The notes beneath the pieces were generated by a model. That model was not told the origin of the DNA. It searched no databases and was given only the letters and a program-made list of their open reading frames with translations. 64,000 bases of DNA from positions 11,803 through 75,802 of IMG/VR virus record IMGVR_UViG_2811995254_000001; one strand, 5' to 3'. Shown piece after piece: positions 1 to 64,000 of this stretch (within the stretch, counting starts at the first letter, position 1; each line of letters begins with the position of its first letter). The translations under genes and the position numbers were made by a program. This stretch comes from a virus. Lineage: Duplodnaviria; Caudoviricetes.

Positions 1-2
1 AA

Positions 3-485
3 AATGTAACAAATATTTGGTTTCATTTTGATAATGAATCGAAATTTGACGATTTAGTAAAATTTACAGATGGAGCTGTATTCAAGGATTCTATTGGATA
101 CTGCCTTAGATATGGAAATAAGATTGGATATTTTAATATTGGTGATTATATAGGAAAAAGAGAAGATGGATCTCTACTTGTTCTATGTGCTCAGTTTAGA
201 TCAAATATAAATGAAGTAGGCATTTTTCCCATTATGCACGTACAAATTCCTGAAATTAAATGTCACTCTTTTATAAAAGAACATTGGATAAATAAATTTG
301 ATTATTTCCCTGATCTTTTAAACAAACCAAAACGAATCCGCACTCAAGATGAATTAGACAACGAACGTTTAACTGAAATTGTTGACGCGATTGTACGTTA
401 TAGAAAATCAGAAATGGCTGTTCCTACTGAATGGATTCAAGAATACAATACGATAATTGAAAGAATTAAAAATAACACTAAATAA
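3..485 (+). CDS. 5'-truncated phage protein; C-terminal small helical domain (R..EI..AI.RY.....VP.EWIQEYN), possible anti-defence sponge
   Basis: The frame of listed ORF 234..485 stays open back to position 3, so the true start is left of the window; domain identity is from recall only. Confidence 0.55.
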   Translation, partial: NVTNIWFHFDNESKFDDLVKFTDGAVFKDSIGYCLRYGNKIGYFNIGDYIGKREDGSLLVLCAQFRSNINEVGIFPIMHVQIPEIKCHSFIKEHWINKFDYFPDLLNKPKRIRTQDELDNERLTEIVDAIVRYRKSEMAVPTEWIQEYNTIIERIKNNTK

Positions 486-492
486 AATTGCT

Positions 493-906
493 ATGTCAGA
501 TTTTAAAACACGTTTAGAAAACGAAGTAAAAGAAGAAACAGAAAAGTTAGGTAAATTAAAAGCGTTTCTTGAAAGCGAAAAAGTAAAAGAATTGGATAAT
601 GAAATGCAATGCTTGATGTGTGAACAGTATCATTATCAAAAAGGATATGTGAAGGTAATTAAGAAGCGATTAGATATCCTCGAAGACAAGGCTCAATCAG
701 GTACCGAAACTCTTGGTATGAAACGTGTAGGATTGAAATTTAATCCTTCTGGACATGTAAATGTTCATGTTGCAAAAACCATTCAAGCCGATTTTATTGA
801 TTTTGCAGAGTTTTTAAAATCACATGGTGTCGATCAAAGATGTGCTTCTATTGCGCAAACTGAAGCAGAAACAGCAGCAATGTATTTAGTAAAATCCAAT
901 TTCTAG
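493..906 (+). CDS. Two-domain putative anti-defence sponge: crAss001_48/Sequestin-like N-domain plus Acb2/Tad1-like helical hairpin C-domain
   Basis: ATG at 493 (MSDFKTRL). N-domain RL..E..E..EKL.KL..FL...Q...Y..V...RL; C-domain RVGLKFNPSG...RCASIAQTEAETAAMYLVKS. Confidence 0.65.
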   Translation: MSDFKTRLENEVKEETEKLGKLKAFLESEKVKELDNEMQCLMCEQYHYQKGYVKVIKKRLDILEDKAQSGTETLGMKRVGLKFNPSGHVNVHVAKTIQADFIDFAEFLKSHGVDQRCASIAQTEAETAAMYLVKSNF

Positions 907-1015
907 CTATGAAAAAGGGAATCGATGAATTAAGTGATAATTTGATTTTTGAAGATGTAATAATCGGATTGAAAGACTACGATGGTATTTAACCTGTAAT
1001 ATTAGTTGTGTTGTT

Positions 1016-1050
1016 AAAGGCTGGTTTCTCGTAAGCCAGCTTTTTTATTT
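1016..1050 (+). terminator. Intrinsic terminator
   Basis: GCTGGTTT/AAGCCAGC stem followed by TTTTTTATTT. Confidence 0.7.
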
Positions 1051-1059
1051 TGAAATGTT

Positions 1060-1257
1060 ATGAACGAGAAAGATTTAAAGAAAATAGAAAAACACTTTGC
1101 CAAGGCCAAAGCAATTCACTGTTTGAAGCTAAACAAAGAAGTAAACGTAAGCAACGTTCCTCGATTGCAGTATAATCCGGATGAAGATACAGTAACAAGT
1201 CCTTCCGGTATTATTTGCTTTTGGAAACAGGGCGAGTTTGCGAGAATCATTAAGTAA
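1060..1257 (+). CDS. Hypothetical phage protein
   Basis: 65-aa ORF co-oriented with neighbours. Confidence 0.6.
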   Translation: MNEKDLKKIEKHFAKAKAIHCLKLNKEVNVSNVPRLQYNPDEDTVTSPSGIICFWKQGEFARIIK

Positions 1258-1277
1258 CCTATTAAATTTAATAAAGC

Positions 1278-1532
1278 ATGCAGTTATTAGGACATAGAAT
1301 TTTATGCACTCGCATAGTTGAAGAAAAACAAACCACAAGCGGTTTAATCTTACCCACAAACTACCAAAGTGAAGATGAATACAAGGTGGTTGATATAGGG
1401 GTAAAAGTGAAACACATCAAACCAGGTGATCGCGTTAGGAAGTTTAAATATTCGGATGGATTACAAGTTGTAGATGATGGAGTCGAATATCTTGTCTTGA
1501 GTGAAAAGGATGATGTTGAGTTGATTGTATAA
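1278..1532 (+). CDS. GroES-like co-chaperonin (Cpn10)
   Basis: LLGHRIL...EKQTTSGLILP...VVDIG..VKHIKPGDRV...GVEYLVLSEKD. Confidence 0.85.
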   Translation: MQLLGHRILCTRIVEEKQTTSGLILPTNYQSEDEYKVVDIGVKVKHIKPGDRVRKFKYSDGLQVVDDGVEYLVLSEKDDVELIV

Positions 1533-1582
1533 CAAAAAAAAAGGCCCCTAACCGGTTAGCCTTTTTGTAAAATAAAATTCAA

Positions 1583-1882
1583 TTATGCGATATAAAGAAG
1601 CCCTTTATCCGCATGGTAGCATACTGCGACAAATCCGTTTCTACCATTTCCCCCAATTTTGTAATAATACCTGTCTGGGGATCCAGCTCTTCCTACCCAT
1701 TCTCTGAACAAGGAAGAAAAAAAACTTTTTAAAACTGAGAAGAATAAACTTCTTGAAATTTTTAAAGTCATAATATGAATGTGTCCTTGGATTAATATTC
1801 CAACGTTATTGTTAGAACCTGACAAGGTACAGAATTGCATTAAATATACGACTTTTGTTTTTGTAATACTAATTTTCTTCAT
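1583..1882 (-). CDS. Hypothetical protein
   Basis: ORF overlapping the end of 1869..2522; no recognisable motif. Confidence 0.35.
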   Translation of the reverse strand: MKKISITKTKVVYLMQFCTLSGSNNNVGILIQGHIHIMTLKISRSLFFSVLKSFFSSLFREWVGRAGSPDRYYYKIGGNGRNGFVAVCYHADKGLLYIA

Positions 1883-2522
1883 TTATTAATTTCAGGTAGT
1901 CTTGTTCTGTATGTATTATACCTGGAGATATACCTACCTTACCATCGTAATTTTCACTAAACACTTTTAAAAATTGATAATATTTTATACCATGATTTGT
2001 GATATATGTTATTTTAAATTCATAATAAAGAGGAATATTGTCTTCTTTTAGTGGATTAAAGCTATACCCAAATATGTATTTACCGTTGTTTAATGCTAAA
2101 TTTTCTTTCATTACGCCCACACCACAATTTGCATTATCGACTGAAAAGGATTTCATATTACTGTTAGTATTTGTATTGTAAATAATAATTTTGTATTTAT
2201 ACCCCAATTCTCCAGATGTTATATACATATCTATTATTGGCAACATTAATAATTCAACTTTATTTCTGTCATTTAAAGATATTTCTTTTAGATATTCAGC
2301 AATATTTTTAAGTTCAGATATTTCATTTTGTTGATTAGTAACCATTGTAATTAAACTTTCAGAAGCCGAAACAAGGCTGTTTATTTGTTTCTGTTTATCT
2401 TTATCTTTTTTGAATAATAGTATAAATGCTATTATAGCGCCAGGAATTGAAATTACAGCAGCTATCCCTTGTAACATATCTGTCCAAGAAGGATTACCTA
2501 TATTTAAAAAATTTTCAAGCAT
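1869..2522 (-). CDS. Moron-like membrane-anchored protein
   Basis: N-terminal TM helix (IAAVISIPGAIIAFILLF) plus coiled coil; AT-rich, opposite orientation to upstream genes. Confidence 0.7.
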   Translation of the reverse strand: MLENFLNIGNPSWTDMLQGIAAVISIPGAIIAFILLFKKDKDKQKQINSLVSASESLITMVTNQQNEISELKNIAEYLKEISLNDRNKVELLMLPIIDMYITSGELGYKYKIIIYNTNTNSNMKSFSVDNANCGVGVMKENLALNNGKYIFGYSFNPLKEDNIPLYYEFKITYITNHGIKYYQFLKVFSENYDGKVGISPGIIHTEQDYLKLINEEN

Positions 2523-2603
2523 ATTGTGTTGTCAATATTGTGTAAATATATCACTTGTATTTAAAAGTACTAAATAAAAAATTTAATGATCCTTTATTTT
2601 TTG

Positions 2604-2637
2604 TTTGTGTTAATTAAGTTAAAATAAATTATATTTG
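2604..2637 (+). promoter_or_regulatory. Bacteroidota sigma70 promoter
   Basis: TTTG (2604) and TATATTTG (2630-2637) upstream of the ORF at 2695. Confidence 0.6.
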
Positions 2638-2694
2638 CTTTATTACGAAACGACAATATCCCTAGCTATTTTATTAAACTACTCCGTAAATTAA

Positions 2695-3342
2695 ATGGAA
2701 ATATCAGAATTAACATTAAAGCTAATAATACTTTTAACACCTGGTATTTTAGCAACTACCATATATAAGCGGCTGACAATTAGACATAAAGAACAATCAG
2801 ATTTTATGTTTGTTGTTATCTCAATCATGTTTGGTATGTTCTCTTATTTAATTCTTCAAATTTTTAATTATTTGATCTCTTCGATAAATAATTTTTGTTC
2901 CAAAAGTTTGGTAAAGTTTGAAACTATTAAAACTTTCTCCGATTTATCAAATGGAAACTCAATTCCATATTCAGAAGTAATTTTGGCATGTGTTATAAGT
3001 ATAATTTTAGGATTCTCAATTTCAAAGCTTGATCACTCGAAATTAATTAATACTTTAGCTAGAAAATGGAAAATTTCAAACAAATATGGTGATGAGAACT
3101 TATATTCATATTTCTTAAATTCTCCCGATATTAATTGGGTTTATGTTAGAGTAATTGAAAATTCAATAACTTATCTTGGTTGTGTTGAATCATTTTCTGA
3201 AACTCCAGATAATAAAGAAATTGTATTAGGTCAAGTAACAGTTTATACTTATCCTGACAGTAAAAAAATGTATGAAATAGATCGTATATACCTTGTGTTT
3301 CCTAAAGATAAAGTAATTATTGAACAAGCAAACCTTAAATAA
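2695..3342 (+). CDS. 3-TM membrane protein with C-terminal beta domain (DUF6338-like)
   Basis: LLTPG motif, three TM helices, WVYVR...YLG.V..FS....EIVL..V.VY. Confidence 0.7.
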   Translation: MEISELTLKLIILLTPGILATTIYKRLTIRHKEQSDFMFVVISIMFGMFSYLILQIFNYLISSINNFCSKSLVKFETIKTFSDLSNGNSIPYSEVILACVISIILGFSISKLDHSKLINTLARKWKISNKYGDENLYSYFLNSPDINWVYVRVIENSITYLGCVESFSETPDNKEIVLGQVTVYTYPDSKKMYEIDRIYLVFPKDKVIIEQANLK

Positions 3343-3343
3343 A

Positions 3344-3478
3344 ATGGCAAATAAAAGACCAGATTCGAGAAAACCTTTAACAGAAGGAACTGTGAAGAAT
3401 AATCAAATTAAATCAGATCCTAAAATTGAGAAAAAAGCTATTTTAAAACCACCGGCAGCTAAACCTAAAAAAAAATAA
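3344..3478 (+). CDS. 44-aa Lys/Pro-rich peptide (not in ORF track)
   Basis: ATG 1 nt after the upstream stop; MANKRPDSRKPLTEGTVKNNQIKSDPKIEKKAILKPPAAKPKKK. Confidence 0.6.
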   Translation: MANKRPDSRKPLTEGTVKNNQIKSDPKIEKKAILKPPAAKPKKK

Positions 3479-3508
3479 ATTCTTGTGTTATTAACTATAG
3501 TATAAACA

Positions 3509-4087
3509 TTACCTCACACGAGCCCAAAGCACTTTCACTGTTTTGGGCTTTTCTTTTTTATTGAGTTTCTCAATGATTTCTGATTTAATCAAATCGCTTT
3601 TAGAAGCTTCTTTTGAGTTGTAAAGTTCAATAGGTATATCTATCTCCCCAGCTAACATTTCGTGCATTTCTTGGCAAATCTGACGTGCTTTCACAGTCAT
3701 TGTATAAAGGTGCTCGTTTTTATTTTTGCCTTTAGCTGCACGCGAGACATATCCCATTCGGATTAAACTATCGATGTTCTTGTAGGTATATCGGATTTGG
3801 GCGATTTCTTTTAGATCGCCTGTCATGAAATAGTTTTTAGGAACCAAGTATAAAATGGTTTCGAGTAACGTAACGCTGATATCGTACTTTCGTTGTAAGG
3901 CATGACGCACATATCCAAAGTTCTCGAGTAGATCATAACCTTTGTAAATCCTCGCATACTGTAGCCTGGTATATACTTCCTTTTCTTGTCCTTTGTGAAA
4001 GGCTTCTACAATTTTTGTTTTATCATTCTCCATTCTTTTCTTAGCCAATGGAGGAAGTTTGAACATCAAATCTAATCGCTTGCTCAT
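3509..4087 (-). CDS. Winged-helix (MarR-like) DNA-binding protein at the end of the head operon
   Basis: LETILYL...DL...IDSLIRMGYVSR...LYTMTVKARQI wHTH pattern. Confidence 0.6.
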   Translation of the reverse strand: MSKRLDLMFKLPPLAKKRMENDKTKIVEAFHKGQEKEVYTRLQYARIYKGYDLLENFGYVRHALQRKYDISVTLLETILYLVPKNYFMTGDLKEIAQIRYTYKNIDSLIRMGYVSRAAKGKNKNEHLYTMTVKARQICQEMHEMLAGEIDIPIELYNSKEASKSDLIKSEIIEKLNKKEKPKTVKVLWARVR

Positions 4088-4090
4088 AGT

Positions 4091-4918
4091 TTAGAAATGT
4101 CTAATTATTTCGTACAATTTTATATTCAATCGGTCTAGTTTGGCTTGGTGAAGTGTTGTTTTGTACCTCAACAAGGCGCGTTGTTTTTCATTGGCAGGAA
4201 CATTTCTTCTTCTTTCAATACAGGCATAGTAAATCCAATTCTGAAGAGTCTCTTTTAAGTCCTTGTGAATGGTTATTTCTTCTTCGTTTAGTTCCGCTTG
4301 CAAACCGTCTGAGATATACTCGATAACTACTTCCTTGTCCATTAAATCGGAACTGAATAGTATCTTTCCTTTTCGTTCGTCGATTGCAAACTCACCGTAT
4401 TTTGAAACCTTACTTGTGTCTAAATATTTACCTTGACCACAACTACCCAAATCAGAAACTTTGTATCGCTTATACGGATGCGCATAGGCGTTAGAAGAAT
4501 CGGAAGTCAATATCATTCCGTTGTTATCAAACAACAAATCTCCTTTATGGTCTTGCAAATATCCGATTGCCGTATTTATGTTTCGGTTTTCATTTAGTGG
4601 TTGAAGCATAAATCCGTTTGTAATTGGATCTCGTGTAACTAAGGAGATACGAACCCAATTCACATAATCCTTTGGAACTACAACAACCAAGTTATCAGGT
4701 ACGGTAATTTCAAAAGCAAGAATATCGTTAGCTGCTTCTTGATTTAGGTTTCTGATTCCCTCTTTCGCGTATTGAATAAATCTAAAACGCGGAGTGTTCT
4801 TTAAATAACTATCATCATCTAATGATTCCGTTACCATATCGTTGATAACTTTACTTAAAGGCACATACTGATATGCTCCATGGCCATCTTTATTGTCTAT
4901 GTATTCTAAATCTGTCAT
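4091..4918 (-). CDS. Head-tail ring/adaptor structural protein
   Basis: VPKDYVNWVRIS and VVIEYISDG motifs typical of crAss-like ring proteins; position in operon. Confidence 0.7.
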   Translation of the reverse strand: MTDLEYIDNKDGHGAYQYVPLSKVINDMVTESLDDDSYLKNTPRFRFIQYAKEGIRNLNQEAANDILAFEITVPDNLVVVVPKDYVNWVRISLVTRDPITNGFMLQPLNENRNINTAIGYLQDHKGDLLFDNNGMILTSDSSNAYAHPYKRYKVSDLGSCGQGKYLDTSKVSKYGEFAIDERKGKILFSSDLMDKEVVIEYISDGLQAELNEEEITIHKDLKETLQNWIYYACIERRRNVPANEKQRALLRYKTTLHQAKLDRLNIKLYEIIRHF

Positions 4919-5607
4919 TAGCTTTGCATTTCTTGGTTGAACTCAATGTTTTGTTGTTGGGTCATTACTGCTTGTAGGTCTTGTTCTTTCAAGTTGATTC
5001 CCACCTTTTGTAATGTTTTAATAATTACGTTAGACACCTCGCTTTGGTGGATATCCAAATCTTGAAAATCATTAGCATCTGGGTTAAATACTTCTGTGCC
5101 ATTTACGACAAAATAAGTCCAATTAGGAACTTTCGGTTTTCTCAAATAACTTAGTACTGCTTCATTATAACCGTTTGGGTATACAACAATAGTGTTTGCA
5201 TCAATTTTATACCCTATTGGGTATGTTTTGTTTGCTGTGTTTTTAACTACTTGGAACTCTCTAAGGCTTTTTAATAACTCCACCCCTACCTCGTCTACAA
5301 ATACATCATCAAGGTACCTAACATCGCTAGGAAGCGTTATTTTGCTATCTAACAAGCTTACTTCTTTTGATTGTAAGTAATGGTTTATTTTATCCCTAAT
5401 CAAATCAGGGATATTATCTAATCCATTTCCAACTAATCCTTTGTTTTGACGATTGAGCATTCGGTTTAGTTCATAGAAATAGGATTCGTATATTTCTTCA
5501 ACTGTTGTGTTGATCAATAATCTAATATCTGATGGTTTTACATTACCACGGACTTCTGAATTCGCGATAGTTAAAACAGTTCGGTAAACTAAATCGATTA
5601 AATACAT
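4918..5607 (-). CDS. Tail tubular/ring protein
   Basis: VYRTVLTIAN...ITLPSDV.YL...YLRKPKVPNW; position in operon. Confidence 0.7.
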   Translation of the reverse strand: MYLIDLVYRTVLTIANSEVRGNVKPSDIRLLINTTVEEIYESYFYELNRMLNRQNKGLVGNGLDNIPDLIRDKINHYLQSKEVSLLDSKITLPSDVRYLDDVFVDEVGVELLKSLREFQVVKNTANKTYPIGYKIDANTIVVYPNGYNEAVLSYLRKPKVPNWTYFVVNGTEVFNPDANDFQDLDIHQSEVSNVIIKTLQKVGINLKEQDLQAVMTQQQNIEFNQEMQS

Positions 5608-5608
5608 A

Positions 5609-5655
5609 ATAAAAAAAATCTATCATCTTACTCAAAGATAATAGATTTTTACTAT
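5609..5655 (-). promoter_or_regulatory. Late promoter TATCTTTG flanked by two ATAR-N7-YTAT boxes
   Basis: -7 box at 5633-5640; palindromic boxes at 5641-5655 and 5609-5623. Confidence 0.7.
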
Positions 5656-5676
5656 ACTGTAGTTATTTAAAATAAA

Positions 5677-6381
5677 CTATTGTATTCCAATATTCGATTT
5701 AACCCAAATTTTAATAGCTTCTTTCACTCCTTCTTGAACCAAGATTCGCACAAGGTTCCCTCCTTCTTTAGTCATAAAACCAAACAATCTTGATATTTTT
5801 TTAGATATCGTCTTTTTAGTTGATTTATAAATAGTTTGCCTTATATCTTGAATTCGCTCTTCTATCTCTTCTACTACTTTAGGAGAACTTTGTTCAATAA
5901 TTTTCTCCTTATCTTTTTCTATTTTAGTTTGTATTTCAGTCAATAAAAACTCTATTTTCTCTATTTGATGTAAGGGATATGGGTTAATTTCAGCATCTTC
6001 ATCAATAATTTCGAAAGTATCATAATATTCTTCTGCAAATGATTCAACAATAGGGTCCTCTAAATCATCTATATATTTAAGTTGATTATACTTTGACATC
6101 ATAATCATCCAGCTTTCTAAACATTTCTTTAGATCAGAGATATCCATCCTTCTCTTATCTATTCCAATTATTGAATTTTCCTTAAAAGGTTTATAACTCA
6201 CTTCCAAAATGTGATTGCTGCCATTTATTTCTTCCTTTTCTATTTTAAAATAGAAATCTGAATTAGGATCTATATCTACAAATTTTACTATACCCTCTTT
6301 CTTAATAGTATAAATATCTTTTCCTCTGCTATAGTACTCTTGAAGTACTTCCAAAAGTTTGATGGATGTATTTTTTTTCAT
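5677..6381 (-). CDS. Moron of unknown function inside the head operon
   Basis: Preceded by a terminator (6410-6436) and followed by a re-start promoter for the next structural gene. Confidence 0.7.
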   Translation of the reverse strand: MKKNTSIKLLEVLQEYYSRGKDIYTIKKEGIVKFVDIDPNSDFYFKIEKEEINGSNHILEVSYKPFKENSIIGIDKRRMDISDLKKCLESWMIMMSKYNQLKYIDDLEDPIVESFAEEYYDTFEIIDEDAEINPYPLHQIEKIEFLLTEIQTKIEKDKEKIIEQSSPKVVEEIEERIQDIRQTIYKSTKKTISKKISRLFGFMTKEGGNLVRILVQEGVKEAIKIWVKSNIGIQ

Positions 6382-6409
6382 ATTACATTTATAATAAATG
6401 TAAATGTAT

Positions 6410-6436
6410 AAAAAAAAGCACCCTTTCGAGTGCTTT
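6410..6436 (-). terminator. Intrinsic terminator
   Basis: AAAGCAC/GTGCTTT stem with U-tract on the minus strand. Confidence 0.65.
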
Positions 6437-6439
6437 AGA

Positions 6440-7462
6440 TTATTCTTTAAGTTTTTTCAAGATCCACTCTAAATCTCCTTTCACAGTCGGCCCAGGTTCT
6501 TTATTAAACTTTTCAATGTACTTCGCTGTAGCTTCTTCCAAAGTCATTTCTACTTTATTAGTAGCTTCTGCTTGAGTAGATGGAGTGTTTATTTCATGAA
6601 CACTTCCTTTGTTAGCAGCTTCTAATTCAGCTCTCAACTTTGCAATTTCATCGTCTTTCGCTTGAAGTTCTTTTTCAGAAACTGTATTAACTGGGACAGA
6701 AGGAGTTTGTTCTTCTTGTTGAGTGCCAATACCTAGTTTTTGAGAAATAATCTGTAACATGTTGTAACTTTGCTCATTGTTTTGAGATAACAATCTTGCC
6801 AACTTCTCTACTCCAATTTCACCAGTACCCAATGTTAATATTAGGTTCTCAGTATCTGACCAAACCACAGCAGTATGTCCAAGATTTGTTTTTACAATCT
6901 TATCAATAAATGCTTTAGCAGCTATAAATTGAGATTCGTAATCCATACCTTCAATTTTAGAAATAACTTGTGTAGGATTACTAAAGGCTAATTCTTTTAA
7001 CTTAGCTATGGCCACAGTAGGTAAATAATGCATAGCATCTACACCTAATACAACGACACCTTTAGCTCTTACTTCTAAATCATTTGCTGACTCAATCAGT
7101 TTTAAAGCTTTCTCAATGTTGTTGTACTTAGATAAAGCCCTCTCACTTTCAATTTCTTCACTGAAGATTTCAAACTTTTTACCATAATGCGGATGTAACT
7201 TTAATAGGGTAATTAAGTTTACATCTGTATTAGGAACAGTTAATTCAGTTTTGTTTGTTGAAGGATTAAATTCAAAAGCGGGAATCAATTGTGGCTTTAA
7301 ATCTTTATTCTTGATATCTTCGACAAAGATAGAATCTTGACCTGGGTAGTATGCAGCAAATTTTAACCCAACTCCTTTTTTCTCAATCATTAAGCCATTT
7401 TGCTTAACACTCCAACTTGTAGGACTTCCTTTTAATAAAACGAATGTTGTTGTATTTGACAT
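6440..7462 (-). CDS. Conserved capsid-adjacent protein (crAss-like head module)
   Basis: Immediately downstream of the capsid gene; L.LHP motif. Confidence 0.6.
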   Translation of the reverse strand: MSNTTTFVLLKGSPTSWSVKQNGLMIEKKGVGLKFAAYYPGQDSIFVEDIKNKDLKPQLIPAFEFNPSTNKTELTVPNTDVNLITLLKLHPHYGKKFEIFSEEIESERALSKYNNIEKALKLIESANDLEVRAKGVVVLGVDAMHYLPTVAIAKLKELAFSNPTQVISKIEGMDYESQFIAAKAFIDKIVKTNLGHTAVVWSDTENLILTLGTGEIGVEKLARLLSQNNEQSYNMLQIISQKLGIGTQQEEQTPSVPVNTVSEKELQAKDDEIAKLRAELEAANKGSVHEINTPSTQAEATNKVEMTLEEATAKYIEKFNKEPGPTVKGDLEWILKKLKE

Positions 7463-7481
7463 GTTTTTATTTTTTACAGTT

Positions 7482-7516
7482 AAAAAAACAAGTAGGGAGA
7501 CTAACTCCCCACCTTT
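7482..7516 (-). terminator. Terminator after the major capsid gene
   Basis: GGTGGGGAG/CTCCCTACT stem with a T run on the minus strand. Confidence 0.65.
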
Positions 7517-7524
7517 ATTTTATA

Positions 7525-8886
7525 TTACAGATAGAAACTATCTGATTTTCTTCCCACAAAGAAGTTATTTGCAGCAGCAATATCTACAGTTCCCTCAGTC
7601 AAATAAGTAACGAAAGATTTATCATCCTCTACTTGTTGACCAAATTTACCAAAGAACTTAACCTCTTTTTCTCTGTTTACTAATTCGTTTTTACGGTAAC
7701 GTAATTCTAAGTATGACTTAGAAATTGTATTACCGTTTTCAGTTACATAAGTGTTTCCAGAAGGAACAGCTACATAGGCAAAAGATGTTTTATCAAAATT
7801 AGATGCACCTAATAATGTTGGATCATCTAAGATTGCCCAAGACACAAAATGGAATTGAACTCCATCAATGAAAATAGAAACGAAATCTAAATTCAAAGCC
7901 ATATCCTTACTGTTGTTGAATGCTCCATAATTAGATCCATTCACAAAAGAAGCATTGATACTAGATGCTAATTCTCTAATTTTAGCCATCTGTTCATGCC
8001 CCATCCATAAAGTAAGTTCACGACAAGTTCCTTGTTTCTTTAAACGTAAAGCTAAGTTTGATAAATCAGCTAATGATAATATGAAGTCATTAGATACATT
8101 TCCTCTTGATTCAATAATCGGGATAACCCCATTCATACCTTGAGCAAATCCAGCTTTAGTTGAAGCTGCATCATCATCTGCTCTTTCATGAGTTAAGAAT
8201 GTTAACTCATTCTTGTTATCATACAAAGTATTTGTACGTTCCATCTCAAGATTTACCCAACGAGGACCTTCTGGGGTATTAATCCATGTTTTGTGAGCCA
8301 AATCAGAATCAGCAATACCATAATACTCTTTAAAAATATGAGTATGGTTTGTGTAAATTGTAGGCTTCCAATGTTTGCCTTCTTTAAATCCTTTATCTCC
8401 CTTTAAGAAACGAGATGAAAAATCCGCATTTACTGTAACAGCAACAGTAGGAAAATCCCCCACAGCGTCATTTAATCCAATAAATTTCGTTTTGGAAATA
8501 ATTTGAGAAACAATTGCTTGATACTCATTTTCTCCATCAGAAATCTTCACGACATCGTTAACACGTAAGTTATGGGGCTTAGGGCAAGTAAACTCATTGT
8601 TTACAATCGTTACACCCGTAATAGAATTATGTAAACGATTCATTTCTGCATGTTGAATCATATCTGATTCATATCCACGACCTGTTGTTCCTGCAGTAGC
8701 ACGTAAAAACCCTAAGATAGATCCTTTACCATTAGCAAAAACAAGTTCTGGAATTAATTCAGGTTGATAGTGCATTGCGAAATCATACAAATTGATAAAG
8801 TTATATGGAGTAGCCACTAACTCATTATTTGTATTCTCATTAATAGACAACCCTGATAAGTTATTTATTTGTAATTGATAAGCCAT
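7525..8886 (-). CDS. Major capsid protein
   Basis: 453 aa after portal and scaffold; N...IFKE.Y, G..G.I..IESRGN, LDF...G..FH motifs; followed by a terminator. Confidence 0.85.
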   Translation of the reverse strand: MAYQLQINNLSGLSINENTNNELVATPYNFINLYDFAMHYQPELIPELVFANGKGSILGFLRATAGTTGRGYESDMIQHAEMNRLHNSITGVTIVNNEFTCPKPHNLRVNDVVKISDGENEYQAIVSQIISKTKFIGLNDAVGDFPTVAVTVNADFSSRFLKGDKGFKEGKHWKPTIYTNHTHIFKEYYGIADSDLAHKTWINTPEGPRWVNLEMERTNTLYDNKNELTFLTHERADDDAASTKAGFAQGMNGVIPIIESRGNVSNDFILSLADLSNLALRLKKQGTCRELTLWMGHEQMAKIRELASSINASFVNGSNYGAFNNSKDMALNLDFVSIFIDGVQFHFVSWAILDDPTLLGASNFDKTSFAYVAVPSGNTYVTENGNTISKSYLELRYRKNELVNREKEVKFFGKFGQQVEDDKSFVTYLTEGTVDIAAANNFFVGRKSDSFYL

Positions 8887-8889
8887 TTT

Positions 8890-9930
8890 TTACCTATTTT
8901 GATTAAAAAATTCTTTAATAGTCATCGTTTTAGGCTTTTCTTGACTTGACAAATCATTTGATTGAGTTTGGTAATTAACGTTACCACGTTGTTTCATTAC
9001 TTCTTCAATTGCTTCAGCTCTCGCTTTATGCATTAAAGAAGAAATTGCAGTCTCTCTGTTTTTAGGGTTTAACCAAAAAACATCTTCAGCGAATTGCTTG
9101 TGGTTAAAACCTTGTTCGCTTTCATAGGTGTCTTGAACATACTTTCCTAAATCAGAAACTATTGACACAGCACTGCTCCTGTCGTTATCTGAATAGTTAT
9201 AGTCATAGTTCAATTCTTTTTGCTCTCCATTATCGTCAACCATAACTTTAAATGAAGTTGCTGTAACACTGTTCACAGCTTCTTGTACCATTTGGTTGTG
9301 TTTGACTTTGGTTTGTTGAGCAATTTCAAAATCAGATTTTTTCATATACGTACCATTGGCCAATGCTACATATTCATCTTGATTTGTATTTTGGTTCTGA
9401 GGAACTTCTTGTTTAGGGATTGGTTGTCTGTATTTTGACTGTTCTTCTAAGCGGGCATCTTTGATAGACTTTCCGTATTTTGACAACTCAATTAAATCAT
9501 TGGTAGTTAGGTTGTCCATATCATCAATGCCTAGTTTGCTTTGTAGGTAATCATTGATTTGATCATTAGATACTTTCATTCCTGATTCCTTAGCAACTTG
9601 AGCTCTTGCGAATTCAATAGGATGAATATCATCTAGATTCGTGCGTAAAGATTCAAACTCTTGACGTCCTCTTCCCGTTTCTTTTTTGTATTGAAAAAAG
9701 GCTCTGTCCTCATCATCCATTAAATCCTCATACGGATTCACTTCTTTTGTTTCAATCACCTTTTCAGGTTCTTTAAACAAGTCATCAAGTGAGTAAACCT
9801 CTCTACCTTGTTCTTTAAAGTAATTCAACACAGCTGTTTCATCAACTGTATTTACTACTGGTGTTTCTTGTTCAGCAGGTGGATTCCCATTTACATCTGG
9901 TAAGTCATTAGTATTATTTCCTTCGTTCAT
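8890..9930 (-). CDS. Scaffolding-like protein
   Basis: Acidic helical protein between portal and capsid; YKKETGRG motif. Confidence 0.7.
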   Translation of the reverse strand: MNEGNNTNDLPDVNGNPPAEQETPVVNTVDETAVLNYFKEQGREVYSLDDLFKEPEKVIETKEVNPYEDLMDDEDRAFFQYKKETGRGRQEFESLRTNLDDIHPIEFARAQVAKESGMKVSNDQINDYLQSKLGIDDMDNLTTNDLIELSKYGKSIKDARLEEQSKYRQPIPKQEVPQNQNTNQDEYVALANGTYMKKSDFEIAQQTKVKHNQMVQEAVNSVTATSFKVMVDDNGEQKELNYDYNYSDNDRSSAVSIVSDLGKYVQDTYESEQGFNHKQFAEDVFWLNPKNRETAISSLMHKARAEAIEEVMKQRGNVNYQTQSNDLSSQEKPKTMTIKEFFNQNR

Positions 9931-9943
9931 AGCAATTTTGTTA

Positions 9944-9990
9944 ATAGATTAAAACTATCAAGTAGTTCAAAGATAATAAATAAAACTTAT
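9944..9990 (-). promoter_or_regulatory. Late promoter TATCTTTG flanked by two ATAR-N7-YTAT boxes
   Basis: -7 box at 9968-9975; boxes at 9976-9990 and 9944-9958. Confidence 0.7.
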
Positions 9991-10029
9991 TTTACATGTA
10001 ATTTATATAAAATATTACATGTAAAAATA

Positions 10030-12414
10030 TTATTCAAGCCAACTACTTTCCTCAAAATCAATTGGTGCTAAATTATTATGTCTTTGAGTAATCATTTTTG
10101 ATTGTTGAGAAGCTTGTATTTTGGTTCGTTCATCTTTTTTTGATTCCTTATAAGCTTCCAAGTTTTCTTTTCCTTTAGCAGCAATCTGTGCTAAATACAC
10201 ATCTTGTTGAAACTTCTCGTCTTCTTTTGGTTTGTTAACCTCATTCATCGCTTGCTGTTTCATCACTTCGATTTGTGCCATTTCGGAAGCGAATTGTAGA
10301 TCAATCTGTTTCTTATATTGGTAAGCTTCAGTTTCAGATTGAACTCTAGATTGAGCAGCCATTGCATCAGCTTGAGATTTAACTTGAAGCATTCTCTCGT
10401 TTTCATCTGCTTTCATCTGCATATTCTTTCTACGGCGATACGCTAAGTATTGTTTTGCTAGTTTTGGATTAGTTTTAAAGATGTTCATTGCCTCGGATTT
10501 TTCTTCAACCGAAATAGAACCTTCTTGTAAAGCAATATTCATATCTTCTCTAAATTCTTGCATAGCTTCCATTGCAGGGACGATATTGAATGTAAATCCA
10601 AACTCATGAAGATGTCTATTCTTTAAAACAGATAAATGATCATTGAAGTGCTTTGAAATTACGTTATCATATAATTTTCGAATATGAGAAGCTTCTGAAT
10701 AGTTGTAGATCGATTGAATACGTGTAGAAATCAATTCGCTTAATTTCAATCGGAATCTTACCCAAGTATCTACGATATCTTTTGTTGCACGGTTACCTGC
10801 TAATCGGTTCATTTCAGAAACTCCAACTAGTGCGTTTGAACCGATAGAGCCATCTACAGCTGGGTTAATACCAGTATTCTCACGAATTAAATTATAGTCA
10901 TTTGCCCAACTGTTCAATAAGGTGGTTATTTGATTCCCTTGGCCAGCAGGTTTTACATTTACTGCTCCAGCATCTTTGATTCCATCTTCACCAAGATTAA
11001 TTCTTTTTTTAAGTACAATACTTTTAGTTTCGAATAAATCAAATGCTTCTTGCCAGGCTGCTCTTTTAGTCCCTCCTTCACTTGGTAATTCTGCTAATGA
11101 ATCTAAATCTATCTCAATTACATCCGATCTCAACTCGTTCAATAACTGTTTAATCTTTAAAGCTGTTAACTGCATTCCATCTGCGATAACTTCTATTTCA
11201 TCAGTAAACGAATACAGCTTGTTGTTATAGATATCAAGTGCATGTGTTAGGAATGGCGACATCGCTTTGTTCATCACATCGTCATACATATTCTCACATT
11301 CTTTCCACCCATATAAATAATCAGTACCAATAACATAGTTACCTTCAAACCAAGTGTCAAATGTTTTTTCTAAAGTTCCTGCATCAATTCTGTTTGGTGC
11401 TTCAAAATCTTCATTTCGTTTAGATAATTTTACTACTTCTCCTTTTCTTATTTTTTGCTTGTACTTAATTGTTTTGACTGTTTTCCAAGCGAATCGAAGC
11501 ACATCAACCTTATGACCTTGTAGTTTGTCATAGTTTTCTGCAGGAGTCAATCCTGTATTCCAATTATAACCATATCCTTTGGCTACATCTCTAGCTTTTT
11601 CTAAACTAAGTCCGCTCTCTCTAATCAAATCAGAAACAGTAATCGTATCAACAACCCCTTCGTAGAACTTGTCATCGAAATTATTTTTCTTGACAAAAGA
11701 GTGCACATAGTTTTCAGGGTCCACATAAGCTAATTTTACTCCATCGCTTTTGTCGGTATAAACACGAGTAATCATGATACCACAGTTGACTAAATCTGCA
11801 CGAAGTTGGGCATCAAGTTCTAGCCAATCATTTGTTTTAAGAATCCAATCGATTAGTAGCTCTTCAGCAATTTCAATTTTTGGTCTGTCTTTTATTGCAA
11901 CAAATAATTCAAGTTCTTCTTCGTCTTCAGGTACAAATGAATTAGGCATTAAATCGATTCCTAATTCTTTTTTTGCTTTGTTTAATAGACCAGAGCTTGT
12001 CATGTATTTTCGATACTCATTCATCTTCTCTTCATTCATTTTAACCGTTATCTTATCGGTTGAACGAATATCAAGGGAATAGTTCTCAGGCGACATGCCA
12101 TTGATCACAATGTTACAGAATTTTCGAGCGATATTGATATATCGGAAGTCAATGTTTAGATACTTTAAGCTGTTTTTATTACTCGCTAAAAGCTTTTTGA
12201 ATTGATTAACGTCTTTCTCCCCACGAACAAACTTTCGTTTATTTACAATAGACTCTCGTCGAGTATTGAAAGCGCAATTACCACTTCCTATAATTCCACC
12301 TGCAAACCATTGGCTAGAAATGAATCTTGCCACATTAAGTCCGCACTCTTTATCTTTCTTTTGCTCAAATGGAACAAAAGGATCTATCGGTTTTAAATTG
12401 TTATCTTGTTTCAT
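10030..12414 (-). CDS. Portal protein
   Basis: 794 aa downstream of terminase; YLNID....I..KF.NI..NG, YVDP.N, IR..TGIN...DG; C-terminal coiled coil. Confidence 0.9.
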   Translation of the reverse strand: MKQDNNLKPIDPFVPFEQKKDKECGLNVARFISSQWFAGGIIGSGNCAFNTRRESIVNKRKFVRGEKDVNQFKKLLASNKNSLKYLNIDFRYINIARKFCNIVINGMSPENYSLDIRSTDKITVKMNEEKMNEYRKYMTSSGLLNKAKKELGIDLMPNSFVPEDEEELELFVAIKDRPKIEIAEELLIDWILKTNDWLELDAQLRADLVNCGIMITRVYTDKSDGVKLAYVDPENYVHSFVKKNNFDDKFYEGVVDTITVSDLIRESGLSLEKARDVAKGYGYNWNTGLTPAENYDKLQGHKVDVLRFAWKTVKTIKYKQKIRKGEVVKLSKRNEDFEAPNRIDAGTLEKTFDTWFEGNYVIGTDYLYGWKECENMYDDVMNKAMSPFLTHALDIYNNKLYSFTDEIEVIADGMQLTALKIKQLLNELRSDVIEIDLDSLAELPSEGGTKRAAWQEAFDLFETKSIVLKKRINLGEDGIKDAGAVNVKPAGQGNQITTLLNSWANDYNLIRENTGINPAVDGSIGSNALVGVSEMNRLAGNRATKDIVDTWVRFRLKLSELISTRIQSIYNYSEASHIRKLYDNVISKHFNDHLSVLKNRHLHEFGFTFNIVPAMEAMQEFREDMNIALQEGSISVEEKSEAMNIFKTNPKLAKQYLAYRRRKNMQMKADENERMLQVKSQADAMAAQSRVQSETEAYQYKKQIDLQFASEMAQIEVMKQQAMNEVNKPKEDEKFQQDVYLAQIAAKGKENLEAYKESKKDERTKIQASQQSKMITQRHNNLAPIDFEESSWLE

Positions 12415-14644
12415 ATGCTTTAGAAATGTAACCTGAGTTATCGTATGTAGTGAATGGATTTATATCTAGTGGTTTTTCGGGTTCTTCTAGTTGGACTTTT
12501 ACCCTACTTTGATTTGCAAGTAATGCGAGTGAGGAAGAGATGTAGGCATCATATTTGGTTCTCTTTGTTGTGTCAACTTCCTTCCATTGAATTAATGTTC
12601 TAGTAAAGGGCATGTTTCCCATTTCTCCAATTGACCTGTTTGAACTATCCCTTGCTACTCCTATATGATCTTCAATAAAAGCTTCTACAGCGTAAAATTG
12701 TTGTTCACCTATTTTACCATCTTGTGGAGGAACACCTCCAAACTCTTGTTCAGTTGCAGATAATTCTTTCCATTTCTTGAAAGGATTATTTAATACAAAA
12801 TGTCGATACCCCCTATCTTTGATATATTGTAGAAACTTTTCATTCGAGAGTTCTGGTAAGAAAGGCATTGAGTAATAAACATGAACCATAATTACATCCT
12901 CAAAGAATAGTTCTACTTTCTTTGCTCTATCAATGTATTCTACAATAAATGCGTAATTGGGAAAATAGGTATTGTATTTAGTGACAATATGTATTGAACC
13001 TTGAGAACCTCTGCCATCTACTGTTTTACTACGGTTATAAGGATCCACAGCTCCAGCGCCTATATGAGAATTTTTAGGAGCCCAAGCTAAAATCCCATGA
13101 AACATTCTCTTCTCTTTCAAGTTTCGTATTTCTTGAGGTGGGTGGCATCCTTTTCTGATCCAGAATCTTCCATTTATTGGGTCTGGTCGCCAAATAACTT
13201 CAGTATCTTGAATACCATCTTTCCATGTGAAATTACCTCTCTCAATATCATCATTGACATAAGTGTTCGCATCCTCGTCAAGTTCTTCTGAATTATGTTC
13301 TATTTGTTCTGTTAGATGTACAATATTGAAATCACAGTCATCACTTTCGTCACGGAAAGCATCTGATGGAGAGTCTGGAAATTGACGTTTAAATTCATAT
13401 TCTTTTTCGGGATCATCTTTTAAAGCTTCAATTTCTTGTTTCAAGAATGTATCTGCACCAATTGAAACTTTTTTCCCAAGGTCATTTGTAGTAGGTTCTT
13501 TCGGGTCCTCAACAATACTAAATCCATATTCGTCAAAGAAACCTTCTAAACAATATTTAGCAGCAATAAATATTCGATATAATCCTGACTTGGTTTGACC
13601 GTTCTTGTTTCGGTTTGATATATTGCTATCATCCCAAATTTTCTTGAATCCTGCACCACCTTTTTTCATTGCGTTTACAGTAGAAACAACCATCGATTTA
13701 CCGACGATATTACTACCTAGTCTGTGGGCTGTTTTTACAATTTGCCAATATTCATCAAATGGTACTTCTTTAGGGTATTTTCCTGATTCATCCAAGAGAG
13801 AACGGAATATTTCCTCACCATCCATCGCGTTCATCTCTGTATTATGCCAGGAGATAGAAGTGTCAAGTCCTTGGCCTTCTTCTACTGTTTCGCCTTGCTT
13901 ACGTTTTTTGGTTTGCTCAGTGAATACAAGTTCTGTTTTTGGAGTATTGGTACCGTCTGTTTCCGGTTTAAAGAAAGGAGGATAACGTTTAAAGGCACGT
14001 ACTAAGCGATTGAAAATCTTTTTAGCATCACTACCTTTCTTGGAAATCATACCAAGTATTTTATTTTCATGGATAGAACCGCTTTCAAGCATTTCATTAT
14101 TACCAAGTGCGGATGCTCCAAAACGTCTATTCTTAACGTACTGCATTCCATAACAGCGTTCATCAGCTTTACAAGCCTCCCAAAAAATCATTAATTCATT
14201 TTGAATAATACGAAGCTTTGGATAATCAGAACCTTCACGAAACCATTGTAGAAAATGCCAGTAGGTACCAGTCATGTAAACTGGATTGCCATTTAAGTAA
14301 ATCCAAACCCCTTCATCACGGTACTTGAATTGCCGTTCTACAAATTCAGTAAACTTTGCATCCCAACAATTTTCAGCATTCATTCCTTTGGGTAATTCTT
14401 CTCGTACCCATTTTTGAAGCTTTTGAGGTTTGTCAAAATTGATTATTTCTTTTTTATCAGGTATTTGAGGTAACCCGATTGGTATGCCATAAACATCAAA
14501 TATTTCGCCAAGAGTACCATCTTTTGAAATAATTACAACATCTATAATAGCGTTATAACCATACTCCCAAGATTTTGTTTTATTCTTGGCAATACGGAGT
14601 TTTTCATCAACTCTATCTTCAATCTTGGTACCTAAGTAATACAT
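12401..14644 (-). CDS. terL: Terminase large subunit
   Basis: Walker A-like KNRRFGAS, Walker B LLDESGK, VSTVN coupling motif, nuclease AVDPY and KYDAYISSSLA. Confidence 0.93.
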   Translation of the reverse strand: MYYLGTKIEDRVDEKLRIAKNKTKSWEYGYNAIIDVVIISKDGTLGEIFDVYGIPIGLPQIPDKKEIINFDKPQKLQKWVREELPKGMNAENCWDAKFTEFVERQFKYRDEGVWIYLNGNPVYMTGTYWHFLQWFREGSDYPKLRIIQNELMIFWEACKADERCYGMQYVKNRRFGASALGNNEMLESGSIHENKILGMISKKGSDAKKIFNRLVRAFKRYPPFFKPETDGTNTPKTELVFTEQTKKRKQGETVEEGQGLDTSISWHNTEMNAMDGEEIFRSLLDESGKYPKEVPFDEYWQIVKTAHRLGSNIVGKSMVVSTVNAMKKGGAGFKKIWDDSNISNRNKNGQTKSGLYRIFIAAKYCLEGFFDEYGFSIVEDPKEPTTNDLGKKVSIGADTFLKQEIEALKDDPEKEYEFKRQFPDSPSDAFRDESDDCDFNIVHLTEQIEHNSEELDEDANTYVNDDIERGNFTWKDGIQDTEVIWRPDPINGRFWIRKGCHPPQEIRNLKEKRMFHGILAWAPKNSHIGAGAVDPYNRSKTVDGRGSQGSIHIVTKYNTYFPNYAFIVEYIDRAKKVELFFEDVIMVHVYYSMPFLPELSNEKFLQYIKDRGYRHFVLNNPFKKWKELSATEQEFGGVPPQDGKIGEQQFYAVEAFIEDHIGVARDSSNRSIGEMGNMPFTRTLIQWKEVDTTKRTKYDAYISSSLALLANQSRVKVQLEEPEKPLDINPFTTYDNSGYISKAYETR

Positions 14645-14670
14645 TCCTATTTAAGCTTTTAAACTTCAAT

Positions 14671-14698
14671 AGGCTTTTTGTTTTGACAATTATTTTTT
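14671..14698 (-). repeat. 28-bp direct repeat, copy 1
   Basis: AGGCTTTTTGTTTTGACAATTATTTTTT, identical to 16731-16758. Confidence 0.9.
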
Positions 14699-15049
14699 GG
14701 TGTGCCTTTTTAATGGGTTTTTATTGGCTGGTGTAGATTTCGCTTCTTCTTCATTTTCTACAACATCCCAAAATGTAGGATCGTGTAATTCTCTTTCTAA
14801 TTCGTTTATTTTACCTAAAATACCATTTGCTCTATCCAAAGCAGCATCTCGTACGCCAATAAATGAGTAGAGTTGTTGTTCTGCTGTTCTGATAGTATTC
14901 CCATCTTCATCGTCTTCATCTTCAAAATCAGGAAGTTTTTTAGAAACAGCCTCAAAAGTCATATCAACCAATTTTTGATATTTTTCAATAAGCTTTGGTA
15001 TTTCTTCCTCTCTTTGCTTTTGTAATTTTCCGTTACTCATACTATCCAA
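14690..15049 (-). CDS. Putative terminase small subunit
   Basis: Small helical protein directly upstream of terL; positional inference. Confidence 0.5.
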   Translation of the reverse strand: MDSMSNGKLQKQREEEIPKLIEKYQKLVDMTFEAVSKKLPDFEDEDDEDGNTIRTAEQQLYSFIGVRDAALDRANGILGKINELERELHDPTFWDVVENEEEAKSTPANKNPLKRHTKK

Positions 15050-15635
15050 CTTTAGCTAAACAATCTTTTGTTCTAATCCAAGTATATTCTTTACCATCGA
15101 TATACACATCAACTCCGTAGTAGTCATTATATCGGATGGTGTCGCCCTTACTTACTTCATCCCTAAGCAAATCATCATTTGGAATTTCGACAATAGCCAC
15201 TCCTTTTAATGCTTTAGGTTTTGAAATTTCAGTAATTATTAAACCGGATTTCTTTTCTTCTCCTGAATCCATCACTTTAGAAACGATTACATTTTCATTA
15301 AAACCCTTCCATTCGCTATTTTCATCCTTTCGGATAGCAAGTATCATGTTTGCTTGAACTTTAAAGAAACCTTTGTGTCCTGATATTTCATTATTAGCTC
15401 CTTTCCCATGGTCATAAAGGTTTTGAAAATAAATAGTCGGATCAATAAAAGCTTGATATCCTACAATGTCCTCGTCTTCATAGTTTAATGGCATTGCTTT
15501 AATTTCTACTTCTCTTTGAGCCAATCTCTTTTGTAGGAATCGGTTATCTCCAAAAAGTTCTAATCCACTTTCTGTTTTAAAAGTTTCATTAAAGACAATG
15601 TCTGTATAAACAATAAAGTCATGTATTGATTTCAT
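15042..15635 (-). CDS. Tandem GroES-like domain protein
   Basis: Two mobile-loop motifs (KTESGLEL, KKSGLIIT) and VSKGDTI...YIDGKEY. Confidence 0.7.
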   Translation of the reverse strand: MKSIHDFIVYTDIVFNETFKTESGLELFGDNRFLQKRLAQREVEIKAMPLNYEDEDIVGYQAFIDPTIYFQNLYDHGKGANNEISGHKGFFKVQANMILAIRKDENSEWKGFNENVIVSKVMDSGEEKKSGLIITEISKPKALKGVAIVEIPNDDLLRDEVSKGDTIRYNDYYGVDVYIDGKEYTWIRTKDCLAKVG

Positions 15636-15680
15636 AGATAAAAACTATTACAAGTTAATTCAAAGATAGAAAAATTCTAT
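15634..15680 (-). promoter_or_regulatory. Late promoter TATCTTTG flanked by two ATAG-N7-CTAT boxes
   Basis: -7 box at 15661-15668; boxes at 15666-15680 and 15634-15648. Confidence 0.7.
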
Positions 15681-15726
15681 GTAAATTTTATACAAATTCA
15701 ATACAAAACAATAAAACCGATTATTA

Positions 15727-16164
15727 TTATAATCGGCTTAGTTTTTTTAAGGGTTTCCTAAATATGTAAATAAGAAATACTACTATAATTAAAGGCAGAA
15801 TAATCCCCCACCAATTGAACTGCTTTCGGTCAGTTATTTTATCTTTTGTTGTGCTCTTATCCTTGGTGCTTTCTTGAATATCCTCTTCTTTTTTATTTTC
15901 TTTTTCAACACTTTCTTCTTTTCCTTTTTCCTTTTCTTCGGAACTTGGGTTATAGATTGTTCGTTTACCGTTTTGTTCAACTATCGAATCGGCTTTAAAA
16001 ACTCTTGAAGTCTCGTATATTTTAATCTTACTTCTTTCAATTTCAAGCTCTTTTATTTTTACACTAAGATTGGTTTCGATATCATTGATTCTCTTTTGTA
16101 ATTCTACTTTACGCGAACCGCAGTTCATTAAAAGAATTGAGAGTAGGATGATTGAATACTTCAT
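15727..16164 (-). CDS. Putative unimolecular spanin
   Basis: Lipoprotein signal (LLMN-C) plus C-terminal TM helix, following the endolysin. Confidence 0.65.
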   Translation of the reverse strand: MKYSIILLSILLMNCGSRKVELQKRINDIETNLSVKIKELEIERSKIKIYETSRVFKADSIVEQNGKRTIYNPSSEEKEKGKEESVEKENKKEEDIQESTKDKSTTKDKITDRKQFNWWGIILPLIIVVFLIYIFRKPLKKLSRL

Positions 16165-16166
16165 GA

Positions 16167-16709
16167 CTATTTATTTTTATCCCATTTTATTAACCACTCA
16201 AGCACAATCTCAACCAAGCAATCTTCATTATCGTGGAATGCTTTCATATCTCCAGTATTGGTAATAAAACAAAACTCAATAAGAACAGTAATACCTCCTT
16301 TTGACAAAATACCTATTTTACCTCTTGCGGTTTGTGATTCTTTTCTAACACCTCTATTGGGAATTCCCATAGATTTAGAACAATTATCAACAAGTTCTTG
16401 GGCGGCAATTAAGGTTTCAACGCTTGCATTGTCATGAACAAATACTCCACAACCAGTTGCAGTAGGTCCTGCTGCGTCAAGGTGCATATCTAAAAGTACG
16501 TCCCCTTTTACAGGTCTTATTCTAGATTGGTATTGTGAATTTGTTTCATGATTTTGGTCAGTAATATACTTATGACCTTTTTGTTCAAGTCTTTTGATAA
16601 GTTTGTTTCTAAACCTATCCATTTCTTTCATTTCGGTAAATCCATTTGCGACTGCTCCAGGATCTTTGTCGTGATGTCCCGCACTAGGATAAGACATTTC
16701 GTTTGCCAT
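16167..16709 (-). CDS. Endolysin, N-acetylmuramoyl-L-alanine amidase (Amidase_3)
   Basis: SAGH...E...MHLDA...VLIEFCFITN zinc-amidase motifs. Confidence 0.92.
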   Translation of the reverse strand: MANEMSYPSAGHHDKDPGAVANGFTEMKEMDRFRNKLIKRLEQKGHKYITDQNHETNSQYQSRIRPVKGDVLLDMHLDAAGPTATGCGVFVHDNASVETLIAAQELVDNCSKSMGIPNRGVRKESQTARGKIGILSKGGITVLIEFCFITNTGDMKAFHDNEDCLVEIVLEWLIKWDKNK

Positions 16710-16730
16710 TTCAATTCTATTAAAAGTGAA

Positions 16731-16758
16731 AGGCTTTTTGTTTTGACAATTATTTTTT
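16731..16758 (-). repeat. 28-bp direct repeat, copy 2
   Basis: Identical to 14671-14698. Confidence 0.9.
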
Positions 16759-17202
16759 TGAGTTTTTCAATTCCTCGATTAACTCTTTATTATCATTAAA
16801 GAATTTTATTAGTTCTGCTGGATTATGCTTTAGAGCATATCGAAACTTTTCATTAGATTTTTCCTTAACAGATTTCCATTCCGTATAAACTAATACAATA
16901 GCCCCGAAGATAGACAGTAAAGGCAAAGTAATAATTTCAAAGTAAGCGAACATTGGATTCAACACATCTAAGAACAACATAAATAACATAAAGGCTAAAT
17001 ACTCTACAACTTTTTTAGAAGTCATTCTAAGACCATAAGAATGAGTATAAACACCTTGTTCTTTTGATTTTCTAATTCCAAAATACAAGTCAACACCAAT
17101 TGAAAATAAAACAATTAACCATGCAGTGAAAACCAGTATTAATTGAATAAAGATTGAATCAAAATCTTTCGCTAGTAAGTAATGTATCATATCGAATAGC
17201 AT
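16750..17202 (-). CDS. Holin
   Basis: Three TM helices, DL..G..K...S.GLR.T..K...Y and E..SV.E motifs; upstream of the amidase. Confidence 0.85.
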   Translation of the reverse strand: MLFDMIHYLLAKDFDSIFIQLILVFTAWLIVLFSIGVDLYFGIRKSKEQGVYTHSYGLRMTSKKVVEYLAFMLFMLFLDVLNPMFAYFEIITLPLLSIFGAIVLVYTEWKSVKEKSNEKFRYALKHNPAELIKFFNDNKELIEELKNSKK

Positions 17203-17211
17203 ATTGTTTGA

Positions 17212-17562
17212 TTATTCCATGTTTTGAAATTCCCCAGTCATCGGATTGATATTTACTCTACCGTATGTTTGTGTAAACTCGTTTATTAGCTTTTGCCTTT
17301 CAAAAAGAACTTCTGAATTGGAGCCATCTAAAACGTTTTTTGCTTGTTTCAGTTCGAACTCACGTTGATATAATTCCGCGGCTTGTTGGTTGATTTGTTC
17401 CAACTTCTGATTAGATTCTTGCAGCTTTGCCAAATGTAATGGAGAGATCTTGTTTACTGTTTCTTCAACTTTATCCTCTACTGATGTTTGTGTTTGTTTT
17501 TCTTTGTTCATTTTTTCTATTTTTAAATTAAAGATTGTTTTTTCTAAATATTCCTGTATCAA
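17212..17562 (-). CDS. Coiled-coil protein (possible tail chaperone)
   Basis: C-terminal YG.VNIN..TGE motif common after flavophage tail genes; start may be the internal MNKEK. Confidence 0.55.
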   Translation of the reverse strand: MIQEYLEKTIFNLKIEKMNKEKQTQTSVEDKVEETVNKISPLHLAKLQESNQKLEQINQQAAELYQREFELKQAKNVLDGSNSEVLFERQKLINEFTQTYGRVNINPMTGEFQNME

Positions 17563-18496
17563 TTACGCCGTAGTACACGTCTAAAATTGGAGGATTGTTT
17601 TCATCATACATTGTCATATCTACCCAAACTTTGTTCTCTTTGAAAGCGTGAATAGGTATTTTTTGTCCTACTGATATTAGAGTGTCAAAATATTTTATGC
17701 AATTAGTTCCTCGAATATTTTCAACATATACTTTGTAAGGGGATTTGTCTCCTGAAAATAACTGTGTGAAATAATCATGAGCTTCTGTATCTTGTGAATA
17801 TCCATGAAAATCTAAATTTGTACTTCTAGTATTCCATCCCATATTTTCTAATAACTTACTATGGGAAATGTATCTTCTCACTCCAGATTCATTGAGATTA
17901 ATCAAATTGATTGCATTGAAATTAACTAGCGGAACATTTACAGGAATGTATGATAGCTTTCTTGTAAAGTAAATTTTGATTCTCTTTCTAGTATCTTCTG
18001 TATAATTTACTCCATCATCTGAGTATGTGAAATCAATACTTGATTCAAGAACATGGTTGTCTTGAAACCCGCTGCCATATGAATTTTGAAATGTATAATT
18101 GAAGTTTTCAAAATCACTTTTTGTAATTATAGTTCCAATATTCACATCCCCAATTAGAGTGCCATTTAGTGAGTATTTTCTTAAGTTCCCATTTCCTATA
18201 CTTGCTAGTTTTACACTATGAAATTCCCTTCCTGCGTTTGCCTTATAGGGTGGATAGGTGTCTGTTGTAAGGTCATTGTAACCTAAGCGGTATCCTTGTC
18301 TTCTATCAACAATAGCATCCTGAATACCTTCAATACTAGGCAATTCATTAATATTGTTTTTGAAGGCGTCCCAACAATAAATAATTGAGTTATCACCAAC
18401 TCTGAGTGAACTACTTTCCTCTTGTCTTACTGCTATTAATCTAATCTCTGCCATATTATAAACCTGAATATTGACCACTTCCAACGTCTGCGACAT
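17528..18496 (-). CDS. Tail-associated structural protein
   Basis: Beta-rich; in tail cluster; true start is probably MAEIRL (18454). Confidence 0.55.
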   Translation of the reverse strand: MSQTLEVVNIQVYNMAEIRLIAVRQEESSSLRVGDNSIIYCWDAFKNNINELPSIEGIQDAIVDRRQGYRLGYNDLTTDTYPPYKANAGREFHSVKLASIGNGNLRKYSLNGTLIGDVNIGTIITKSDFENFNYTFQNSYGSGFQDNHVLESSIDFTYSDDGVNYTEDTRKRIKIYFTRKLSYIPVNVPLVNFNAINLINLNESGVRRYISHSKLLENMGWNTRSTNLDFHGYSQDTEAHDYFTQLFSGDKSPYKVYVENIRGTNCIKYFDTLISVGQKIPIHAFKENKVWVDMTMYDENNPPILDVYYGVIDTGIFRKNNL

Positions 18497-19253
18497 CGAA
18501 TTTGATAGTTGTTACAACACCTTCTGCTGTCCCTGGAGGGTAGAAAGCTTTTATCTCTCCAGATTCTAAATTAGTCGCGAAAAACTCTTGCCCATTTATA
18601 ACTCTAATCCCGTTGAATGTTACAATCGCATCACCTTGAATGTTTGGTATTATTATTTTTAAGGGCGCATCACCTTCAGGATCTCCATAAGGTGGTGTTG
18701 TATCCACGGTGAATACGTTTATGTTCAACGGTACAAGCATTCCAATTGGGCAGTCTATGGTATTATTTCCGATAGAATTCGGTGGTTGATTTACAGCTGA
18801 TACAACATTGATAAATAACTTTGCCGATTCGTTAATGTAGCCCGAAATTGTATTAGCTATGCTATTAAATGCTGATGCGGTGTATTCCACGTAGTCAGTA
18901 CCAATTGAATTGCCTTTTACTTTAAATAAGGACGCATCAAGAATTTCTTTATCTATAACTCCATTTTGTACTTCGTCACTAACATATCTAAGGATTTGAT
19001 TATTATTCGTTAATGTTGCTATTGTTGCGGTACCTGAAGGACGTAAAATGTTATTTACTTCTATTCCTGGTGCAAGTATTTTGATTCCAGCAATAGGACG
19101 ATCAAATTCATGATGATAACTTGGAGTAGAATTAGTTAATTCTGCCCTAGTTATACTTACTGTTTGTCCAACAACAACGCGAATTCTTACATCTCCAATT
19201 CGTTCTGGTGGGATGTTACTATTAGTTGCAATTATTTTTACTTCTGCTGACAT
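18456..19253 (-). CDS. Tail-associated Ig/cadherin-like protein
   Basis: NQPP...DPEGD...F.VAD cadherin-like pattern. Confidence 0.6.
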   Translation of the reverse strand: MSAEVKIIATNSNIPPERIGDVRIRVVVGQTVSITRAELTNSTPSYHHEFDRPIAGIKILAPGIEVNNILRPSGTATIATLTNNNQILRYVSDEVQNGVIDKEILDASLFKVKGNSIGTDYVEYTASAFNSIANTISGYINESAKLFINVVSAVNQPPNSIGNNTIDCPIGMLVPLNINVFTVDTTPPYGDPEGDAPLKIIIPNIQGDAIVTFNGIRVINGQEFFATNLESGEIKAFYPPGTAEGVVTTIKFDVADVGSGQYSGL

Positions 19254-19256
19254 AAT

Positions 19257-22200
19257 TTATCTTTTAAACATCCATGGATTAAAGTAAGCAACTTCAGAAT
19301 TGATGGAATATCCAAATACTCTTTCTGTGAAACTTGTAGAACTACCTGCCATCAATGTACCTTTGTTGATGCTGTGAAACATATTCCCATTTTTAATATC
19401 ACCAACTAAGTTTTGTAATTCAACAGACATCTTGCCAAGATAATATCCTCTAAGTAATACAGATTTCATATCAGATAATGCAATTCCTAAAACTGCACTA
19501 TTAGAAAGATTTCCTTGTTCAGCATTTGCACTGTTATTCCATTTTCTCCAGATGCCATCATTACCTAAATAAACTAGTGTAGGTTTATCAACATTAGAGA
19601 ATTTCTGATCGGCTAATATTTCACCCGTACCCTCATAAGGAGAATCTCCTAAATGCTCGTTAGCTTTTGATTCAAGAAAAACACTTATTTGAGATCCATA
19701 ATTTGAAACCCAATCTTCTGAACCATTACCATCTCCACCGCCAATATTATCTTGAATGAATTTCCAGTTTGGAATATCTAAGTCGTTAAGACTACTAGGT
19801 TGTGTTTTATATGATTGAACGTTTGCAAATTCTCCTTTACCATCTGAAAACATCGCATACGCATTGCTACGTATAGAAGCTGACTTTCCATTTCCAATAA
19901 TGAATAGTGGTGAATAATTATTGATTGTATTGGTAGTAGCATTTTGAATAGGATGATTATAGCGACCAGTTACAGTACATCCTCTTTGGTTATTTTGTAA
20001 AAAAGGACCAGTTACAACTCCTTCCATTGCTGTATTTACAGAATAAGGACCTACTACTGTACCATAAGTTCCAAGATTAACGCTTAATGGACCTACAACT
20101 ATACCGTCATTCCCATCTGAATTAGAAGATGTACCTAATGCGATTGCATTCAGCTTAGTCGCTCCACTACTACGACCAAATGCAATTGAGCCATCTCTAG
20201 TGGCTAATGAATCATAGTTAGTGACTCTAATTCCACCACCTGATGTATGTTCCCAAATCGAATCAGCTCCTTGTGCGATCTTTGATATAACATAATCAGC
20301 TATATCTTTTGTTTTCCATACTCTATTAGAAGTATCGGTTCCAGTATTAAGTAATGCTAATGTTCCAGCTGAATATGTTGTATCGGTAGGTAGTGTTTGT
20401 GTTGATAATGTTCCGCTAGAATTAGCAACAACCATTCTGTTTCCAGTACCTGCTAAATTTGTTATTTGAAATTGGTCACCATTACCGGCAAAACCAAAGA
20501 ACCCATCCTGACCATTTTCAGTCCTATCATTTAAAAATCGGTATATACCAAAAGCCGACATACTACCGGAAGTAGAACTACCTACACCACCTAATACATA
20601 AGTTGTATTATTTGCAGTCCAGTTTTGTCTTACTACGCCAGATGCAACATTAGAGTTTGATATTACATTGTTATATAAACTATGACCATCTCTTATTGAT
20701 AATATATTACCTATTTGAGCACTAATTCTTACAGCTCCATTAACATCTAGAATTTCTTGTGGTGACGTAGAAGCCCCTAAACCTATACCAACTTTACCAT
20801 CAGATGTCCATCTAATAGCATTAACACTATTCCAATTTGTTCCTCCTATATAACCATATGTTAACGAACCATTGTTTCCATAATGTCCAATAATATCAAT
20901 AACGTTATCATTATGTTTGGTTCTATGCATGGTTCTAGCCCAAGCACCACTAATTGTAACCATATCTCTTTCTAATAGAGCATAGGTATCAGTTTTCATT
21001 ATTAATCCCGTAGAAGCTGAAGAAATTAAAGGACCTGTCATAGTATCTCCAATTTTCTTAACATAATCATTAGGATTAACATCTGCCTCTGTTAATAATT
21101 TTATCCATGTTGGGGTACTTCCAACTGTCACCAATCTGTTTGATATCCAAGCTTCTCCACCGTGAACTCGTATTAAGTTTGTTCTCGCTGTTTCCCCTGA
21201 ACCATCATAAGGCATTGATAAAATACTCCCTCTATGATTAGCATCTGTTGAATATCTAAACAATCTACCTAATTGAATATCTGCAGAAGTTATGTCTGTA
21301 AAAGGAACAGCTATTCTGCCAATACCATATTGGTGATAGTCTTCCATATTACCTGTATGCCATAACTCATGCCATTTATTATAAGTTGCTGCCTTAGTTC
21401 TAAACGCTAATCTACCACCTACGCCGCCTGAATTATGCCCATTTTCATAATGAAACTGAATATTTAAATTATCAGAGTGTGATGCAAATTCAATTAAACC
21501 ACCATATCCAGAGAAGGCTCCATTTTGCAACCAACCACTGGTATTATAGTTTGAAATATAACCTCCAGTATTATTAAAATATGTATCCGCATCTCCTAAT
21601 GCAGACTTTGCTTTAATATAAGAATTATACCAATACCCCTTAGATTCAACCCATGATTGATAAGCAATCTCTTCCCAATCAGTCCATGTTGAAGTACCTG
21701 TTTTTGTTCTAATACCAAACCCACTATTTCTAGTTGGTGATTTTCTTAATTGCCAATTGAATGTTGAGTTAGTTCCAAAATTCAAATGGTGATAGTAGTC
21801 TAATGAACCTACTGTATTATTCTGTGTGTAGAAAGCAATATTACCTTTAGCATCATCTGCGTTAACTGATGATTTCTGAGCATAATATTTCCCAAGAATT
21901 GTATCTGTAGAGGTAGGCAATAAAGCAAAAGCATAATCATATTTTTGTTCCACAACCCAATCTTTAGTTGCAGGATTTACTAAATTACTACTATGCCAAA
22001 AAGAGCTCCAGTTTCGATAAGTACCCGCTTCTAAACTTCTAAACCAGATGTTCATGTTTCTAGCAGCTATTTGAAAACCATAATCAGCTAAACCAGATAG
22101 TGTGATGATTGTAGAGTTTATATTAGAAGGTCTATTGTCCCCAGTGGCATAAATAACAGAATCACGCTGTAAGTCTACATCAGCACCTACTGATTTACTT

Positions 22201-22646
22201 ATAAAGGTTCTATTATCTCCTAAGTTTAAATATTTTCCTAGATGATTACCCCAACCAAAGGACGTGTCCCAATTTGATATTCTAGGATCGTCAGAAAATA
22301 AAACTGTTGCATCTGTCAAATCTGTTTTTACTATTCTCCTAAAAGCAGGTGTACCATTCATCGCTGTAGGTGCCAGGAATGCTGTGCCTTGTAATTGGTT
22401 TTTTAAGGATACAACTAAACTACGGTTATTGTAATCTAAGCTTTCAGTATTTAGATTAAAGATAGAAGGAAATGCAACTGATAAACCAGGGATATACGAC
22501 TCCTTACTTGCTGTACTAATTGTACCAAGTTCACGTTTATACAAATTGCCCTCAGTTTGGACAATAGCAGAAAGACTACTATTTGAAATTGGCAGATTCT
22601 CAATAGTAGCAGTACCTTCTATTACTACATTATTGCCTATTTTCAT
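19257..22646 (-). CDS. Long tail fibre / receptor-binding protein
   Basis: Repeated knob-type units (WFRS..W..FWHS.N; RTK...W.E; FRTK..W.ELWHTGN), YVKK.GDTMTG.L, YadA-like head repeats (SIAFG, AIALG, GIVVG). Confidence 0.85.
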   Translation of the reverse strand: MKIGNNVVIEGTATIENLPISNSSLSAIVQTEGNLYKRELGTISTASKESYIPGLSVAFPSIFNLNTESLDYNNRSLVVSLKNQLQGTAFLAPTAMNGTPAFRRIVKTDLTDATVLFSDDPRISNWDTSFGWGNHLGKYLNLGDNRTFISKSVGADVDLQRDSVIYATGDNRPSNINSTIITLSGLADYGFQIAARNMNIWFRSLEAGTYRNWSSFWHSSNLVNPATKDWVVEQKYDYAFALLPTSTDTILGKYYAQKSSVNADDAKGNIAFYTQNNTVGSLDYYHHLNFGTNSTFNWQLRKSPTRNSGFGIRTKTGTSTWTDWEEIAYQSWVESKGYWYNSYIKAKSALGDADTYFNNTGGYISNYNTSGWLQNGAFSGYGGLIEFASHSDNLNIQFHYENGHNSGGVGGRLAFRTKAATYNKWHELWHTGNMEDYHQYGIGRIAVPFTDITSADIQLGRLFRYSTDANHRGSILSMPYDGSGETARTNLIRVHGGEAWISNRLVTVGSTPTWIKLLTEADVNPNDYVKKIGDTMTGPLISSASTGLIMKTDTYALLERDMVTISGAWARTMHRTKHNDNVIDIIGHYGNNGSLTYGYIGGTNWNSVNAIRWTSDGKVGIGLGASTSPQEILDVNGAVRISAQIGNILSIRDGHSLYNNVISNSNVASGVVRQNWTANNTTYVLGGVGSSTSGSMSAFGIYRFLNDRTENGQDGFFGFAGNGDQFQITNLAGTGNRMVVANSSGTLSTQTLPTDTTYSAGTLALLNTGTDTSNRVWKTKDIADYVISKIAQGADSIWEHTSGGGIRVTNYDSLATRDGSIAFGRSSGATKLNAIALGTSSNSDGNDGIVVGPLSVNLGTYGTVVGPYSVNTAMEGVVTGPFLQNNQRGCTVTGRYNHPIQNATTNTINNYSPLFIIGNGKSASIRSNAYAMFSDGKGEFANVQSYKTQPSSLNDLDIPNWKFIQDNIGGGDGNGSEDWVSNYGSQISVFLESKANEHLGDSPYEGTGEILADQKFSNVDKPTLVYLGNDGIWRKWNNSANAEQGNLSNSAVLGIALSDMKSVLLRGYYLGKMSVELQNLVGDIKNGNMFHSINKGTLMAGSSTSFTERVFGYSINSEVAYFNPWMFKR

Positions 22647-22649
22647 CTA

Positions 22650-23852
22650 TTAACCTTTTGGAATGATTACTACTTTAATTTTATTTAAACCTGGTGGTCT
22701 TCCAAGCGACACCAAAATTTGAGTATTACTAATAATTTGATAATCTACTAGGTATTTTATCTTAGAAGGCATTTCGAAAAAATCTGCAATCAAATCTTCT
22801 GTATTCAAACCATGTTCAATTGTGAATTTACTATTAGTAGCATCACCAAATAAAGCTGAATATCCTTTATTTGAAGCAGCATCCACAACAGCCTTAACCT
22901 TAGCAGGTGTCATAATTGTTGTGTTGTCTGTGCCTTCTAAAGCTTCTGCGTTTGTAGCTATTTTAGCAAGACCTGTACGAGATTCAGTAGCTGTTCTAGC
23001 AGATAATCCAGCTGGAGTAATTGCTTTAGTGTTGTTTGTTCCTGTTTGAACTTCGGCATTTGTTGCTAGCATAACCATTCCTAGAATAGTAGCAGTCGCT
23101 TGGTCCGCATTAGTCTGCAAGAAAATATAATCATTCGCATTAGTATTGCTAGGATTATCCTTATTTGCAATAATTACATCCCCCACTTGAAAAGGAACTC
23201 CTTGGATTGAACCTGCAACAGTTACATACCAAAAATCTGCTTTCTTTGTATTAGTGCCCCCAGGAAAGTTTGTATTGGCAGCCGCATCATAACCACCTAC
23301 TAATTTACCTAATCCCGCTACTGCAGAATCAACATAAGCCTTTACAGCTCCACTTGTTACAAGTGAAGTTCCATTTGCCCCTGATAAGTCATTTGCATTA
23401 ATAATTGGAATAGCTGAGGATACACCTGTACCTGCAGCAGTTCGACCAATAACAGTCATTGTAGGAATATCATTAATCTTAGCGAATGTGATATTCTTAT
23501 CAGTCACCTTAACTGTTGTTACTGAATTCGAAGCTAATTTTGCAGTAGTAACACCTGCATCTTTTATTCGTACAACACCTGCTCCAATTTCGATTGTGGC
23601 ATTATCAAGATTTAAATTTATTGTTGCTATTCCATCTGCCTGTGCAACATTTAAACCTCCATCTGTATTCTCTACTTTATCTAAAGAACCTAACTTAACC
23701 CATCTTGTGCCATTCCAAAACAAAATAGCTTTATCTGTTGTGTTAGTATATATCTGACCTTCAACAGGGCTAGCTGGCGGTTGAGGGCGAGGATCTAACG
23801 GTATATTGATTACCGCATTTTGATCAGCATTTAAAGTGTTTCCTATTATCAT
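22650..23852 (-). CDS. Tail fibre (proximal)
   Basis: AT....G...LAT.AE...GT.....ITPA repeats; VTTAKLA repeats; C-terminal HGLNT. Confidence 0.8.
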   Translation of the reverse strand: MIIGNTLNADQNAVINIPLDPRPQPPASPVEGQIYTNTTDKAILFWNGTRWVKLGSLDKVENTDGGLNVAQADGIATINLNLDNATIEIGAGVVRIKDAGVTTAKLASNSVTTVKVTDKNITFAKINDIPTMTVIGRTAAGTGVSSAIPIINANDLSGANGTSLVTSGAVKAYVDSAVAGLGKLVGGYDAAANTNFPGGTNTKKADFWYVTVAGSIQGVPFQVGDVIIANKDNPSNTNANDYIFLQTNADQATATILGMVMLATNAEVQTGTNNTKAITPAGLSARTATESRTGLAKIATNAEALEGTDNTTIMTPAKVKAVVDAASNKGYSALFGDATNSKFTIEHGLNTEDLIADFFEMPSKIKYLVDYQIISNTQILVSLGRPPGLNKIKVVIIPKG

Positions 23853-23854
23853 TC

Positions 23855-24286
23855 TTACTTGATTAATACAATTCCAGTTTGGGGCTTTCCAAAAATGACA
23901 ATGATTGTATTTAAATCTTCTTCGTAATGTATAGTAGTTAAAATCTTTTCTGTTCCAATTATTATTGTTGGTTCTACATATCTGCCTAGGTTGTGAGGAA
24001 TAACAACTTCAGATAAATTACTGAATTGGTAAGTTTTGCCTGCAATATCCTTTGCTGTAGCGAACTTGTCAACTCCATTTTCACCATCATTAATTAAATC
24101 AGATGTTTTTTTGGGTACCTCAAAATCTATTTCAACCTCCTTTTTAATTACTTCAGTTAAACTCTTAACTGAAAAGGTTTTGGTTTGAAGCACTTTTTTA
24201 TTAGCGGAATCAGTACCTATAAGGTAATCTTCAAGAGTTACATTGTAATCTTCAGGGTAGACCTCTTTATTACTAATTTTTGCCAT
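23855..24286 (-). CDS. Tail fibre hub/structural protein
   Basis: MAKIS..Y...D.LIGTD...TK.F N-terminus; HNLG domain. Confidence 0.6.
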   Translation of the reverse strand: MAKISNKEVYPEDYNVTLEDYLIGTDSANKKVLQTKTFSVKSLTEVIKKEVEIDFEVPKKTSDLINDGENGVDKFATAKDIAGKTYQFSNLSEVVIPHNLGRYVEPTIIIGTEKILTTIHYEEDLNTIIVIFGKPQTGIVLIK

Positions 24287-24287
24287 T

Positions 24288-24347
24288 ATAAATAAAATCT
24301 ATTATAAAATCAAAGATAATAAGTTTTATCTATTATTTGTATATTTG
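24288..24347. promoter_or_regulatory. Divergent late promoters with ATAR-N7-YTAT boxes
   Basis: Minus TATCTTTG at 24311-24318 with boxes at 24288-24302 and 24319-24333; plus TATATTTG at 24340-24347. Confidence 0.7.
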
Positions 24348-24382
24348 TTATATAAAAACTGCTGATTATAAAACTTTTAATT

Positions 24383-27300
24383 ATGCCAAACATCAGAAGA
24401 ACATTTGTAAAAGGAGTAATGAATAAGGATGTTGATGAACGTCTTTTAGATGATGGTTACTACCGACATGCTGAAAATATTATAATAAATACATCTGAAG
24501 GAAGTGATGTTGGTGCAATTGAAAAGTGTTTGTCCAACAAGCAACTCATAAATTTTTCAGGTTTGTTTAGCCTTGGAAGTAATATAGAAACAGTTGGTTC
24601 ATACAGTGATGAAGCTAAAAACAAACTTTATTGGTGGGTAATTTCTAGTAAAGGTTGTTACCTTTTCGGGTACGATTTTAATACAAAAACTATTGAAGGA
24701 ATACTACTTGATTCTAGGCCTTTATCAACAAGAGTGCTTAAGTTAAAAAGGAATACCAAAATCACAGGGATAGCTAAGATTATTTCAGAGGATGATTCAA
24801 AAGACATGTTGTTGTGGACAGACAATAATATGGAAATTTGCTGTATTAATATTCAGCGCGCAAAGTCATATTACGCAAATGAATTTCAAAAGGAAGATAT
24901 TTATTTAATCAAGAAACCGCCAACTAAAGCACCAAGAATACAAAAAACATTTGATAGACTTTCTTCTAATAATATAGAAGAAAAATTCATCTCTTTTTCC
25001 TATCGTTATAAATATCTTGATGGAGAATTTTCTGCTATGGCCCCGTTTACTGAATACGCTTTTGAACCAAAAGAATTGGAAATCGATTTTTCTACTCAAG
25101 ATAACTTGAGTATGATCAATAAGTTTAATTCGGTAAAGGTTTTTTTTAATACTGGAGATAAACGTGTAAAAGAAATCCAGGTTCTTGCAAAAGAATCAAA
25201 TTCTAACAATGTTTATATTGTTGAAACTTTCAATAAGAAAAAAGAAAGTATTGGTCATAATCAAGAGAAAAGTTTGAGTTATTCAAATAATAAACTTTAC
25301 AAGGTTTTGTCTGAAAAAGATTTTTTCAAGCAGTATGATAATGTACCAAGAAAAGCAAAAGCCCTTGATGTTATTGGTAATCGTGTCGTATTAGGCAACT
25401 ACACAGAAGGTTATGATTTAAAGGATAACCAAAAAAAAGATATTAATATTGATTTTAGATTAAGTAGTACTTCATCAGAAATTGATAAAGGCTTAATAAC
25501 TTCCGTTAATTCAGGAAGACAGCAATTGAAGTTAAACAACAGACTAAATCTATATAAAAAAGGGTATGGAATTAAAGTCTTTTTAGACGTTTTGAATGAT
25601 TATTATTCTGAAAGTAATCCGAATTATGGAGCTACCTTAATTTCAGAAACATTTTTATTTACATTATATAAAGATTTCTCTAGTCTAAATGAAATATATA
25701 ATGACAATGCTTTTTCTGATTTTACTAACAGTATTAATTATTATATAGAAGCAAATATTGCCAATTGGAAACTAAATCCAACTGATACTATAAATGAGTA
25801 TCCAAAAGTAAGTTTTCGATTTTTAGGCAATGATTTGTTGTTAAATATTAGCCATGGATTGCTTACACAAGGACCAGCAGGAGGAGGCCAATTATGGACT
25901 AAGTTTTCCGATGAAGCCTATTTTTCAGTTGTTGAGGCTGGGAAAGGACAATCCTTAAAATCAAATCGAGATTATGAAGCAGCAATTGTCTATGCTGATG
26001 AATTTGGGAGATGTTCAACTGCTATAACTTCTTTAGAAAATTCGATTTATATTGATCCAAGCAAATCAGCATCAATTAATAAGTTGCAGATAGAGATAAA
26101 AAACAAAGCCCCTTATTGGGCAACCTCTTATAGATTTGCTATCAAATCGGCTCCCTTAAATTATTCAAATATAATTGTAAGTAGGTTTTATGTTGAGGAT
26201 GATTTTGTATGGTGTAAACTAGAAGGAAGCTCTAAGGATAAAGTCAATGAAGGGGATATTCTTATTCTAAAAAAAGACACTTATGCTGAAGCAACCAAAC
26301 TTACAACTATCCCTATCCTTGAAAAAAAGAATCAGCCCAAAGATTTTATTCAAGGAAATAAAGATGCTAGTGGAAATGATATCATAGAAGAAGCAGGTAC
26401 ATACATTCGGATAAAAGCAGAAGGTTTCGTAATGAATGAGAATAACTATAAAATATATCAAGATTCAAAAAGTGACACACGAAAAACAAGAGGTAGATTT
26501 CCTGATGTAACATTAGTTTTGCCAATTGAAGGTAGGTGGGTGGATTTAGAGTTGACAGAAGGATCAAGTGTTTATTTATGGATGTATTCTAGAAATCATT
26601 TAGACGCAGGATGGCAGGAAAATACATTTGAAAAGGAATGGTTAATCAATAAAGAGAATTACAACCTTCAAAAATGGTATGAAGAGTATATCCACGAAAA
26701 AGATTTGTGGGGAACTTCAGGAAATGATATTCAAAACTATAGAAGAAAAGTAAAAAAGGTAGATTCAAACGGTAAAGATGGACTTTATATTGATGGAACT
26801 CATAGTGCTTCATCTGGTGGAAGAAGAGGATATTTAGATGCGAAAATGGTAGTTAGGACAAATACTGGGTATTACATTTTTGAAACAGAAGAAAAAAAGA
26901 ATTTAGATACTGGTATTTTCTATAAGACATCCCAATCATTTGATATTGTAAATGGATTACACCAAGGAAATATTTCTAATCAAACAACGACATCAGCTGC
27001 TAAAATTGAATTAGATTTCTTTAACTGTTTTGCTTTTGGAAACGGATTAGAATCATATCAAATAAAAGATAAGTTCAATGCGAATGCTTTGAATATTGAT
27101 TTGCAACCAACTTCAACAAGTGAAGAGGATTATTCGGAAGTTACAAGGTATTCAGATTTAACTTATTCCGAATCATTTATAGAATCTACTGGATTCAATG
27201 GGATTAGTTCCTTTAATCAAACCTTAATCAATTGGAAGGAATTAGATAAAGGGAATGGACCCATTCAAAAGATAGTTGCAAGAGAAGGTAATTTACTTGT

Positions 27301-28663
27301 CTACCAAACAGATAAGGTATCACAAGTACTGTATGGAAAAGATGTGATGTATAATGCTGATGGCACCTCAAATGTAGCCAAAGTTCCTTATGTATTAGGT
27401 GAATCCGTTCCTTATGCAGGAGAATATGGAATGTCACACCCAGAATCATTTGAAAAAGAAGGTAATCGATGTTATTGGGTAGATGCTAAGCGTGGGCAAG
27501 TACTTCGCTTATCAAATAATGGAATTAGCCCAATTACCTATGGTTTGGAAGGATGGTTTAGAGATAATTTAACCAATAAACAAAATGCTAAAATACTCGG
27601 AGGATATGATCCTTATACTAAACTATTTAATTTGACAATTGGAGATACACCAAATTATATCTCTCAAATAGTTAGTGGTTCTGAATTGGCAAGATATCGA
27701 GTAAGTGATGAATTTGTTTTTGAATTAGCCTTGTCTAGACGAGTTGGTCAAACTATTTTTGAATATGATATTACAGAGGGTAGAGCTACAATTTCTGCAA
27801 CTTACGCTGGACGAGAATATGTAGAATCCAATGTGACCGGAATCGGACAACTTATTATCAATGTTGACGAAACAGAAACTGCAGAAATACAAACAACAGT
27901 AGTTCCTACAACAGAAACTGCGACATATTCTATTCGCTCATTTTCCCCTGAAGGAATTTCACAACGAATCACATTTATTACCTTGTCAAATGATATGGTT
28001 TATGGACTTAATGTGAATCATAGTATTTCTATAAATGGCGGACCAGAATTCTTTGATCAATTACTTATAGAAGATAATAACATAAATCAGTTTTCAGAAG
28101 AAATAGGCATCCAAGGAGAAGGTAAGTTCCCTAAGAAATCTGATACTATAACATTGAGAAGTTATAGTGATAGCGATATAGCTGATTTAGCCATTGGTTA
28201 TGTTATATCAGATGAAAATTATTCAGAATCAGATTTACCTAAACTTATTAGCCAGGTTGTTCCATTAAAAACTATAAGCGGAAAAGAGATTGAGGGTTCA
28301 TTTGATTTTACTTCTGAAGGTAATATTTATGTTGTCTATAATTATGGAGGATACAATCCTAATTATGAAAAAGTGTTGCCTCCCTCTTATTTTGAATTAG
28401 GAATTGGGGCAGATAAATCCTCAATCGATATTAAGTTTAAAAACGAGCAAGATAATTCCATTGTGAAAGGAAATGAAATCTCATATAGAAACTCAAAGGA
28501 AACACAATGGAGTGAAATTATATTTATTCCATATGTTGATAGTACTGAGCAAAATCACACTATTTCTGATTTATCCAATGGGTCAGAATATGAGGTAAGA
28601 ATTAGAACAATAGGTATTGATAATAGTACTTCTGATTATTTAATTGAAACGATTGCACTATGA
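24383..28663 (+). CDS. Tail nozzle/muzzle (stabilisation) protein with C-terminal Ig/FN3 domains
   Basis: F..G.MNKD.DERL...Y..A.N, FSYRYKY.DGE.S, YAGEYG...PESF; C-terminal FN3 (L..G.EYEVRIR). Confidence 0.85.
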   Translation: MPNIRRTFVKGVMNKDVDERLLDDGYYRHAENIIINTSEGSDVGAIEKCLSNKQLINFSGLFSLGSNIETVGSYSDEAKNKLYWWVISSKGCYLFGYDFNTKTIEGILLDSRPLSTRVLKLKRNTKITGIAKIISEDDSKDMLLWTDNNMEICCINIQRAKSYYANEFQKEDIYLIKKPPTKAPRIQKTFDRLSSNNIEEKFISFSYRYKYLDGEFSAMAPFTEYAFEPKELEIDFSTQDNLSMINKFNSVKVFFNTGDKRVKEIQVLAKESNSNNVYIVETFNKKKESIGHNQEKSLSYSNNKLYKVLSEKDFFKQYDNVPRKAKALDVIGNRVVLGNYTEGYDLKDNQKKDINIDFRLSSTSSEIDKGLITSVNSGRQQLKLNNRLNLYKKGYGIKVFLDVLNDYYSESNPNYGATLISETFLFTLYKDFSSLNEIYNDNAFSDFTNSINYYIEANIANWKLNPTDTINEYPKVSFRFLGNDLLLNISHGLLTQGPAGGGQLWTKFSDEAYFSVVEAGKGQSLKSNRDYEAAIVYADEFGRCSTAITSLENSIYIDPSKSASINKLQIEIKNKAPYWATSYRFAIKSAPLNYSNIIVSRFYVEDDFVWCKLEGSSKDKVNEGDILILKKDTYAEATKLTTIPILEKKNQPKDFIQGNKDASGNDIIEEAGTYIRIKAEGFVMNENNYKIYQDSKSDTRKTRGRFPDVTLVLPIEGRWVDLELTEGSSVYLWMYSRNHLDAGWQENTFEKEWLINKENYNLQKWYEEYIHEKDLWGTSGNDIQNYRRKVKKVDSNGKDGLYIDGTHSASSGGRRGYLDAKMVVRTNTGYYIFETEEKKNLDTGIFYKTSQSFDIVNGLHQGNISNQTTTSAAKIELDFFNCFAFGNGLESYQIKDKFNANALNIDLQPTSTSEEDYSEVTRYSDLTYSESFIESTGFNGISSFNQTLINWKELDKGNGPIQKIVAREGNLLVYQTDKVSQVLYGKDVMYNADGTSNVAKVPYVLGESVPYAGEYGMSHPESFEKEGNRCYWVDAKRGQVLRLSNNGISPITYGLEGWFRDNLTNKQNAKILGGYDPYTKLFNLTIGDTPNYISQIVSGSELARYRVSDEFVFELALSRRVGQTIFEYDITEGRATISATYAGREYVESNVTGIGQLIINVDETETAEIQTTVVPTTETATYSIRSFSPEGISQRITFITLSNDMVYGLNVNHSISINGGPEFFDQLLIEDNNINQFSEEIGIQGEGKFPKKSDTITLRSYSDSDIADLAIGYVISDENYSESDLPKLISQVVPLKTISGKEIEGSFDFTSEGNIYVVYNYGGYNPNYEKVLPPSYFELGIGADKSSIDIKFKNEQDNSIVKGNEISYRNSKETQWSEIIFIPYVDSTEQNHTISDLSNGSEYEVRIRTIGIDNSTSDYLIETIAL

Positions 28664-29379
28664 AAACATTAGGGTTTAAAGAAAAAGAAACTGGATGGGT
28701 GTCATTCTTTAGTTTTTTGCCTGACGCTTATTTACGACTTGGCGGAACTGCCTTTGTTATTAAAGACGGAAACCTTTGGCAGCAGAATGATAAATCTAAT
28801 CCAATTACCAATACTTTTTTTGGTGTAAAGTATCCATCAAAAATAAATACAGTGTTTAATGAGGTCCAAACCGATGACAAGATTTTCAAAACATTTGTAA
28901 TTGAAGGTAGCTCGTCTTGGGATGTTGAAATAAAGACTAACCTTACAAAAACTTCTTTAAAAGCTACGGACTTCAATAAAAAGGAAAGTAGATACTTTGC
29001 TTATTTGCGAGGAAATGAACAAGAAGGAGATTTGAACGGAAACGCACAAGGAGTCGGAATTTGTCAAAGTAATAATTCTGATACTTTGTTCTTTAAAAGA
29101 GTTTCAGAACTTACAAATGTTGGGGATCAACTATTTAAATTAGATGGGGATCAATCACTTTTAATTGGAAATATAATTGATAAATCAGAAACTTCTATTC
29201 GAGTTGATGTCAACCTAGTGGACAGTTATAATGGGTTCTTTATCCTATCTAGCAGAAACGCTAGAATTGATGGAGGAGAAATACGCGGTTATTATGCGGA
29301 TATAGAAATGATAAATAATGATGATAAGCAAGTTGAATTATTTGCTATTAATTCTAATATCGTAAAAAGTTATGTTTAA
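28660..29379 (+). CDS. Muzzle C-terminal-like structural protein
   Basis: TL.F.E...GW.SF.SF.PD, K.FKT...EG, RGYY...ELFA; ATGA overlap with the upstream gene. Confidence 0.7.
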   Translation: MKTLGFKEKETGWVSFFSFLPDAYLRLGGTAFVIKDGNLWQQNDKSNPITNTFFGVKYPSKINTVFNEVQTDDKIFKTFVIEGSSSWDVEIKTNLTKTSLKATDFNKKESRYFAYLRGNEQEGDLNGNAQGVGICQSNNSDTLFFKRVSELTNVGDQLFKLDGDQSLLIGNIIDKSETSIRVDVNLVDSYNGFFILSSRNARIDGGEIRGYYADIEMINNDDKQVELFAINSNIVKSYV

Positions 29380-29773
29380 TGCTCGTGTTTTAAAAGAAGA
29401 AGATTACCAAGAATTAGTTTCTTGGTGGACTTGGTGGAGATTCCCCCCTCCTTTGCAGGAAATGTTACCTAACAATGGAACCTGCGGTATTATGCTTTCA
29501 AAAGAAGGTATTAATATCTGTGCAGGATTCATATACTATACTAATTCAAAAATATGTTGGATAGAGTTTGTTGTGTCAAATCCAGACTATCGCGAATCGG
29601 ATAGAAAAGAAGCTTTAGTTTCGCTTATCAATGAACTTGGCAAAATAGCTAAAAGCCAAGGTTACAAAGTAGCTTATACCAATCTTAAAAACGCTTCTTT
29701 AATCAATCACTTTTCAGATTGTCAATATATTAAAGGCTCTACAGAAACAACTGAGATGATAAAAGTGTTATAA
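29372..29773 (+). CDS. GNAT-like acetyltransferase of the podovirus ejection cluster
   Basis: ICAGF.Y.TNS...W.E.VVSNP.YR; position between nozzle and ejection proteins. Confidence 0.75.
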   Translation: MFNARVLKEEDYQELVSWWTWWRFPPPLQEMLPNNGTCGIMLSKEGINICAGFIYYTNSKICWIEFVVSNPDYRESDRKEALVSLINELGKIAKSQGYKVAYTNLKNASLINHFSDCQYIKGSTETTEMIKVL

Positions 29774-29810
29774 TATTAAAAGCGACTTCAAAAAGTCGCC
29801 TTTAATATTA
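29770..29810. terminator. Bidirectional terminator
   Basis: TAATATTAAAAGCGACT/AGTCGCCTTTAATATTA between convergent genes. Confidence 0.7.
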
Positions 29811-29817
29811 TAAACTA

Positions 29818-30144
29818 TTAATTTCCTATTGTTCCCTTAGCAGGAGTAAAACTTGCAATCTTAACACCGTTCGGTAGTTCTTGATACTCACATAGGTGGT
29901 CAAATATCATTTGTGTAATTTGATCAGGATGTTGACTTAGAAGTGAATTGCAAACTGAAAAATGAAAAGTACCTGCTGCCCCATAATAAACGGATGAAAA
30001 AGGCCAACAGTAACTAGATAAATTTTCACTAATAACACTAATTTCTACACAAAAATCAGGATTAATATCTGGCGGTGTATTCCCTGTTTGAGCAAAAGCT
30101 CCCATTGAAAAACAAAACGCTAATCCTAATAATAATTTCTTCAT
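29818..30144 (-). CDS. Small secreted Cys-containing moron protein
   Basis: Signal peptide MKKLLLGLAFCFSMGAFA-Q; four Cys in the mature part. Confidence 0.75.
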   Translation of the reverse strand: MKKLLLGLAFCFSMGAFAQTGNTPPDINPDFCVEISVISENLSSYCWPFSSVYYGAAGTFHFSVCNSLLSQHPDQITQMIFDHLCEYQELPNGVKIASFTPAKGTIGN

Positions 30145-30251
30145 AATATATAATTTTAAAAATTGGTTAGTTTAAATGTATATAATGTTAATTTGATTAA
30201 AAATTAAATACCCTACATTTAACTTAATGTACAGTTTTACTATACATTAAA

Positions 30252-30329
30252 ATAGTTTTCATCTATCGAAATATAAATTACAATAGATTTTATTTATTAT
30301 CTTTGAGTAAAGTGATAACTAAAATCTAT
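30252..30329 (+). promoter_or_regulatory. Late promoter TATCTTTG with three ATAR-N7-YTAT boxes
   Basis: -7 box at 30298-30305; boxes at 30252-30266, 30283-30297 and 30315-30329. Confidence 0.7.
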
Positions 30330-30334
30330 TTTTT

Positions 30335-31108
30335 ATGGCAGCAGCGATTACAAGTGCGGCACTGGGTGTTGCAGTAGCAGGAGCTTCAATCTATCAAGGA
30401 GAACAGCAAAAAAAGAAAGCAAAAGCAGAACTTAATGCTTATGAACGACAAGAACTTAATAATTCTCTTGAGAATGTAGGTATCTCAACAGTTGGGACTG
30501 ATTTAATGAGGGAAGAAGCTCAACGAACCACTGCTAATATCGTTGATGCTTTACAAGGCGGAGGAAGTAGAGGTTTAGCCTTGTTACCAGCTGTACAAGC
30601 CAATACTAACCAAGTTAATCGACAGATTCAAAAAGATATTGATGACCAGATCATCCAACGAGAATACGCAATCGCTGGAGAAGATTCTCGTATTATGGGA
30701 ATCAAAGAACAACGAGATAATCAAAATATTGCTGCTCTTGGAAGTCAATATATGGCTGGAGAGCAAAACACCTGGAATGGAATAAATGGAGCGATTGCGG
30801 CGGCTGGTTCATTAGGTAGTGCTATTGGTTCAAGTCCTAATACTAGTCCAACCCCACAGTCGGCCAATGAAATTCCTACACCGCAATCAAGAACTAACAT
30901 GTCTCTAGCAGGTTCTATTTCACATCCTAGTTTTCAATCATTATCCCCAATGACAAATAGCAGTGGACGAAGAATGGAAACTTCATTATCTAATTCAATA
31001 ACTCCTTCTTACATGGGTTATGATCCTTTCTTCAACACAAGGTTCCAACTTTCTCCAATAGTTCCTTTTACCACTGAAAATAATATGAATTATAAAATTA
31101 ATGTATAG
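30335..31108 (+). CDS. Ejection/internal virion protein 1
   Basis: Ala/Gly-rich hydrophobic N-terminus, Gln-rich helices, follows the GNAT. Confidence 0.7.
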   Translation: MAAAITSAALGVAVAGASIYQGEQQKKKAKAELNAYERQELNNSLENVGISTVGTDLMREEAQRTTANIVDALQGGGSRGLALLPAVQANTNQVNRQIQKDIDDQIIQREYAIAGEDSRIMGIKEQRDNQNIAALGSQYMAGEQNTWNGINGAIAAAGSLGSAIGSSPNTSPTPQSANEIPTPQSRTNMSLAGSISHPSFQSLSPMTNSSGRRMETSLSNSITPSYMGYDPFFNTRFQLSPIVPFTTENNMNYKINV

Positions 31109-31110
31109 TT

Positions 31111-32553
31111 ATGGCAGGAAATCATACTAGCGTTTATGCTCCATCACAAGCTTCTGGTTTTAATCTTGCTGATACTATTGGTCAACAAGAAAGATTAAGC
31201 CTAGCACGTAAGGACCAACAAATGCGTGAACAACAACTAGAAGAACATCGTCGAGATAAACAACTTGTTCGTGATGAAAAACTTCGCGAACGTCTTTTAA
31301 AAAGCATACAAAACTATGATACTGGTTCTGCTTCATTAAACGAACTACAAGGGCGTATGATTATGCAGGCTGTTAACCGTAAAGGGGAAATATACAATCA
31401 GCTACGCAAGGGGAATTTGAGTGATTCAGAAAGGATTAAACTCGAAATGGAGAACATGAACTTAGATAATCTTCCTTCAAACCTAAAAGTGGCTACTCAA
31501 AATTTCACTAAAATGAATCAAGACTACATGGAAGGAGTGAAAAAAGGCTCTCTTTTCAGAAACCTTGACTTTGAAAAAAAGGTATTGAATGGTTTTGAAA
31601 ACTATTTGGGTGGCATAGACGAAAACGGATTTCCGTTAGTTGGTTTTAAAGATATAGACGGTGATGGTAAAATAGATCTAATGCCATGGGATAATTTAAA
31701 AGACGGTATTGGTGTTTGGGAGTTTCAACCTAAAATGGATTATGACAAAATGATTACTGAGATGTCGGAAGGATTGGGAACTGTAAAAACTAAAGACCGA
31801 GAAGGTTATGATATCATAACTGAAAAAGGAATTCCTCTTGATGTGGCTCAATCTTCCGCCCAATCCATGATGTATGATTCAAATGGATACTTAACAAACT
31901 TCGCAAAATCAAGACTTACAGAGCTTGGCTATGATTATAGAAACCCCAACGAAGAAACTTTAAAAGGTATAGAACGAGATGTAGCTGAAAGAATTCTTAA
32001 TTCAAAGGACCGAGAAAGTTTACGTGAACGCGATACAACTTCAGAGCAAGGAGCGCTGAATCGTGCTCAACGTGAAAGAATTCACCAAGACAATAAAACA
32101 AAGGAAACTAATACAGGTATCGGAGAAGCAGTTGAGCCAACAACAAATACTTGGGGAAATCATTACAAAGAAATTGCACCTGGCGCAATGAGTGTTCCTA
32201 TTGATGGTAAAGTGAAGTTGGAAGCAATCGATTTAAAGACTGGAGATAATACTAAAACATTATCTAATGTAAGTATTGATAATTATACTTATTCAAAAGA
32301 TGGAAGAATGATTGTGACTGGAAGTTATCCTGAAGGAAAAACTACAGTAAATCTTGGTAATTATGGAGAAGGAGGTAAAAGCACTTCCACTGAAAACAAA
32401 AAAATGAAAACCATTGTTTCAAAAGAAACAGAAAGCCGAATAGCAAAGATGCTTAATGCTACTACTGAGGAATTAAAGCAGCGCGCGAACTACACTAAAC
32501 AAAATATGTCAACCAAAGAATTGCCCGATTTTAATGAACTACCTGATTTATAA
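31111..32553 (+). CDS. Ejection/internal virion protein 2
   Basis: Helical, positioned between ejection protein 1 and the giant protein. Confidence 0.65.
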   Translation: MAGNHTSVYAPSQASGFNLADTIGQQERLSLARKDQQMREQQLEEHRRDKQLVRDEKLRERLLKSIQNYDTGSASLNELQGRMIMQAVNRKGEIYNQLRKGNLSDSERIKLEMENMNLDNLPSNLKVATQNFTKMNQDYMEGVKKGSLFRNLDFEKKVLNGFENYLGGIDENGFPLVGFKDIDGDGKIDLMPWDNLKDGIGVWEFQPKMDYDKMITEMSEGLGTVKTKDREGYDIITEKGIPLDVAQSSAQSMMYDSNGYLTNFAKSRLTELGYDYRNPNEETLKGIERDVAERILNSKDRESLRERDTTSEQGALNRAQRERIHQDNKTKETNTGIGEAVEPTTNTWGNHYKEIAPGAMSVPIDGKVKLEAIDLKTGDNTKTLSNVSIDNYTYSKDGRMIVTGSYPEGKTTVNLGNYGEGGKSTSTENKKMKTIVSKETESRIAKMLNATTEELKQRANYTKQNMSTKELPDFNELPDL

Positions 32554-32556
32554 TCG

Positions 32557-35500
32557 ATGGATAATAAAAAATACAGTTATAACGGAAAAGAATACTCCTA
32601 TTCAGATTTACAATCAAAATATGGAGATAAAACAGATCAAGCTATTTCTAAGTTTGGCTTTAAAGAAGTAATTCCTGAGCCAAAATACACATTTAATGGT
32701 AAGGAATATTCTCGTTCACAACTACAAGACAAATATGGAGATAGGACTGATGAGGCTATTTCTAAATTTGGATTTGAACAAGTAGGTTCAAAAAAAAAAG
32801 ACATTTCCGCTTCTTCTACTCCTCAGCAAAGTTTGGAATCCAATTCAGGCAATGGTTCTTCGGTTTCTCAAAACAATAAAGTAATTAATCAAAGTAATTC
32901 AAAAATAACGAAGCTGGCTCAAGACACTGAGTCAGCTAAAGTTGTTTCTAATGAAAAAATAAAGGAGATTACACAATCAGTTGATGATGAAATAAATCAA
33001 GTAGGGATTATAAATAATACCAAGGCTTATGCAAAAAAGGGGTTTAATAAATTAATTGATGGAATATTAACTATTACTCCCTTACATGATTCTGAAAGAG
33101 TCGCATTTAAAAATAGATTTGGTTTAGAAGAAAGTCCTTTATCTGATGAGCTCAAAGAAATAAAAAAACAAGAACAAGACGAAATTATCTTAGCCAAAAA
33201 AGAAAATAGACCTGCTCGAACATTAACTGATGAAGAGAGAATATCTAAAGCTAGACAGTTAAAAATAGATAAGAGAATAAAGTCTGAATCTGATAGTCAG
33301 GTTAGAGCATTTATGAAAGATGCAGAAAACAACATTGATGAATATGGAGTAAGTGACAAAGATAAATTACTTATTTACAATAAAAGTAAGGAGCAATCTA
33401 TTTCGTATAAGGATAAAGACCTATTAAAAAGGGCAGATCTATTTAGTAAAGTAGTCTTAAACACTGAAAATGAAATAAAAGAAGTGCGTGATTCTTTTAG
33501 AAATGGAAAAATGACTAAAGATGAGGCACAAAGCAAATTAGACTTCTTAAATAGAAGAAGAAACAACTCCATAGCAGAGGGTATTAGAAATCTAGAAGAA
33601 TTTAATAGTAAAGATGATGAATTAGGTACTGTTAAGGATAATATTGATCTACTCAAAAGAAATTACAATTGGATAACTAATATCACAAGAAGTGTTGATG
33701 CTGGAGTAGATAAAATGGCATCAGGAATTATTGACTCTGGACGTTGGTTAAATGAAATTGTAGGCCAAGATCAATATTCTGCGGACAACATCATGTTTAT
33801 GTCTATGTCTAATGATTTTAAAAAATCATATCAGGCAAAAACAGAAAGTTTAATGAAACCTATATCTGTTGATGATATTGACTTTGATAGCGAACATCTT
33901 TTATCTGATTTTGGTAGTTATGCTTCGACTTTATTAGGACAACAACTTCCTATAATGGCAGCCGTTCTTACGGGAGCACCTGGTATAGCTTCTTTAGGAT
34001 TTTCTTCCGCTGGGGAAAAATATGATGAAATGATAATGGAAGAGGCAAAAGGCGAAGAAAACTATAGCCATACACAAAAAACATTTGCCCCATTAGGTTA
34101 TGGTTTATCAGAAACGGGATCTGCATTAATAGATCGTATGATTATGATGAATACCTCTAGAGTGATTAGAGCGGCAACATCATTAGAGAAAAAAGAGATT
34201 GCTAAAGGGTTTGCTAAGAATGTTTTTATAAAACCAACTCTTCATACATTAAAAAGTACAGCTATTGAAGGACTTGAAGAGGGGGCAACAGAAATTGCTC
34301 AAAATCTTATTGATATTTATTTTCTAGATAAAAAAGATGTTGATGTTTATGACAATGTAAAAGACGCAGTAGTTGCTGGAGGACTAATGGGAGGAGCTAT
34401 GTCTTCACCTGCATTAGTATTCTCTCCATATGGGAGTATTAGAAATTCAATTGAAAGATTTTCGACTGAACAAAATTTAAGACAGGCACAAAACATAGTT
34501 TTTAAACTTAGTGAAGCTCTGAATAGTGATAATATATCTGAAACAGAATTTGGAATTATTAAAGACCAATTCGATAAAGCTACAATTAAAACTATTGATA
34601 TTGCAAAAACAGAAGCTAGTAAAATAGCTCAATTATCCAATGATGAATTTAATGCAATAAATGAAATTGAACGAGGTAAAAAAGAAATTAAATCAAAAGC
34701 TCAAGAGATCCTAGATGGAGAATTAAGTCAAGAATTGAAAGATGAAGTTTTAAAGGGATTAAAAGATGAATATTCTACACTAGAAAACCAACGTATAGGT
34801 ATTTTAAACAGAGATTCTAACGCTTTACTTAATCTACTTCCACAAGAAGAAGTTATTCGCTTAAAAGACGAAGCAAGTAGAGAATTGATGCAAGAGAAAA
34901 ATCCTGATGGTACCAAAAACATTACCATTGAGGATAAAGAAATTTCTGAACGTGCTTTAGAAAATTACATAAAACAAAGTTTACCAAATGAAACAGTACA
35001 AACAGAAGATATTGTTGATGATGGAAACATTCGACCTTCAAATGAACAGTTGGACTCAGTACAAGGAGAATTTGAGAACGGGAAGAAAGGAGATAATCAA
35101 ACACAAGAGATACAATACACCGAAACAGCTGAACGACCTCAAGTAATCAAAGCTTCTGATAATGGTCGAGAATACACCATTTCAAATGAAGAGGGCAGAA
35201 TAGTGTTTAAAGACAGAGATGGTAATACCCCAAGTAAAAGAACATCAAATAGACTTGCTTTAGAGTATGCTAAACAAACTAACTTAACAGAAGGCAAACG
35301 TGCCCATGAAGTTGAAGGCGTTATTGATAGTAGCGAATTAGCTAATATGACAGTTAAGGAAGCAAATAAATTCATTGCAGAAAAGTCTGAAAGTCCAATT
35401 GAAATTGCTGAAACTATCCTTGGTAATGAGATTGAAGATTATAGAAATGGAGTTGATTATAAGCAAAAGGTGATTGCAGAAAACCTAGGCCATGTTAGTC

Positions 35501-38500
35501 GTGAAAGTTTTATCCAAAACTCTGACGAGGTACATGCAAAAGAAGGAGGAAGTATTCCCATTCAGTACCTACGTAAAGATGGAACTCCACTAGATACTAA
35601 AGCAAAAGAACTAAGCGAAATCGCAGGAATTGAAATTACAGAACAAGATATTGTCGATTTTATTCTTGAAAATCCAACCGGTTCTCAAACATTTTTGAAC
35701 AATGGTTTCCATTCTGATATTAATTCGTTAAAAGCAAGATTTGAAGAGTTAACAGGACTTCCTGCAACTAATGAAGTTATTCAGGAAATTGTAAATCAGA
35801 ATGAAAGAAAACTACAACTTCAAGAACAAATGACTTCTATAGATTTTATGTCTGATGAAGAATTACTACATTTACTTAATCAAAGAGAACAATATGAGCA
35901 AGAAACAGCTAACGCCAGCACAAAGGGAGTACGTGAAATTGCAGATAGCAAAAACAATGAAGGAGAATCCAGAGTACAACAAGATGGTTCAAGAGAGAAT
36001 CAAGGAACTGAAAGCTCAGGAAGCCGAGAAGCCGAAGGAGAACGAGTAAACCTACCAAAGTCCACTTTCAATAAACTAGTACAAACGTTCCAAAAATTCT
36101 TTGGAGCAGGAAATGTACATAGTGATTCTAACAAACTTGCCAAAGTATTAGGACAAGATCCTAATAGTGTATTTTTCCAAAAACAATGGGAAGGGATTAA
36201 TGATACATTTAATTCTGAGTTAGAACAACTTCAAAAAGGTACCTTGCCTAAAGGTCATATCTTCCAATTAGGCTCACCTACTAGAATACTTCAAGCAGCA
36301 GGTATTCCTAACTTACCTATTGAATTAGCTGCAAGTAGATTGAAAGATAAGTCTAAACAAGATAATCACCCTTTTGAATTATCAGATATTAAGGATTTGG
36401 CAATTGCAGTTCAAAATCCCCTAGCTGTATTTGATAGTTCTACTCAACTTGGAAGTTTTGTAGTACTTACAGAATTAACTCATAACGGAAAAAATTTCAT
36501 TGCTGCTATTGAAGCTAATAAGAAAAAAGAGCTTATTGAGATCAATGACATTAGAAGTGTATATCCAAGAAATAATATGCAGATTGTATCAGCAATAAAC
36601 GATAACCTAACAAGGTACGCTGATAAACAAAAAATGAGAGAATGGTTCTCTAAACAGCGGTTCAATTCCGCTGAGGTTAAAGGCTTATTCTCTCGTGCTT
36701 CAAATTTAGTACAAAAATTTGAGAATCCAAAAGTTAATGATGTTGATTTTCAGGTTGATTACAAAAAGTTAGCATCTGATAATAAATACACTCAACCAAA
36801 AGTACCAACTCAAAACATTTTCTTTAATGATGTAGAAGTATTAAATAGAGAAACAGAAAATATGGTAGGTAAATTGGTGGATGAAGGCAAAAATGTTTCT
36901 GTTCAATCTGTTGATGTGGTTAATATTATACCTACTCAAAAAAATGTAAACATCAATAATTTAAAAGAGGTCCAAGATGTAAGAGATCGACCATTATTAT
37001 TTAAACAAGGTGATAAGTATTATGTAATTGATGGACACCACAGAATCTCTAATGAAATTCTAGAAGGTGAGAAAAAAGTGGAAGCGGATGTATATGATGC
37101 AGATGTTCAATTTATGCAAACTCCTGATGGAACCATTTGGGGAGCAACCTTTTTGAATGAGCAAGGACAGCGCGAAATCTACATCAATGAATCAGCGTTA
37201 AGCCCTGAAACCTTATTGCATGAAGTTTATCACCCATTTGATGACATGATGAAACAGGCGTCAGAAAATAGTGATGTACACGCTCTAGTCGCTATTGGTA
37301 GACTTGATAAACTAGCAAAAGAAAATGGGTATTTAGAAGCCGTTCAAAGCAATCCTAACTACGCGAATAAGCCATTAGAACAACAACAAGCCGAAGCTAG
37401 AGTTCAAATGATTGGCGAAATCGGGAATAAACAATTAGATAAGTCTTTCTACGAAAAATTAGAAGCAGCCGTTATCGATGCTATTGAATGGTTAGCCAAA
37501 CAGTTTGGAGTATCGCTTAAAAATTATTCTCCTGAGCAAATTATCAATCTAAAACTTGAAGATATTGTAAAAGCGAGTTTGGCCAGTGCTCAAAAAGGAG
37601 AGTTTGAAACTAAAAACACTTCTCCTGTTAAGATAAAAGATAATATAATGTCCGAATTAGAAAGCGGTAAAATAAATATAGATGATGCTATATCTAGAGA
37701 ATCGGAAATATTAAGTAACTATAATGATGTTTATGGAAAAGACAGTAATCAAGTTTCTGAACAAAAGAAAGTTGTTGAATCTCTTAAACAATTTAAATCA
37801 GAATCAAGTAAACCTAGGGTGCAATTTTCTATAAGTTCTAAAGTGAAAGATTCTTTTGATAAGTTAAATAACAAAATAAATAAAAGTATAGGGCGTGATT
37901 TAACCTTATCATTAGAGAGTTCAACAAAGGCAAATAATGAAGTTATTTCAAAAGTAAAAAGATTATGGAATAACACATTTAAAAGCAGTGCTGGTCTAAG
38001 TTCTTTTAATAAACAAAATGTTGATTTTTTTGAAATTATTAAAGGGTTAGAAAGAAGTGAATCTAGTGTTATAGATGGTCTAAAATATGAAACAAAACAA
38101 TTTAAACTGATACTTAGTAAAATAGGAAATAAAGACACATTAAAAGTTAAAAACGCAAAATTAAGATTGGTAAATGACTATATGTCTGGAATGGATGTAG
38201 ATCTATCTTTTCTTGATGCAGAAACTATTTCTCAAATAGATTTTTTCAGATCTAGAATAGATAATCTATCTAATAATATTATAGGAGTATTGCTGAATAA
38301 AGCTTCGAAATTAGAAGATAGTTTATCAAAACAAAAAGAAAACTCTTTAACTTCTGATAGAATAAAAGAATCTATTATCAATGTCTATAAAGTCATTGAA
38401 AAAATAGAAGATAATAAAGGTAAATACATTACTCGTTCATATCAAGCCTTCCTAGATAACAAATATATAGATAGGCTTACTGTTTCTAGATCGAATATGA

Positions 38501-40704
38501 GTGAATCGAATAGAAAAAAGATAGATAAAGCTGTGGAATATTTAATTAATGAGGAAGGATTATCTAAAAAAGAAGCAGAAACTAGTATATATGAATACCT
38601 TGACACTATTAAAAAAGGGTTTGATTCAAAGGGATATGCATCATCTAATAATGGAGCTGCCAAAGCACCTTTTTTAAAGAAAAGAAAAGATTTGTCAAAA
38701 GAATTTAGAGAATTACTAGGTGAAGTACAAGAGCCTTTATACAACTATATAAATACTATTTATAGTATGAGTAACTATCTCTCTAGTCTTACATATCAAG
38801 AGAAATTATTAGAAGGGTTAACCAACAGTGGTGTTGGTTCTTATGAATCAATTTCAGGATATACTAAATTATCTTCTAATTCAGAAAATTGGACTGTTTT
38901 ATCAGATTTATATGTGCCGAATGAATTTGCTCAAGCATTAAATGATATACAACCTGAAGGAAGAATTAAGGAAGATTGGGCAAGAGTATTAGTAGGATTG
39001 ACGGCTATTGCAAAGGTTGGTAAAACAGTATGGTCTCCAACAACAACAGCCAGAAACGTACTTAGTGGAGTGTTTTTAGGGGTAAATTCAGGTCATTTAA
39101 CTTATAATGCAAAATATGTATCTAAGGCATTGAATCAAGCTTTTAGTGCAAAATCAGTGTTTACAGAAGCAAATGCAAAACAATTAAGAGCAGAACTTAT
39201 TGAACAAGGAGTTATAAATGATGGTGTTAATTCTGGAGAGTTAAGAGCAACCTTAAATGATTTTAAAAGAAACATAGATAGATTAGTTAAAACTAATGCT
39301 ATAGAAAAATCAGCTGAATCTGTTCAGACGTTATATGCTTTTGGCGATGACTTTTATAAAGTTATAGGTTACCTTACAGAGAAACAAAGATTTGTAAAGT
39401 CAGGTATGAGTGAAACAGAAGCAGCTACTAAAGCAGGTTATAGGATTAGAGGTGGATACCCTACGTATTCTTATCTATCTCCTATGATGAAAAAATTACG
39501 AAGATTTCCTTTAATGGGGACATTTGTATCTTTTCCATACGAGACTGTGAGAAGTACTAAGAATAATGCCTTGTATGTTTTGGAAGATCTTAGAGACGGT
39601 AGAATATCAATGGCGATGAAAAGATTAGCTGGGATGATTGTTGCTAGTGCATTACCCGCAGTGCTTTCTGTTTATACTAGATCCTTAATTGGTTGGAGCG
39701 ATGATGACGAGCAAGCATTAAGAAAGACGCTTCCTGATTGGCAAAGGAATAGTCTATTAATATATTCTGGAATAAAGGACGGGGAACCTTCTTTTTTTGA
39801 TGCCACAGCCCTATTCCCATCAGAAGTATGGTTAAAACCTATAATGACAGCTATTGGTCAGAGAAAAGATTATAATTCTGCATTAGAACAGCTTTCTATT
39901 GGTATGGATGAATTTTTAAGTCCTTACTATGATGCTGATTTAACAGTAAAAATGATGACTGAGCTATATTCTAATAAAAATCAGTATGAACAAAAAATAT
40001 ATGAATCAGATAATTTATTTGAAGCAATATTTAAAGACCCTGTAAAAGTAACTAATCATATAATGAAAGGAGCTGGACCAGGTGTTTATAATAATATTTC
40101 TGAATTTGCTAGAGCTAATGACATTATGCCTGAGTTCTTTGGAGATAAAATAACAAGTTATGGACGTGAATATACTAATGAAGATGCCTTACTTGCTTTG
40201 GCGGGGTTTCGATTTAGTACTATCAACTTTTATTCTTCAATGCTTTATATGGGTTATGATTTAAAAGATGATTCAGCTAAAGTAAGATATGATCTAGCTA
40301 AAAAAGAAAAAAGAAAAAAAGCTTTTAATGAAGAAGAGATTACTGATATTATTTCTGATTATAATAAGGGTTATTCTAAAGTAGAAAAGGATTTAACTAA
40401 TATGATTAATACTGCCAGAAAATTAAATATGAGTGAATCTAAAATACAAGACGCTATTTCAACCTCTTTTGCGCTATCTAAATCTGATTATCAATTTTAT
40501 TTGCAAACAGGGAGACTTCCTTTGAAACCAATATCTGAAAAATCATACAATGACTATTTAAATAAAATGGGGAATATTTACAAGGATGAAAGAATCAAAT
40601 CTGATATTAAAACTTTCTTTGAGAAAAATGTAGAAAAAATTAATAGGTCGATCTATAAAGAGAATTTAAAAAAGTTAGAGAAGAAACAGCGCGGGCGCGG
40701 TTAA
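32557..40704 (+). CDS. Giant polyvalent ejection protein (PBECR/MuF-C-like nuclease, ParB-like, HExxH metallopeptidase domains)
   Basis: 2715 aa; H.F...I..L......P.AVF.S...INDIRSVY at ~36230-36620; IIPTQ...YYVIDGHHR at ~36900-37100; TLLHEVYH at ~37210-37233; duplicated N-terminal ~38-aa unit. Confidence 0.8.
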   Translation: MDNKKYSYNGKEYSYSDLQSKYGDKTDQAISKFGFKEVIPEPKYTFNGKEYSRSQLQDKYGDRTDEAISKFGFEQVGSKKKDISASSTPQQSLESNSGNGSSVSQNNKVINQSNSKITKLAQDTESAKVVSNEKIKEITQSVDDEINQVGIINNTKAYAKKGFNKLIDGILTITPLHDSERVAFKNRFGLEESPLSDELKEIKKQEQDEIILAKKENRPARTLTDEERISKARQLKIDKRIKSESDSQVRAFMKDAENNIDEYGVSDKDKLLIYNKSKEQSISYKDKDLLKRADLFSKVVLNTENEIKEVRDSFRNGKMTKDEAQSKLDFLNRRRNNSIAEGIRNLEEFNSKDDELGTVKDNIDLLKRNYNWITNITRSVDAGVDKMASGIIDSGRWLNEIVGQDQYSADNIMFMSMSNDFKKSYQAKTESLMKPISVDDIDFDSEHLLSDFGSYASTLLGQQLPIMAAVLTGAPGIASLGFSSAGEKYDEMIMEEAKGEENYSHTQKTFAPLGYGLSETGSALIDRMIMMNTSRVIRAATSLEKKEIAKGFAKNVFIKPTLHTLKSTAIEGLEEGATEIAQNLIDIYFLDKKDVDVYDNVKDAVVAGGLMGGAMSSPALVFSPYGSIRNSIERFSTEQNLRQAQNIVFKLSEALNSDNISETEFGIIKDQFDKATIKTIDIAKTEASKIAQLSNDEFNAINEIERGKKEIKSKAQEILDGELSQELKDEVLKGLKDEYSTLENQRIGILNRDSNALLNLLPQEEVIRLKDEASRELMQEKNPDGTKNITIEDKEISERALENYIKQSLPNETVQTEDIVDDGNIRPSNEQLDSVQGEFENGKKGDNQTQEIQYTETAERPQVIKASDNGREYTISNEEGRIVFKDRDGNTPSKRTSNRLALEYAKQTNLTEGKRAHEVEGVIDSSELANMTVKEANKFIAEKSESPIEIAETILGNEIEDYRNGVDYKQKVIAENLGHVSRESFIQNSDEVHAKEGGSIPIQYLRKDGTPLDTKAKELSEIAGIEITEQDIVDFILENPTGSQTFLNNGFHSDINSLKARFEELTGLPATNEVIQEIVNQNERKLQLQEQMTSIDFMSDEELLHLLNQREQYEQETANASTKGVREIADSKNNEGESRVQQDGSRENQGTESSGSREAEGERVNLPKSTFNKLVQTFQKFFGAGNVHSDSNKLAKVLGQDPNSVFFQKQWEGINDTFNSELEQLQKGTLPKGHIFQLGSPTRILQAAGIPNLPIELAASRLKDKSKQDNHPFELSDIKDLAIAVQNPLAVFDSSTQLGSFVVLTELTHNGKNFIAAIEANKKKELIEINDIRSVYPRNNMQIVSAINDNLTRYADKQKMREWFSKQRFNSAEVKGLFSRASNLVQKFENPKVNDVDFQVDYKKLASDNKYTQPKVPTQNIFFNDVEVLNRETENMVGKLVDEGKNVSVQSVDVVNIIPTQKNVNINNLKEVQDVRDRPLLFKQGDKYYVIDGHHRISNEILEGEKKVEADVYDADVQFMQTPDGTIWGATFLNEQGQREIYINESALSPETLLHEVYHPFDDMMKQASENSDVHALVAIGRLDKLAKENGYLEAVQSNPNYANKPLEQQQAEARVQMIGEIGNKQLDKSFYEKLEAAVIDAIEWLAKQFGVSLKNYSPEQIINLKLEDIVKASLASAQKGEFETKNTSPVKIKDNIMSELESGKINIDDAISRESEILSNYNDVYGKDSNQVSEQKKVVESLKQFKSESSKPRVQFSISSKVKDSFDKLNNKINKSIGRDLTLSLESSTKANNEVISKVKRLWNNTFKSSAGLSSFNKQNVDFFEIIKGLERSESSVIDGLKYETKQFKLILSKIGNKDTLKVKNAKLRLVNDYMSGMDVDLSFLDAETISQIDFFRSRIDNLSNNIIGVLLNKASKLEDSLSKQKENSLTSDRIKESIINVYKVIEKIEDNKGKYITRSYQAFLDNKYIDRLTVSRSNMSESNRKKIDKAVEYLINEEGLSKKEAETSIYEYLDTIKKGFDSKGYASSNNGAAKAPFLKKRKDLSKEFRELLGEVQEPLYNYINTIYSMSNYLSSLTYQEKLLEGLTNSGVGSYESISGYTKLSSNSENWTVLSDLYVPNEFAQALNDIQPEGRIKEDWARVLVGLTAIAKVGKTVWSPTTTARNVLSGVFLGVNSGHLTYNAKYVSKALNQAFSAKSVFTEANAKQLRAELIEQGVINDGVNSGELRATLNDFKRNIDRLVKTNAIEKSAESVQTLYAFGDDFYKVIGYLTEKQRFVKSGMSETEAATKAGYRIRGGYPTYSYLSPMMKKLRRFPLMGTFVSFPYETVRSTKNNALYVLEDLRDGRISMAMKRLAGMIVASALPAVLSVYTRSLIGWSDDDEQALRKTLPDWQRNSLLIYSGIKDGEPSFFDATALFPSEVWLKPIMTAIGQRKDYNSALEQLSIGMDEFLSPYYDADLTVKMMTELYSNKNQYEQKIYESDNLFEAIFKDPVKVTNHIMKGAGPGVYNNISEFARANDIMPEFFGDKITSYGREYTNEDALLALAGFRFSTINFYSSMLYMGYDLKDDSAKVRYDLAKKEKRKKAFNEEEITDIISDYNKGYSKVEKDLTNMINTARKLNMSESKIQDAISTSFALSKSDYQFYLQTGRLPLKPISEKSYNDYLNKMGNIYKDERIKSDIKTFFEKNVEKINRSIYKENLKKLEKKQRGRG
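35894..36049 (+). CDS. Possible overprinted 51-aa helical protein inside the giant gene
   Basis: Alternative frame MSKKQLTPAQREYVKLQIAKTMKENPEYNKMVQERIKELKAQEAEKPKENE over a low-complexity linker. Confidence 0.4.
   Translation: MSKKQLTPAQREYVKLQIAKTMKENPEYNKMVQERIKELKAQEAEKPKENE
36625..36731 (-). promoter_or_regulatory. Intragenic antisense promoter plus hairpin/U-tract (candidate small RNA)
   Basis: TTTG (36731-36728)-N19-TAAATTTG (36708-36701); stems GAGAGAAT/ATTCTCTC and CAGCGG/CCGCTG; U-tract on the minus strand. Confidence 0.5.
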
Positions 40705-41000
40705 CAACGAAGTATGGTTTGAATATGAGAAGTTGGTGAAGTAATAATTAACTTTTGAATTATAAAATACTCAATACAAGCAAATTACACAACTACAACA
40801 TGCATAAATAACAATAATTAACTATATTTTATCATAATATAACAAAAATGCATGATTACTTTTCTTTAAATAAAGAAAAAACAAATGCAGTTTTAAATAA
40901 TTAATTTTATCATAAAAATAAATATTTATATGATAAAACAATTGCTTTTAAATACCATTTTTTAATAGTTTTGGTAATTATTAATATTTAAAATGAAAAA

Positions 41001-42053
41001 ATGAAAAAAATTACACTTTTAGCTTTATCAATTTGGTTTCTAGGAGCTTCATGTGAAAAAAGTGACAATGTTGAAAAGTTAACTTTCAGTCAATCTAATG
41101 AAATAAGTAATTCTGAAAGTGACTACCAAAATATTAAAAAACAGATATATAATGATTTAGAGAGTAATTGGTCTAAAAATTTAGACGAAAATGAAAAATA
41201 TTTTATTGAAGCTCTAAATACAAATGAAGATTTTATTAGAACAAAAACTATCAATGAAGATAAATTGATAACAGTTGATATAAAATTTAAGTTTGATTAC
41301 TCAGATGAAGCGATTTCATTATTGTCAGGTTTATATAGTGCTATTTACAATGCACCTGTATACGAATTGAAAAATATTTTTAATAATCAAAAAAATATTT
41401 TAGTAAAAAATGAAAAACTAACACAAAAAGATTTTGATGTACTATACCCTATATATGCTTCTTTAGAGGCTAATATAGAATTTATTGAGAAAGAATATCA
41501 AAATCTAACTAATAAATCAGAAAGATCATCTATTATCAAAACTCCTTTATTTCAACAAAGACAAGGAGGACAATCTTGGTTAGACTGTATGGCAGGTGAA
41601 GGTAAGAACATTAGTAGAGGATTAGTTGATGGTGCCATTAGTGGTGCCATTGGAGGTGCTATTAGTGGTGCAGCTGGAGGTACTGTTGTAATACCAGGAG
41701 TAGGTACAGCAACAGGGGCTGTTGGTGGTGGTGTATTTGGAGGAGCAATAGGTGCAGGTACAGGAATGTTAAATGCATTTATATGGTCAAGCGTAGACTG
41801 TTTTACAAAGACTCAAGGAGGAAGTCAAAGCTCTGGTGGTTGTGCAATAACAGTTCCTATTGATCCTAAGGATCCAAGATTTAGAGGGATAAACCGTATG
41901 ATAGTTATAAAGAGCAAAAGCATGTCTTTTAAGCAAAATAATATGCAGAGTTCACTTGAGGATGAATATTTTGAAGCTATTAACAAAAATTTACCTCAAT
42001 TAATGGAAACCTCCCTTAATAGTGTTGTTACAATTAAATTAAATAATAAATGA
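41001..42053 (+). CDS. Lipoprotein with an embedded bacteriocin-like glycine-zipper segment
   Basis: Lipobox LGAS-C; GxxxG-rich segment bracketed by Cys; own promoter TAGTTTTG at 40966-40973. Confidence 0.7.
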   Translation: MKKITLLALSIWFLGASCEKSDNVEKLTFSQSNEISNSESDYQNIKKQIYNDLESNWSKNLDENEKYFIEALNTNEDFIRTKTINEDKLITVDIKFKFDYSDEAISLLSGLYSAIYNAPVYELKNIFNNQKNILVKNEKLTQKDFDVLYPIYASLEANIEFIEKEYQNLTNKSERSSIIKTPLFQQRQGGQSWLDCMAGEGKNISRGLVDGAISGAIGGAISGAAGGTVVIPGVGTATGAVGGGVFGGAIGAGTGMLNAFIWSSVDCFTKTQGGSQSSGGCAITVPIDPKDPRFRGINRMIVIKSKSMSFKQNNMQSSLEDEYFEAINKNLPQLMETSLNSVVTIKLNNK

Positions 42054-42241
42054 AAAAAACAACCATACTTATTATTGGCACACTTGTATTTGTTTTTATG
42101 ACTTATTTTAAGCGTAGTTTAGAATATTTAATATCTGTAAAAGATTGTTTTTATAAGGATTACATGTTTTACGTAGCTTTATTAATAGCTTTTTTATGCA
42201 GTTTTATTTTTACAAGATTTATAAAATTTGAAAATAAATAA
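42050..42241 (+). CDS. Small 2-TM protein, candidate immunity protein
   Basis: ATGA-coupled to the lipoprotein; two hydrophobic helices. Confidence 0.55.
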   Translation: MKKTTILIIGTLVFVFMTYFKRSLEYLISVKDCFYKDYMFYVALLIAFLCSFIFTRFIKFENK

Positions 42242-42266
42242 GTATTAATATATTATACTTAAATAG

Positions 42267-42290
42267 AAAAGCCCCTTAATTGGGGCTTTT
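42267..42290. terminator. Bidirectional terminator
   Basis: AAAAGCCCC-TTAATT-GGGGCTTTT. Confidence 0.85.
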
Positions 42291-42299
42291 CTTGTTTTA

Positions 42300-42512
42300 T
42301 TACTTTTTAGGTAAATAATGCTTTATCATTGGAAGTACTGCTTTATGTAACATTCTCTCAATAACGTAAAGCCCATATATATTAATATAAGGGTTTGTTA
42401 AATTTTCAATTAAAATAGTTAGAGAATATAACCAAGCAGCTAATAACGATAAAACGATTGTTGCTTTCAAAATAGAATCCAGAATTTTAGATTCCGTTTT
42501 ATTAGATTCCAT
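42300..42512 (-). CDS. Small membrane protein (moron)
   Basis: TM helix; minus-strand TATATTTG at 42573-42580. Confidence 0.55.
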   Translation of the reverse strand: MESNKTESKILDSILKATIVLSLLAAWLYSLTILIENLTNPYINIYGLYVIERMLHKAVLPMIKHYLPKK

Positions 42513-42638
42513 TAAATTTTTAGGGCTTAGTACCTTTTAGTAGGCGAAATATAATAGCCAATTTGACTAAAGCAAATATAACTAATTACAGTATAATTTC
42601 AGAATAAATACTATTTTTAGTAATTAATAAAAATCAAC

Positions 42639-43160
42639 ATGTTGACCATGAAAACTGAAACAATTTTATCGCTATTTGCCTTAGGTGTTTCTATAACCAC
42701 GCTTATTGTAACTTATATTCAAAATAGGAGATCTAGAATATCTCAGATACAAACGGCAAAGTTGGAAGAGCTTTTAGAATGTATTTACGAGCTTTCTAAA
42801 TTCTACAAGACTTTTAAACAACTCGAATCCGAAGTTGAAAGAGTAAAAACTGGTGGCTATGATAGACAAGAATATTTTAAAACTTACTACCATGAATTTC
42901 TTCAAAAAAGAATGGATAAAATAGATCGTCTATTATCTAGAATTGAAGTACTTTATAAAGCATACACAGATAAATACACTAGAAATGAAGTTGAAAAATA
43001 TTTTAAAATGATGGAGTGTTTTTATATGTATGTTTTAAATACAGGAGATTTGTACAAAACTAAATATTATCCTAATGGGTTTCCTACTTATGAAGAATTC
43101 AATACTATAATTACAAGTATTGAAAGGGATATATTAATGGATATCAATAAGTATAAATAA
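42639..43160 (+). CDS. Membrane-anchored helical moron protein
   Basis: N-terminal TM helix; own terminator. Confidence 0.7.
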   Translation: MLTMKTETILSLFALGVSITTLIVTYIQNRRSRISQIQTAKLEELLECIYELSKFYKTFKQLESEVERVKTGGYDRQEYFKTYYHEFLQKRMDKIDRLLSRIEVLYKAYTDKYTRNEVEKYFKMMECFYMYVLNTGDLYKTKYYPNGFPTYEEFNTIITSIERDILMDINKYK

Positions 43161-43161
43161 C

Positions 43162-43190
43162 AAAAGCCCCAATAAAGGGGCTTGTTGTTT
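43162..43190. terminator. Terminator
   Basis: AAAAGCCCC-AATAAA-GGGGCTT. Confidence 0.8.
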
Positions 43191-44244
43191 ATTTAGTCTC
43201 TTTGTTATAGTATAGAAGATAATAATACATCTGTCTTTCTTCATCCCATCCACGCTCAATAAATTTATCCGCGCTTTCAGGATTCACAAAATCAAGTTTG
43301 ATTGTGATGTTTGTATCCAGGTTGATCACATTTTTAAATTTCTTGCGCGCTTCGGTTACAGCCTTGTTTGAAATTGGAAAGGAGCTAACATCTTCGATAC
43401 TGTACTTCTCCCCTTTGTCTACTTTGTAGTTTTTGAACTCGGAAATTAGGTCGGGGTTATCGAGTACTTCGTTTAAGAAATTCGTTTCTTCGAAATCATC
43501 GTTCTTTGCGAAGTAATCTACTGAGCGATTCAAAAACATTACTTCTTCTTTTTTATCTTCAGCCGGAAGGACCACTTCTTTCGCGAAGTCTTGGCAGAAT
43601 TTCAAATACTTTTTGGTGTGGAAGTTTTCATCTTCAAAAATATCTAGTCCAAGGAAGTGTTCTAACCAATAACGCGCATCGTAACGATTGCTGTCGATTG
43701 TCAAGATTTTGTAACCTTCTTCTTTTTTGTAATTGAAGATTAGAACTCCTTTATCCAGCTTGCCTAGGTTTACCCCCTGCTCTAGTCGCATCTTTAGGTT
43801 TGATTCTTCCTTGTCGAATTGGATAAAATCAGTTTTGATTTCACTTTTAAAGATACCGATTGCATCAACTATATTGTTGTCGATTGATACATTGGTTAGG
43901 TAAGTAACATAAAGCTCTCCACTTTTGATATGAGGGTGTCCAGATTGATCATAAAGATGGCGAGCGATTTCTTTTGATTTATCATGAGCCGAATTAGGAT
44001 TTTGGAAAATGCTCGTTGCGATATTATACATGGTGTGAAATTCTAAATCAACATCATGTTCAAATCGGAAATAGTCTTCGTCTTTCTCTCGGAACGGTTT
44101 AAAGAAATACTCTTTAAGTAAAGGCGCGATTTCGTCTGTTAATGTATAAGGGTTCTCAGTTAAGAAAACGTCCTCGTTTCTTGCTTTGTTGTTTACTTGG
44201 TGTACAGATAATGTTTCAATCTGCGTGTTGAATAAATTAATCAT
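43189..44244 (-). CDS. Nucleoid-associated protein (YejK/NdpA-like, Bacteroidota type)
   Basis: LSVHQV.NK, HPHIKSGELYV, IGIFKSE, KLDKG.LIFN, YW...FL. Confidence 0.85.
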   Translation of the reverse strand: MINLFNTQIETLSVHQVNNKARNEDVFLTENPYTLTDEIAPLLKEYFFKPFREKDEDYFRFEHDVDLEFHTMYNIATSIFQNPNSAHDKSKEIARHLYDQSGHPHIKSGELYVTYLTNVSIDNNIVDAIGIFKSEIKTDFIQFDKEESNLKMRLEQGVNLGKLDKGVLIFNYKKEEGYKILTIDSNRYDARYWLEHFLGLDIFEDENFHTKKYLKFCQDFAKEVVLPAEDKKEEVMFLNRSVDYFAKNDDFEETNFLNEVLDNPDLISEFKNYKVDKGEKYSIEDVSSFPISNKAVTEARKKFKNVINLDTNITIKLDFVNPESADKFIERGWDEERQMYYYLLYYNKETK

Positions 44245-44272
44245 TGTGGTAAATTTTTAATAGGGTTTGTAA

Positions 44273-44416
44273 TTATTTCTTTTTGATTATTATTTCTACT
44301 GTTCTTTTTTTGAATCCATAGAAATAAGTTACATGTTCGTATGTTGGCTCCCCTGCTAACTTGATAATACCCCAAGTCAACATTCTGATTATTCTTAATG
44401 TGATGCATACTCTCAT
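44273..44416 (-). CDS. 47-aa hypothetical protein (not in ORF track)
   Basis: Fills the gap in the early operon. Confidence 0.4.
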   Translation of the reverse strand: MRVCITLRIIRMLTWGIIKLAGEPTYEHVTYFYGFKKRTVEIIIKKK

Positions 44417-44430
44417 AACTACTCTTGTTT

Positions 44431-44685
44431 TTAATTTAGAATCCTTTTTTTAAACGTAACTTCCACATCAATACATTCGTTGTCTAATTGAAATAAAGAA
44501 GTGATTACGATATTTTTTAAATCTAATTCATTCCAACCTTTAGGTAGATTAACTGTAGCTTGTATTCTTTCACCTTTCTTATCAGTTAATATCATATCTA
44601 AAGTGTATGTTTCACCCATCTTAAAATCATTGGGAACGGAATAACAAATATTTGTATTTCCTATTTTTTCATTTATTTTTTGCAT
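44431..44685 (-). CDS. Hypothetical protein
   Basis: Tightly packed in the early operon. Confidence 0.6.
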   Translation of the reverse strand: MQKINEKIGNTNICYSVPNDFKMGETYTLDMILTDKKGERIQATVNLPKGWNELDLKNIVITSLFQLDNECIDVEVTFKKRILN

Positions 44686-44687
44686 AT

Positions 44688-45086
44688 CTACTCTTGATTT
44701 TCGTGGATGTTTCCAACTATTTCTATTTCATCAAACCTTTTACTAAAACTATTGAACTCAGGATCTACATCAATAATCTTGTCTATATTAAATTCTCGTA
44801 TCAAAACAGTTATAAATCCTGATGATTTTTCATCAAAAACAACTTGCCAATAATCAACAAATTCAGGATGTTTTTTACTAAAATGTCTAATTCCTATATC
44901 TCCTTCAAAAATCTTTGTTCCGTTTTTGTCATCTTTGCTTATGTATTGTTCATAAGTGATTTTATTTTCTCCTTCGATACAATGTTCACAAAAATGAAAG
45001 AATTCAGATAGGCTTTTATAATTTTCAGAATAGTAATAACATGCATTAAAATGATCATAAGCTCTAAATAACATTTCTCTACTCAT
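44688..45086 (-). CDS. YopX family protein
   Basis: RE..FRA.D...EQY...DDKNG.KIFEGDI...EIVGNIHEN. Confidence 0.9.
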   Translation of the reverse strand: MSREMLFRAYDHFNACYYYSENYKSLSEFFHFCEHCIEGENKITYEQYISKDDKNGTKIFEGDIGIRHFSKKHPEFVDYWQVVFDEKSSGFITVLIREFNIDKIIDVDPEFNSFSKRFDEIEIVGNIHENQE

Positions 45087-45388
45087 CTTGTTTCTTTTTT
45101 AAGTTCGTGTTTAGAACAATTTTTTCTAATAAAATCAAAGTCTTTGTGTGCAGGTACTCCAAGTCCTGAATGTTCGCAATTATTAGTTTTCCAAGTCTCT
45201 AAAAATTGTGGTTCGTCTTCCATTCCATTACTATCGTTAACTATACATTGATTAACACAAGTAAGGCAAGTTTTAAATTTTGGATTCTTCCAACATTTAC
45301 AATTTTCATCATGTGTCATAGCTTGGTGTTTTTTCCAAAATCCACGTCCACAATCAGAATAATATCGTATTACTTTTTTAGAGTACAT
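45083..45388 (-). CDS. Cys-rich (zinc-binding) phage protein
   Basis: DCGRGF...H...C.CWKNP...CLTC. Confidence 0.65.
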   Translation of the reverse strand: MYSKKVIRYYSDCGRGFWKKHQAMTHDENCKCWKNPKFKTCLTCVNQCIVNDSNGMEDEPQFLETWKTNNCEHSGLGVPAHKDFDFIRKNCSKHELKKETR

Positions 45389-45390
45389 TG

Positions 45391-45942
45391 CTATTCCTTT
45401 TTATAAAACGCGACTAATACAATGCGCTTTCCGTTATGAATTTTTGCAGGGAACTTGCTGTGAAACAAGTTTGATTTGTAAGTAACTAAGCGATTCGGCT
45501 CGCTGAAAAGTATTTGCTGAATACTCCATTTCTCCCAATCGTTCGCGTCTTCTGTAATCAGCCTATCAAACTCTTCGTTTGTAACATCTTCAGGAAGCTC
45601 TTCTCCGTGAATGTGATGCTTCCAAAATGCGGTGCCGTTCTCCGTAGTTCCGTCTTTTGGGTTGATGTATAATACCTTGGCAAGTGCTGTTTTTTCGCCT
45701 TGGATGATGTTGTCTGCATGAATTCTGAGGTCAGTATCAAATTTGGACGTTGCTTGCCTAATGAATGTTGTAATTAATTCGTATCCTTCCGTTTGTAAAT
45801 AAGGGAGGATTTTAATTGGAGTTTCCAAAATATCGAACTCCTTCTCGCCTAGTTTGATTCGTTGAAAATCTGTGTTTAGGCAATAGTTTTGCAGCTCCTC
45901 AAATAACGCTTGAGGAAGAAAATTGTCTTCGGTATGTTTCAT
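45391..45942 (-). CDS. 2-oxoglutarate/Fe(II)-dependent dioxygenase
   Basis: DNFL start, IHAD (HxD), VLYI, GTAFW, NRLV.Y...FHS, R.VLV.F. Confidence 0.85.
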   Translation of the reverse strand: MKHTEDNFLPQALFEELQNYCLNTDFQRIKLGEKEFDILETPIKILPYLQTEGYELITTFIRQATSKFDTDLRIHADNIIQGEKTALAKVLYINPKDGTTENGTAFWKHHIHGEELPEDVTNEEFDRLITEDANDWEKWSIQQILFSEPNRLVTYKSNLFHSKFPAKIHNGKRIVLVAFYKKE

Positions 45943-46028
45943 AGTATGTGGTTTAAGAAAAGATGTAATTCAGTACGATGATTGCAGTAACTAAAGCAAT
46001 CAATAGAGCCGTTTCTAAGGATGGATAT

Positions 46029-46448
46029 TTAGTTTTTGGTTTCATCATCAATGCTTTTAAAAAAAATTCTCTTTTGTTCTATAGTATTTTTAAAATGAAA
46101 CAATTGGTTCTGATTCATGATTTTAAGTAAGACAGATTTTCCACCGCTCAATTTGCCTGATTTTATTGTTGGTTTATGACTTAGGTATTTTTTATAATTT
46201 TCTGATTTATGTTTTAAATTAAAAATCAATTCATTTTCTCCATCATACCTATTATCAACACTTCTAATAGGTTTGAATACGTCTTTTAATACTAATACCT
46301 TGATTAGAGTATTTCTCTTTATGATTTCTTCCTGAGATTTAGTGCTAAAAATTTCTTTAGCATAGGCAGGAGAAATTCCTTGTATATAAGCTAGTTCTAA
46401 ATAGTTTAGCTCAATTTCTAATATTTGCTCTATATTCATTTTAAACAA
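46029..46448 (-). CDS. Hypothetical protein
   Basis: ORF in the early operon. Confidence 0.55.
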   Translation of the reverse strand: MFKMNIEQILEIELNYLELAYIQGISPAYAKEIFSTKSQEEIIKRNTLIKVLVLKDVFKPIRSVDNRYDGENELIFNLKHKSENYKKYLSHKPTIKSGKLSGGKSVLLKIMNQNQLFHFKNTIEQKRIFFKSIDDETKN

Positions 46449-46504
46449 TAGTTTAGTAGTCCATGGTGTTGGACTATAGATTTTACAATAAGTTTTCTTG
46501 GTTT

Positions 46505-47407
46505 TTATTTAAGCCAATCCTCGATTGATTTGTTTTCGTTGATTCGCTTTTGGAATACTCCCTCTAAGATAATTTGCTGGAGTTTTAACTCTATTTTCTC
46601 GTGTTCACTTTGCTGTACCTGGGCGAGTATTTGGTGTAAAACGGCTTTACTCTGAACGCGATCAGGATTTAAAATTTCGTTTTGAATTTCTTTTTCGACC
46701 AATTCCTGAGCTGATCGTCTTTTTTCAGAATACCATTCTTTGAGTTTAGGCGATGATTTTTCATTCGGGTAAGGGATAACTCCTCTTTCGACTAATTCTT
46801 GAAATACGTGACTAAAAGGCGGTAAAAAAGCCTGATTTGATTTATATTCTTCAAACAGTCTTTCGATAGCTTGGTTCATAATCTCCGTTTTCTGACTTTC
46901 TGAAACGGCAGGCAGTTGGTTTTGAATAGTAATTACACTTTCACGAGTAATGTTGTGTTTTTGCTTTAATTCAAGCTTCCAAGCTTCGTATTTTTGAAGT
47001 ATTTCAGCAGCGTATCCCGTATCGAAAAGTTGATAGTGTTCAGTTTTACTTTCATACATCCGCATTCGCTCTAGTTCAAAAGCTTTGTAAATTTCTTCTG
47101 GTGTCAGGTGAGCATAAGCCATCATGAACATTCTCATGATTTCACTCATGGTCAGCTGATCAGTTTTTTCTTTCATTCCACTTAACGCAATTGATTTGGT
47201 CAAAACTTGAGTTAACACCATGGACAGCGTTTCGTCATCCAAGCGTTCCCGAATCGTTTTGCTTAGGTAAGTTTTTTTCACAAAACTAATTGGTGTCGTT
47301 AAGCATCTGTTTTCTAACTCGTTCAGCTGCTTCGTAACCAACATTGGCGTTGTGTTGGATTGTGTCGATTGATTGGCGACCGACAAACCTTTCTTGCTGT
47401 TGTCCAT
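46505..47407 (-). CDS. Replication-associated protein (possible helicase loader)
   Basis: Follows and overlaps the initiator; LT.EEI..AFE motif. Confidence 0.55.
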   Translation of the reverse strand: MDNSKKGLSVANQSTQSNTTPMLVTKQLNELENRCLTTPISFVKKTYLSKTIRERLDDETLSMVLTQVLTKSIALSGMKEKTDQLTMSEIMRMFMMAYAHLTPEEIYKAFELERMRMYESKTEHYQLFDTGYAAEILQKYEAWKLELKQKHNITRESVITIQNQLPAVSESQKTEIMNQAIERLFEEYKSNQAFLPPFSHVFQELVERGVIPYPNEKSSPKLKEWYSEKRRSAQELVEKEIQNEILNPDRVQSKAVLHQILAQVQQSEHEKIELKLQQIILEGVFQKRINENKSIEDWLK

Positions 47408-48158
47408 TCTGATTCTGATTTTTGTTGTTGCTATTTCTCTCCCAAGTGCGAACCGCAGCTTTCCAATCTTTCATTTTGGTTTTTCCAACCATCCAACCAT
47501 TGCTTTCGTAATGGTCAAAAAATCTTTGTGCATCGATTCCGTTGTTTCGTTCAAAACAGTATTCATGAATTTCTTCAACTGTCGGTTTTGAAAACCTTGT
47601 TTTTCGCGCAACTTTTTTTTGGAAAGATTCTTCGGCTTCTAATTCAACTGAATCGAATTCTTCAATTTTTTCATTTTGCCCTAAATATTCTTTTGTTTCT
47701 TTTTCTAAAAGAATATCATTAACACTATCACTTACACTAACACTTACATTATCACTAACACTTACAGCGACGTTTGCGAGTGTTTGCGAGGTTTTGTTAT
47801 CGCTATTGTCGCTAGGCGATGTTTTGCGATGGCTTGCTATTTTTTCAGCTTCGTCTATTGTAATTTGATTATCAGTGACTTGTCTGTGTAAATCAGGATT
47901 ATACCTTTTTAGATTTCCCATTCGTCCATTTAGTGACCTATCAGCTTTTGTTTTTTTATACTTATTCAAATCTCTTTTTAATTGATTTTTTATCGGCTCA
48001 AAAACAAGATCTAATATTTCGTTTTCAGGAGTGGGACTTTGGTCGTTTACATATCGTAATATGTGTTTGAATAGTTTTCCTGCAGTTTCATCACTGAGTT
48101 TCTCAATAGTGCTAATCATATCTTTATATAGAACAAAGGAGTTTTTATTCTCTGCCAC
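47286..48158 (-). CDS. Replication initiator (DUF6291 N-domain, DnaD/O-like C-domain)
   Basis: KNSFVLY.D...L.DE.AG.LF..I..Y; KPT.EEI..YC.ER...F.D.YESNGW.VGK.KMKDWKAAVRTWE. Confidence 0.8.
   Translation of the reverse strand: MAENKNSFVLYKDMISTIEKLSDETAGKLFKHILRYVNDQSPTPENEILDLVFEPIKNQLKRDLNKYKKTKADRSLNGRMGNLKRYNPDLHRQVTDNQITIDEAEKIASHRKTSPSDNSDNKTSQTLANVAVSVSDNVSVSVSDSVNDILLEKETKEYLGQNEKIEEFDSVELEAEESFQKKVARKTRFSKPTVEEIHEYCFERNNGIDAQRFFDHYESNGWMVGKTKMKDWKAAVRTWERNSNNKNQNQNGQQQERFVGRQSIDTIQHNANVGYEAAERVRKQMLNDTN
47714..47830. repeat. Short degenerate repeats, candidate replication-origin iterons
   Basis: CACTTACA/CACTAACA/ATCAC 6-bp-period array and three TTTGCGA within the initiator gene, as in lambda O. 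Confidence 0.5.
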
Positions 48159-48354
48159 TGTTATCTATTTTTAAAAGTTTACGTGTCCTTTCATCCACTT
48201 GTACCCAAGTGTGACCTTCATTGAGCATTTTCTGTTCTCGTTCTTTATTCTTCTGAGAAAGTGTCTTTGCTTTATCTTTCAATTCAGCTTGTTCTTCCCA
48301 GATAGAAAGGGGCTCTTTTTCAAGAACCCGCTTCTTTTTGGTTTGCTTAGTCAT
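48145..48354 (-). CDS. Hypothetical protein
   Basis: Coupled ORF. Confidence 0.6.
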   Translation of the reverse strand: MTKQTKKKRVLEKEPLSIWEEQAELKDKAKTLSQKNKEREQKMLNEGHTWVQVDERTRKLLKIDNSGRE

Positions 48355-48356
48355 GG

Positions 48357-49046
48357 TTAATAATCTTCTCTATACCATTCAACACCTATAGAGTCGTCGT
48401 AATCTGTAATCTGAACTTGAGCAGAGTAAAGTCTAAATATCTTAGCTTCAATGCCTCTAAGACTAACCATTTTACTTGGCGTTACTTCTGATTGTTTGTT
48501 GTCAAAATATCTTTCTTTCATTTTGAATGAAAATATTTTACCTCTTTCTGTACTAAATATGAATCTTACTGCGCAATCTGATTCTTTTTGATTAGAATCT
48601 ATATCTGCATTTACTTCTATCCGTGAATGCTCTTCATTATAAACTACATGAAATGAAATTTCCCCACTATACTCATGACTATCTTCCATAGCTGCGATTT
48701 TAAATAAATCTGCTATCTCGTCAAGTGTGATTGTTTTCTCATTCACAAATCCAATGATGTCTTGTGTCATATCTAGGATTGGTTGTAAGTTCACTTGCTG
48801 TAAGAGGTTTTCATTAATGGTTTTTGCAATCAAAGAATTGTAGTCTATTAAATCGAACTCTTGAAGATTTACATTGATAGATTCTTCAATTTTTTGTTTG
48901 ATTTGCTTAGATACATCACCATAACTTCGAAATGTATCTTTTACAATATCTTGTACCATTTCTGATACGTATTTAGTTACCATTTCAGGTAATTTTTCTG
49001 CTACTACTGTTTTTACAGCTTCTTGTGTTACTTTATTAAAGTCCAT
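48357..49046 (-). CDS. Hypothetical phage protein
   Basis: 229-aa ORF in the early operon. Confidence 0.7.
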   Translation of the reverse strand: MDFNKVTQEAVKTVVAEKLPEMVTKYVSEMVQDIVKDTFRSYGDVSKQIKQKIEESINVNLQEFDLIDYNSLIAKTINENLLQQVNLQPILDMTQDIIGFVNEKTITLDEIADLFKIAAMEDSHEYSGEISFHVVYNEEHSRIEVNADIDSNQKESDCAVRFIFSTERGKIFSFKMKERYFDNKQSEVTPSKMVSLRGIEAKIFRLYSAQVQITDYDDSIGVEWYREDY

Positions 49047-49083
49047 TATATTGTTTTTTAATAGGGTTAAAAATTAGTTTTGA

Positions 49084-49518
49084 CTAAAAAGGGAGGTTAT
49101 CGTTATCGTCTTCCTCGTATTGTGATGTTGGAGGAAATTGATTACCTGGTGCAGGTTGGCTTTGTTGATTTTGTTTCCATTGTTGATGAGCATCTGCTGC
49201 CGAACCTTGGCCGTGGTAAGTGCCGTCTTGCATTTGTGGTTGGTTTACAGCTGCAGTAATTTTCCAAGCTTGAATCGTATTGAAGTATCTTACTTCGCCT
49301 TGTGGTGAAGTCCAACTTCGTCCTTTAAGATTTAAGTCTACCTTTACGTAAGTTCCGACTTGGAATCCGTCTAGTAAATTCACTCTATCTTGCGTCACTT
49401 CGATTAGAATGTCTTGTGGGTATGTTTCGTCAGTAGTGATAACAAACTCTCGTTTTTTAAAAGAAGAGCTAATATCTTGAGTGCTTCCTATTAGTTTTAT
49501 ACGTCCTTGTATGTCCAT
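49084..49518 (-). CDS. DUF3127 family SSB-like protein
   Basis: FKKREFVITT.E.YPQ...NLKGR.W...YFNTIQAWKI; acidic tail ending NLPF. Confidence 0.9.
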   Translation of the reverse strand: MDIQGRIKLIGSTQDISSSFKKREFVITTDETYPQDILIEVTQDRVNLLDGFQVGTYVKVDLNLKGRSWTSPQGEVRYFNTIQAWKITAAVNQPQMQDGTYHGQGSAADAHQQWKQNQQSQPAPGNQFPPTSQYEEDDNDNLPF

Positions 49519-49520
49519 GG

Positions 49521-49688
49521 TTAAATATTTGGTGGTGAGATTGTTTGCCCATTTTCGTTATAATGAACACACTTATACCATTCGTTTTTTAGTTTCTCAT
49601 ACTCTTTTGATTTATGATCATTCCAACCATAAATACTAGCTTCTTTTTTAAGAGTTTCTATTTCTTTTTTAATCGTTTCTTTACTCAT
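49521..49688 (-). CDS. 55-aa hypothetical protein (not in ORF track)
   Basis: MSKETIKKEIETLKKEA...; ends 2 nt before the DUF3127 start. Confidence 0.55.
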   Translation of the reverse strand: MSKETIKKEIETLKKEASIYGWNDHKSKEYEKLKNEWYKCVHYNENGQTISPPNI

Positions 49689-49821
49689 ATTATTTTGCCG
49701 ATTCCTACAATCGGGAAGTTTTACTTATTATATTTACACTATACTTAACAATAAGTACTTTTAAGTATTATTTTAACTATAATTAAATTATTTATCTCAA
49801 TAAAATCAGTAACTTTATTAT

Positions 49822-50190
49822 CATAAAAACAGGTTTCAACAAAAGAAAGCAAGCACAGTCTGTTTTTCATAATACAATTTTCAATCTAAATTTTATTTTA
49901 TTGCTACTAGGGCTGTGCTTTGCTTTCATATAAAACATGAAAGAGGGTATAGGGACTTTTCTGCATCAATAAAAACAAAATGTTTTTATAAAAGTGGGGA
50001 CTTCATTGCAGATTTTTAAACATATACAACCTAGACCTCTTTCTACTATTTTAAAGGAAAGGAGTAGAAAATTTATTAAGTAGTCGATTGTGTATTAAAT
50101 TAATTAGGTGTAGATTCAGTCACAATGATTACAATCAATGGTAGTTTTAAATAACATTACAAAAATTAATTAATACTCCTTTCTCTTTTT
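49822..50190 (+). ncRNA. Candidate structured RNA: three tandem GAAAG...CTTTC-closed domains
   Basis: Domains at 49845-49927, 49939-50043 and 50057-50183; G-U pairs favour the plus strand; variant -7 box TAACTTTA at 49810-49817. Confidence 0.6.
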
Positions 50191-50204
50191 CATCTTCCAT
50201 CATC

Positions 50205-50600
50205 CTATAATTTTTCAATATCTACATCCCAAATACCTAGTTTGCCTTTTACATTTAGAATCGGTTTTTCATAAAAAACAGCATCTTTTAAAACCCAATG
50301 CCAAATGCCTTGGCCTTTATCTGCCCAAATTGATTTGTGGTTTTGAACACAATCTACAATGGTAACTTCGCCGATAATTGCTGAATTTTTAAATTGAAAC
50401 TCGTCAATATTATCTGTGACTTCTTCTCTTTCTTTTGAAAGTCGATCGCTCTTATCTGGATGCATTGACGCATGTATGTAAACACGTCCTCTGAATCTAG
50501 TTCGCCAAGTTCTGTTCTCAATGTCCTTAACCCCTAGGCAGATTAACTCTGCCCAAGGTTGCTTAACGGATAGTGCTTTAGTTATTTCTTTGCCAGCCAT
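50205..50600 (-). CDS. ASCH domain protein
   Basis: ALSVKQPWA.LI..G.KDIENR.W...RG...IHAS. Confidence 0.92.
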   Translation of the reverse strand: MAGKEITKALSVKQPWAELICLGVKDIENRTWRTRFRGRVYIHASMHPDKSDRLSKEREEVTDNIDEFQFKNSAIIGEVTIVDCVQNHKSIWADKGQGIWHWVLKDAVFYEKPILNVKGKLGIWDVDIEKL

Positions 50601-51558
50601 CTGCGATTTGTTTTAGGGTTTCACGTTCTTTATTTACAAGCCATTCACGAGCCATTGTAACTCGTCTAGTCATGTGTTTGATGTCTTCTTCTGTAAGGGT
50701 TACATTGAATGATTTAAGACGCATATGTGGAGGTATTGAAAAGTCTTGAATCGGGTTGTAGAAGTCGTAACCAGGATATTCTTTTTTAAACTTCGATACG
50801 TCAAAAATCATGTTTCGCTCTAGTTGAGCAACTTTATAACGAAATTCTTCGTCTGTGTCGTCAGGTTGTCCCATTTGAAACCACATTCTTCTCTTTTCAT
50901 CTTCAATTAGATGAAGAGGAGCGTTAACTAAACAATACACAAGTTCAGATTCTGTTTTGGTTTCTAATTCAGGTAAGTCATAGCTATGAACAATCCACAT
51001 ATAACCTTTCAATTGCCATTCGTACAATGTTTTTAGTTCTGCGTTGTCAAATGATTCTAAGTCCCAATTGGTCTTAGTATCTTTAGTCTTCTTTTGAAGA
51101 TTATCTGGGGTTCCTTGGATAAAATCATTACTTAGATGTTCATCGTTCTTTCGGTAGAAAAACTCATCGCGTTGAGATTTTAAATCGAGAGCATCCTCTT
51201 CACAGATTGTTCCCTTGCTTAGGTATTTGTTTTCAAGGAATCTTCTACGTTTCCAAAATAAATGGCGAAACACTTCTTCTAAGTGGGTAATTGCGCCTGT
51301 CGGAAGTTTATCTTTAGGCTCTATTCTTTTGACAATGTTTTGGAGTTGTTCTAATTCCTTTTCTTTAGTATCATCCCATTTATTAGGCCTATTTGTCTCA
51401 GGATTCTTTCCTGTTCTTTTAATATCAAGTAGTGTTTGTATTCTTACACTGTCTTCTTCTGTTGCTTCTCTTAAGGGTTCTGGAAGGTTTGTCAATAACT
51501 TTCCAAGTGAAGAACATCTTTCTTTCCAATTGGTGAATATTAGGTTTTCTGTTTGCAT
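50578..51558 (-). CDS. YqaJ/lambda-exonuclease-like nuclease
   Basis: RCSSLG, KG...E, GTPD...DTK, Y.WQL.GYM PD-(D/E)xK motifs. Confidence 0.85.
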   Translation of the reverse strand: MQTENLIFTNWKERCSSLGKLLTNLPEPLREATEEDSVRIQTLLDIKRTGKNPETNRPNKWDDTKEKELEQLQNIVKRIEPKDKLPTGAITHLEEVFRHLFWKRRRFLENKYLSKGTICEEDALDLKSQRDEFFYRKNDEHLSNDFIQGTPDNLQKKTKDTKTNWDLESFDNAELKTLYEWQLKGYMWIVHSYDLPELETKTESELVYCLVNAPLHLIEDEKRRMWFQMGQPDDTDEEFRYKVAQLERNMIFDVSKFKKEYPGYDFYNPIQDFSIPPHMRLKSFNVTLTEEDIKHMTRRVTMAREWLVNKERETLKQIADGWQRNN

Positions 51559-51563
51559 GGTTG

Positions 51564-53189
51564 TTAATTAAAATGTTCTTGGATTTTTGACCAACCAAAT
51601 TGATTTTTAAGTAAATCAAGTGCTTTGGTTAATGGGTAGGTAGTCTCTGTAAGATTGTATTGCCTCATAAAACTTTCGCATCCCATTTTACAAGCTCCAG
51701 TTAGTAATCTGAATTCAGAAACAGAGATTGTTTGTTTTTCTTTAATCTCTTTGACAAGATCTTGCACCTCTAAGTTTTCTTGTAAGTATTTAAAGTTTAC
51801 ATCTTCAATTGCTTGTTTTATAGTTTCTCCGTGGGCATAGTATTTATCCCTTTTCGCTACAAAACACTTTTCTTTTCTGTTGAATAACGATCCTTCATAA
51901 ATCGTGAATTCGTCTCGTTTCTTCTTTGAGCGTATAATCGTAGCGATACTATCAATCATTTGGATTTTATGATTTGCTTGTGTGATAATTACACTTTCTT
52001 CAAACGCCCAATCGCCGATGTGAGTAACTGAACTAGGAATCTCTACCGATGTAAGCTGATTGTTTTCAAACGCCCAATCGCCGATGTGAGTAACTGAACT
52101 AGGAATCTCTACCGATGTAAGCTGATTGTGACGAAACGCCCAATCGCCGATGTGAGTAACTGAACTAGGAATCTCTACCGATGTAAGCTGATTGTGACGA
52201 AACGCCCCAGAGCCGATGTGAGTAACTGAACTAGGAATCTCTACCGATGTAAGCTGATTGTTTTCAAACGCCCCAGAGCCGATGTGAGTAACTGAACTAG
52301 GAATCTCTACCGATGTAAGCTGATTGTGACGAAACGCCCCAGAGCCGATGTGAGTAACTGAACTAGGAATCTCTACCGATGTAAGCTGATTGTGACGAAA
52401 CGCCCCAGAGCCGATGTGAGTAACTGAACTAGGAATCTCTACCGATGTAAGCTGATTGTGACGAAACGCCCAATCGCCGATGTGAGTAACTGAACTAGGA
52501 ATCTCTACCGATGTAAGCTGATTGTGACGAAACGCCCCAGAGCCGATGTGAGTAACTGAACTAGGAATCTCTACCGATGTAAGCTGATTGTTTTCAAACG
52601 CCCAATCGCCGATGTGAGTAACTGAACTAGGAATCTCTACCGATGTAAGCTGATTGTGACGAAACGCCCAATCGCCGATGTGAGTAACTGAACTAGGAAT
52701 CTCTACCGATGTAAGCTGATTGTGACGAAACGCCCAATCGCCGATGTGAGTAACTGAACTAGGAATCTCTACCGATGTAAGCTGATTGTTTTCAAACGCC
52801 CAATCGCCGATGTGAGTAACTGAACTAGGAATCTCTACCGATGTAAGCTGATTGTGACGAAACGCCCAATCGCCGATGTGAGTAACTGAACTAGGAATCT
52901 CTACCGATGTAAGCTGATTGTTTTCAAACGCCCAATCGCCGATGTGAGTAACTGAACTAGGAATCTCTACCGATGTAAGCTGATTGTGACGAAACGCCCC
53001 AGAGCCGATGTGAGTAACTGAACTAGGAATCTCTACCGATGTAAGCTGATTGTGACGAAACGCCCCAGAGCCGATGTGAGTAACTGAAAAACCATCTATT
53101 GTGGTAGGAATTACAATCTGTTCTTTATTTGAATCGACACCAGTAATTTTAATAGTGTCATGAGTGACTTTTGTGTATGTAAATTTCAT
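51564..53189 (-). CDS. BspA/TpLRR-type leucine-rich repeat protein with a C-terminal phage domain
   Basis: 16 x (SG/DW)AF(RH/EN)NQLTSVEIPSSVTHIG; C-terminal AHGET...A..D, FR.LTGAC..GCE.F; no signal peptide. Confidence 0.9.
   Translation of the reverse strand: MKFTYTKVTHDTIKITGVDSNKEQIVIPTTIDGFSVTHIGSGAFRHNQLTSVEIPSSVTHIGSGAFRHNQLTSVEIPSSVTHIGDWAFENNQLTSVEIPSSVTHIGDWAFRHNQLTSVEIPSSVTHIGDWAFENNQLTSVEIPSSVTHIGDWAFRHNQLTSVEIPSSVTHIGDWAFRHNQLTSVEIPSSVTHIGDWAFENNQLTSVEIPSSVTHIGSGAFRHNQLTSVEIPSSVTHIGDWAFRHNQLTSVEIPSSVTHIGSGAFRHNQLTSVEIPSSVTHIGSGAFRHNQLTSVEIPSSVTHIGSGAFENNQLTSVEIPSSVTHIGSGAFRHNQLTSVEIPSSVTHIGDWAFRHNQLTSVEIPSSVTHIGDWAFENNQLTSVEIPSSVTHIGDWAFEESVIITQANHKIQMIDSIATIIRSKKKRDEFTIYEGSLFNRKEKCFVAKRDKYYAHGETIKQAIEDVNFKYLQENLEVQDLVKEIKEKQTISVSEFRLLTGACKMGCESFMRQYNLTETTYPLTKALDLLKNQFGWSKIQEHFN
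52002..53087 (-). repeat. 66-bp coding tandem repeat, 16 full units plus a partial unit
   Basis: Units identical except TCTGGG/GATTGG and CGTCAC/GAAAAC. Confidence 0.97.
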
Positions 53190-53190
53190 T

Positions 53191-53562
53191 TTAGTTTAAT
53201 CTATTAAGTGAGTAACCGTTTTCTTTTGCCCATTCTGGGTTTTCTTCAATTATGCGATGCCCTTCACGAGATACCGCAAGCCAATATCTCGTGTCAAGGA
53301 ATAAACTACCTACGCGCCCCTTTTTATGGTGTACGTCTGTTGTAGGTTGTTTCGTTATAGGGCAAATTTGATTTTTGGGATCTGATAGAAATTCTTTACG
53401 TAGAATAGTGTATTGTTGAATTTCTGTTTTACGCTTATCAGATATAGGTTTTATCCCTTTAGGTTTAGCGTATTTCATTTTGCAAGAGTAAGAGCAGTAT
53501 GGTTCAAGTGAATTGTACTGTATAAACTCCTTGCCACATTTACAAGTTTTAGGCTTGCCCAC
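53191..53562 (-). CDS. HNH-like (NinG-type) endonuclease
   Basis: CKCG...CSYSC zinc finger; CP...DVHH..GR...H..I. Confidence 0.7.
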   Translation of the reverse strand: MGKPKTCKCGKEFIQYNSLEPYCSYSCKMKYAKPKGIKPISDKRKTEIQQYTILRKEFLSDPKNQICPITKQPTTDVHHKKGRVGSLFLDTRYWLAVSREGHRIIEENPEWAKENGYSLNRLN

Positions 53563-54508
53563 TTAATGCTCTCTTTTTATCATCAAGCAAAACGATGTGT
53601 TCCATTTGCTCGATATGAGGAGAAAGTTTTTCAAGGTCTTTTAGATTGTCAATACCTTCGATTGCTTTTGGAATAAGTTCGCTTTCTTTGGAATTGTAAA
53701 GCTCTTGAAATTCGATATTATCTGAATCAGCAACGGCTTTTTTTAGTTGTAAAAGGGAACTAAATTTATCTGCTTTATCTAAATACTCTTTCAATCGGTT
53801 TAGTTCTTTTTCCTTTGCCAATTCTTCCTTGGATAATCTAGTTGAACTAACCTCTGTATAAGAAATATCTTCTGCATCACCATCCGTAATATCTGTCCCC
53901 TCAATGTGATTATAAAGCCAACATTTTGCTTTGCGTTCGGCTTTACCATTACAAGAATCTGTTGTTGCATAAGAACCTGCTTTTACTGTAAATTCAAGTA
54001 GTTGTTTGATTGGTTTGTCTTCTCCGATTTGGTAAGTAACTTCACAAGTAACTAAGGCGGTTTCTTTATTTTGAGCAAACGTTGTTGTTGGGTAAATGAT
54101 ACTGTAACGAAGTCCTTTTATTTTTTTAAGTAAATAAGTAAAACCCTCTTTTGTTACATACATATTACTCGCAATAATGTTGAATTGATTTCCTGTAGGA
54201 TTTAACCCTAACAATACAGCGTCAATTAAACAATCCTTTACAGTTTCCAATGGATATGGTTGAGGCATTTGCCCTTTACTTGGTTTGTCTCTATCTGTTC
54301 TAAATCCAAGCTTAGATCCTGCTAAACTCATAATCGGTTGCATTACCTCTGGGGTTAATGTATTTCGAATAACTGAAATCGCATTAGCCATTGCAAAAGC
54401 ATTTGTGAAGTTCTGACTCTTGTCAGATAAAACAGCTAATACTTGTGTGTTTATTGTTTCTGCTGCTGCTAATTGGTATTGTGGGAGTGTGCTTATTTCG
54501 TTTGCCAT
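53549..54508 (-). CDS. Putative single-strand annealing recombinase (RecT-like)
   Basis: A...GL.P...QF.II...Y...EG; located near exonuclease and SSB. Confidence 0.55.
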   Translation of the reverse strand: MANEISTLPQYQLAAAETINTQVLAVLSDKSQNFTNAFAMANAISVIRNTLTPEVMQPIMSLAGSKLGFRTDRDKPSKGQMPQPYPLETVKDCLIDAVLLGLNPTGNQFNIIASNMYVTKEGFTYLLKKIKGLRYSIIYPTTTFAQNKETALVTCEVTYQIGEDKPIKQLLEFTVKAGSYATTDSCNGKAERKAKCWLYNHIEGTDITDGDAEDISYTEVSSTRLSKEELAKEKELNRLKEYLDKADKFSSLLQLKKAVADSDNIEFQELYNSKESELIPKAIEGIDNLKDLEKLSPHIEQMEHIVLLDDKKRALSGQA

Positions 54509-54735
54509 TTTTGTAGGTCTTTAAAGGTTATGAATTTAATAGGTGTCATTTTTTTAGCATGATTTAACTGCGGTTTACCGTTAATCCAAAACTGTTTTGA
54601 TGACTTATTTACAATTATAAAAAGCTCTAATTCTCCTTCGTTAATTGCATCTTTACGTTTTTTATAATCATTAAATAATAAGTGGTTCTCAACTTCTTCT
54701 GAGAAGTCTAAAAAAAAATATTCGTTATTCTCCAT
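54493..54735 (-). CDS. Hypothetical protein
   Basis: Overlapping operon gene. Confidence 0.55.
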   Translation of the reverse strand: MENNEYFFLDFSEEVENHLLFNDYKKRKDAINEGELELFIIVNKSSKQFWINGKPQLNHAKKMTPIKFITFKDLQKWQTK

Positions 54736-54997
54736 TTGTCATGTAGTCTTTTAATGACTGCCTAGAAATTCTCCAAGATTTACCTGGCCTTTCAGCTTTC
54801 AGTAACCCAGATTTAATGTGATTTAAAATCGTTGGTTCGGTAAGTTCAGTAAATTTGGCGACTTGCTTAACAGTTATATATTGTTCGTTTAGGGGAAGTT
54901 CCTTATTCTCGTCATCAGGTAATAATCCGAAAGCAACTATGTAATGCGCGATTTTTTTTAGTTGATCATCGCTTAAATCAACTTCAATTTTCAACAT
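54725..54997 (-). CDS. Excisionase-like HTH protein
   Basis: YITVKQVA......TI...IK.G.LKA...GK.WRI. Confidence 0.85.
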   Translation of the reverse strand: MLKIEVDLSDDQLKKIAHYIVAFGLLPDDENKELPLNEQYITVKQVAKFTELTEPTILNHIKSGLLKAERPGKSWRISRQSLKDYMTNGE

Positions 54998-56490
54998 TAT
55001 GCTCTAGTTAAAAATTCAACAATAAATTCTTGGTCAATGTGCCCATGTTTAGATAAACAGTAATCACAGAAATCGTTTAGAAGAGTTTGTTGAATTCTTT
55101 GTTCTGAGGTTAACTCAACTAAAACGATATGATCATTGTCAACGGATTCGATATCCATTAAAGGTGGTTCTTGGTCAATAAAATCCTCAGGAAATGCTGT
55201 TGTAGCCCAAGTTGGCGGTTCTTCGTACTCTACTTCTTGAATTTCTGCTTCTGGAATAGGTGGATTTTCTATTCTATACTTAGTATTGTTCAATAAATCT
55301 TGAAACTCTTCTTCATCACATAAAATATCTTCAATAGGAAATACAATTTTGCAATGTTCTAGGTTTAGAACTAAATCGTCATCGAATCCTAAGTTTTTCA
55401 AAGCTTGAATACGTTTAGTTTTCAAAAGCTCGTCCTTTTCTTTCTGTAAAGCCTGTTTTTCTGCTTCTAAACGTTTGTTTTCTGCTTGGATACGTTCTTG
55501 TTCAGCTTTTTGATTAGCTTCAATTTCCGCTTGCTTTTTAGCGTTTTCCTCGGCAATTCTTTTTGACTCAGCTTCCTGTTCTTGACGTTGTTTTTCAAGT
55601 CTTAAACGTTCTTCTTCTTGCTTATTTAGCAAAGTTTCTCGTTGTTCAAACTCTTTTACTAGCTCAGCGCGTTTAGCTGCGTATTCTGATTGAAATTCCT
55701 GAACAGATAAAGAAGATTCTTCATTAAACTCTTTTTTAAGAGCTGTGAAGTTTGCAAAAGGAACAGAGTAAATCTTATTGATCCAACGATTGTAAAAGTC
55801 TTGAATCGCTTGCTTGTGGTTATTGATGCGTTCCGTTTCTTTTCGCTCGTTTTCTAATTTTTCGCGTTCAACTCGCAAATCTTCTTGTTCTTTTAGAGTA
55901 GCCTTTTTACTTGATAGAACGAATTTTAAACTTTCCAATTCGCCTAGTAAATCTCCTTTAAACTCTTCAAAGTCATCAGGAGAAACCTCCACTTCATTTA
56001 ACAAGGGTTTTACCTCATATTCTAACGAAGTAGCGTAATCTAAGTTTTTGATTTCTTCTGAAACAGTAGCGACAATCGATTTGATGTTGTCGCGGTGTGC
56101 TTGTTTACGATTCTCTTCTTTTTTAAGTTTAGCAATACGTTCATCATCCTTAATCTTCTCCCATCTCTTTACCTCAGTTTGTTGCTTCTCTTCATGAGGT
56201 TTGGTAATTTCGATAAACTCGTCATATAGGTCTGAAATAGGTCCAGTAATCTTTTCTTTTACTTTATCTATTACAACATTCTTCTCTTTGGTTAACGAAG
56301 TCCTTGCGGTGACGTAAGTTGTTCTACGTTTCTTAGCGACATTATAACTTTCAGTATCTGAAATATCTATATAAGGATTTTCTTCAACTATTTTAAGCTG
56401 TTGCTCTCTCTTGTTCTTTACTTCTTCTAAAGTATTCACATTAAAAGTTTCAAGGCTAAATGTTTGTGGTAGGGTTTGATTTTCTGACAT
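54997..56490 (-). CDS. Long coiled-coil phage protein
   Basis: E/K/Q-rich heptads; early region. Confidence 0.7.
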   Translation of the reverse strand: MSENQTLPQTFSLETFNVNTLEEVKNKREQQLKIVEENPYIDISDTESYNVAKKRRTTYVTARTSLTKEKNVVIDKVKEKITGPISDLYDEFIEITKPHEEKQQTEVKRWEKIKDDERIAKLKKEENRKQAHRDNIKSIVATVSEEIKNLDYATSLEYEVKPLLNEVEVSPDDFEEFKGDLLGELESLKFVLSSKKATLKEQEDLRVEREKLENERKETERINNHKQAIQDFYNRWINKIYSVPFANFTALKKEFNEESSLSVQEFQSEYAAKRAELVKEFEQRETLLNKQEEERLRLEKQRQEQEAESKRIAEENAKKQAEIEANQKAEQERIQAENKRLEAEKQALQKEKDELLKTKRIQALKNLGFDDDLVLNLEHCKIVFPIEDILCDEEEFQDLLNNTKYRIENPPIPEAEIQEVEYEEPPTWATTAFPEDFIDQEPPLMDIESVDNDHIVLVELTSEQRIQQTLLNDFCDYCLSKHGHIDQEFIVEFLTRA

Positions 56491-56794
56491 ATTTCCCGTT
56501 GTTTAAAAAATGTGTTTTTCGTAAATTTTGTAGCAAGGTGGTAAACTTGCTTTTTCTTTCGCCTCTTCTGGTGAAGAAGCTAAAACAGTTATATCTGCGT
56601 GGTTGACGTGATCTCCGTAACGGAAGTAAACTGTCACTACATATTGTAGTTTCTCGTTCATTTGTGATAAACTCTATGTGTTTTCGAATGGTACTAAAAA
56701 AGCCGTCAAAAAGAATTTTGTCGGCTTCTGTTTGTTCGGAGTAGGTCTTATCAAATAATTTCCAACGTCCGTCTTCGATATAAGGTGTAGTCAT
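56456..56794 (-). CDS. Hypothetical protein
   Basis: ORF in the early operon. Confidence 0.5.
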   Translation of the reverse strand: MTTPYIEDGRWKLFDKTYSEQTEADKILFDGFFSTIRKHIEFITNERETTICSDSLLPLRRSRQPRRYNCFSFFTRRGERKSKFTTLLQNLRKTHFLNNGKYVRKSNPTTNI

Positions 56795-56796
56795 AA

Positions 56797-56901
56797 CTAC
56801 TTTCTTTTTTGCTTAGGTAGGCTTAAGAGAATAAAGCAAAGGGTAGCTACCATAATACCCAGTACAGTTATGAGGTCGGATAAGAAGTTAATACTAAGCA
56901 T
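56797..56901 (-). CDS. 34-aa single-TM peptide (not in ORF track)
   Basis: MLSINFLSDLITVLGIMVATLCFILLSLPKQKRK fills the gap. Confidence 0.5.
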   Translation of the reverse strand: MLSINFLSDLITVLGIMVATLCFILLSLPKQKRK

Positions 56902-57154
56902 TTCGACGTTCGTTTTTGGATACAGCTATTAATTTTGAAGGCTTAGCTTCTTTTTCAGCTATAATATCGACAAGCTCTTGTTTACTGTAAAAACGCCTCT
57001 TATCCTCTGATCTTTCTGCATTTCTATAAGATGTTAGTTTTCGACTGTAATTCTGATAGAAAGTTGTTGCTTTTATACCTAAAAAATCACACGCCTCGTC
57101 TAGTGTTAGAAACTCAATGTTTTCTTTGTGTGTGTCGATTATATTTTTTGCCAT
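56894..57154 (-). CDS. HTH (AlpA/excisionase-like) protein
   Basis: FLTLDEACDFLGIK..TFY...RRFYSK.EL. Confidence 0.8.
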   Translation of the reverse strand: MAKNIIDTHKENIEFLTLDEACDFLGIKATTFYQNYSRKLTSYRNAERSEDKRRFYSKQELVDIIAEKEAKPSKLIAVSKNERRNA

Positions 57155-57184
57155 TGTTTTGATTTAAAAATTGTTTGATTATTT

Positions 57185-57433
57185 CTAGCGTTTGTCTAGA
57201 AACATTTTGCCTTTACCTTGTAGTTGATATTCTATGGAAATCCCGAATGAATCGCATAATTTTAGAACAACATCAATTCCTACATTGGTCCTTCTTGATA
57301 TAAAGTCAGCCAATGTATTTGGTTCTATACCAAGTTCTCTGGATAGTTCTTCCCTAGACTGAACTTTTTTTGTTTTAATTAAATGATCGACAGATTCAGC
57401 AAAACGATCATTAATCTCATATGCTATACTCAT
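57185..57433 (-). CDS. Cro/C1-type HTH regulator
   Basis: ELSRELGI...L.DFI..R...V.KLC..FGIS.EY...GKG.MF. Confidence 0.85.
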   Translation of the reverse strand: MSIAYEINDRFAESVDHLIKTKKVQSREELSRELGIEPNTLADFISRRTNVGIDVVLKLCDSFGISIEYQLQGKGKMFLDKR

Positions 57434-58137
57434 TGCGCAGCGGTGTTAACGATTCCTAATATTTTAGCGATGTATCCAAGTCCTTTTTGAGTAACCATTG
57501 TTTGAGGTTCTACTTTAGTGATAGTAGAGTCTCCTTTTTTAATTTGTATCATCGTTTGCTTCAATGCGAAGTAACCACGATTAACAAATTCTTGCTTTGG
57601 TTCTTTGGATCCTTTAAATAGGATTCCTTTATCCCTTAAAATATTGTAGAGGATGTTTCGCCCAATATCAAGACCAAGTGATTTTGAAGCTTCTGACATT
57701 GTTAACAGTCCATCACAAGAAAAAACCTTGTCAATGTATTCATCGCGTGGTTTCATTCTCTGGTTCTCTAAAAGCAATGCTTCTTTTTCTTGTTCACTTT
57801 CCAAAAGCATCATTGCTAAATCTTTTTTAGTGATTGCTTTTAAATTTGGTTTAGCTGATTGTTTTTCTAATTCTTCCCAACGTATAATGAGTTTTGCTCT
57901 CGCTTCGTCATTAAATTTCGTTGCGATATAAAGACATTCTTTTTTTAATAGTTGGTATTCAGGTCTTTTTTCTCCTTTAGTGTCTATATAATCAACGAGG
58001 GAAAATTTACCTCCGTTAACTTTTTCCCATGCAGATTCCATCTTTCGGATTGCTTTTAGTATATCTGCATGAGATTTCCCAGTCATCACAGCAATTTCTC
58101 TACTTGACATGGTATGGTTTATTTCAATTTGGTTCAT
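57430..58137 (-). CDS. Rha-family / KilAC-domain antirepressor
   Basis: MSSREIA..TGK.H..IL..IR, Y.D.KGEKRP.Y.L; C-terminal IGRN.L...LR..G.L...P.Q.FV.RGYF...T.VTQKG. Confidence 0.9.
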   Translation of the reverse strand: MNQIEINHTMSSREIAVMTGKSHADILKAIRKMESAWEKVNGGKFSLVDYIDTKGEKRPEYQLLKKECLYIATKFNDEARAKLIIRWEELEKQSAKPNLKAITKKDLAMMLLESEQEKEALLLENQRMKPRDEYIDKVFSCDGLLTMSEASKSLGLDIGRNILYNILRDKGILFKGSKEPKQEFVNRGYFALKQTMIQIKKGDSTITKVEPQTMVTQKGLGYIAKILGIVNTAAQ

Positions 58138-58208
58138 AAATACTTATATTTAAGATATATTTAACTTATATATGTATTCACACCGTTACTATATATCTAT
58201 ATAATCCG

Positions 58209-58216
58209 TACTTTTG
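58209..58216 (+). promoter_or_regulatory. -7 promoter box antisense to the early leader
   Basis: TACTTTTG matches TAnnTTTG. Confidence 0.6.
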
Positions 58217-58221
58217 CAAGA

Positions 58222-58560
58222 CGAATTATCGTGTAATAACGATGATAAAAGAAAGCTAACACAGGCGGATGTATAACACAAGCCAGAACAGCGTTTGGTA
58301 GTAACATTGTGTTACACGTTTGATAGAGCAGTGCTTATCAGACTTTATGAAACCTGTGTTTTGCTTTCTGAAAGGTTTTTAATTTTTGACAGGTATTGCC
58401 GCCCCTTATGGCGGTTTGAAACAAAGCGAATTAAAATATAGAACTACGTAAATAGTTCATTAACTAGATTAAAACGTTTGTTTCCCAATATGTCAAGGAA
58501 CTTTAATAATCACTACATAAGTTTGTTTTTGAAAGGGTAAACTTGTGTAGTGGTTTTTGT
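58222..58560 (+). ncRNA. Candidate structured antisense RNA with GAAAG-closed domains and a terminal hairpin
   Basis: Domains at 58251-58368 and 58370-58504; hairpin 58509-58553 plus T-rich tail; G-U pairs favour the plus strand. Confidence 0.6.
58486..58504 (-). promoter_or_regulatory. boxA-like antitermination site
   Basis: AAAGTTCCTTGACATATTG about 60 nt into the early transcript; resembles my recollection of the Bacteroidota rrn leader boxA. Confidence 0.45.
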
Positions 58561-58565
58561 TGTTA

Positions 58566-58628
58566 CAAATATATACGCATTTGCGTAAAATAAAAATGTT
58601 TAAATGTTAAATTTTACTCATTTGCGTA
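58566..58628. promoter_or_regulatory. Early lytic promoter and two putative CI operators
   Basis: Minus TATATTTG at 58566-58573; palindrome TACGCATTTGCGTA at 58574-58587 and TACTCATTTGCGTA at 58615-58628. Confidence 0.75.
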
Positions 58629-58642
58629 TTAATTATATATAT

Positions 58643-59395
58643 ATGACTGTAAATCAAAAGATTGAGGAATTAATAATTAGAGAATGTAAAGGAAATAAAT
58701 CTGAATTTGCAAGAAGAGTTGGAGTTAGTCCAACTGTAATTGAAAATATCGTAGGTTCTAGAAAAGGCAAGCCTTCATTCGAAGTTTTATCTAAAATTTT
58801 AGGTTCTGATTTGTCAGTAGATCCTAGTTGGTTGTTTGATTTAGATGCTAATAATTCGGTTGTTCATGATTCTGTATTCGCTATTGATACTGAATTTGTA
58901 GATGACGAAGTAGAGGTATTTACAAATTCAAATGGGAATAAATTTTACTTGTACCCAAACAACAGAATTGAAATAGAGGTTATCAAAGTTCCTTTCCCTG
59001 CGTATGCATCATACATTGAATGTTATCAAGACGAAATGAATAGCTTTAATGGATTTGATACAATTCGTTTCAAGGCGGATCACATTGCTAAAGGAAATTA
59101 CATTTGCTTTGTGAGCGAGGGTGATTCAATGTGGAATGAAGGCGGCTATGATACACCAGGAGGTTCCGAAATTCTAGCCCGTGAGATTGGGCGTCAGTTC
59201 TGGGACAATTTACATAGTACAAAATATGGTTTAATTTTTGTAACTAAAACCGGTATTATGCACAAAGATATTGGAGGATATAATAAAGAAACTGGAATGT
59301 TCTCTTTATGCAGTAGAAACCCAGAACACAAACCTTTTGATTACCCTGCAAATGATGTATATCAGATATTTAATGTTATAAAGAGAAGTTTTTAA
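58643..59395 (+). CDS. CI-like repressor (HTH plus S24 peptidase)
   Basis: NKSEFARRVGVSPT HTH; GDSM serine and HKDI lysine; divergent from the early operon; MTVNQK start preferred because the upstream ATG overlaps an operator. Confidence 0.88.
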   Translation: MTVNQKIEELIIRECKGNKSEFARRVGVSPTVIENIVGSRKGKPSFEVLSKILGSDLSVDPSWLFDLDANNSVVHDSVFAIDTEFVDDEVEVFTNSNGNKFYLYPNNRIEIEVIKVPFPAYASYIECYQDEMNSFNGFDTIRFKADHIAKGNYICFVSEGDSMWNEGGYDTPGGSEILAREIGRQFWDNLHSTKYGLIFVTKTGIMHKDIGGYNKETGMFSLCSRNPEHKPFDYPANDVYQIFNVIKRSF

Positions 59396-59405
59396 TAAGT
59401 CAAAT

Positions 59406-59436
59406 TAATGCGGTCTGTTTAGACCGCATTTTTTAT
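59406..59436 (+). terminator. Intrinsic terminator
   Basis: AATGCGGTCT/AGACCGCATT plus T run. Confidence 0.85.
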
Positions 59437-59479
59437 TTGTTTATATTTGGTTTTTATTAACATAATTAAATAACAACTT

Positions 59480-59806
59480 ATGAAAAAAATCTACTCTTTA
59501 TTTAGTTTTTTAATTTTATTCTCTTTAATCGGATGTGCATCAGGATCTAAGCAAATGGAGAAACAACTATCTAATGTTTATATTGGAATGAGCGTTCAAG
59601 AATTCAACTCTATTGTTAAAAAGAAAAAAACAATAGAAATGAATTCTCAAAGAACAGTTTATTTAGTAAAAAAGCAAAATTGGTATGATTCAGATGGTAG
59701 TGGTAGTGATTATAGGTATTTTTATTTTGTAAATAATAAATTAGTTAGTATCGATCAGGGCGTAAAATCTGTAGATAAAAGAATTCAATACGATATTAAC
59801 AATTAA
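59480..59806 (+). CDS. Small lipoprotein (SmpA/OmlA-like), possible superinfection exclusion
   Basis: LIG-C lipobox, IGMS..E, YFYF.NNKLV; promoter TATATTTG at 59442-59449. Confidence 0.7.
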   Translation: MKKIYSLFSFLILFSLIGCASGSKQMEKQLSNVYIGMSVQEFNSIVKKKKTIEMNSQRTVYLVKKQNWYDSDGSGSDYRYFYFVNNKLVSIDQGVKSVDKRIQYDINN

Positions 59807-59816
59807 CACACACCTT

Positions 59817-60485
59817 ATGAAACAAATATTCTTTTTTTTACTATTACTTTCTTCAAGTGCATATTCGCAATGTACTTGGAATTCATTTTTCCCATTTAAA
59901 GCAGGAGATACTAAATTTGATATAGCACGTTTAAAAAGCACTAATTCTACTATTGCTGATAAAGATGATGAGTATGGACTTAGATCTGCTGTTGATAAAA
60001 TCAATAACGGATATAAAAAATATGATTATTTAAAAGACAGCGTTTATATAAATGTAATAAATCTTCAGTTTAATAATAATATTTGCTTAAAAAGTAAAAG
60101 TAATCATATTCAAGTTACATTATCAGACGATAAACTTCACAAAGGAACAGTAACCTTAGAATATGATGATTATGACACAATGAAACAACAGTATGATCAA
60201 TTGTTGGATTTAGTTCCAGAAGAGTATAGTTATATAAAAGAGTTTGAACGTACTAATAAAATCACTAATGAAAAAGTAGGAGAAGGTGTATGGTTTACTA
60301 CTAAATCTTCTAACGAAAAAGGAGAAAAATTAAATAGAATAGGAATAGGTTATAGTTTTAACTTTAAAAGTCATTGGGATAGTGTAAAAAAAGAATTTCA
60401 TCAATCAAATGAAATTGAAGAATATGTATTAGAAATAAATTTTACAGATTTAAGATTATCTAAATTAACAAATCAAGGTTATTAA
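59817..60485 (+). CDS. Secreted hypothetical protein
   Basis: Signal peptide ending AYS-Q. Confidence 0.7.
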   Translation: MKQIFFFLLLLSSSAYSQCTWNSFFPFKAGDTKFDIARLKSTNSTIADKDDEYGLRSAVDKINNGYKKYDYLKDSVYINVINLQFNNNICLKSKSNHIQVTLSDDKLHKGTVTLEYDDYDTMKQQYDQLLDLVPEEYSYIKEFERTNKITNEKVGEGVWFTTKSSNEKGEKLNRIGIGYSFNFKSHWDSVKKEFHQSNEIEEYVLEINFTDLRLSKLTNQGY

Positions 60486-60491
60486 TAATTT

Positions 60492-60707
60492 ATGACTAAA
60501 AAAGCGTTTATAGTTGGTTTATTGTCGATTTTTTTATTTTCGTTTTCAAGTCAGCAGCAAGTTTACATTTGCAAAGGTAAATCAAGTAAGAAATACCATA
60601 AATCTAGTAATTGCAGAGGATTGAATAGATGCTCGACTAGTATTTATAAAGTCAGTTTAAAGGAGGCAAAAGAGATAGGAAGAACGCCTTGTAAGATTGA
60701 GTATTAA
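60492..60707 (+). CDS. Small exported Cys/His protein
   Basis: VYIC.G..SKKYH....CRGL..C......L.EA...GRTPC.. Confidence 0.75.
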   Translation: MTKKAFIVGLLSIFLFSFSSQQQVYICKGKSSKKYHKSSNCRGLNRCSTSIYKVSLKEAKEIGRTPCKIEY

Positions 60708-60813
60708 TAAATCGCACAATTGTAATACGTTTTATCGTTAAATATCTCTATACTTATTTGTTACTTACATATACGTTTAGTATATTTATATGTGTTTAAA
60801 CATTAAACAATAT

Positions 60814-60844
60814 TTTGCGAAGTGTAAATTGTTTTTTACATTTG
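60814..60844 (+). promoter_or_regulatory. Canonical Bacteroidota promoter
   Basis: TTTG-N19-TACATTTG. Confidence 0.8.
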
Positions 60845-60883
60845 CAATCACTTTTTAAGTAACCTATTTAAAAAGAGTATATT

Positions 60884-61018
60884 ATGAAAAAAGCCGAAAT
60901 AATTAAAATGATCAAAGATATGTCAGAAAGAAAATCTTTGATGAAGTCTTATAGTAATGGTAAAATAACTAAAGATCAATTAGAACAAAGAGGAGTAAAA
61001 TTAGTTAAACCATTTTAA
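60884..61018 (+). CDS. 44-aa basic protein (not in ORF track)
   Basis: MKKAEIIKMIKDMSERKSLMKSYSNGKITKDQLEQRGVKLVKPF after the canonical promoter. Confidence 0.7.
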   Translation: MKKAEIIKMIKDMSERKSLMKSYSNGKITKDQLEQRGVKLVKPF

Positions 61019-61027
61019 TATAAAGAG

Positions 61028-61513
61028 ATGCCCTACCCTTTTGAATGGGATGAACATAGAAGATTATATTCTTTTACTACTGCAACAAATTTAACGTATG
61101 AATTATCCTTTACTAAAGATGAAAATCTAAATATTGGTAATGCTGATAATCCTATAGATAATATATATCATTTTGTTTTAGCTAAGAGAGAGGAAGATCA
61201 AAATATTAAATCAAATGATAAGGATATCTCTGAAACAATTAGGGCTGTCGTAACTGCCTTTTTCCAAAACAATATTAATTACACTTTAGTTTATACTTGT
61301 GATGATGAGGATAATAAAGGTATATGTAGATTTGTGCTTTTTGAAAAATGGTATAAAACATGGGTAGTTCCAGATTACGAAAAAATTGATAACATAATTG
61401 AGTTAGATGATACACGCATCTTTACATCAATAATCTTGCACAAGTCCAATGAAAATTATGACGTCATTATAGATAGACATAAAAACATTGTTCAAAACTA
61501 CAAAAGAGAATAA
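61028..61513 (+). CDS. DUF6169-like protein
   Basis: YSF.T.....Y...F; D..I..TI..V...FF......L.Y.CD..D.K...R..LF.KWY. Confidence 0.7.
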   Translation: MPYPFEWDEHRRLYSFTTATNLTYELSFTKDENLNIGNADNPIDNIYHFVLAKREEDQNIKSNDKDISETIRAVVTAFFQNNINYTLVYTCDDEDNKGICRFVLFEKWYKTWVVPDYEKIDNIIELDDTRIFTSIILHKSNENYDVIIDRHKNIVQNYKRE

Positions 61514-61517
61514 AAGC

Positions 61518-61542
61518 AAAAGCCACTCAATCGAGTGGTTTT
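61518..61542. terminator. Terminator
   Basis: AAAAGCCACTC/GAGTGGTTTT. Confidence 0.8.
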
Positions 61543-61559
61543 ATTATTTTAGCTAATAT

Positions 61560-62160
61560 TAAATCAGTCGGTGGGCATTTTAGCCTAGCGGAGTAAGTCT
61601 TGTATACTCACTGAGCCGAAAACTTGACCCAGTAATGTTAGAGCAAGCGATCTAATGTAAATACTTGATAATCACCACTACCATATTTTATGGTAATGGC
61701 TCAAATTAGTTGCTTTGTTATCTGCTTTATTAAAATTTGATGAAGCACTTGCTAGTTTTTGTTAGCATTTGCTTGAAATGGGTTGTTTTTGAGAGAAAAT
61801 TTTTGAAAAAAATCGGTAAGTTATATTATAAGTAATATTTGATATTTATTACTGCTTTGAAGGCTAAAACGTTGTGGATAAAACACAATTATCCTTAGGC
61901 AAGCCAAGTTATTTTGTACTAAAAATAGTATTATAAACTCGACAAGCCAGGATTGTGTTTTAATGATCTGCTTCGTTAGGAAAATACGCGCATCTAAAAC
62001 ATACAACTACGTCTAACTACCAATGTTGTAATTTGAGACAATTTGCAGATAATGTTAGTTCTGCCCTTGGTGGTCTGTCTCTTGCAATGACCCGTCAAGC
62101 GTCCTTTCATTTCTTCTTGACTTAATAGTGTAAGGTTTTCGAAATCGAGCCGTAGAACGC
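61560..62160 (+). ncRNA. Candidate large ornate non-coding RNA (~600 nt)
   Basis: Many nested and serial stems with a plus-strand G-U bias; no convincing ORF; variant -7 box TATTTTAG at 61545-61552. Confidence 0.6.
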
Positions 62161-62266
62161 ATAAAAAAACCTCCAATCAGCGACGTAGCAATGCTGTTGA
62201 AGGTTTTTTATTATATCAATAAGAGTTCAACCTAAAACCAATTAGATTGCTACGTCTTATTGATTG
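62161..62266 (-). promoter_or_regulatory. Attenuator-like terminator/antiterminator pair
   Basis: Terminator at 62161-62211 whose 11-nt loop (62182-62192) is exactly complementary to 62246-62256. Confidence 0.6.
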
Positions 62267-62313
62267 AATCAGATGTACAAAATATTTTATACAAATTACA
62301 TATAAATTTTATA

Positions 62314-62703
62314 TTATTTATTTTTCCTGATTTCTTCTAGTTCCTTTAGTATTCGGATTTGAGTTTTAGCGATAACATCTAGTTTTGCGATAATTTGCTG
62401 ATTACCTAATATATCTACGTCCGTACCAATTAAGTTTTGTTGCAGCTGTTTAATTGTATGATCAACAGTAAATACGGGCAACTCTCCTTTTGTCAAAAAC
62501 AAATAGTTTATCTCTGGGCATTTTTCTATTGCTTTTTTGGCGAATGCGGGCGTTATGGAAGCGGTTCTTCCATAAACAATAGAATCAACCACTGAGTTGT
62601 TATTGTATCCTAATTTCTCTCCTAGATGCATTGTCGCGATTCCGAATTCTTGTGCTAACATTTTAAGTCTGTCAGCGGGGTTTTCGATTATTTTTTTCTC
62701 CAT
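62314..62703 (-). CDS. HTH-like regulator coupled to the integrase
   Basis: LGEKLGY......I..GR..SIT...I....PEIN..FL..GE. Confidence 0.7.
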   Translation of the reverse strand: MEKKIIENPADRLKMLAQEFGIATMHLGEKLGYNNNSVVDSIVYGRTASITPAFAKKAIEKCPEINYLFLTKGELPVFTVDHTIKQLQQNLIGTDVDILGNQQIIAKLDVIAKTQIRILKELEEIRKNK

Positions 62704-62704
62704 A

Positions 62705-64000
62705 TTACAAGGCTTGTTGTTTCCAATAATCTGCTAACATTTTAGCTGATTCCAGATTTGTTTGTTTATTGTATTCTAGCATTTGTTTTTCACTTTTCCA
62801 CCCACAAACATCCATAATTACTTTGTTAGGTAATTTTCCTATGTGGTTTGTAGCAAAAGAACGTCGGCAAATGTGTGAAGATACTAATTTGTGTTTAGGA
62901 TATTCTCCTACTTCCTTTCTTACAGTATCTTCTCCTGTACTACCATCAACTTTAGTTTTTATTTTTCCGCCAATTATCATAGTGGAAATTTTAGCTAATT
63001 TACAAATTGCTTTTATTTCTCGGTTAAATTCTTGTTCAAACGTTTTAGGTGGCAGTCCTTTCCATTTTTTTAATATCTCCTTTACTTGAGGGTGTAATGG
63101 TATAGTTACGCTGTGATTTGTCTTAAAAGTTTTGATGCTAATAAAGTCTCCTTGGATATCTTCTGTTTTTAGTCTATTCAAAAAATCTGATACTCGCATG
63201 CCGGTCCATAATCCAATAATGAAATTATCGCGTATTGCATCTCTTTTCTTATCTGCAATCTTCAGTTTATATATTCTATTAATTTCTTCTACATTCAAAT
63301 ATGGGGCTTTATACTGAACTTCTGCTTTCTGTATGTAAACTATTTCACGATATCCTTTATTTACTTTTAGATTTAACTTTTCGGCACGTTCACAAAAGAA
63401 CTTTGCACGAGAAACATGTCTATGTACAGTTGTTTCAGAAAACCCGCGTTCATTTGATAAATAACTACTGAAGCTGTCTAGGAACTTATTATCAACATCA
63501 ATAAGCTTTATCGGGTCTTTACCTTCAAAGTCTATTAAAAGATCGCGTAATCTACTATTATGACTGATTGACTTTTCATTCATATACTTGTTAGCAGCTA
63601 CTTTATGTGTTTCTGCTTTATTTTCAAGCCACCAAGTCGCAAAAGAAGTTAGGTATATTTCCTCTTTCTTTATTTTAAAATTACTCTCTGAAGTTGGCCT
63701 ATTAAAAAATTCATTCACCTTATTGGAGATCCAAAACTTGTCAATTGTTTCACCTTGGATATAAGATGAATTGAATTCTGTTAGGATAAAAACTTTAAGC
63801 TCACCTAATTTTAGATTGATTTCATTTCTATTCTTTACAGCAAGAACGTTTTTGATTTGTTCTTTTTTTGAATCCCAGTGATCAGGATTAATCGAAATTT
63901 GTATTCGATGAAAAACATCAATTTGTTTTGTATGTAAGAATCTTAGATACAAAGTTGAGGGGTTAGAATTCCCTCTAAGAAGAAATTTAACTGTAGCCAT
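62705..64000 (-). CDS. int: Tyrosine integrase
   Basis: TGMRVSD (R), KT (K), HICRRSFAT (HxxR), GW, EYNK (Y); N-terminal arm-binding and SAM-like domains. Confidence 0.95.
   Translation of the reverse strand: MATVKFLLRGNSNPSTLYLRFLHTKQIDVFHRIQISINPDHWDSKKEQIKNVLAVKNRNEINLKLGELKVFILTEFNSSYIQGETIDKFWISNKVNEFFNRPTSESNFKIKKEEIYLTSFATWWLENKAETHKVAANKYMNEKSISHNSRLRDLLIDFEGKDPIKLIDVDNKFLDSFSSYLSNERGFSETTVHRHVSRAKFFCERAEKLNLKVNKGYREIVYIQKAEVQYKAPYLNVEEINRIYKLKIADKKRDAIRDNFIIGLWTGMRVSDFLNRLKTEDIQGDFISIKTFKTNHSVTIPLHPQVKEILKKWKGLPPKTFEQEFNREIKAICKLAKISTMIIGGKIKTKVDGSTGEDTVRKEVGEYPKHKLVSSHICRRSFATNHIGKLPNKVIMDVCGWKSEKQMLEYNKQTNLESAKMLADYWKQQAL

Follow-up and report, generated by a model that had tools for sequence, protein, structure and literature searches.

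What does a temperate phage keep in a gene-free stretch of 516 nt inside an otherwise tightly packed early operon? The gap (49689-50204) lies in the window, that is, the whole stretch of 64,000 nt analysed here, which corresponds to positions 11803-75802 of an IMG/VR provirus record of 75.8 kb (G000 in the comparisons). The right arm of the window is a temperate-phage control region, with a cI-like repressor gene (58604-59395, plus strand), the sole annotated integrase gene (62705-64000, minus strand) and a long minus-strand early operon that is divergent from the repressor gene. This operon encodes, in order, a Rha/ANT antirepressor, a Cro-like HTH protein, an exonuclease, an ASCH protein, an orphan ORF of 55 aa, a DUF3127 protein, a DUF6291 protein and others. 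According to the ORF map, its genes are separated by 2-37 nt, the sole exception being the 516-nt gap, the largest inside the operon, which the preliminary description had put at ~500 nt. The gap is bordered by the 55-aa ORF (49521-49688) and the ASCH gene (50205-50600), both on the minus strand, with the recombination genes (exonuclease and ASCH) on one side and SSB-like and replication genes on the other. It is AT-rich, with a GC content of 0.25-0.29. A Shine-Dalgarno motif is found upstream of only 3 of the 86 predicted genes, versus 7.7% at random positions, and the nearest characterised phages, with protein identities of at most 33%, infect Flavobacteriia; both observations are consistent with a Bacteroidetes-type host.

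Three consecutive fold-backs occupy most of the gap. Their sizes (83, 105 and 127 nt) and those of the linkers between them (11 and 13 nt) had been noticed by eye, and all were recovered by a pattern search; RNAfold likewise closes every unit with the stems that had been listed. Unit 1 (49845-49927, plus strand, 83 nt) is closed by the helix GAAAGCAAGCACAGTC / GGCTGTGCTTTGCTTTC, in which a single T is bulged, around an AU-rich interior hairpin. Unit 2 (49939-50043, plus strand, 105 nt) is closed by GAAAGAGG/CCTCTTTC plus TAGG/CCTA and contains a branched inner hairpin. Unit 3 (50057-50183, plus strand, 127 nt) is closed by GAAAGGAGTA/TACTCCTTTC, a helix which could be lengthened by the flanking AAAG/CTTT. 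The linkers correspond to positions 49928-49938 and 50044-50056. The five basal pairs, GAAAG/CTTTC, are common to the closing stems of the three units, and the interiors that they enclose measure 54-107 nt. The arms of units 2 and 3 look like a Shine-Dalgarno/anti-Shine-Dalgarno duplex (GAAAGGAG / CUCCUUUCU). Such an apparent likeness is notable in a phage that avoids Shine-Dalgarno motifs, and it is possibly coincidental because GAAAGGAG is present six further times in the record. Hairpins at the unit junctions (CTTTCAT/ATGAAAG and TTTCTACT/AGTAGAAA) were considered as a true repeat and rejected, as they occur at background level and lose to the clamps in the folds.

The array folds better than expected from its composition. 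Compared with dinucleotide shuffles, a check suggested in the preliminary description, it has a lower energy than 100 of 100 shuffles on both strands, with RNA z-scores of -5.12 on the plus strand and -2.18 on the minus strand. Taken individually on the plus strand, units 1, 2 and 3 each outfold 200 of 200 shuffles, although the unit-level z-scores are flattered because the unit boundaries were picked after the fact. Unit 1 reaches -24.3 kcal/mol (z -5.06) on the plus strand and -19.0 kcal/mol (z -3.29) on the minus strand; the corresponding values are -26.3 (z -3.96) and -21.6 (z -3.11) for unit 2, and -25.2 (z -3.83) and -18.1 (z -2.09) for unit 3. Each of the three units is therefore 5-7 kcal/mol more stable on the plus strand. 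Within a 701-nt context, the pair probabilities of the clamps on the plus strand are at least 0.94, except for one pair of unit 1 (0.66), and range from 0.39 to 0.98 on the minus strand, where the clamp of unit 2 drops to 0.39-0.68. DNA folding parameters give almost the same score for both strands (z -4.44 and -3.73). When 1510 windows of 356 nt covering the whole record on both strands were regressed on GC content, the plus-strand window of the array ranked 7th, 2.5 SD below expectation. Ranks 1, 2 and 4 of the same scan belong to the region of a further unit, unit 4, which is described below.

Long-range stems as such are common in DNA of this kind. In a related record, stems of at least 8 bp, counting G.T as a pair, number 33 per kb on each strand, and 3.6 per kb when at least three G-C pairs are present. 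The bare motif GAAAG-N-CTTTC is not enriched across the window (2 observed for 3.8 expected, and 6 for 3.8). Clamps of at least 8 bp with the GAAAG/CTTTC handle are far rarer: both strands of ~488 kb of other loci contain 20 of them, none in tandem (~0.02 per kb). At this rate, the Poisson probability of three such clamps within 0.5 kb is of the order of 1e-7 by our own arithmetic. It is thus the combination of three tiled clamps sharing one handle that is improbable, and not the single stems. A search for analogous tandem clamped domains in 30 intergenic gaps of the retrieved loci was uninformative, since the array's own gap was missed when folded whole.

None of the known classes that we compared accounts for the array. 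With Rfam 15, 0 of 4227 families reached the gathering score anywhere in the window, the local matches having E-values of at least 1.9, which bears out the earlier statement that the element is undescribed. ARAGORN predicts 0 tRNA or tmRNA genes in the window, and a tRNA-like nature was rejected on this basis. A retron was rejected as well, the reverse transcriptase family PF00078 having 0 matches in the 75.8-kb record while control genomes responded. A direct-repeat array of the CRISPR or ToxI-type antitoxin kind was set aside, since no repeat family spans the units; near the array, Tandem Repeats Finder reports only repeats of 21 nt x 1.9 and 12 nt x 2.2, both to its left. A MITE or other terminal-inverted-repeat element does not fit either, as only units 1 and 4 have arms in common, their interiors are unrelated and no flanking duplication is visible by eye. 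Integron attC sites have the core-site consensus RYYYAAC ... GTTRRRY, whereas the units end in GAAAG ... CTTTC. Canonical intrinsic terminators were excluded because the interiors measure 54-107 nt, versus loops of 3-8 nt, and because a terminator scan does not call the units. In the titles and abstract openings of the literature, nothing was found on such an element. The array is a real, statistically unusual and undescribed structured element.

The distribution of the array was compared with that of its neighbours. ASCH genes are common in IMG/VR, being encoded by 560 of the 562 stretches matched, and the array is present at only one of the 80 best ASCH-relative loci (L003, which is the provirus G002). 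The identity with G002 is 100% across the array and the whole region to its left, whereas it is only 81% for the ASCH protein. In G001, the ASCH protein is 91% identical, and the slot contains seven tightly packed small ORFs instead of the array. A comparison of these seven ORFs with the gap by tblastn gave only E-values of at least 0.6, and a decayed gene was rejected, there being no coding remnant. The preliminary description had proposed the ASCH protein as a positional candidate partner of the array. As the array is absent at 79 of these 80 loci, including the closely related one of G001, and as the slot contents differ, the array is optional and ASCH is not its partner. On this comparative evidence, the array is optional content of a hypervariable slot in one phage lineage.

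A linker conserved at the edge of the slot, just upstream of the start of the 55-aa ORF, carries a hairpin, CCGATT...AATCGG (49698-49714, minus strand), for which only G001 and G002 gave matches; G001 has two copies, one of them with compensatory arms (CCACTT/AAGTGG). Of all the genes, only the 55-aa ORF accompanies the array, and it does so in G000 and G002 only. It belongs to no Pfam or PHROG family and has only two homologues, with 58% identity (P0002 and P0003); used as a query, either as a single sequence or as an alignment of three, it found only G002. Scans of IMG/VR for the clamp pattern of units 1 and 4, with interiors of 3-120 nt, likewise returned only G002. The arrayed RNAs had been called a family, a term that is too broad for a clamp type confined to the provirus and a relative whose array is 100% identical. 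No match to the array or to the unit 4 region was found among the INPHARED phages with blastn in its 'distant' setting. The array is present at none of the 15 loci with DUF3127 relatives in the genome collection (identity of at most 57%) and at none of the 27 such loci in the metagenome collection (at most 58%, except for one fragment of 27 residues at 67%). Of 401 genomes sampled from the family to which an Empedobacter match belongs, 77 gave short weak matches only and none contained a copy; five named genomes gave no match.

Sequencing runs add further instances of the locus. Contigs of run X2 contain the array with 0 differences, and a contig of run X3 (8568 nt, ~6% diverged) aligns without gaps to 48616-51312, with 162 substitutions. 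A contig of run X19 joins relatives of DUF3127 and ASCH across a different insert of 963 nt. In the RNA libraries X19 and X20, no contig extends across 49826-50152; these are assembled contigs, which are silent on expression, strand and ends.

Evidence for the plus strand is indirect and comes from unit 4 (58251-58368, plus strand, 118 nt), which is closed by GAAAGCTAACACAGG / CCTGTGTTTTGCTTTC around an interior three-way junction. It folds to -39.2 kcal/mol (z -4.17) on the plus strand and -39.3 kcal/mol (z -5.66) on the minus strand. Its arms (14-16 nt) match those of unit 1 at 12 of 14 positions in the 5' arm and at 14 of 15 in the 3' arm. From unit 1 to unit 4, one change is compensatory (G-C to A-T) and one pair is lost (A-T to T.T), and sequence comparison shows that the interiors are unrelated. 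The homology that had been claimed for the whole of 58251-58368 thus stands for the arms, including the compensatory change, and does not extend to the interiors. Units 1 and 4 are clear paralogues in their arms. Between the provirus and G002, unit 4 exhibits 0 differences, whereas its flanks carry 11.

The surroundings of unit 4 contain the signals expected of a transcript. A canonical -7 box, TACTTTTG (58209-58216, plus strand), ends 35 nt upstream of unit 4 and is conserved in G002. A clamped multi-branch domain (58387-58495, plus strand) follows on the 3' side, comprising a TGACA...TGTCA clamp, a GC hairpin (58398-58415) and a GAAAC...GTTTC clamp (58418-58484). Compensatory changes are seen in G001 and G002, namely C-G to A-T in the GC hairpin and C-G to T-A in the GAAAC...GTTTC clamp. 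Beyond this domain lies an intrinsic terminator (58510-58566, plus strand), consisting of a 21-bp hairpin followed by TTTTTGTTGTT. Across three related proviruses, three of its pairs are changed on both sides with pairing kept, and many of its pairs are U.G, which would be C.A on the minus strand. The plus-strand box, the compensatory helices and the covarying terminator give good support to a putative plus-strand RNA of ~340 nt (~58223-58566) located upstream of the repressor gene, with unit 4 as one of its domains. A minus-strand -7 box, TATATTTG (58573), faces this RNA, so that transcription here is probably convergent. An insert of ~500 nt with two ORFs is found in G002 between the GAAAC...GTTTC arms near unit 4.

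At the array itself, the signals are less regular. The Bacteroidetes -7 box has the consensus TAnnTTTG, and no such canonical box is found within the gap on either strand. The variant -7 box reported earlier, TAACTTTA (49810-49817, plus strand), is indeed present and ends 28 nt before unit 1, but it departs from the consensus. A promoter-like arrangement, TTTA-N19-TACTTTTA (49733-49763, plus strand, TACTTTTA starting at 49756), is located further upstream. We take it to resemble the -33/-7 promoter of the Bacteroidetes, except that both boxes end in A instead of G. The sequence GTACTTTT recurs on the plus strand upstream of the array within this arrangement, which would be a better candidate promoter than TAACTTTA. 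The arrangement overlaps a perfect palindrome, ATACTTAA-N12-TTAAGTAT (49741-49768, 8 bp with a 12-nt spacer). Directly 3' of unit 3, the T-rich tract TCTTTTTCAT (50184-50193, plus strand) is a possible 3' end of a putative plus-strand RNA. In fact, a T-tract borders the array on either side, 3' of unit 3 on the plus strand and 3' of unit 1 on the minus strand. A scan of 49400-50400 for intrinsic terminators with loops of 3-8 nt called only sites at 50300-50314, inside the ASCH gene. The number of G-U pairs had been put forward as favouring the plus strand. In the MFE structures of units 1, 2 and 3, there are 2, 0 and 5 such pairs on the plus strand (7) versus 2, 1 and 2 on the minus strand (5), which makes this argument a weak one.

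Based on these observations, our favoured reading, with a probability of roughly 0.4, is that the array is a structured non-coding RNA of the plus strand, antisense to the early operon and located at the boundary before the replication genes. The putative RNA would extend from ~49770 or 49825 to ~50193 and would fold into three independent domains, each closed by a long-range helix. It could act in cis, either by pairing with early mRNA that reads through the gap or through a collision with the transcription of that mRNA, and would thereby limit or time how the replication module downstream is expressed, a logic known from lambda OOP and from other antisense RNAs with several stem-loops. That the array is transcribed from the plus strand, where such an RNA would end and whether it regulates anything are matters of inference. 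The following features favour this reading. The structure exceeds that of the shuffles, with clamps that are nearly fully paired and a rank of 7 in the record, and each unit is more stable on the plus strand. The arm paralogue, unit 4, is placed inside an RNA with a plus-strand box and a plus-strand terminator, and remained unchanged in G002 between diverging flanks. A promoter-like arrangement precedes the array, a T-tract follows unit 3, and the gap is not a decayed gene. Significant folds on both strands are expected of a cis-antisense pair, and the context, with a cI-like repressor, a Cro-like HTH protein, a Rha/ANT antirepressor and an integrase, is that of a temperate switch. The GAAAG/CUUUC base would then probably be a purine-tract/U-tract helix spread by duplication and not a protein handle, and may simply be the foot of terminator-like helices.

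Several observations do not fit this antisense RNA as well. The gap has neither a canonical -7 box nor a canonical terminator, the G-U asymmetry is slight and the strands are nearly equal under DNA parameters. As the array is identical in G002 and in the X2 contigs, these copies offer no variation in which covariation of units 1-3 could be seen. An antisense role does not need three clamped domains, leaves the common GAAAG handle unexplained and would involve an RNA that overlaps neither a coding sequence nor a start site. The phage can also do without the array, as illustrated by the small ORFs that G001 has in its place.

Read on the opposite strand, the array could be an element of the polycistronic early mRNA, where it would serve in cis as a boundary of transcription or processing, separating the recombination genes from the replication module through partial termination, RNase entry or a protective 3' structure. 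This is possible but rather unlikely. It has the advantage that no promoter has to be assumed. The flanking genes are both on the minus strand, so that transcription of the early operon must cross the gap. All four units would then lie in one minus-strand transcription unit starting at TATATTTG (58573), and units 1 and 4 are followed by UUUU on this strand (GCUUUCUUUUGUUG and GCUUUCUUUUAUC). The z-scores of unit 4 also show that it folds at least as well on the minus strand (-5.66 versus -4.17). The strand difference of 5-7 kcal/mol in units 1-3 and the low pair probabilities of the unit 2 clamp (0.39-0.68) nevertheless point the other way, and the helices flanking unit 4 are specific to the plus strand. 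Moreover, interiors of 54-107 nt are far beyond those of canonical terminators, which the phage uses elsewhere.

According to the preliminary description, the transcript would be cut at the linkers into RNAs of ~83, 105 and 127 nt, with GAAAG:CUUUC as a handle for a protein and the interiors as cargo acting in trans (decoys, guides or antitoxins). We regard this as improbable. One 5-bp handle is indeed found on four otherwise different units with short linkers, units 1 and 4 combine the same arms with unrelated interiors, and the arms of units 2 and 3 recall a Shine-Dalgarno duplex in a phage without Shine-Dalgarno usage. The layout also recalls the tRNA and stable-RNA arrays of phages. Nevertheless, IMG/VR contains no further member with interiors of 3-120 nt, and no partner is at hand, ASCH being excluded and the 55-aa ORF having no family. 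Targets had been proposed to be sought with the loops, and the best complementarities (E 0.006-0.02) are at chance level. The handle itself equally fits the purine-tract/U-tract base of a helix.

It is quite improbable that the array acts at the level of DNA, be it double- or single-stranded, with its inverted repeats serving, for instance, as signals for replication or priming, as a hot spot of recombination or as borders of exchangeable cassettes. The near strand-symmetry of the structure, especially with DNA parameters, would suit such a role, as would the AT-richness of the gap within a recombination and replication module, the quite different slot content in relatives and the insert bracketed by GAAAC...GTTTC arms in G002. 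A replication origin was rejected, however, as the gap contains no iterons and no DnaA boxes, and an iteron-like repeat (12 nt x 4, 47714-47766) inside the DUF6291 gene is the better candidate. No target-site duplications were seen, no recombinase is adjacent to the array (the only integrase being at 62705-64000) and no inversion joints appear in the contigs across the region. Arms that are 50-110 bp apart would also make poor cruciforms or dimer-binding sites.

We give equally little credit to the absence of any function, in which the array would be a neutral and recent filler of the hypervariable slot and its palindromes a by-product, for instance of duplication and inversion of terminator-like hairpins. 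Its dispensability in close relatives and its restriction to a single lineage agree with this, as do the frequency of long-range stems of at least 8 bp in AT-rich DNA and the six other 356-nt windows whose folding falls at least as far below the value expected from GC content. Chance is nevertheless a very unlikely source of three tiled clamps with one handle, unit 4 has remained unchanged between diverging flanks, and the arms stayed paired through the G-C to A-T change. Finally, it is very improbable that the units are modular stable RNAs with a constant helix bound by one protein or RNase and three decoy cargos acting in trans, in which the helix of units 2 and 3 would copy the duplex of the Shine-Dalgarno sequence with the 16S 3' tail (GAAAGGAG / CUCCUUUCU), an example of a decoy target being machinery that binds or sequesters the anti-Shine-Dalgarno tail in Bacteroidetes ribosomes.

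If transcribed and functional, the array would be a new regulatory RNA of unusual complexity, located where the early and replication genes meet in a temperate phage of the Flavobacteria type. To our knowledge, RNA regulation is almost unexplored in such phages. Together with the plus-strand RNA on the repressor side, it would, if true, suggest that the lysis-lysogeny circuit of these phages includes a layer of RNA. The combination of the same closing helix with unrelated interiors in units 1 and 4 would, if it holds, represent a natural modular RNA scaffold. If the array is not transcribed, it would be an oddity of a hypervariable slot.

Among the known systems, bidirectional intrinsic terminators resemble the array in their arms (the 5' arm being A/purine-rich and the 3' arm U-rich) and in their outer T-tracts, but they have loops of 3-8 nt instead of interiors of 54-107 nt, and a consensus scan calls none here. 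The tRNA cluster of T4 includes two stable RNAs, and, as in tRNA and stable-RNA arrays of this kind, the units are in tandem, measure ~80-130 nt, have their own 5' and 3' ends paired and are separated by short linkers. In contrast, the array contains no tRNA or tmRNA according to ARAGORN, no cloverleaf and no CCA. The early polycistronic mRNA of T7 exhibits intergenic RNase III processing hairpins, with one site per gene junction. These are also structured elements between early-operon genes with common features at the base of the stem, whereas the three domains of the array are in tandem with no genes between them and differ in size and in their branched interiors. ColE1 RNA I/RNA II and R1 CopA/CopT are antisense regulators of plasmids with several stem-loops, in which the hairpins are short and local. 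The array shares with them mirrored stem-loops on both strands and serial domains, its helices being instead long-range clamps around interiors of 54-107 nt. The lambda OOP and P22 sar RNAs are cis-antisense RNAs of phage early regions, of ~70 nt and with a single hairpin. In contrast to these, the array measures ~370 nt, comprises three clamped domains, has no coding overlap and no sequence or Rfam relationship to them, and its RNA is a predicted one. As in lambda and P22, nevertheless, it would be a small RNA gene located opposite the early operon, before the replication genes, in a temperate phage of the cI/Cro type.

A structured RNA of about 340 nt is predicted upstream of the cI-like repressor gene, at 58223-58566 on the plus strand. 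It is preceded by a canonical -7 box (58209-58216, +), which is followed on the same strand by a 5' hairpin (58225-58246), unit 4 (58251-58368), a clamped multi-branch domain (58387-58495) and, as the last element of the RNA, a terminator made up of a 21-bp hairpin and a U-tract. Covariation is observed in several helices of this RNA across the three proviruses compared, and a search of Rfam returned no match for it. In the related provirus G002, an insert of about 500 nt (1790-2290 of locus L082; window equivalent ~58430-58475) is found inside a GAAAC...GTTTC clamp, the arms of which are still complementary; it carries two convergent small ORFs of about 85 and 65 aa.

The -7 box is one of two canonical TAnnTTTG boxes in the stretch that separates the early operon from the repressor gene; the second is at 58566-58573 on the minus strand. 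As the two boxes point toward each other with ~360 nt between them, their arrangement implies that transcription of the switch region would be convergent and overlapping.

A conserved hairpin with a GGGAAGTTTTA motif is located 8-10 nt 5' of the start codon of certain genes of the slot, the hypervariable place between ASCH and the DUF3127 side. It is present at 49698-49714 of the window and at 15113 and 15723 in the related provirus G001 (locus L105), where one copy exhibits compensatory arms (CCACTT/AAGTGG vs CCGATT/AATCGG). Several overlapping 356-nt minus-strand windows at 5702-6602 of the whole record, left of and outside the window, are among the most structured of the record; this stretch is non-coding, with strong terminator-like hairpins, and is devoid of GAAAG clamps.

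With regard to the other genes, the prophage encodes an NA37-family nucleoid-associated protein of 351 aa (43189-44244, -; Pfam E 1.4e-55). The DUF6291 gene contains iteron-like tandem repeats (47714-47794; a 12-nt unit x 4.1 followed by a 10-nt unit x 3), a candidate replication origin inside a putative initiator gene. A 541-aa protein (51564-53189, -) is made of 16.5 near-identical leucine-rich-type repeats of 66 nt (22 aa), spanning 52002-53088, and the GC content of its locus (0.42-0.47) is well above that of the remainder of the region. Over the whole record, a Shine-Dalgarno-like motif precedes 3 of the 86 predicted genes, compared with 7.7% of random positions, and this scarcity is consistent with a Bacteroidetes host.

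Follow-up and report, generated by a model that had tools for sequence, protein, structure and literature searches.

A conserved structured RNA region in the repressor-antirepressor spacer of a Myroides prophage, apparently read on both strands

Background

In the switch region of coliphage 186 two promoters stand face to face, about 62 nt apart. BoxA elements, for their part, are found ahead of untranslated stretches such as CRISPR arrays and the suhB leader. A nut site, as described in an account of NusB:NusE, is made up of a single-stranded BoxA, a spacer and BoxB (PMC2800207), and a description of rRNA operons gives them boxB-boxA-boxC elements together with leader-trailer helices (PMC10250234). 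Here we analyse a switch region of a Myroides prophage that has features of each of these systems. It lies in a stretch of 64,000 nucleotides, to which we refer as the window, and consists of the 505-nt spacer between a repressor gene and an antirepressor gene. This spacer is a conserved structured RNA region. We consider it slightly better supported than its alternatives taken together that the spacer is the control region of the lysis-lysogeny switch of the prophage, apparently read on both strands. The lytic strand carries an antitermination box of the rRNA type, and on the other strand there seems to be a convergent gene for an antisense RNA. To our knowledge, there is hardly any information on the way in which temperate Bacteroidota phages set up and maintain lysogeny, and the locus provides a concrete, testable design for it.

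Results

The spacer and its flanking genes

The first lytic gene (57430-58137, minus strand) encodes a protein of 235 aa of the antirepressor type, with Rha-N and KilAC/ANT domains according to Pfam (Phage_pRha, E = 2.8e-18; ANT, E = 2.8e-19) and PHROG 63, 'anti-repressor Ant' (E = 7e-45). On the plus strand, at the other side of the spacer, there is a gene for a CI-like repressor (58643-59395) with an HTH N-terminus and an S24-like C-terminus containing GDSM. This assignment comes from PHROG 4, 'transcriptional repressor' (E = 1.2e-6), and from the names of the homologues, which are XRE/HTH regulators and 'phage repressor protein C with HTH and peptidase S24 domain'. PF00717 is present in distant homologues; the Pfam search with the repressor itself gave no match and the PDB sequence search with it gave nothing relevant. 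Two operator-like palindromes of 14 nt, TACGCATTTGCGTA at 58574-58587 and TACTCATTTGCGTA at 58615-58628, are located 41 nt apart, and relatives having another repressor N-terminus have other palindromes at this position.

The locus is predicted to fold with -102.3 kcal/mol on the plus strand (z = -5.43) and with -89.1 kcal/mol on the minus strand (z = -7.06), and none of 100 shuffles equalled either value. The parts that the earlier note had described on the plus strand are indeed there: a Bacteroidota-type -7 box, TACTTTTG, at 58209-58216; a small hairpin after it, at 58220-58246 in the minimum free energy fold; a GAAAG-clamped multibranch domain with inner hairpins at 58250-58369 (domain 1 hereafter); a second domain at about 58371-58503; and a long closing hairpin of 20 pairs at 58508-58555, followed by the T-rich tail TTTTTGTTGTT. 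The excess of plus-strand wobble pairs that the same note had reported is true of the closing hairpin, which in the window has 7 G·U pairs on the plus strand vs 0 on the minus strand. Its leader of about 420 nt in front of the Rha/antirepressor gene was recovered as well: on the minus strand, the interval from the Rha start (58137) to the repressor gene contains a single perfect TAnnTTTG, at 58573-58566, from which that length follows. The 3' strand of the second domain is the complement of a BoxA-like sequence, GTTCCTTGACATATTGG, which had been overlooked in that reading.

The motif TAnnTTTG is not enriched in the 64-kb window (85 occurrences observed vs 99 expected). Therefore, the promoter calls made below are based on where the boxes lie and on their conservation among relatives, and not on the motif alone.

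Relatives of the locus

We found 11 homologous loci and 5 further loci where only the promoter, the hairpin and the BoxA-like box are kept and the leader body is different. In all 11 the order is the same: operators, minus-strand -7 box, hairpin, BoxA-like box, structured leader and first leftward gene. The element appears to be rare, since the core pattern matched only 1 of 401 family genomes (G001, already known), and the large collections were scanned with exact patterns only. Locus searches starting from a single protein gave 2 loci with Rha and 1 locus with the repressor. The spacer had no blastn match among 50,697 phage records.

Regarding known RNA families, nothing in the whole window reached the Rfam threshold. 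At relaxed E-values over the locus there were sub-threshold chance matches, mostly of microRNA models on the long hairpin, and the DUF2693 RNA scored 14 bits vs the 81 required. Eight homologous loci gave one tRNA and nothing else in Rfam. Neither Pfam nor PHROGs recognised anything in the two small ORFs inserted in locus L002.

The minus strand: predicted promoter and BoxA-like box

The putative early lytic promoter has the -7 box TATATTTG (58566-58573, minus strand), which was called from motif and conservation and adjoins the two operator-like palindromes. The sequence CAAAT(A/G)TA is found beside the operators in 11 of the 11 homologous loci, and CAAA(T/C)ATA is kept in the 5 further ones. 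From CAAAT(A/G)TA to the BoxA-like box there are 39-102 nt in 10 of the 11 loci; in the remaining one, L188, two inserted genes lie between them.

The BoxA-like box itself, GTTCCTTGACATATTGG, has a single match in the window, at 58501-58485 on the minus strand. It is located about 65 nt downstream of the predicted promoter's -7 box (58573-58566), on the strand that would be transcribed from it. This box is the motif of the Flavobacteriaceae rRNA operons: GTTCCTTGACATATTG of the window has 15 of the 16 bases of the box found in the 16S-23S spacer as well as in the 16S leader, GTTCATTGACATATTG. At its 3' side all 11 loci have a GC hairpin of 5 pairs, whose loop is conserved and whose outer pair covaries. 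Thus the minus strand reads as a lytic leader with a nut-like module, because an rRNA-type BoxA lies downstream of the sole perfect minus-strand -7 box between the two genes. We discarded a role of the box as a second promoter, as G(T/C/A)TC, and not TA, stands before its TTTG. Searches of the early genes with Pfam and PHROG revealed no N-like protein.

The motif in host genomes and other phages

A complete Flavobacterium genome contains 16 occurrences of the motif. Seven have the form GTTCATAGACATATTG and lie about 97 nt upstream of a 16S gene, eight have the form GTTCATTGACATATTG and occupy the spacer ahead of the 23S gene, and the last one belongs to the prophage homologue L143. Furthermore, the motif was found in 16 of 26 genomes of the family (the backwards control gave 0 matches), and in 5 of 5 loci of other genomes it is placed between the second spacer tRNA and the 23S gene. 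In the genus of the L141 host (Myroides sp. NP-2), 8 of 9 genomes have it with at most one mismatch, and in one complete genome of this genus it occurs as 5 pairs with a spacing of 2031 nt. The motif of the rRNA operon adjoins the leader-trailer helix predicted for 16S. Given its place in the operon and its resemblance to the BoxA of E. coli and Bacillus, the Flavobacteriaceae box is probably a NusB/S10 site. We found no paper on BoxA in Bacteroidota in the literature searched.

The BoxA-like box of the Flavobacteriaceae also stands ahead of the tRNA genes in phage tRNA arrays. In genome G406 the exact variant of the window is found beside a hairpin upstream of a cellular gene, outside any prophage switch. 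Matches of TCTTTGAMATATTG in three genomes were attributed to chance: in G001 two of them lie on contig C19, in a repeated coding-like stretch without rRNA or tRNA, and the one in G003 has no RNA-family match.

The core three-way junction

The core (58386-58503), found in the 11 loci, is a three-way junction. Its helix P1 pairs 58387-58398 with 58486-58496, P3 (58399-58414) is the GC hairpin with the conserved loop, whose outer pair is C-G, A-U or U-A, and P2 (58418-58428 with 58475-58484) holds a variable insert. P2 forms in 10 of 10 loci despite five different, unrelated sequences. Compensatory pairs amount to 10 of 60 in the short type and to 7 of 24 in the long type. The wobbles of P2 are 7 G·U on the plus strand vs 4 on the minus strand, and the compensatory pairs leave the strand of the core undecided. 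The consensus fold of the four short-type RNAs has -40.1 kcal/mol on the plus strand vs -26.3 on the minus strand, and that of the long type -16.9 kcal/mol on the minus strand vs -13.5 on the plus strand. Taken locus by locus, the core folds better on the minus strand in 6 of 10 cases and on the plus strand in 3, with one tie.

P1 shows almost no covariation and has wobbles in both directions (G·U on the plus strand in L143 and on the minus strand in L141 and L188). On the lytic strand P1 would pair the 3' half of the BoxA-like box, its partner being a conserved ACAGGTATT complement; the BoxA of E. coli is bound single-stranded, which counts against the nut-like reading. In L143 the order is BoxA-like box, 6 nt and GC hairpin, and in most members a structured insert of 60-150 nt separates the box and the stem-loop. 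A hammerhead-like CUGANGA was seen in L187 and L192 and was dropped, as it is missing in L189 by inspection.

The plus strand: predicted promoter, hairpins and terminator

On the plus strand, the -7 box at 58209-58216 is an exact TAnnTTTG and would be the promoter of a plus-strand RNA. The box GTAyTTTTG/GTACCTTTG is found upstream of the core in L002, L004, L141 and L194, and L143 and L187 also have a perfect plus-strand -7 box, so that 7 of the 11 loci have one. It is missing from the spacer in the other 4 (L188, L189, L191 and L192). The hairpin at 58220-58246, which would form the 5' end of this RNA, is kept in L141 with one U-A changed to C-G and one C-G changed to U·G, which is a wobble on the plus strand only.

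The terminator scan placed an intrinsic terminator at 58508-58565, comprising the long hairpin and its T tail; in the 1-kb region scanned there were 4 sites vs 0.4 expected. In the window the hairpin has -23.3 kcal/mol on the plus strand vs -12.0 on the minus strand, and it is stronger on the plus strand in 10 of 10 loci. This strand asymmetry is also observed in the wobbles: 34 of 204 pairs are G·U on the plus strand vs 1 of 137 on the minus strand, P2 serving as internal control with 7 vs 4. Pairing of the stem is kept between the window and L002 though their sequences differ. These data support that the long hairpin with the T tail behaves as an intrinsic terminator of the plus strand. In the leader, on the minus strand, it would give a weaker hairpin close to the 5' end and before the BoxA-like box. 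The hairpin lacks a T tail in L187, in L192 and in all 5 further loci (L153, L156, L157, L171 and L172), and therefore the antisense RNA may be limited to the Myroides-type clade.

For the clade of the window, promoter and terminator support a plus-strand antisense RNA of about 340 nt (about 58222 to 58560). Its predicted start is about 85 nt away from the Rha/Ant ATG (58137-58135), so the start region is not covered. As this RNA would miss the Rha start and the region immediately upstream, a translational block like that of P22 sar is not the design. The one RNA-labelled run found (X1) contained 13% of the sampled words and gave 4 low-depth contigs, without strand or ends, restricted to 57028-57804 and 59266-59446, with no contig over 57805-59265, where the spacer lies. 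An ORF of 48 codons with a TTG start (58295-58441) was rejected as a small protein gene because it lies mostly in domain 1, which is missing in relatives.

Domain 1

Domain 1 (58250-58369, plus strand) has the inverted arms AGAAAGCTAACACAGG / CCTGTGTTTTGCTTTCT, and its clamp, AGAAAGC/TAACACAGG ... CCTGTGTT/TTGCTTTCT, encloses the inner hairpins of the multibranch fold. It is present in L002 with 96% identity and missing in the close relatives L141, L004 and L194. In the X2/X3 contig 109 other letters replace 58256-58363 between AGAAAG and CTTTCT. Since the domain is missing in three close relatives and replaced in another one, it is not the working core; by these comparisons it is an optional, swappable cassette. 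L143 has a distant version, with different arms and the same inner AGAGCAGTGCTT hairpin.

The arms are present in 2 copies in each of two proviruses, both on the plus strand, and in 0 copies in a third one; there are none in a 3.5-Mb Myroides genome. At least 118 matches were obtained with the arm pattern AAGAAAGCNANCACAG, and among the matches listed only L057, which is the copy of the clamp at 49.8 kb in a close relative, closes the clamp. The 6 matches of AGAAAGN{50,80}TAGAGCAGTGCTT were one close relative and 5 chance matches in coding DNA. We thus did not find the many dispersed copies that define a miniature inverted-repeat element. The scaffold proposed to be common to this locus and the array at 49.8 kb comes down to the arms of domain 1.

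Discussion

A proposed two-strand explanation

We lean, by a small degree, towards an explanation that assigns a function to both strands as a whole, namely a nut-like leader combined with an antisense RNA. On the minus strand, a repressor-controlled early promoter would produce an untranslated leader of about 420 nt towards the Rha/Ant gene, with, from 5' to 3', the hairpin, the host-type rRNA BoxA and the three-way junction ending in the GC hairpin. The BoxA would load NusB/S10 and other Nus factors, and because of this antitermination Rho would not abort lytic transcription in the long untranslated leader or further downstream. On the plus strand, in the clade of the window, the promoter at 58209 and the terminator at 58508-58565 would delimit the RNA of about 340 nt, which would be fully complementary to the lytic leader, BoxA included, and would run head-on into the lytic promoter. 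If expressed, this RNA might damp leaky lytic transcription in the lysogen, either through collision of polymerases or because it pairs with the leader and in this way masks the BoxA or triggers cleavage. A more specific version, that of an 'anti-nut' RNA, would have the plus-strand RNA hide the BoxA so that stray lytic transcripts of the lysogen are terminated by Rho before the antirepressor gene; this one we regard as unlikely. A bolder variant is also conceivable, where BoxA and closing helix would mimic the leader-trailer stalk of pre-rRNA and the enclosed structured RNA, swappable cassettes included, would be produced and processed like a stable RNA.

The earlier note had read the locus as an RNA-based layer of immunity. 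This agrees with a conserved structured locus whose plus-strand RNA would be antisense to the Rha/Ant leader. Nevertheless, the strongest conserved signal, the BoxA, is on the opposite strand, that of the lytic leader, and for this reason a role of the conserved core in the leader itself is no less likely.

Other explanations

It is unlikely, in our judgement, that the RNA acts solely on the minus strand, as a nut-like or rRNA-type antitermination leader, and that the plus-strand promoter and terminator are mere by-products, the one a chance TAnnTTTG and the other a leader hairpin with T's on the other strand by accident. That the only parts common to all 16 loci are the BoxA, the minus-strand -7 box and the hairpin fits this idea well, as do the better minus-strand fold of the core in 6 of the 10 loci, the long-type consensus (-16.9 vs -13.5 kcal/mol) and the seven loci lacking the T tail. 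In L189 and L192, moreover, the element reaches the leftward start codon, so that a plus-strand promoter would not fit into the spacer. However, by-products would hardly explain why the hairpin has 34 G·U pairs on the plus strand vs 1 on the minus strand, why its minus-strand form loses about half of its pairs in the Myroides type, or why the stem changes between the window, L004 and L141 go via U·G and G·U, which are mismatches on the minus strand. GTAyTTTTG is also kept in L004 and L141 despite diverged flanks. The contrary extreme, a whole structure that belongs to a regulatory RNA of the plus strand, akin to P1 c4 or P22 sar, with an incidental likeness to BoxA, is very unlikely. The short-type consensus does fold much better on the plus strand, which also has the promoter and terminator features, but a match of 15 of 16 bases to the rRNA box, placed where a nut site would be expected, both in strand and in side, and invariant amid variation, is not plausibly incidental. 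The Rha start region is not overlapped either, and the locus matches neither the Rfam C4 model nor any other Rfam family, contrary to the P1 c4-type RNA proposed before.

The 58209 transcript could instead be a long 5' leader of the repressor, made from an establishment-type promoter like lambda P_RE and running antisense to the lytic leader, with the hairpin as a regulated attenuator, which we consider distinctly unlikely. Promoter, terminator and repressor gene are collinear, L002 has a plus-sense ORF of 89 codons between promoter and terminator, and from the terminator to the repressor start the plus strand has no perfect -7 box. A single box in the vicinity, at 58518-58525, lies inside the hairpin and is lost in L004, L141 and L002, and we discarded it as cI promoter for this lack of conservation. 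Nevertheless, a missing perfect box means little, because the maintenance promoter of a repressor is usually weak and departs from the consensus, and the operators are downstream of the terminator, where the promoter of a self-regulated repressor is expected. Furthermore, 18-20 pairs and a T run make the hairpin a strong terminator, for which we saw no alternative antiterminator pairing. Finally, the clamped domains might be miniature inverted-repeat insertions, selfish or neutral DNA without a function in the switch. The arms of domain 1 form an inverted repeat of 16 nt, L141 lacks the domain exactly between GAAAG-like words, X2/X3 has it swapped, and the same arms recur at 49.8 kb around a different interior. 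This could only account for domain 1 and not for the core; there are just 2 copies per provirus and 0 in the Myroides genome of 3.5 Mb, and a distant Flavobacterium prophage has a domain in the same place with other arms and the same inner hairpin sequence. We find this explanation hardly credible.

Significance

Within the literature searched, the two-strand locus would present the first nut-like signal described for phages of Flavobacteriaceae, and it combines a host-type BoxA in an early lytic leader with a putative convergent gene for a structured antisense RNA. The likely BoxA of the Flavobacteriaceae rRNA operons is here defined from genome data, and lytic phages set the identical box before tRNA arrays. 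The small RNA family has 11 to 16 loci, is absent from Rfam and shows clear covariation; therefore, it is large enough for building a model and searching more widely. If the antisense RNA does mask the BoxA, this would be a new way to enforce immunity, an anti-nut layer acting on antitermination and not on translation or repressor binding.

Comparison with known systems

With lambda nut sites and rRNA leaders the locus shares a host-type BoxA shortly downstream of an early promoter, here predicted to be repressor-controlled, and on the transcribed strand. As in lambda nut, a small GC stem-loop with a conserved loop follows the BoxA at its 3' side, the gap being 6 nt in L143. As in the leader of an rRNA operon, a hairpin precedes the BoxA, which adjoins a long-range closing helix, as it does in the host operon. 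Unlike lambda nut, the box of the window is the Flavobacteriaceae version, GTTC(A/T)TTGACATATTG, and not the enterobacterial one, most members have the structured insert of 60-150 nt between box and stem-loop, the conserved ACAGGTATT complement can pair with the box over its 3' half, and an N-like protein was not found among the early genes.

Regarding the plus strand, the predicted RNA resembles P22 sar and lambda OOP in that it is short, has a promoter and an intrinsic terminator of its own, and lies opposite to the early or antirepressor transcript in the immunity region. However, it would cover the untranslated leader with the BoxA and not the start of the antirepressor gene, and with about 340 nt it would be highly structured and end head-on at the lytic promoter. 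P1/P7 c4 and P4 CI are similar in that control of antirepressor or immunity would take place at the RNA level, as proposed before, but the targets of those RNAs in trans are short complementary boxes, or else they bring about site-specific termination, and no repeated complementary boxes of this kind were found at the locus.

Coliphages 186 and P2 also have convergent lytic and lysogenic promoters in the switch region, and therefore polymerases from one promoter can interfere with the other. The two predicted promoters are about 350 nt apart here, unlike those of 186, and the plus-strand transcript, unlike in 186 and P2, would meet a terminator before the repressor gene. As in CRISPR arrays and the suhB leader, the BoxA precedes a long stretch without translation, in which Rho would cause termination if the box were missing, whereas here it is part of a phage lysis-lysogeny switch and is overlapped by a putative antisense RNA gene.

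The divergent spacer and its flanking genes

The locus sits in a 505-nt spacer separating two divergent genes of a provirus whose IMG/VR record is 75.8 kb long, and it is best read as a two-strand control region: the minus side would give a nut-like lytic leader bearing BoxA, and the plus side, in the Myroides-type clade, would give a convergent antisense RNA. Leftward, on the minus strand, 57430-58137 encodes an antirepressor-type protein with Rha-N and KilAC/ANT domains (Pfam E 2.8e-18 and 2.8e-19; PHROG 63 "anti-repressor Ant", E 7e-45), after which come a Cro-like HTH gene and further early genes. A 541-aa protein of the early region (51564-53189, minus) matches BspA-type leucine-rich repeats very strongly (Pfam LRR_5, E 1.4e-131, 4 stretches), an unusual find in a phage replication/early module. 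Rightward, on the plus strand, 58643-59395 encodes a CI-like repressor (PHROG 4 "transcriptional repressor", E 1.2e-6), with a bidirectional terminator downstream (59407-59430); beyond both come three small genes (59480-60707) whose N-termini are of signal-peptide or lipoprotein-like type, and which have the look of accessory genes expressed by the lysogen. The repressor homologues are annotated as XRE/HTH regulators, one of them as "phage repressor protein C with HTH and peptidase S24 domain". The nearest are from Myroides, and next from Flavobacterium and Empedobacter, which places the host in the Flavobacteriaceae, and most probably in Myroides.

All the plus-strand features described in the earlier note are present: a -7 box TACTTTTG at 58209-58216 (motif scan), a 5' hairpin at 58220-58246, the clamped domain 1 at 58250-58369 and a second domain at about 58371-58503 (these three in the minimum-energy fold), and a 20-pair hairpin at 58508-58555 with TTTTTGTTGTT after it (terminator scan). 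Compared with shuffled sequences the folding had a z of -5.43 on plus and -7.06 on minus; on neither strand did any of the 100 shuffles fold as well. The motif scan found a sole perfect minus-strand TAnnTTTG between the Rha/Ant and repressor genes (58573-58566), therefore the leader up to the Rha start is about 420 nt long, in agreement with the length proposed before. A 14-nt palindrome, TACGCATTTGCGTA, adjoins this minus -7 box (58574-58587) and is repeated 41 nt on (58615-58628).

Conserved core and RNA structure

By protein-guided and pattern-guided scans we gathered relatives and found a homologous core in 11 loci: the window, L002 (Rha 97% identical), L004, L141 (Myroides sp. NP-2), L143 (Flavobacterium sp. 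JP2137), L187, L188 (= L175), L189, L191 (= L193), L192 and L194. All 11 share ACRGGTATT and the GC hairpin nCGCC-CCTYRT-GGCGn and, past a variable stretch, CAATAT(G/T)TCAA(A/G/T)G(A/T)(A/G/T)C. The variable stretch is about 60 nt long in the window type (window, L004, L141, L194) and about 130 nt, with a conserved AAGGAGTTCCACC, in the long type (L187, L188, L189, L191, L192); L143 has none, and in L002 it is split by a 500-nt insert (1700-2200, within the P2 region) holding two small convergent ORFs of 89 aa (plus-RNA sense) and 64 aa (lytic sense), neither of which matches Pfam or PHROG. Neither the window nor its relatives match an Rfam family, and none of the INPHARED phage records matches. 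The locus is real and conserved, and Rfam lacks it. Beside the element, L004 has a Bro-N/KilAC antirepressor-type gene (1215-1997) broken into ORFs of 99 and 117 aa, and L141 has an intact 255-aa version of it.

In the structural models the core (58386..58503) is a three-way junction. Helix P1 pairs ACAGGUAUUG with CAAUAUGUC; both sides are conserved in sequence and scarcely covary. Helix P2, which closes the variable insert, forms in 10/10 loci tested with 7-14 pairs, from sequences unrelated among loci (GAAACAAA, GAAGUAAA, GGAUUG, GUUUAAA, GAGUUGC), and the outer pair of the GC hairpin may be C-G, A-U or U-A. RNAalifold gave 10 compensatory pairs out of 60 in four short-type RNAs and 7 out of 24 in five long-type RNAs. 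These Watson-Crick changes fit either strand of the core: in P2, G·U pairs number 7 on plus vs 4 on minus, and the fold energy over 10 loci was better on minus in 6 and on plus in 3, with one tie.

The GAAAG scaffold, which the earlier note had emphasised, is in this comparison placed outside the conserved core, since domain 1 is missing in L141, L004 and L194; the L141 junction reads GAAAAG, vs GAAAG-domain 1-GAAAG in the window. In a contig of sequencing runs X2/X3, 58256-58363 is swapped for 109 other letters flanked by AGAAAG and CTTTCT, and L143 has a domain in the same position with other arms and an identical inner AGAGCAGTGCTT hairpin. The domain-1 arms come again at 49845-49930 around an unrelated interior; this provirus and a close relative each have exactly two arm copies, both plus, and a third provirus and a Myroides genome have 0. 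The proposed tie to the 49.8-kb locus thus holds, though only for the arms, which belong to a swappable cassette. That locus, 49692-50204, is a second non-coding stretch, within the leftward early operon, with three GAAAG-type clamped stems, the first being the one at 49845-49930. It folds with z -3.7 on plus vs -2.1 on minus, and both the BoxA-like box and a perfect -7 box were absent when the two strands were scanned.

The predicted lytic leader and its probable BoxA

The minus -7 box (CAAAT(A/G)TA on the plus strand) adjoins palindromes in 11/11 loci, and these differ along with the repressor N-terminus. Downstream of it, the minus strand of the window carries a BoxA-like box, GTTCCTTGACATATTGG (58501-58485), which had been overlooked: it is the complement of the 3' strand of "domain 2" and the single such site in the window. 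In 10/11 loci the box is 39-102 nt downstream of the -7 box with a hairpin between them; the exception is L188, where two genes are inserted between the two boxes. Regarding the repressor-alignment set (45 loci fetched, up to 2 mismatches allowed in the box), the box lies opposite to the repressor-gene strand in 10 loci, and five of these (L153, L156, L157, L171, L172) keep promoter, hairpin and box with a different leader body. The leader-body insert of L187, L188, L189, L191, L192 and L157 contains an invariant AAGGA(G/C)TTCCACC (minus: GGTGGAA(C/G)TCCTT), possibly enclosed by a minus-strand AGGUG/CAUCU helix with a conserved G·U.

The motif GTTCWTWGACATATTG has 16 copies in the complete genome carrying L143: 7 about 97 nt upstream of 16S, 8 in the spacer before 23S and one in the prophage. 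We found it in 16 of 26 sampled genomes of the family (0 for the backwards control), and 5/5 loci, drawn from five further genomes, have it between the second spacer tRNA and 23S. Within Myroides, the genus of the L141 host, 8 of 9 genomes have it with at most one mismatch, and one complete genome of this genus has five leader and spacer motif pairs spaced 2031 nt. Bacterial rRNA operons canonically carry BoxA at these two sites, the 16S leader and the spacer, and the motif resembles the BoxA of E. coli and Bacillus; because of both points we infer that it is the Flavobacteriaceae BoxA, of which the literature searched gave no description. The box adjoins the predicted 16S leader-trailer helix in the rRNA operon, and it adjoins and overlaps the closing helix P1 in the phage locus.

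The box pattern scan also found TCTTTGACATATTGGGAAACAAAT immediately 5' of the tRNA-Leu gene, on the tRNA's strand, in phage tRNA arrays. The form TCTTTGACATATTGGGAAACAAA stands directly before tRNA-Leu or between tRNA genes in L011-L013, L015, L020 and L021 (about 1480-1525) and in L017 and L019. These loci belong to uncultured phages, some with contigs >270 kb, and suggest that such phages transcribe their arrays in the style of rRNA operons. The exact window variant, GTTCCTTGACATATTG, occurs beside a GC hairpin in L224 (contig 6 of the related genome G406, near 170879); this copy is upstream of a cellular gene, with no prophage switch there.

Long untranslated leaders are naturally exposed to Rho, and BoxA is a known remedy. 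For this reason, and because the same box precedes phage tRNA arrays, antitermination is the most likely role of the BoxA-bearing leader.

A probable plus-strand RNA

The hairpin that separates the box from the lytic promoter is stabler on plus in 10/10 loci, with G·U in 34 of 204 pairs on plus vs 1 of 137 on minus. Its stem positions change between U-A, U·G and G·U among the window, L004 and L141, the wobble states being mismatches on minus, and L002 retains the pairing with another stem sequence. The window, L002, L004, L141 and L194 have a T run after the stem on plus, and L187, L192, L153, L156, L157, L171 and L172 have none. In 7/11 loci the spacer has a perfect plus -7 box upstream of the core; L004 and L141 keep it as GTATTTTTG in diverged surroundings. 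The short-type consensus fold is -40.1 kcal/mol on plus vs -26.3 on minus. The hairpin bias, T run, kept -7 box and fold together make a plus-strand RNA probable in the window's clade; its length would be about 340 nt, or about 230 nt where domain 1 is missing.

Such an RNA would be antisense to the entire leader, BoxA included, and would end just short of the lytic -7 box. It would likely act through convergent polymerases colliding or through base pairing with the leader; masking of BoxA is a bolder possibility. One RNA-labelled run, which covers part of the stretch, gave four low-depth contigs, on early genes and the repressor 3' end and none on the spacer; contigs carry no strand information, and the run is neutral on spacer expression.

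Comparison with known systems

The idea of an antisense RNA is partly supported, by the plus-strand features of this clade, but neither its comparison with c4/sar nor the weight it put on the GAAAG scaffold is supported. A sar-type block of translation is excluded, because the predicted RNA begins about 85 nt from the Rha ATG and does not reach the Rha start. On the minus side, the order in L143 is box, 6 nt and GC hairpin, which matches the BoxA, spacer and stem-loop layout of the lambda nut site as outlined in PMC2800207. No N-like protein was recognised among the early genes, therefore the phage module may work with host factors alone, as does the antitermination module of rRNA operons in the account of PMC10250234.

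Follow-up and report, generated by a model that had tools for sequence, protein, structure and literature searches.

A mosaic, noncoding accessory cassette beside the integration genes of a Bacteroidota prophage

Retroregulation at tI/sib of lambda involves a terminator hairpin downstream of the integration genes, with A- and T-runs on either side that extend the stem once transcription reads through. Noncoding RNA segments have also been described beside or upstream of phage antirepressor genes, as outlined for P22 sar and P1/P7 c4 in PMC12197685. In Gifsy-1, the leader terminator of IsrK is partly read through and sets expression of the downstream genes (PMC4825925). Large ornate RNAs of the ROOL and GOLLD types comprise several hundred noncoding bases in prophages, as described in PMC5737381 and in bioRxiv 10.1101/2024.12.08.627333.

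The window analyzed here is a 64,000-nt stretch, the final 64 kb of an IMG/VR provirus record of 75.8 kb, which ends at the integrase start codon. An earlier note on this DNA had proposed that positions 61545-62160 specify a single ornate RNA of about 600 nt on the plus strand, possibly of a new large-RNA class. The comparisons reported below show that positions 61557-62313 are instead a mosaic, accessory, noncoding cassette, not one unit. We tentatively prefer the explanation that the cassette comprises a leader and the relics of a decayed antirepressor unit that would have been linked to int and xis on the minus strand, although we give this reading somewhat less than an even chance.

The cassette resembles sar, c4, and IsrK in having a putative RNA segment by an antirepressor gene, a likeness that is an analogy of mechanism and not a family membership. 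In contrast to those systems, there is no Rfam match here, either at the gathering score or at E values up to 10, the host phylum is Bacteroidota, the putative leader is about 420 nt long compared with 70 to 220 nt, the antirepressor gene is dead, and complementarity to phage targets is not above chance. The terminator with A- and T-runs recalls lambda tI/sib, as does the presence of conserved structure toward the 3' end of the int operon. However, the attachment site here is on the other side of int, where tRNA-Arg lies upstream of the int start, and integration therefore does not separate the element from int. Like ROOL and GOLLD, the locus offers several hundred noncoding bases in a prophage, but it gave no covariance-model match and no significant global fold on the proposed plus strand, one third of the stretch is gene remnant, and only a few Myroides-type prophages carry it. 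As with phage morons, the cassette is present in one and absent from another of two near-identical prophages, its edges fall exactly at gene and terminator boundaries, and it sits in the int-proximal cargo slot. Unlike morons, it has no open reading frame (ORF) and consists of untranslated region and gene remnants.

Position and mosaic composition of the cassette

The following features delimit the cassette.

62705-64000, minus strand: tyrosine integrase gene (Pfam Phage_integrase), at the prophage edge
62314-62703, minus strand: 129-aa gene in the xis position (phrog_2967, transcriptional regulators, E = 8e-6), with its stop codon at the right edge of the cassette
61520-61551, no strand assigned: terminator hairpin (GCCACTC-AATC-GAGTGG at 61522-61538) and T-tract that end the DUF6169 gene and form the left edge of the cassette

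The 129-aa gene lies downstream of int on the same strand, and a Pfam search assigned it to no family. Relatives of the integrase occur in Myroides and Flavobacterium genomes. In all four related genomic loci with flanking sequence (L005 to L008) a tRNA-Arg gene precedes the int start, at a distance of about 185 nt in three cases, and the host rho gene lies beyond it in the Myroides sp. NP-2 prophage (L006). This arrangement places the integrase at the edge of the prophage. The gap between the last cargo gene and the xis-position gene (61514-62313) is thus internal to the prophage, and we rejected it as an attachment site (attP) because tRNA-Arg was on the far side of int in each of the four loci.

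Plus-strand cargo genes lie to the left of the gap, the last of which encodes a DUF6169 protein (61028-61513). The hairpin-plus-T-tract pattern of its terminator had two matches compared with 0.01 expected. In relatives the int-proximal cargo slot holds a KAP NTPase or a HipA-like kinase, and PADLOC found no defense families among the six neighbor proteins evaluated. An intact Rha-ANT antirepressor gene is present elsewhere in the window (57430-58137, with its start at 58137).

The accessory nature of the cassette is evident from provirus L002, which is 99.2% identical to the window over 60728-61556 and 96.7% identical over 62314-64000, and which lacks exactly 61557-62313, so that the terminator hairpin is immediately adjacent to the stop codon of the 129-aa gene. 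Because L002 lacks the cassette at a rated completeness of 95%, the cassette is dispensable. A target-site duplication, as left by a mobile insert, was rejected; the apparent repeat in the flanks arises because the last codons of the xis-position gene resemble the terminator T-tract.

Other relatives share only parts of the cassette, and the edge of homology differs with each. The NP-2 prophage (genome G002) has 61723-62313 at 86% identity. Myroides odoratus (L007) has 62130-62302, fused to codons 1 to 107 of a terminase large subunit gene (phrog_6681), a junction that looks like a deletion in a defective prophage. Genome G539 has 61700-61871, beside a Mutator-family transposase. A DNA contig from organism B spans 61520-63100 with a different left flank and, among the differences listed, a 9-nt insertion after 61782. 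The edges thus lie at 61723 (NP-2), 62130 (M. odoratus), 61871 (G539), and 61520 (organism B).

Homologues were few. BLAST searches with the gap found a long match only in NP-2 among 401 genomes of a family sample, in which ten other genomes had matches of 25 to 68 nt (E values from 3e-6 to 9e-4), NP-2 and G539 among 201 genomes of a genus sample, G003 and G539 when the search was centered on G003, for which the sample was identical, and NP-2 only among 121 genomes designated relatives; these samples overlap heavily and appear not to be Myroides specific. Scans of viral contigs led by the xis-position and integrase proteins returned the same three proviruses. No similar DNA was found by blastn in the phage GenBank collection, and exact-pattern scans with three conserved stretches found no viral and no metagenome contigs. 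Among the literature matches listed for Myroides prophages and integrases, the portions available described no work on this element.

Rfam covariance models, among which is the C4 antisense RNA family (P1 c4, P4 CI, and IsrK), gave no match anywhere in the 64 kb at the gathering score. Relaxing the search to E values up to 10 yielded seven weak matches at 61400-62400, all terminator-driven noise and none to ROOL/GOLLD or C4. The same relaxed search of the NP-2 and G539 copies also gave terminator-driven noise, with no ROOL/GOLLD or C4 match in the NP-2 copy. These results agree with the earlier note, which had seen no hallmark of RNase P, tmRNA, an intron, or GOLLD, and no tmRNA was found.

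Gene remnants and the conserved noncoding core

Within the cassette the following elements were distinguished.

61548-61697, minus strand: probable remains of the 5' portion of a KilA-N-type antirepressor gene, interrupted by three in-frame stops
61715-61745, minus strand: relic of the beginning of a Rha-type gene, homologous to the starts of a truncated 44-aa Rha ORF in NP-2 and of the intact Rha-ANT gene (58137)
61768-61871, no strand assigned: module B, an AT-rich upstream region common to NP-2 and G539 (89% identity over 103 nt)
61823-61838, minus strand: small palindromic hairpin (ATATTA/TAATAT), in which substitutions in NP-2 and G539 pair only as G-U on the minus strand
61879-61962, minus strand: long hairpin with an invariant 11-bp base, inner stems, and a variable apex with indels
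61963-62163, no strand assigned: conserved GC-richer block (GC of 0.40 compared with 0.27 to 0.34 around it; 88 to 100% identical to NP-2)
62164-62209, no strand assigned: bidirectional intrinsic terminator T (A-run, 11-bp stem, 11-nt loop, T-run), which ends the int-xis operon on the minus strand
62182-62256, minus strand: covarying 11-nt inverted repeat, comprised of the T loop (62182-62192) and 62246-62256
62213-62266, minus strand: hairpin H2 (10 to 12 bp), whose loop carries the 3' arm of the covarying repeat

The translation of 61548-61697 matched residues 12 to 67 of the NP-2 KilA-N+ANT protein with 34% identity (E values of 6e-5 and 2e-7 by tblastn and BLASTP), and a 32-nt stretch was 97% identical to the NP-2 KilA-N gene at the DNA level. 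Because Pfam did not recognize the remnant by itself, its assignment to a KilA-N antirepressor gene is considered probable. The earlier note had named a decayed ORF, as revealed by homologues, as a finding that would speak against its proposal, and that is what homologues reveal for this left third of the stretch, on the minus strand, only. The Rha-type remnant matched at about 20 of 27 bases, as read by eye, and is stop-ridden in the window. At the corresponding position in NP-2, left of 61723, a 44-aa minus-strand ORF encodes the N-terminal 31 residues of a Rha domain (Pfam Phage_pRha, E = 2e-8), and NP-2 positions 6256-6311 match window positions 58075-58130 at 91%. A search of 201 genomes with this 44-aa fragment found only itself.

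Module B is AT rich and palindromic and recurs upstream of Rha-type gene remnants. It is probably a promoter/operator or a 5' RNA segment. The G539 locus that contains it is otherwise unrelated, and a second contig from the organism B run has a diverged copy of 61800-61882, a second module B in that genome. A search of five genomes at E values up to 1 found no further copy better than E = 0.03.

The conserved noncoding core extends from about 61800 to 62215 and is 88 to 100% identical to NP-2 except at the hairpin apex (70%), compared with 58 to 88% in the xis-position and int genes. In 50-nt bins, identity was 0.92 to 0.94 over 61800-61899, 0.70 over 61900-61949 (the apex), 0.88 to 1.00 over 61950-62199, and 0.68 to 0.74 over 62200-62299, and it was 0.58 to 0.78 in the xis-position gene and 0.64 to 0.88 in int. 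The GC-richer block contains hairpins at 62035-62081 and 62094-62121, and M. odoratus also retains the final 34 nt of the block (62130-62163). Although int DNA of M. odoratus is only 69% identical, identity there was 0.90 over 62150-62199, and a hand count over 62130-62209 outside the covarying loop gave 3 differences in 69 nt (about 96% identity).

The core has no coding potential. The gap (61514-62313) has no ORF longer than 61 aa and no tRNA or tmRNA, in agreement with the earlier note, which had called the candidate noncoding. Reading frames are broken relative to NP-2 by a 2-nt indel (62051-52), a 5-nt indel (near 61925), and stops. The sole shared ORF (62055-62162, minus strand, 35 aa) has 5 amino acid changes from about 8 base differences by hand count, and its start falls inside the terminator U-run. 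When 61745-62163 was compared with 797 translated frames from L002 to L008, L026, and window positions 1-61500, there was no match beyond plain DNA homology. Conserved small ORFs were rejected on this comparison of ORFs and homologues.

The cassette occupies the interval from the terminator that ends the last cargo gene to the xis-position stop codon. In the explanation that we prefer, the order along the minus strand would be int, the xis-position gene, T and H2, an untranslated leader of about 420 nt (62163 to 61745), the remnants, and the hairpin at 61545-61520. The leader would consist of the sequence-conserved block, one long hairpin, and the AT-rich module B, followed from 61745 to 61548 by what remains of the beginning of a Rha/KilA-N antirepressor gene. 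When this gene was intact, the use of T plus H2 or, alternatively, of the loop pairing may have set the level of int-xis transcription into the leader and the antirepressor gene. We infer that the leader is transcribed, that it is read on this strand, and that it has a function. It probably still acts as an RNA, in cis on int-xis transcripts or in trans, because its parts have been kept far better than the dead gene or the neighboring coding genes, and because conservation within it is uneven, with changes that preserve pairing. The existence of a conserved, lineage-restricted noncoding element appears real, and this element is probably read on the minus strand.

It is possible, but doubtful, that the cassette is a nonfunctional relic, junk from illegitimate recombination in a cargo hot spot, with its identity to relatives resulting from recent exchange of modules. 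The lack of the cassette in a near-identical provirus rated as almost complete, the two gene remnants within it, edges of homology that differ for each relative, as is typical of phage mosaicism, and the fusion to a truncated terminase gene in M. odoratus are all consistent with this possibility. Organism B holds 0.70 of the sampled 31-letter words of the gap, with about this share in at least 12 isolate runs, and its contig spans even the dead remnant, which would be unexpected under selection. High identity could reflect recent module exchange rather than selection. Against this possibility, identity to NP-2 is uneven, with a 70% patch at the hairpin apex between blocks of 92 to 96%. Most substitutions in the counted helices preserve pairing, GC is elevated in the conserved block, and 62130-62209 stays about 96% identical outside the covarying loop in a lineage with 69% identity in int DNA.

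If the core is a working RNA, as in the preferred leader explanation, it would be one of the first regulatory RNAs described from temperate phages of Flavobacteriia, in which promoters, terminators, and RNA chaperones differ from enteric models.

Folding and strand assignment

All eight stem pairs on which the ornate-RNA proposal was built are present at the positions given and fully complementary (9/9, 5/5, 5/5, 6/6, 7/7, 11/11, 6/6, and 6/6). As a set, they are little better than chance, and the evidence that they exceed it is weak. Five perfect 9-mer inverted repeats were observed compared with a shuffle mean of 1.7, a number reached in 20 of 300 shuffles, and a perfect 11-mer inverted repeat was present in 25 of 300. 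Short nested stems of 5 to 9 bp are at chance level in a sequence of 33% G+C, and among the quoted stems the 11-bp stem alone stands out a little. The predicted minimum free energy of 61545-62160 on the plus strand was -139.5 kcal/mol compared with -133.7 kcal/mol for shuffles (z = -1.32, matched by 2 of 20 shuffles). The minus strand gave z = -3.51 (0 of 20), and the closing stem (61578/61861) was absent from the plus-strand fold and present in that of the minus strand.

Comparison with homologues was also unfavorable for the 5' domain of the proposed RNA. The left arms of five of the eight stems (61578, 61587, 61615, 61626, and 61644) lie in or beside the gene remnant and have no counterpart at the NP-2 locus, and two right arms are altered there (TCGGT to AGGGT and TTGCTTG to TTGTTTG). 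The sequence TATTTTAG at 61545, which had been taken for a variant -7 box, is the T-tract of the terminator hairpin at 61522-61538 of the upstream ORF. The claim that nearly all wobbles are G-U on the plus strand applies to four of the five 5'-domain stems, with one G-U each, whose left arms are among those without an NP-2 counterpart; in the helices that are kept in homologues, all wobbles are instead on the minus strand. A single ornate plus-strand RNA of about 600 nt was thus not supported, and what survived of the proposal was that the gap contains conserved sequence and a few genuine hairpins. The main value of the analysis as it stands is corrective: this set of nested stems in AT-rich DNA was no evidence of an ornate RNA, as a close relative without the cassette and a distant relative with part of it sufficed to show.

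The minus strand was favored by the folding of shorter segments. The core (61841-62215) gave z = -1.48 on the plus strand and z = -3.30 on the minus strand, and the values for the NP-2 copy were -1.68 and -3.42. In 160-nt windows, minus-strand z scores were -3.9 to -4.5 over 61800-61999, -3.0 to -4.0 over 61560-61799, and -4.2 to -6.7 over 62120-62319. Sliding windows over the long hairpin gave -3.9 to -4.5 on the minus strand and -0.6 to -1.7 on the plus strand. The best-conserved part (61920-62199) had no local folding signal on either strand in 160-nt windows (z near 0).

Substitutions within helices also pointed to the minus strand. In the long hairpin, NP-2 has one compensatory change from G-C to U-A, one change from G-C to G-U, and one from G-U to G-C, and there is one constant U-G pair; the wobbles of this hairpin pair on the minus strand and are A-C mismatches on the plus strand. 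In the small palindrome, A-U pairs have become G-U on the minus strand in NP-2 and twice in G539 (hand count), and H2 has one minus-strand G-U in M. odoratus. The T stem (62170-62203, between an A-run at 62163-62169 and a T-run at 62204-62209) was paired in 100% of cells in three lineages, and its C-A mismatch on the plus strand in the window is a U-G pair on the minus strand. Among helices found as Watson-Crick repeats, non-Watson-Crick cells were G-U on the minus strand and mismatched on the plus strand in 9 cases compared with 0 in reverse, a partly hand-counted tally that is small, was in part chosen after folding, and becomes 6 to 0 without the stem taken from the minus-strand fold. Changes on both sides of predicted pairs, counted between the window and NP-2 only, numbered 3 of 114 on the minus strand and 1 of 122 on the plus strand, and with only two full-length sequences that can be aligned the power to detect covariation is close to nil. 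The scant evidence from covariation and wobbles points to the minus strand.

A noncoding RNA from the plus strand, whether the ornate RNA of about 600 nt or a small RNA that begins in or after module B and ends at T (62164-62215), is unlikely. T also has a plus-strand T-run, the cargo genes of the slot in relatives are all on the plus strand, and in G539 module B is followed by a plus-strand hairpin with T7, as read by eye. Promoter-like boxes, albeit weak, are present at 61784 (TGTTTTTG) and 62056 (TAGTTCTG), each with TTTG 20 to 22 nt upstream. Against this possibility, plus-strand folds are no better than shuffles (z of -1.3 to -1.7), the 5' domain of the 600-nt model is built on a gene remnant absent from NP-2, the wobbles of conserved helices would be mismatches, and the gap has neither a Rfam match nor an exact promoter. 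The Bacteroidota sigma-AB consensus is TTTG / TAnnTTTG, and an exact 6/6 -7 box (TAnnTTTG) with TTG 17 to 23 nt upstream was not found on either strand of 61501-62313, where only 5/6 variants occur.

Contigs from two RNA-library runs of one study (X19 and X20) cover 61841-62195, 61972-62182, 62054-62182, and several variants of 61800-61902. These contigs carry neither strand nor ends, they break at the branch points of repeats, the same runs cover int-xis at higher depth, and the contigs are no evidence of transcription. One variant in them, 61891 A>G, would be G-U on the plus strand and a mismatch on the minus strand if its partner base is unchanged, which is consistent with a plus-strand RNA.

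The terminator-loop repeat

The 11-nt inverted repeat, in which the T loop and a stretch in the loop of H2 are perfectly complementary, covaries: 3 of 9 counted pairs are changed on both sides across three lineages, a level that 15 of 500 shuffles reached and for which slid controls gave 0. All of its pairs stay Watson-Crick with no wobble. In the 3' region of xis, the two arms could engage in an alternative or a kissing interaction. They could equally be two protein sites, because the pairing remains Watson-Crick throughout. If the preferred leader explanation is true, terminator-loop pairing would be a switch between the integration genes and the antirepressor.

Control at the level of DNA, in which the integrase, a repressor, or the xis-position regulator would bind the repeats and the conserved block and module B would serve as a promoter or operator, with no RNA role needed, is quite unlikely. 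Both repeat arms change together and by Watson-Crick changes only, as paired protein sites would, the most conserved 200 nt are without folding signal, and module B has the AT-rich, palindromic character and recurrent position noted above. However, DNA sites would not be expected to accumulate wobble-only changes, as T, H2, the long hairpin, and the small palindrome do, and the loop of a terminator hairpin coincides exactly with one of the repeat arms.

An orphan immunity RNA from the minus-strand leader, kept after decay of the gene and either silencing or prematurely terminating the antirepressor operons of related superinfecting phages, in the manner of P1 c4, or tuning int-xis through the terminator-loop pairing, is a long shot. 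If true, it would represent RNA-based exclusion or immunity in prophages of Bacteroidota, in a module without an Rfam relative.

Several further candidates for relationships of the core were rejected. Likeness to the repressor/antirepressor switch region of the phage itself gave a score of 28 compared with a shuffle mean of 21.9 and a maximum of 31. For targets in trans, the best match between the core and complementary sequence elsewhere in the window was 16 nt (32.2 bits), which 3 of 30 shuffles equaled, and within the window none was found at the start of the Rha-ANT gene. Mimicry of a CRISPR repeat was likewise discarded; the only second match to the gap in the NP-2 genome was the 32 nt in the KilA-N gene.

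Cargo slot and its borders

These proviruses have a variable cargo site bounded by the CI-like repressor gene and the xis-position gene, and its content differs among the window and two related provirus loci.

Cargo slot content
Window 59480-61513: several small ORFs and a DUF6169 protein
L004 3845-5248: KAP-family NTPase
L008 4620-6262: HipA-like kinase and one unknown gene

PADLOC recognized none of the cargo proteins of the window. The palindromic terminator hairpin of the window is found again at cargo-cassette borders in its related proviruses.

Terminator hairpins of the GCCACTC...GAGTGG type
Window: 61522-61538
L002, the near-identical provirus without the cassette: 1674-1730 and 2508-2558
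L004: 2705-2726 and 3785-3815
L003, a further related provirus: 4382-4405
L008: 4585-4626

In L004, a 1-kb cassette with three small ORFs has one copy of the hairpin on either side. The recurrent hairpin may serve as a common boundary sequence for cassette exchange.

Further copies of module B

Genome G539 (L026 1-1193 and 1478-1605) carries a copy of module B, the AT-rich segment at window 61768-61871, with no prophage integrase nearby. This copy lies approximately 300 nt from a Mutator-family transposase gene (Pfam Transposase_mut), and a short plus-strand hairpin with T7 comes after it. Additional diverged copies are found in organism B, a further genome with a copy of the cassette, and in RNA-library metagenomes, so module B forms a small dispersed family.

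Candidate helix, lysogeny switch, and an apparently truncated prophage

On the minus strand, window 62152-62162 can be paired with 61984-61995 in a candidate helix of 11 bp that includes two U-G pairs. This helix could close a multi-branch domain that begins immediately behind the terminator U-run. Its arms do not differ between the two sequences compared and are hence uninformative on pairing.

The phage has its own lysogeny switch, in which a repressor-like gene (58604-59395, plus strand; phrog_4) is opposite an intact Rha+ANT antirepressor (57430-58137, minus strand). No similarity was found between the 465-nt gap separating these genes and the cassette (61557-62313).

The M. odoratus prophage (L007) has the first 107 codons of a terminase large subunit at 5913-6236, on the minus strand of the locus and hence on the plus strand when oriented as the window; the match to phrog_6681 covers positions 12-100 of a 758-position profile. 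This fragment stops exactly at the conserved block adjoining the int-xis terminator, and a large deletion seems to have shortened that prophage.
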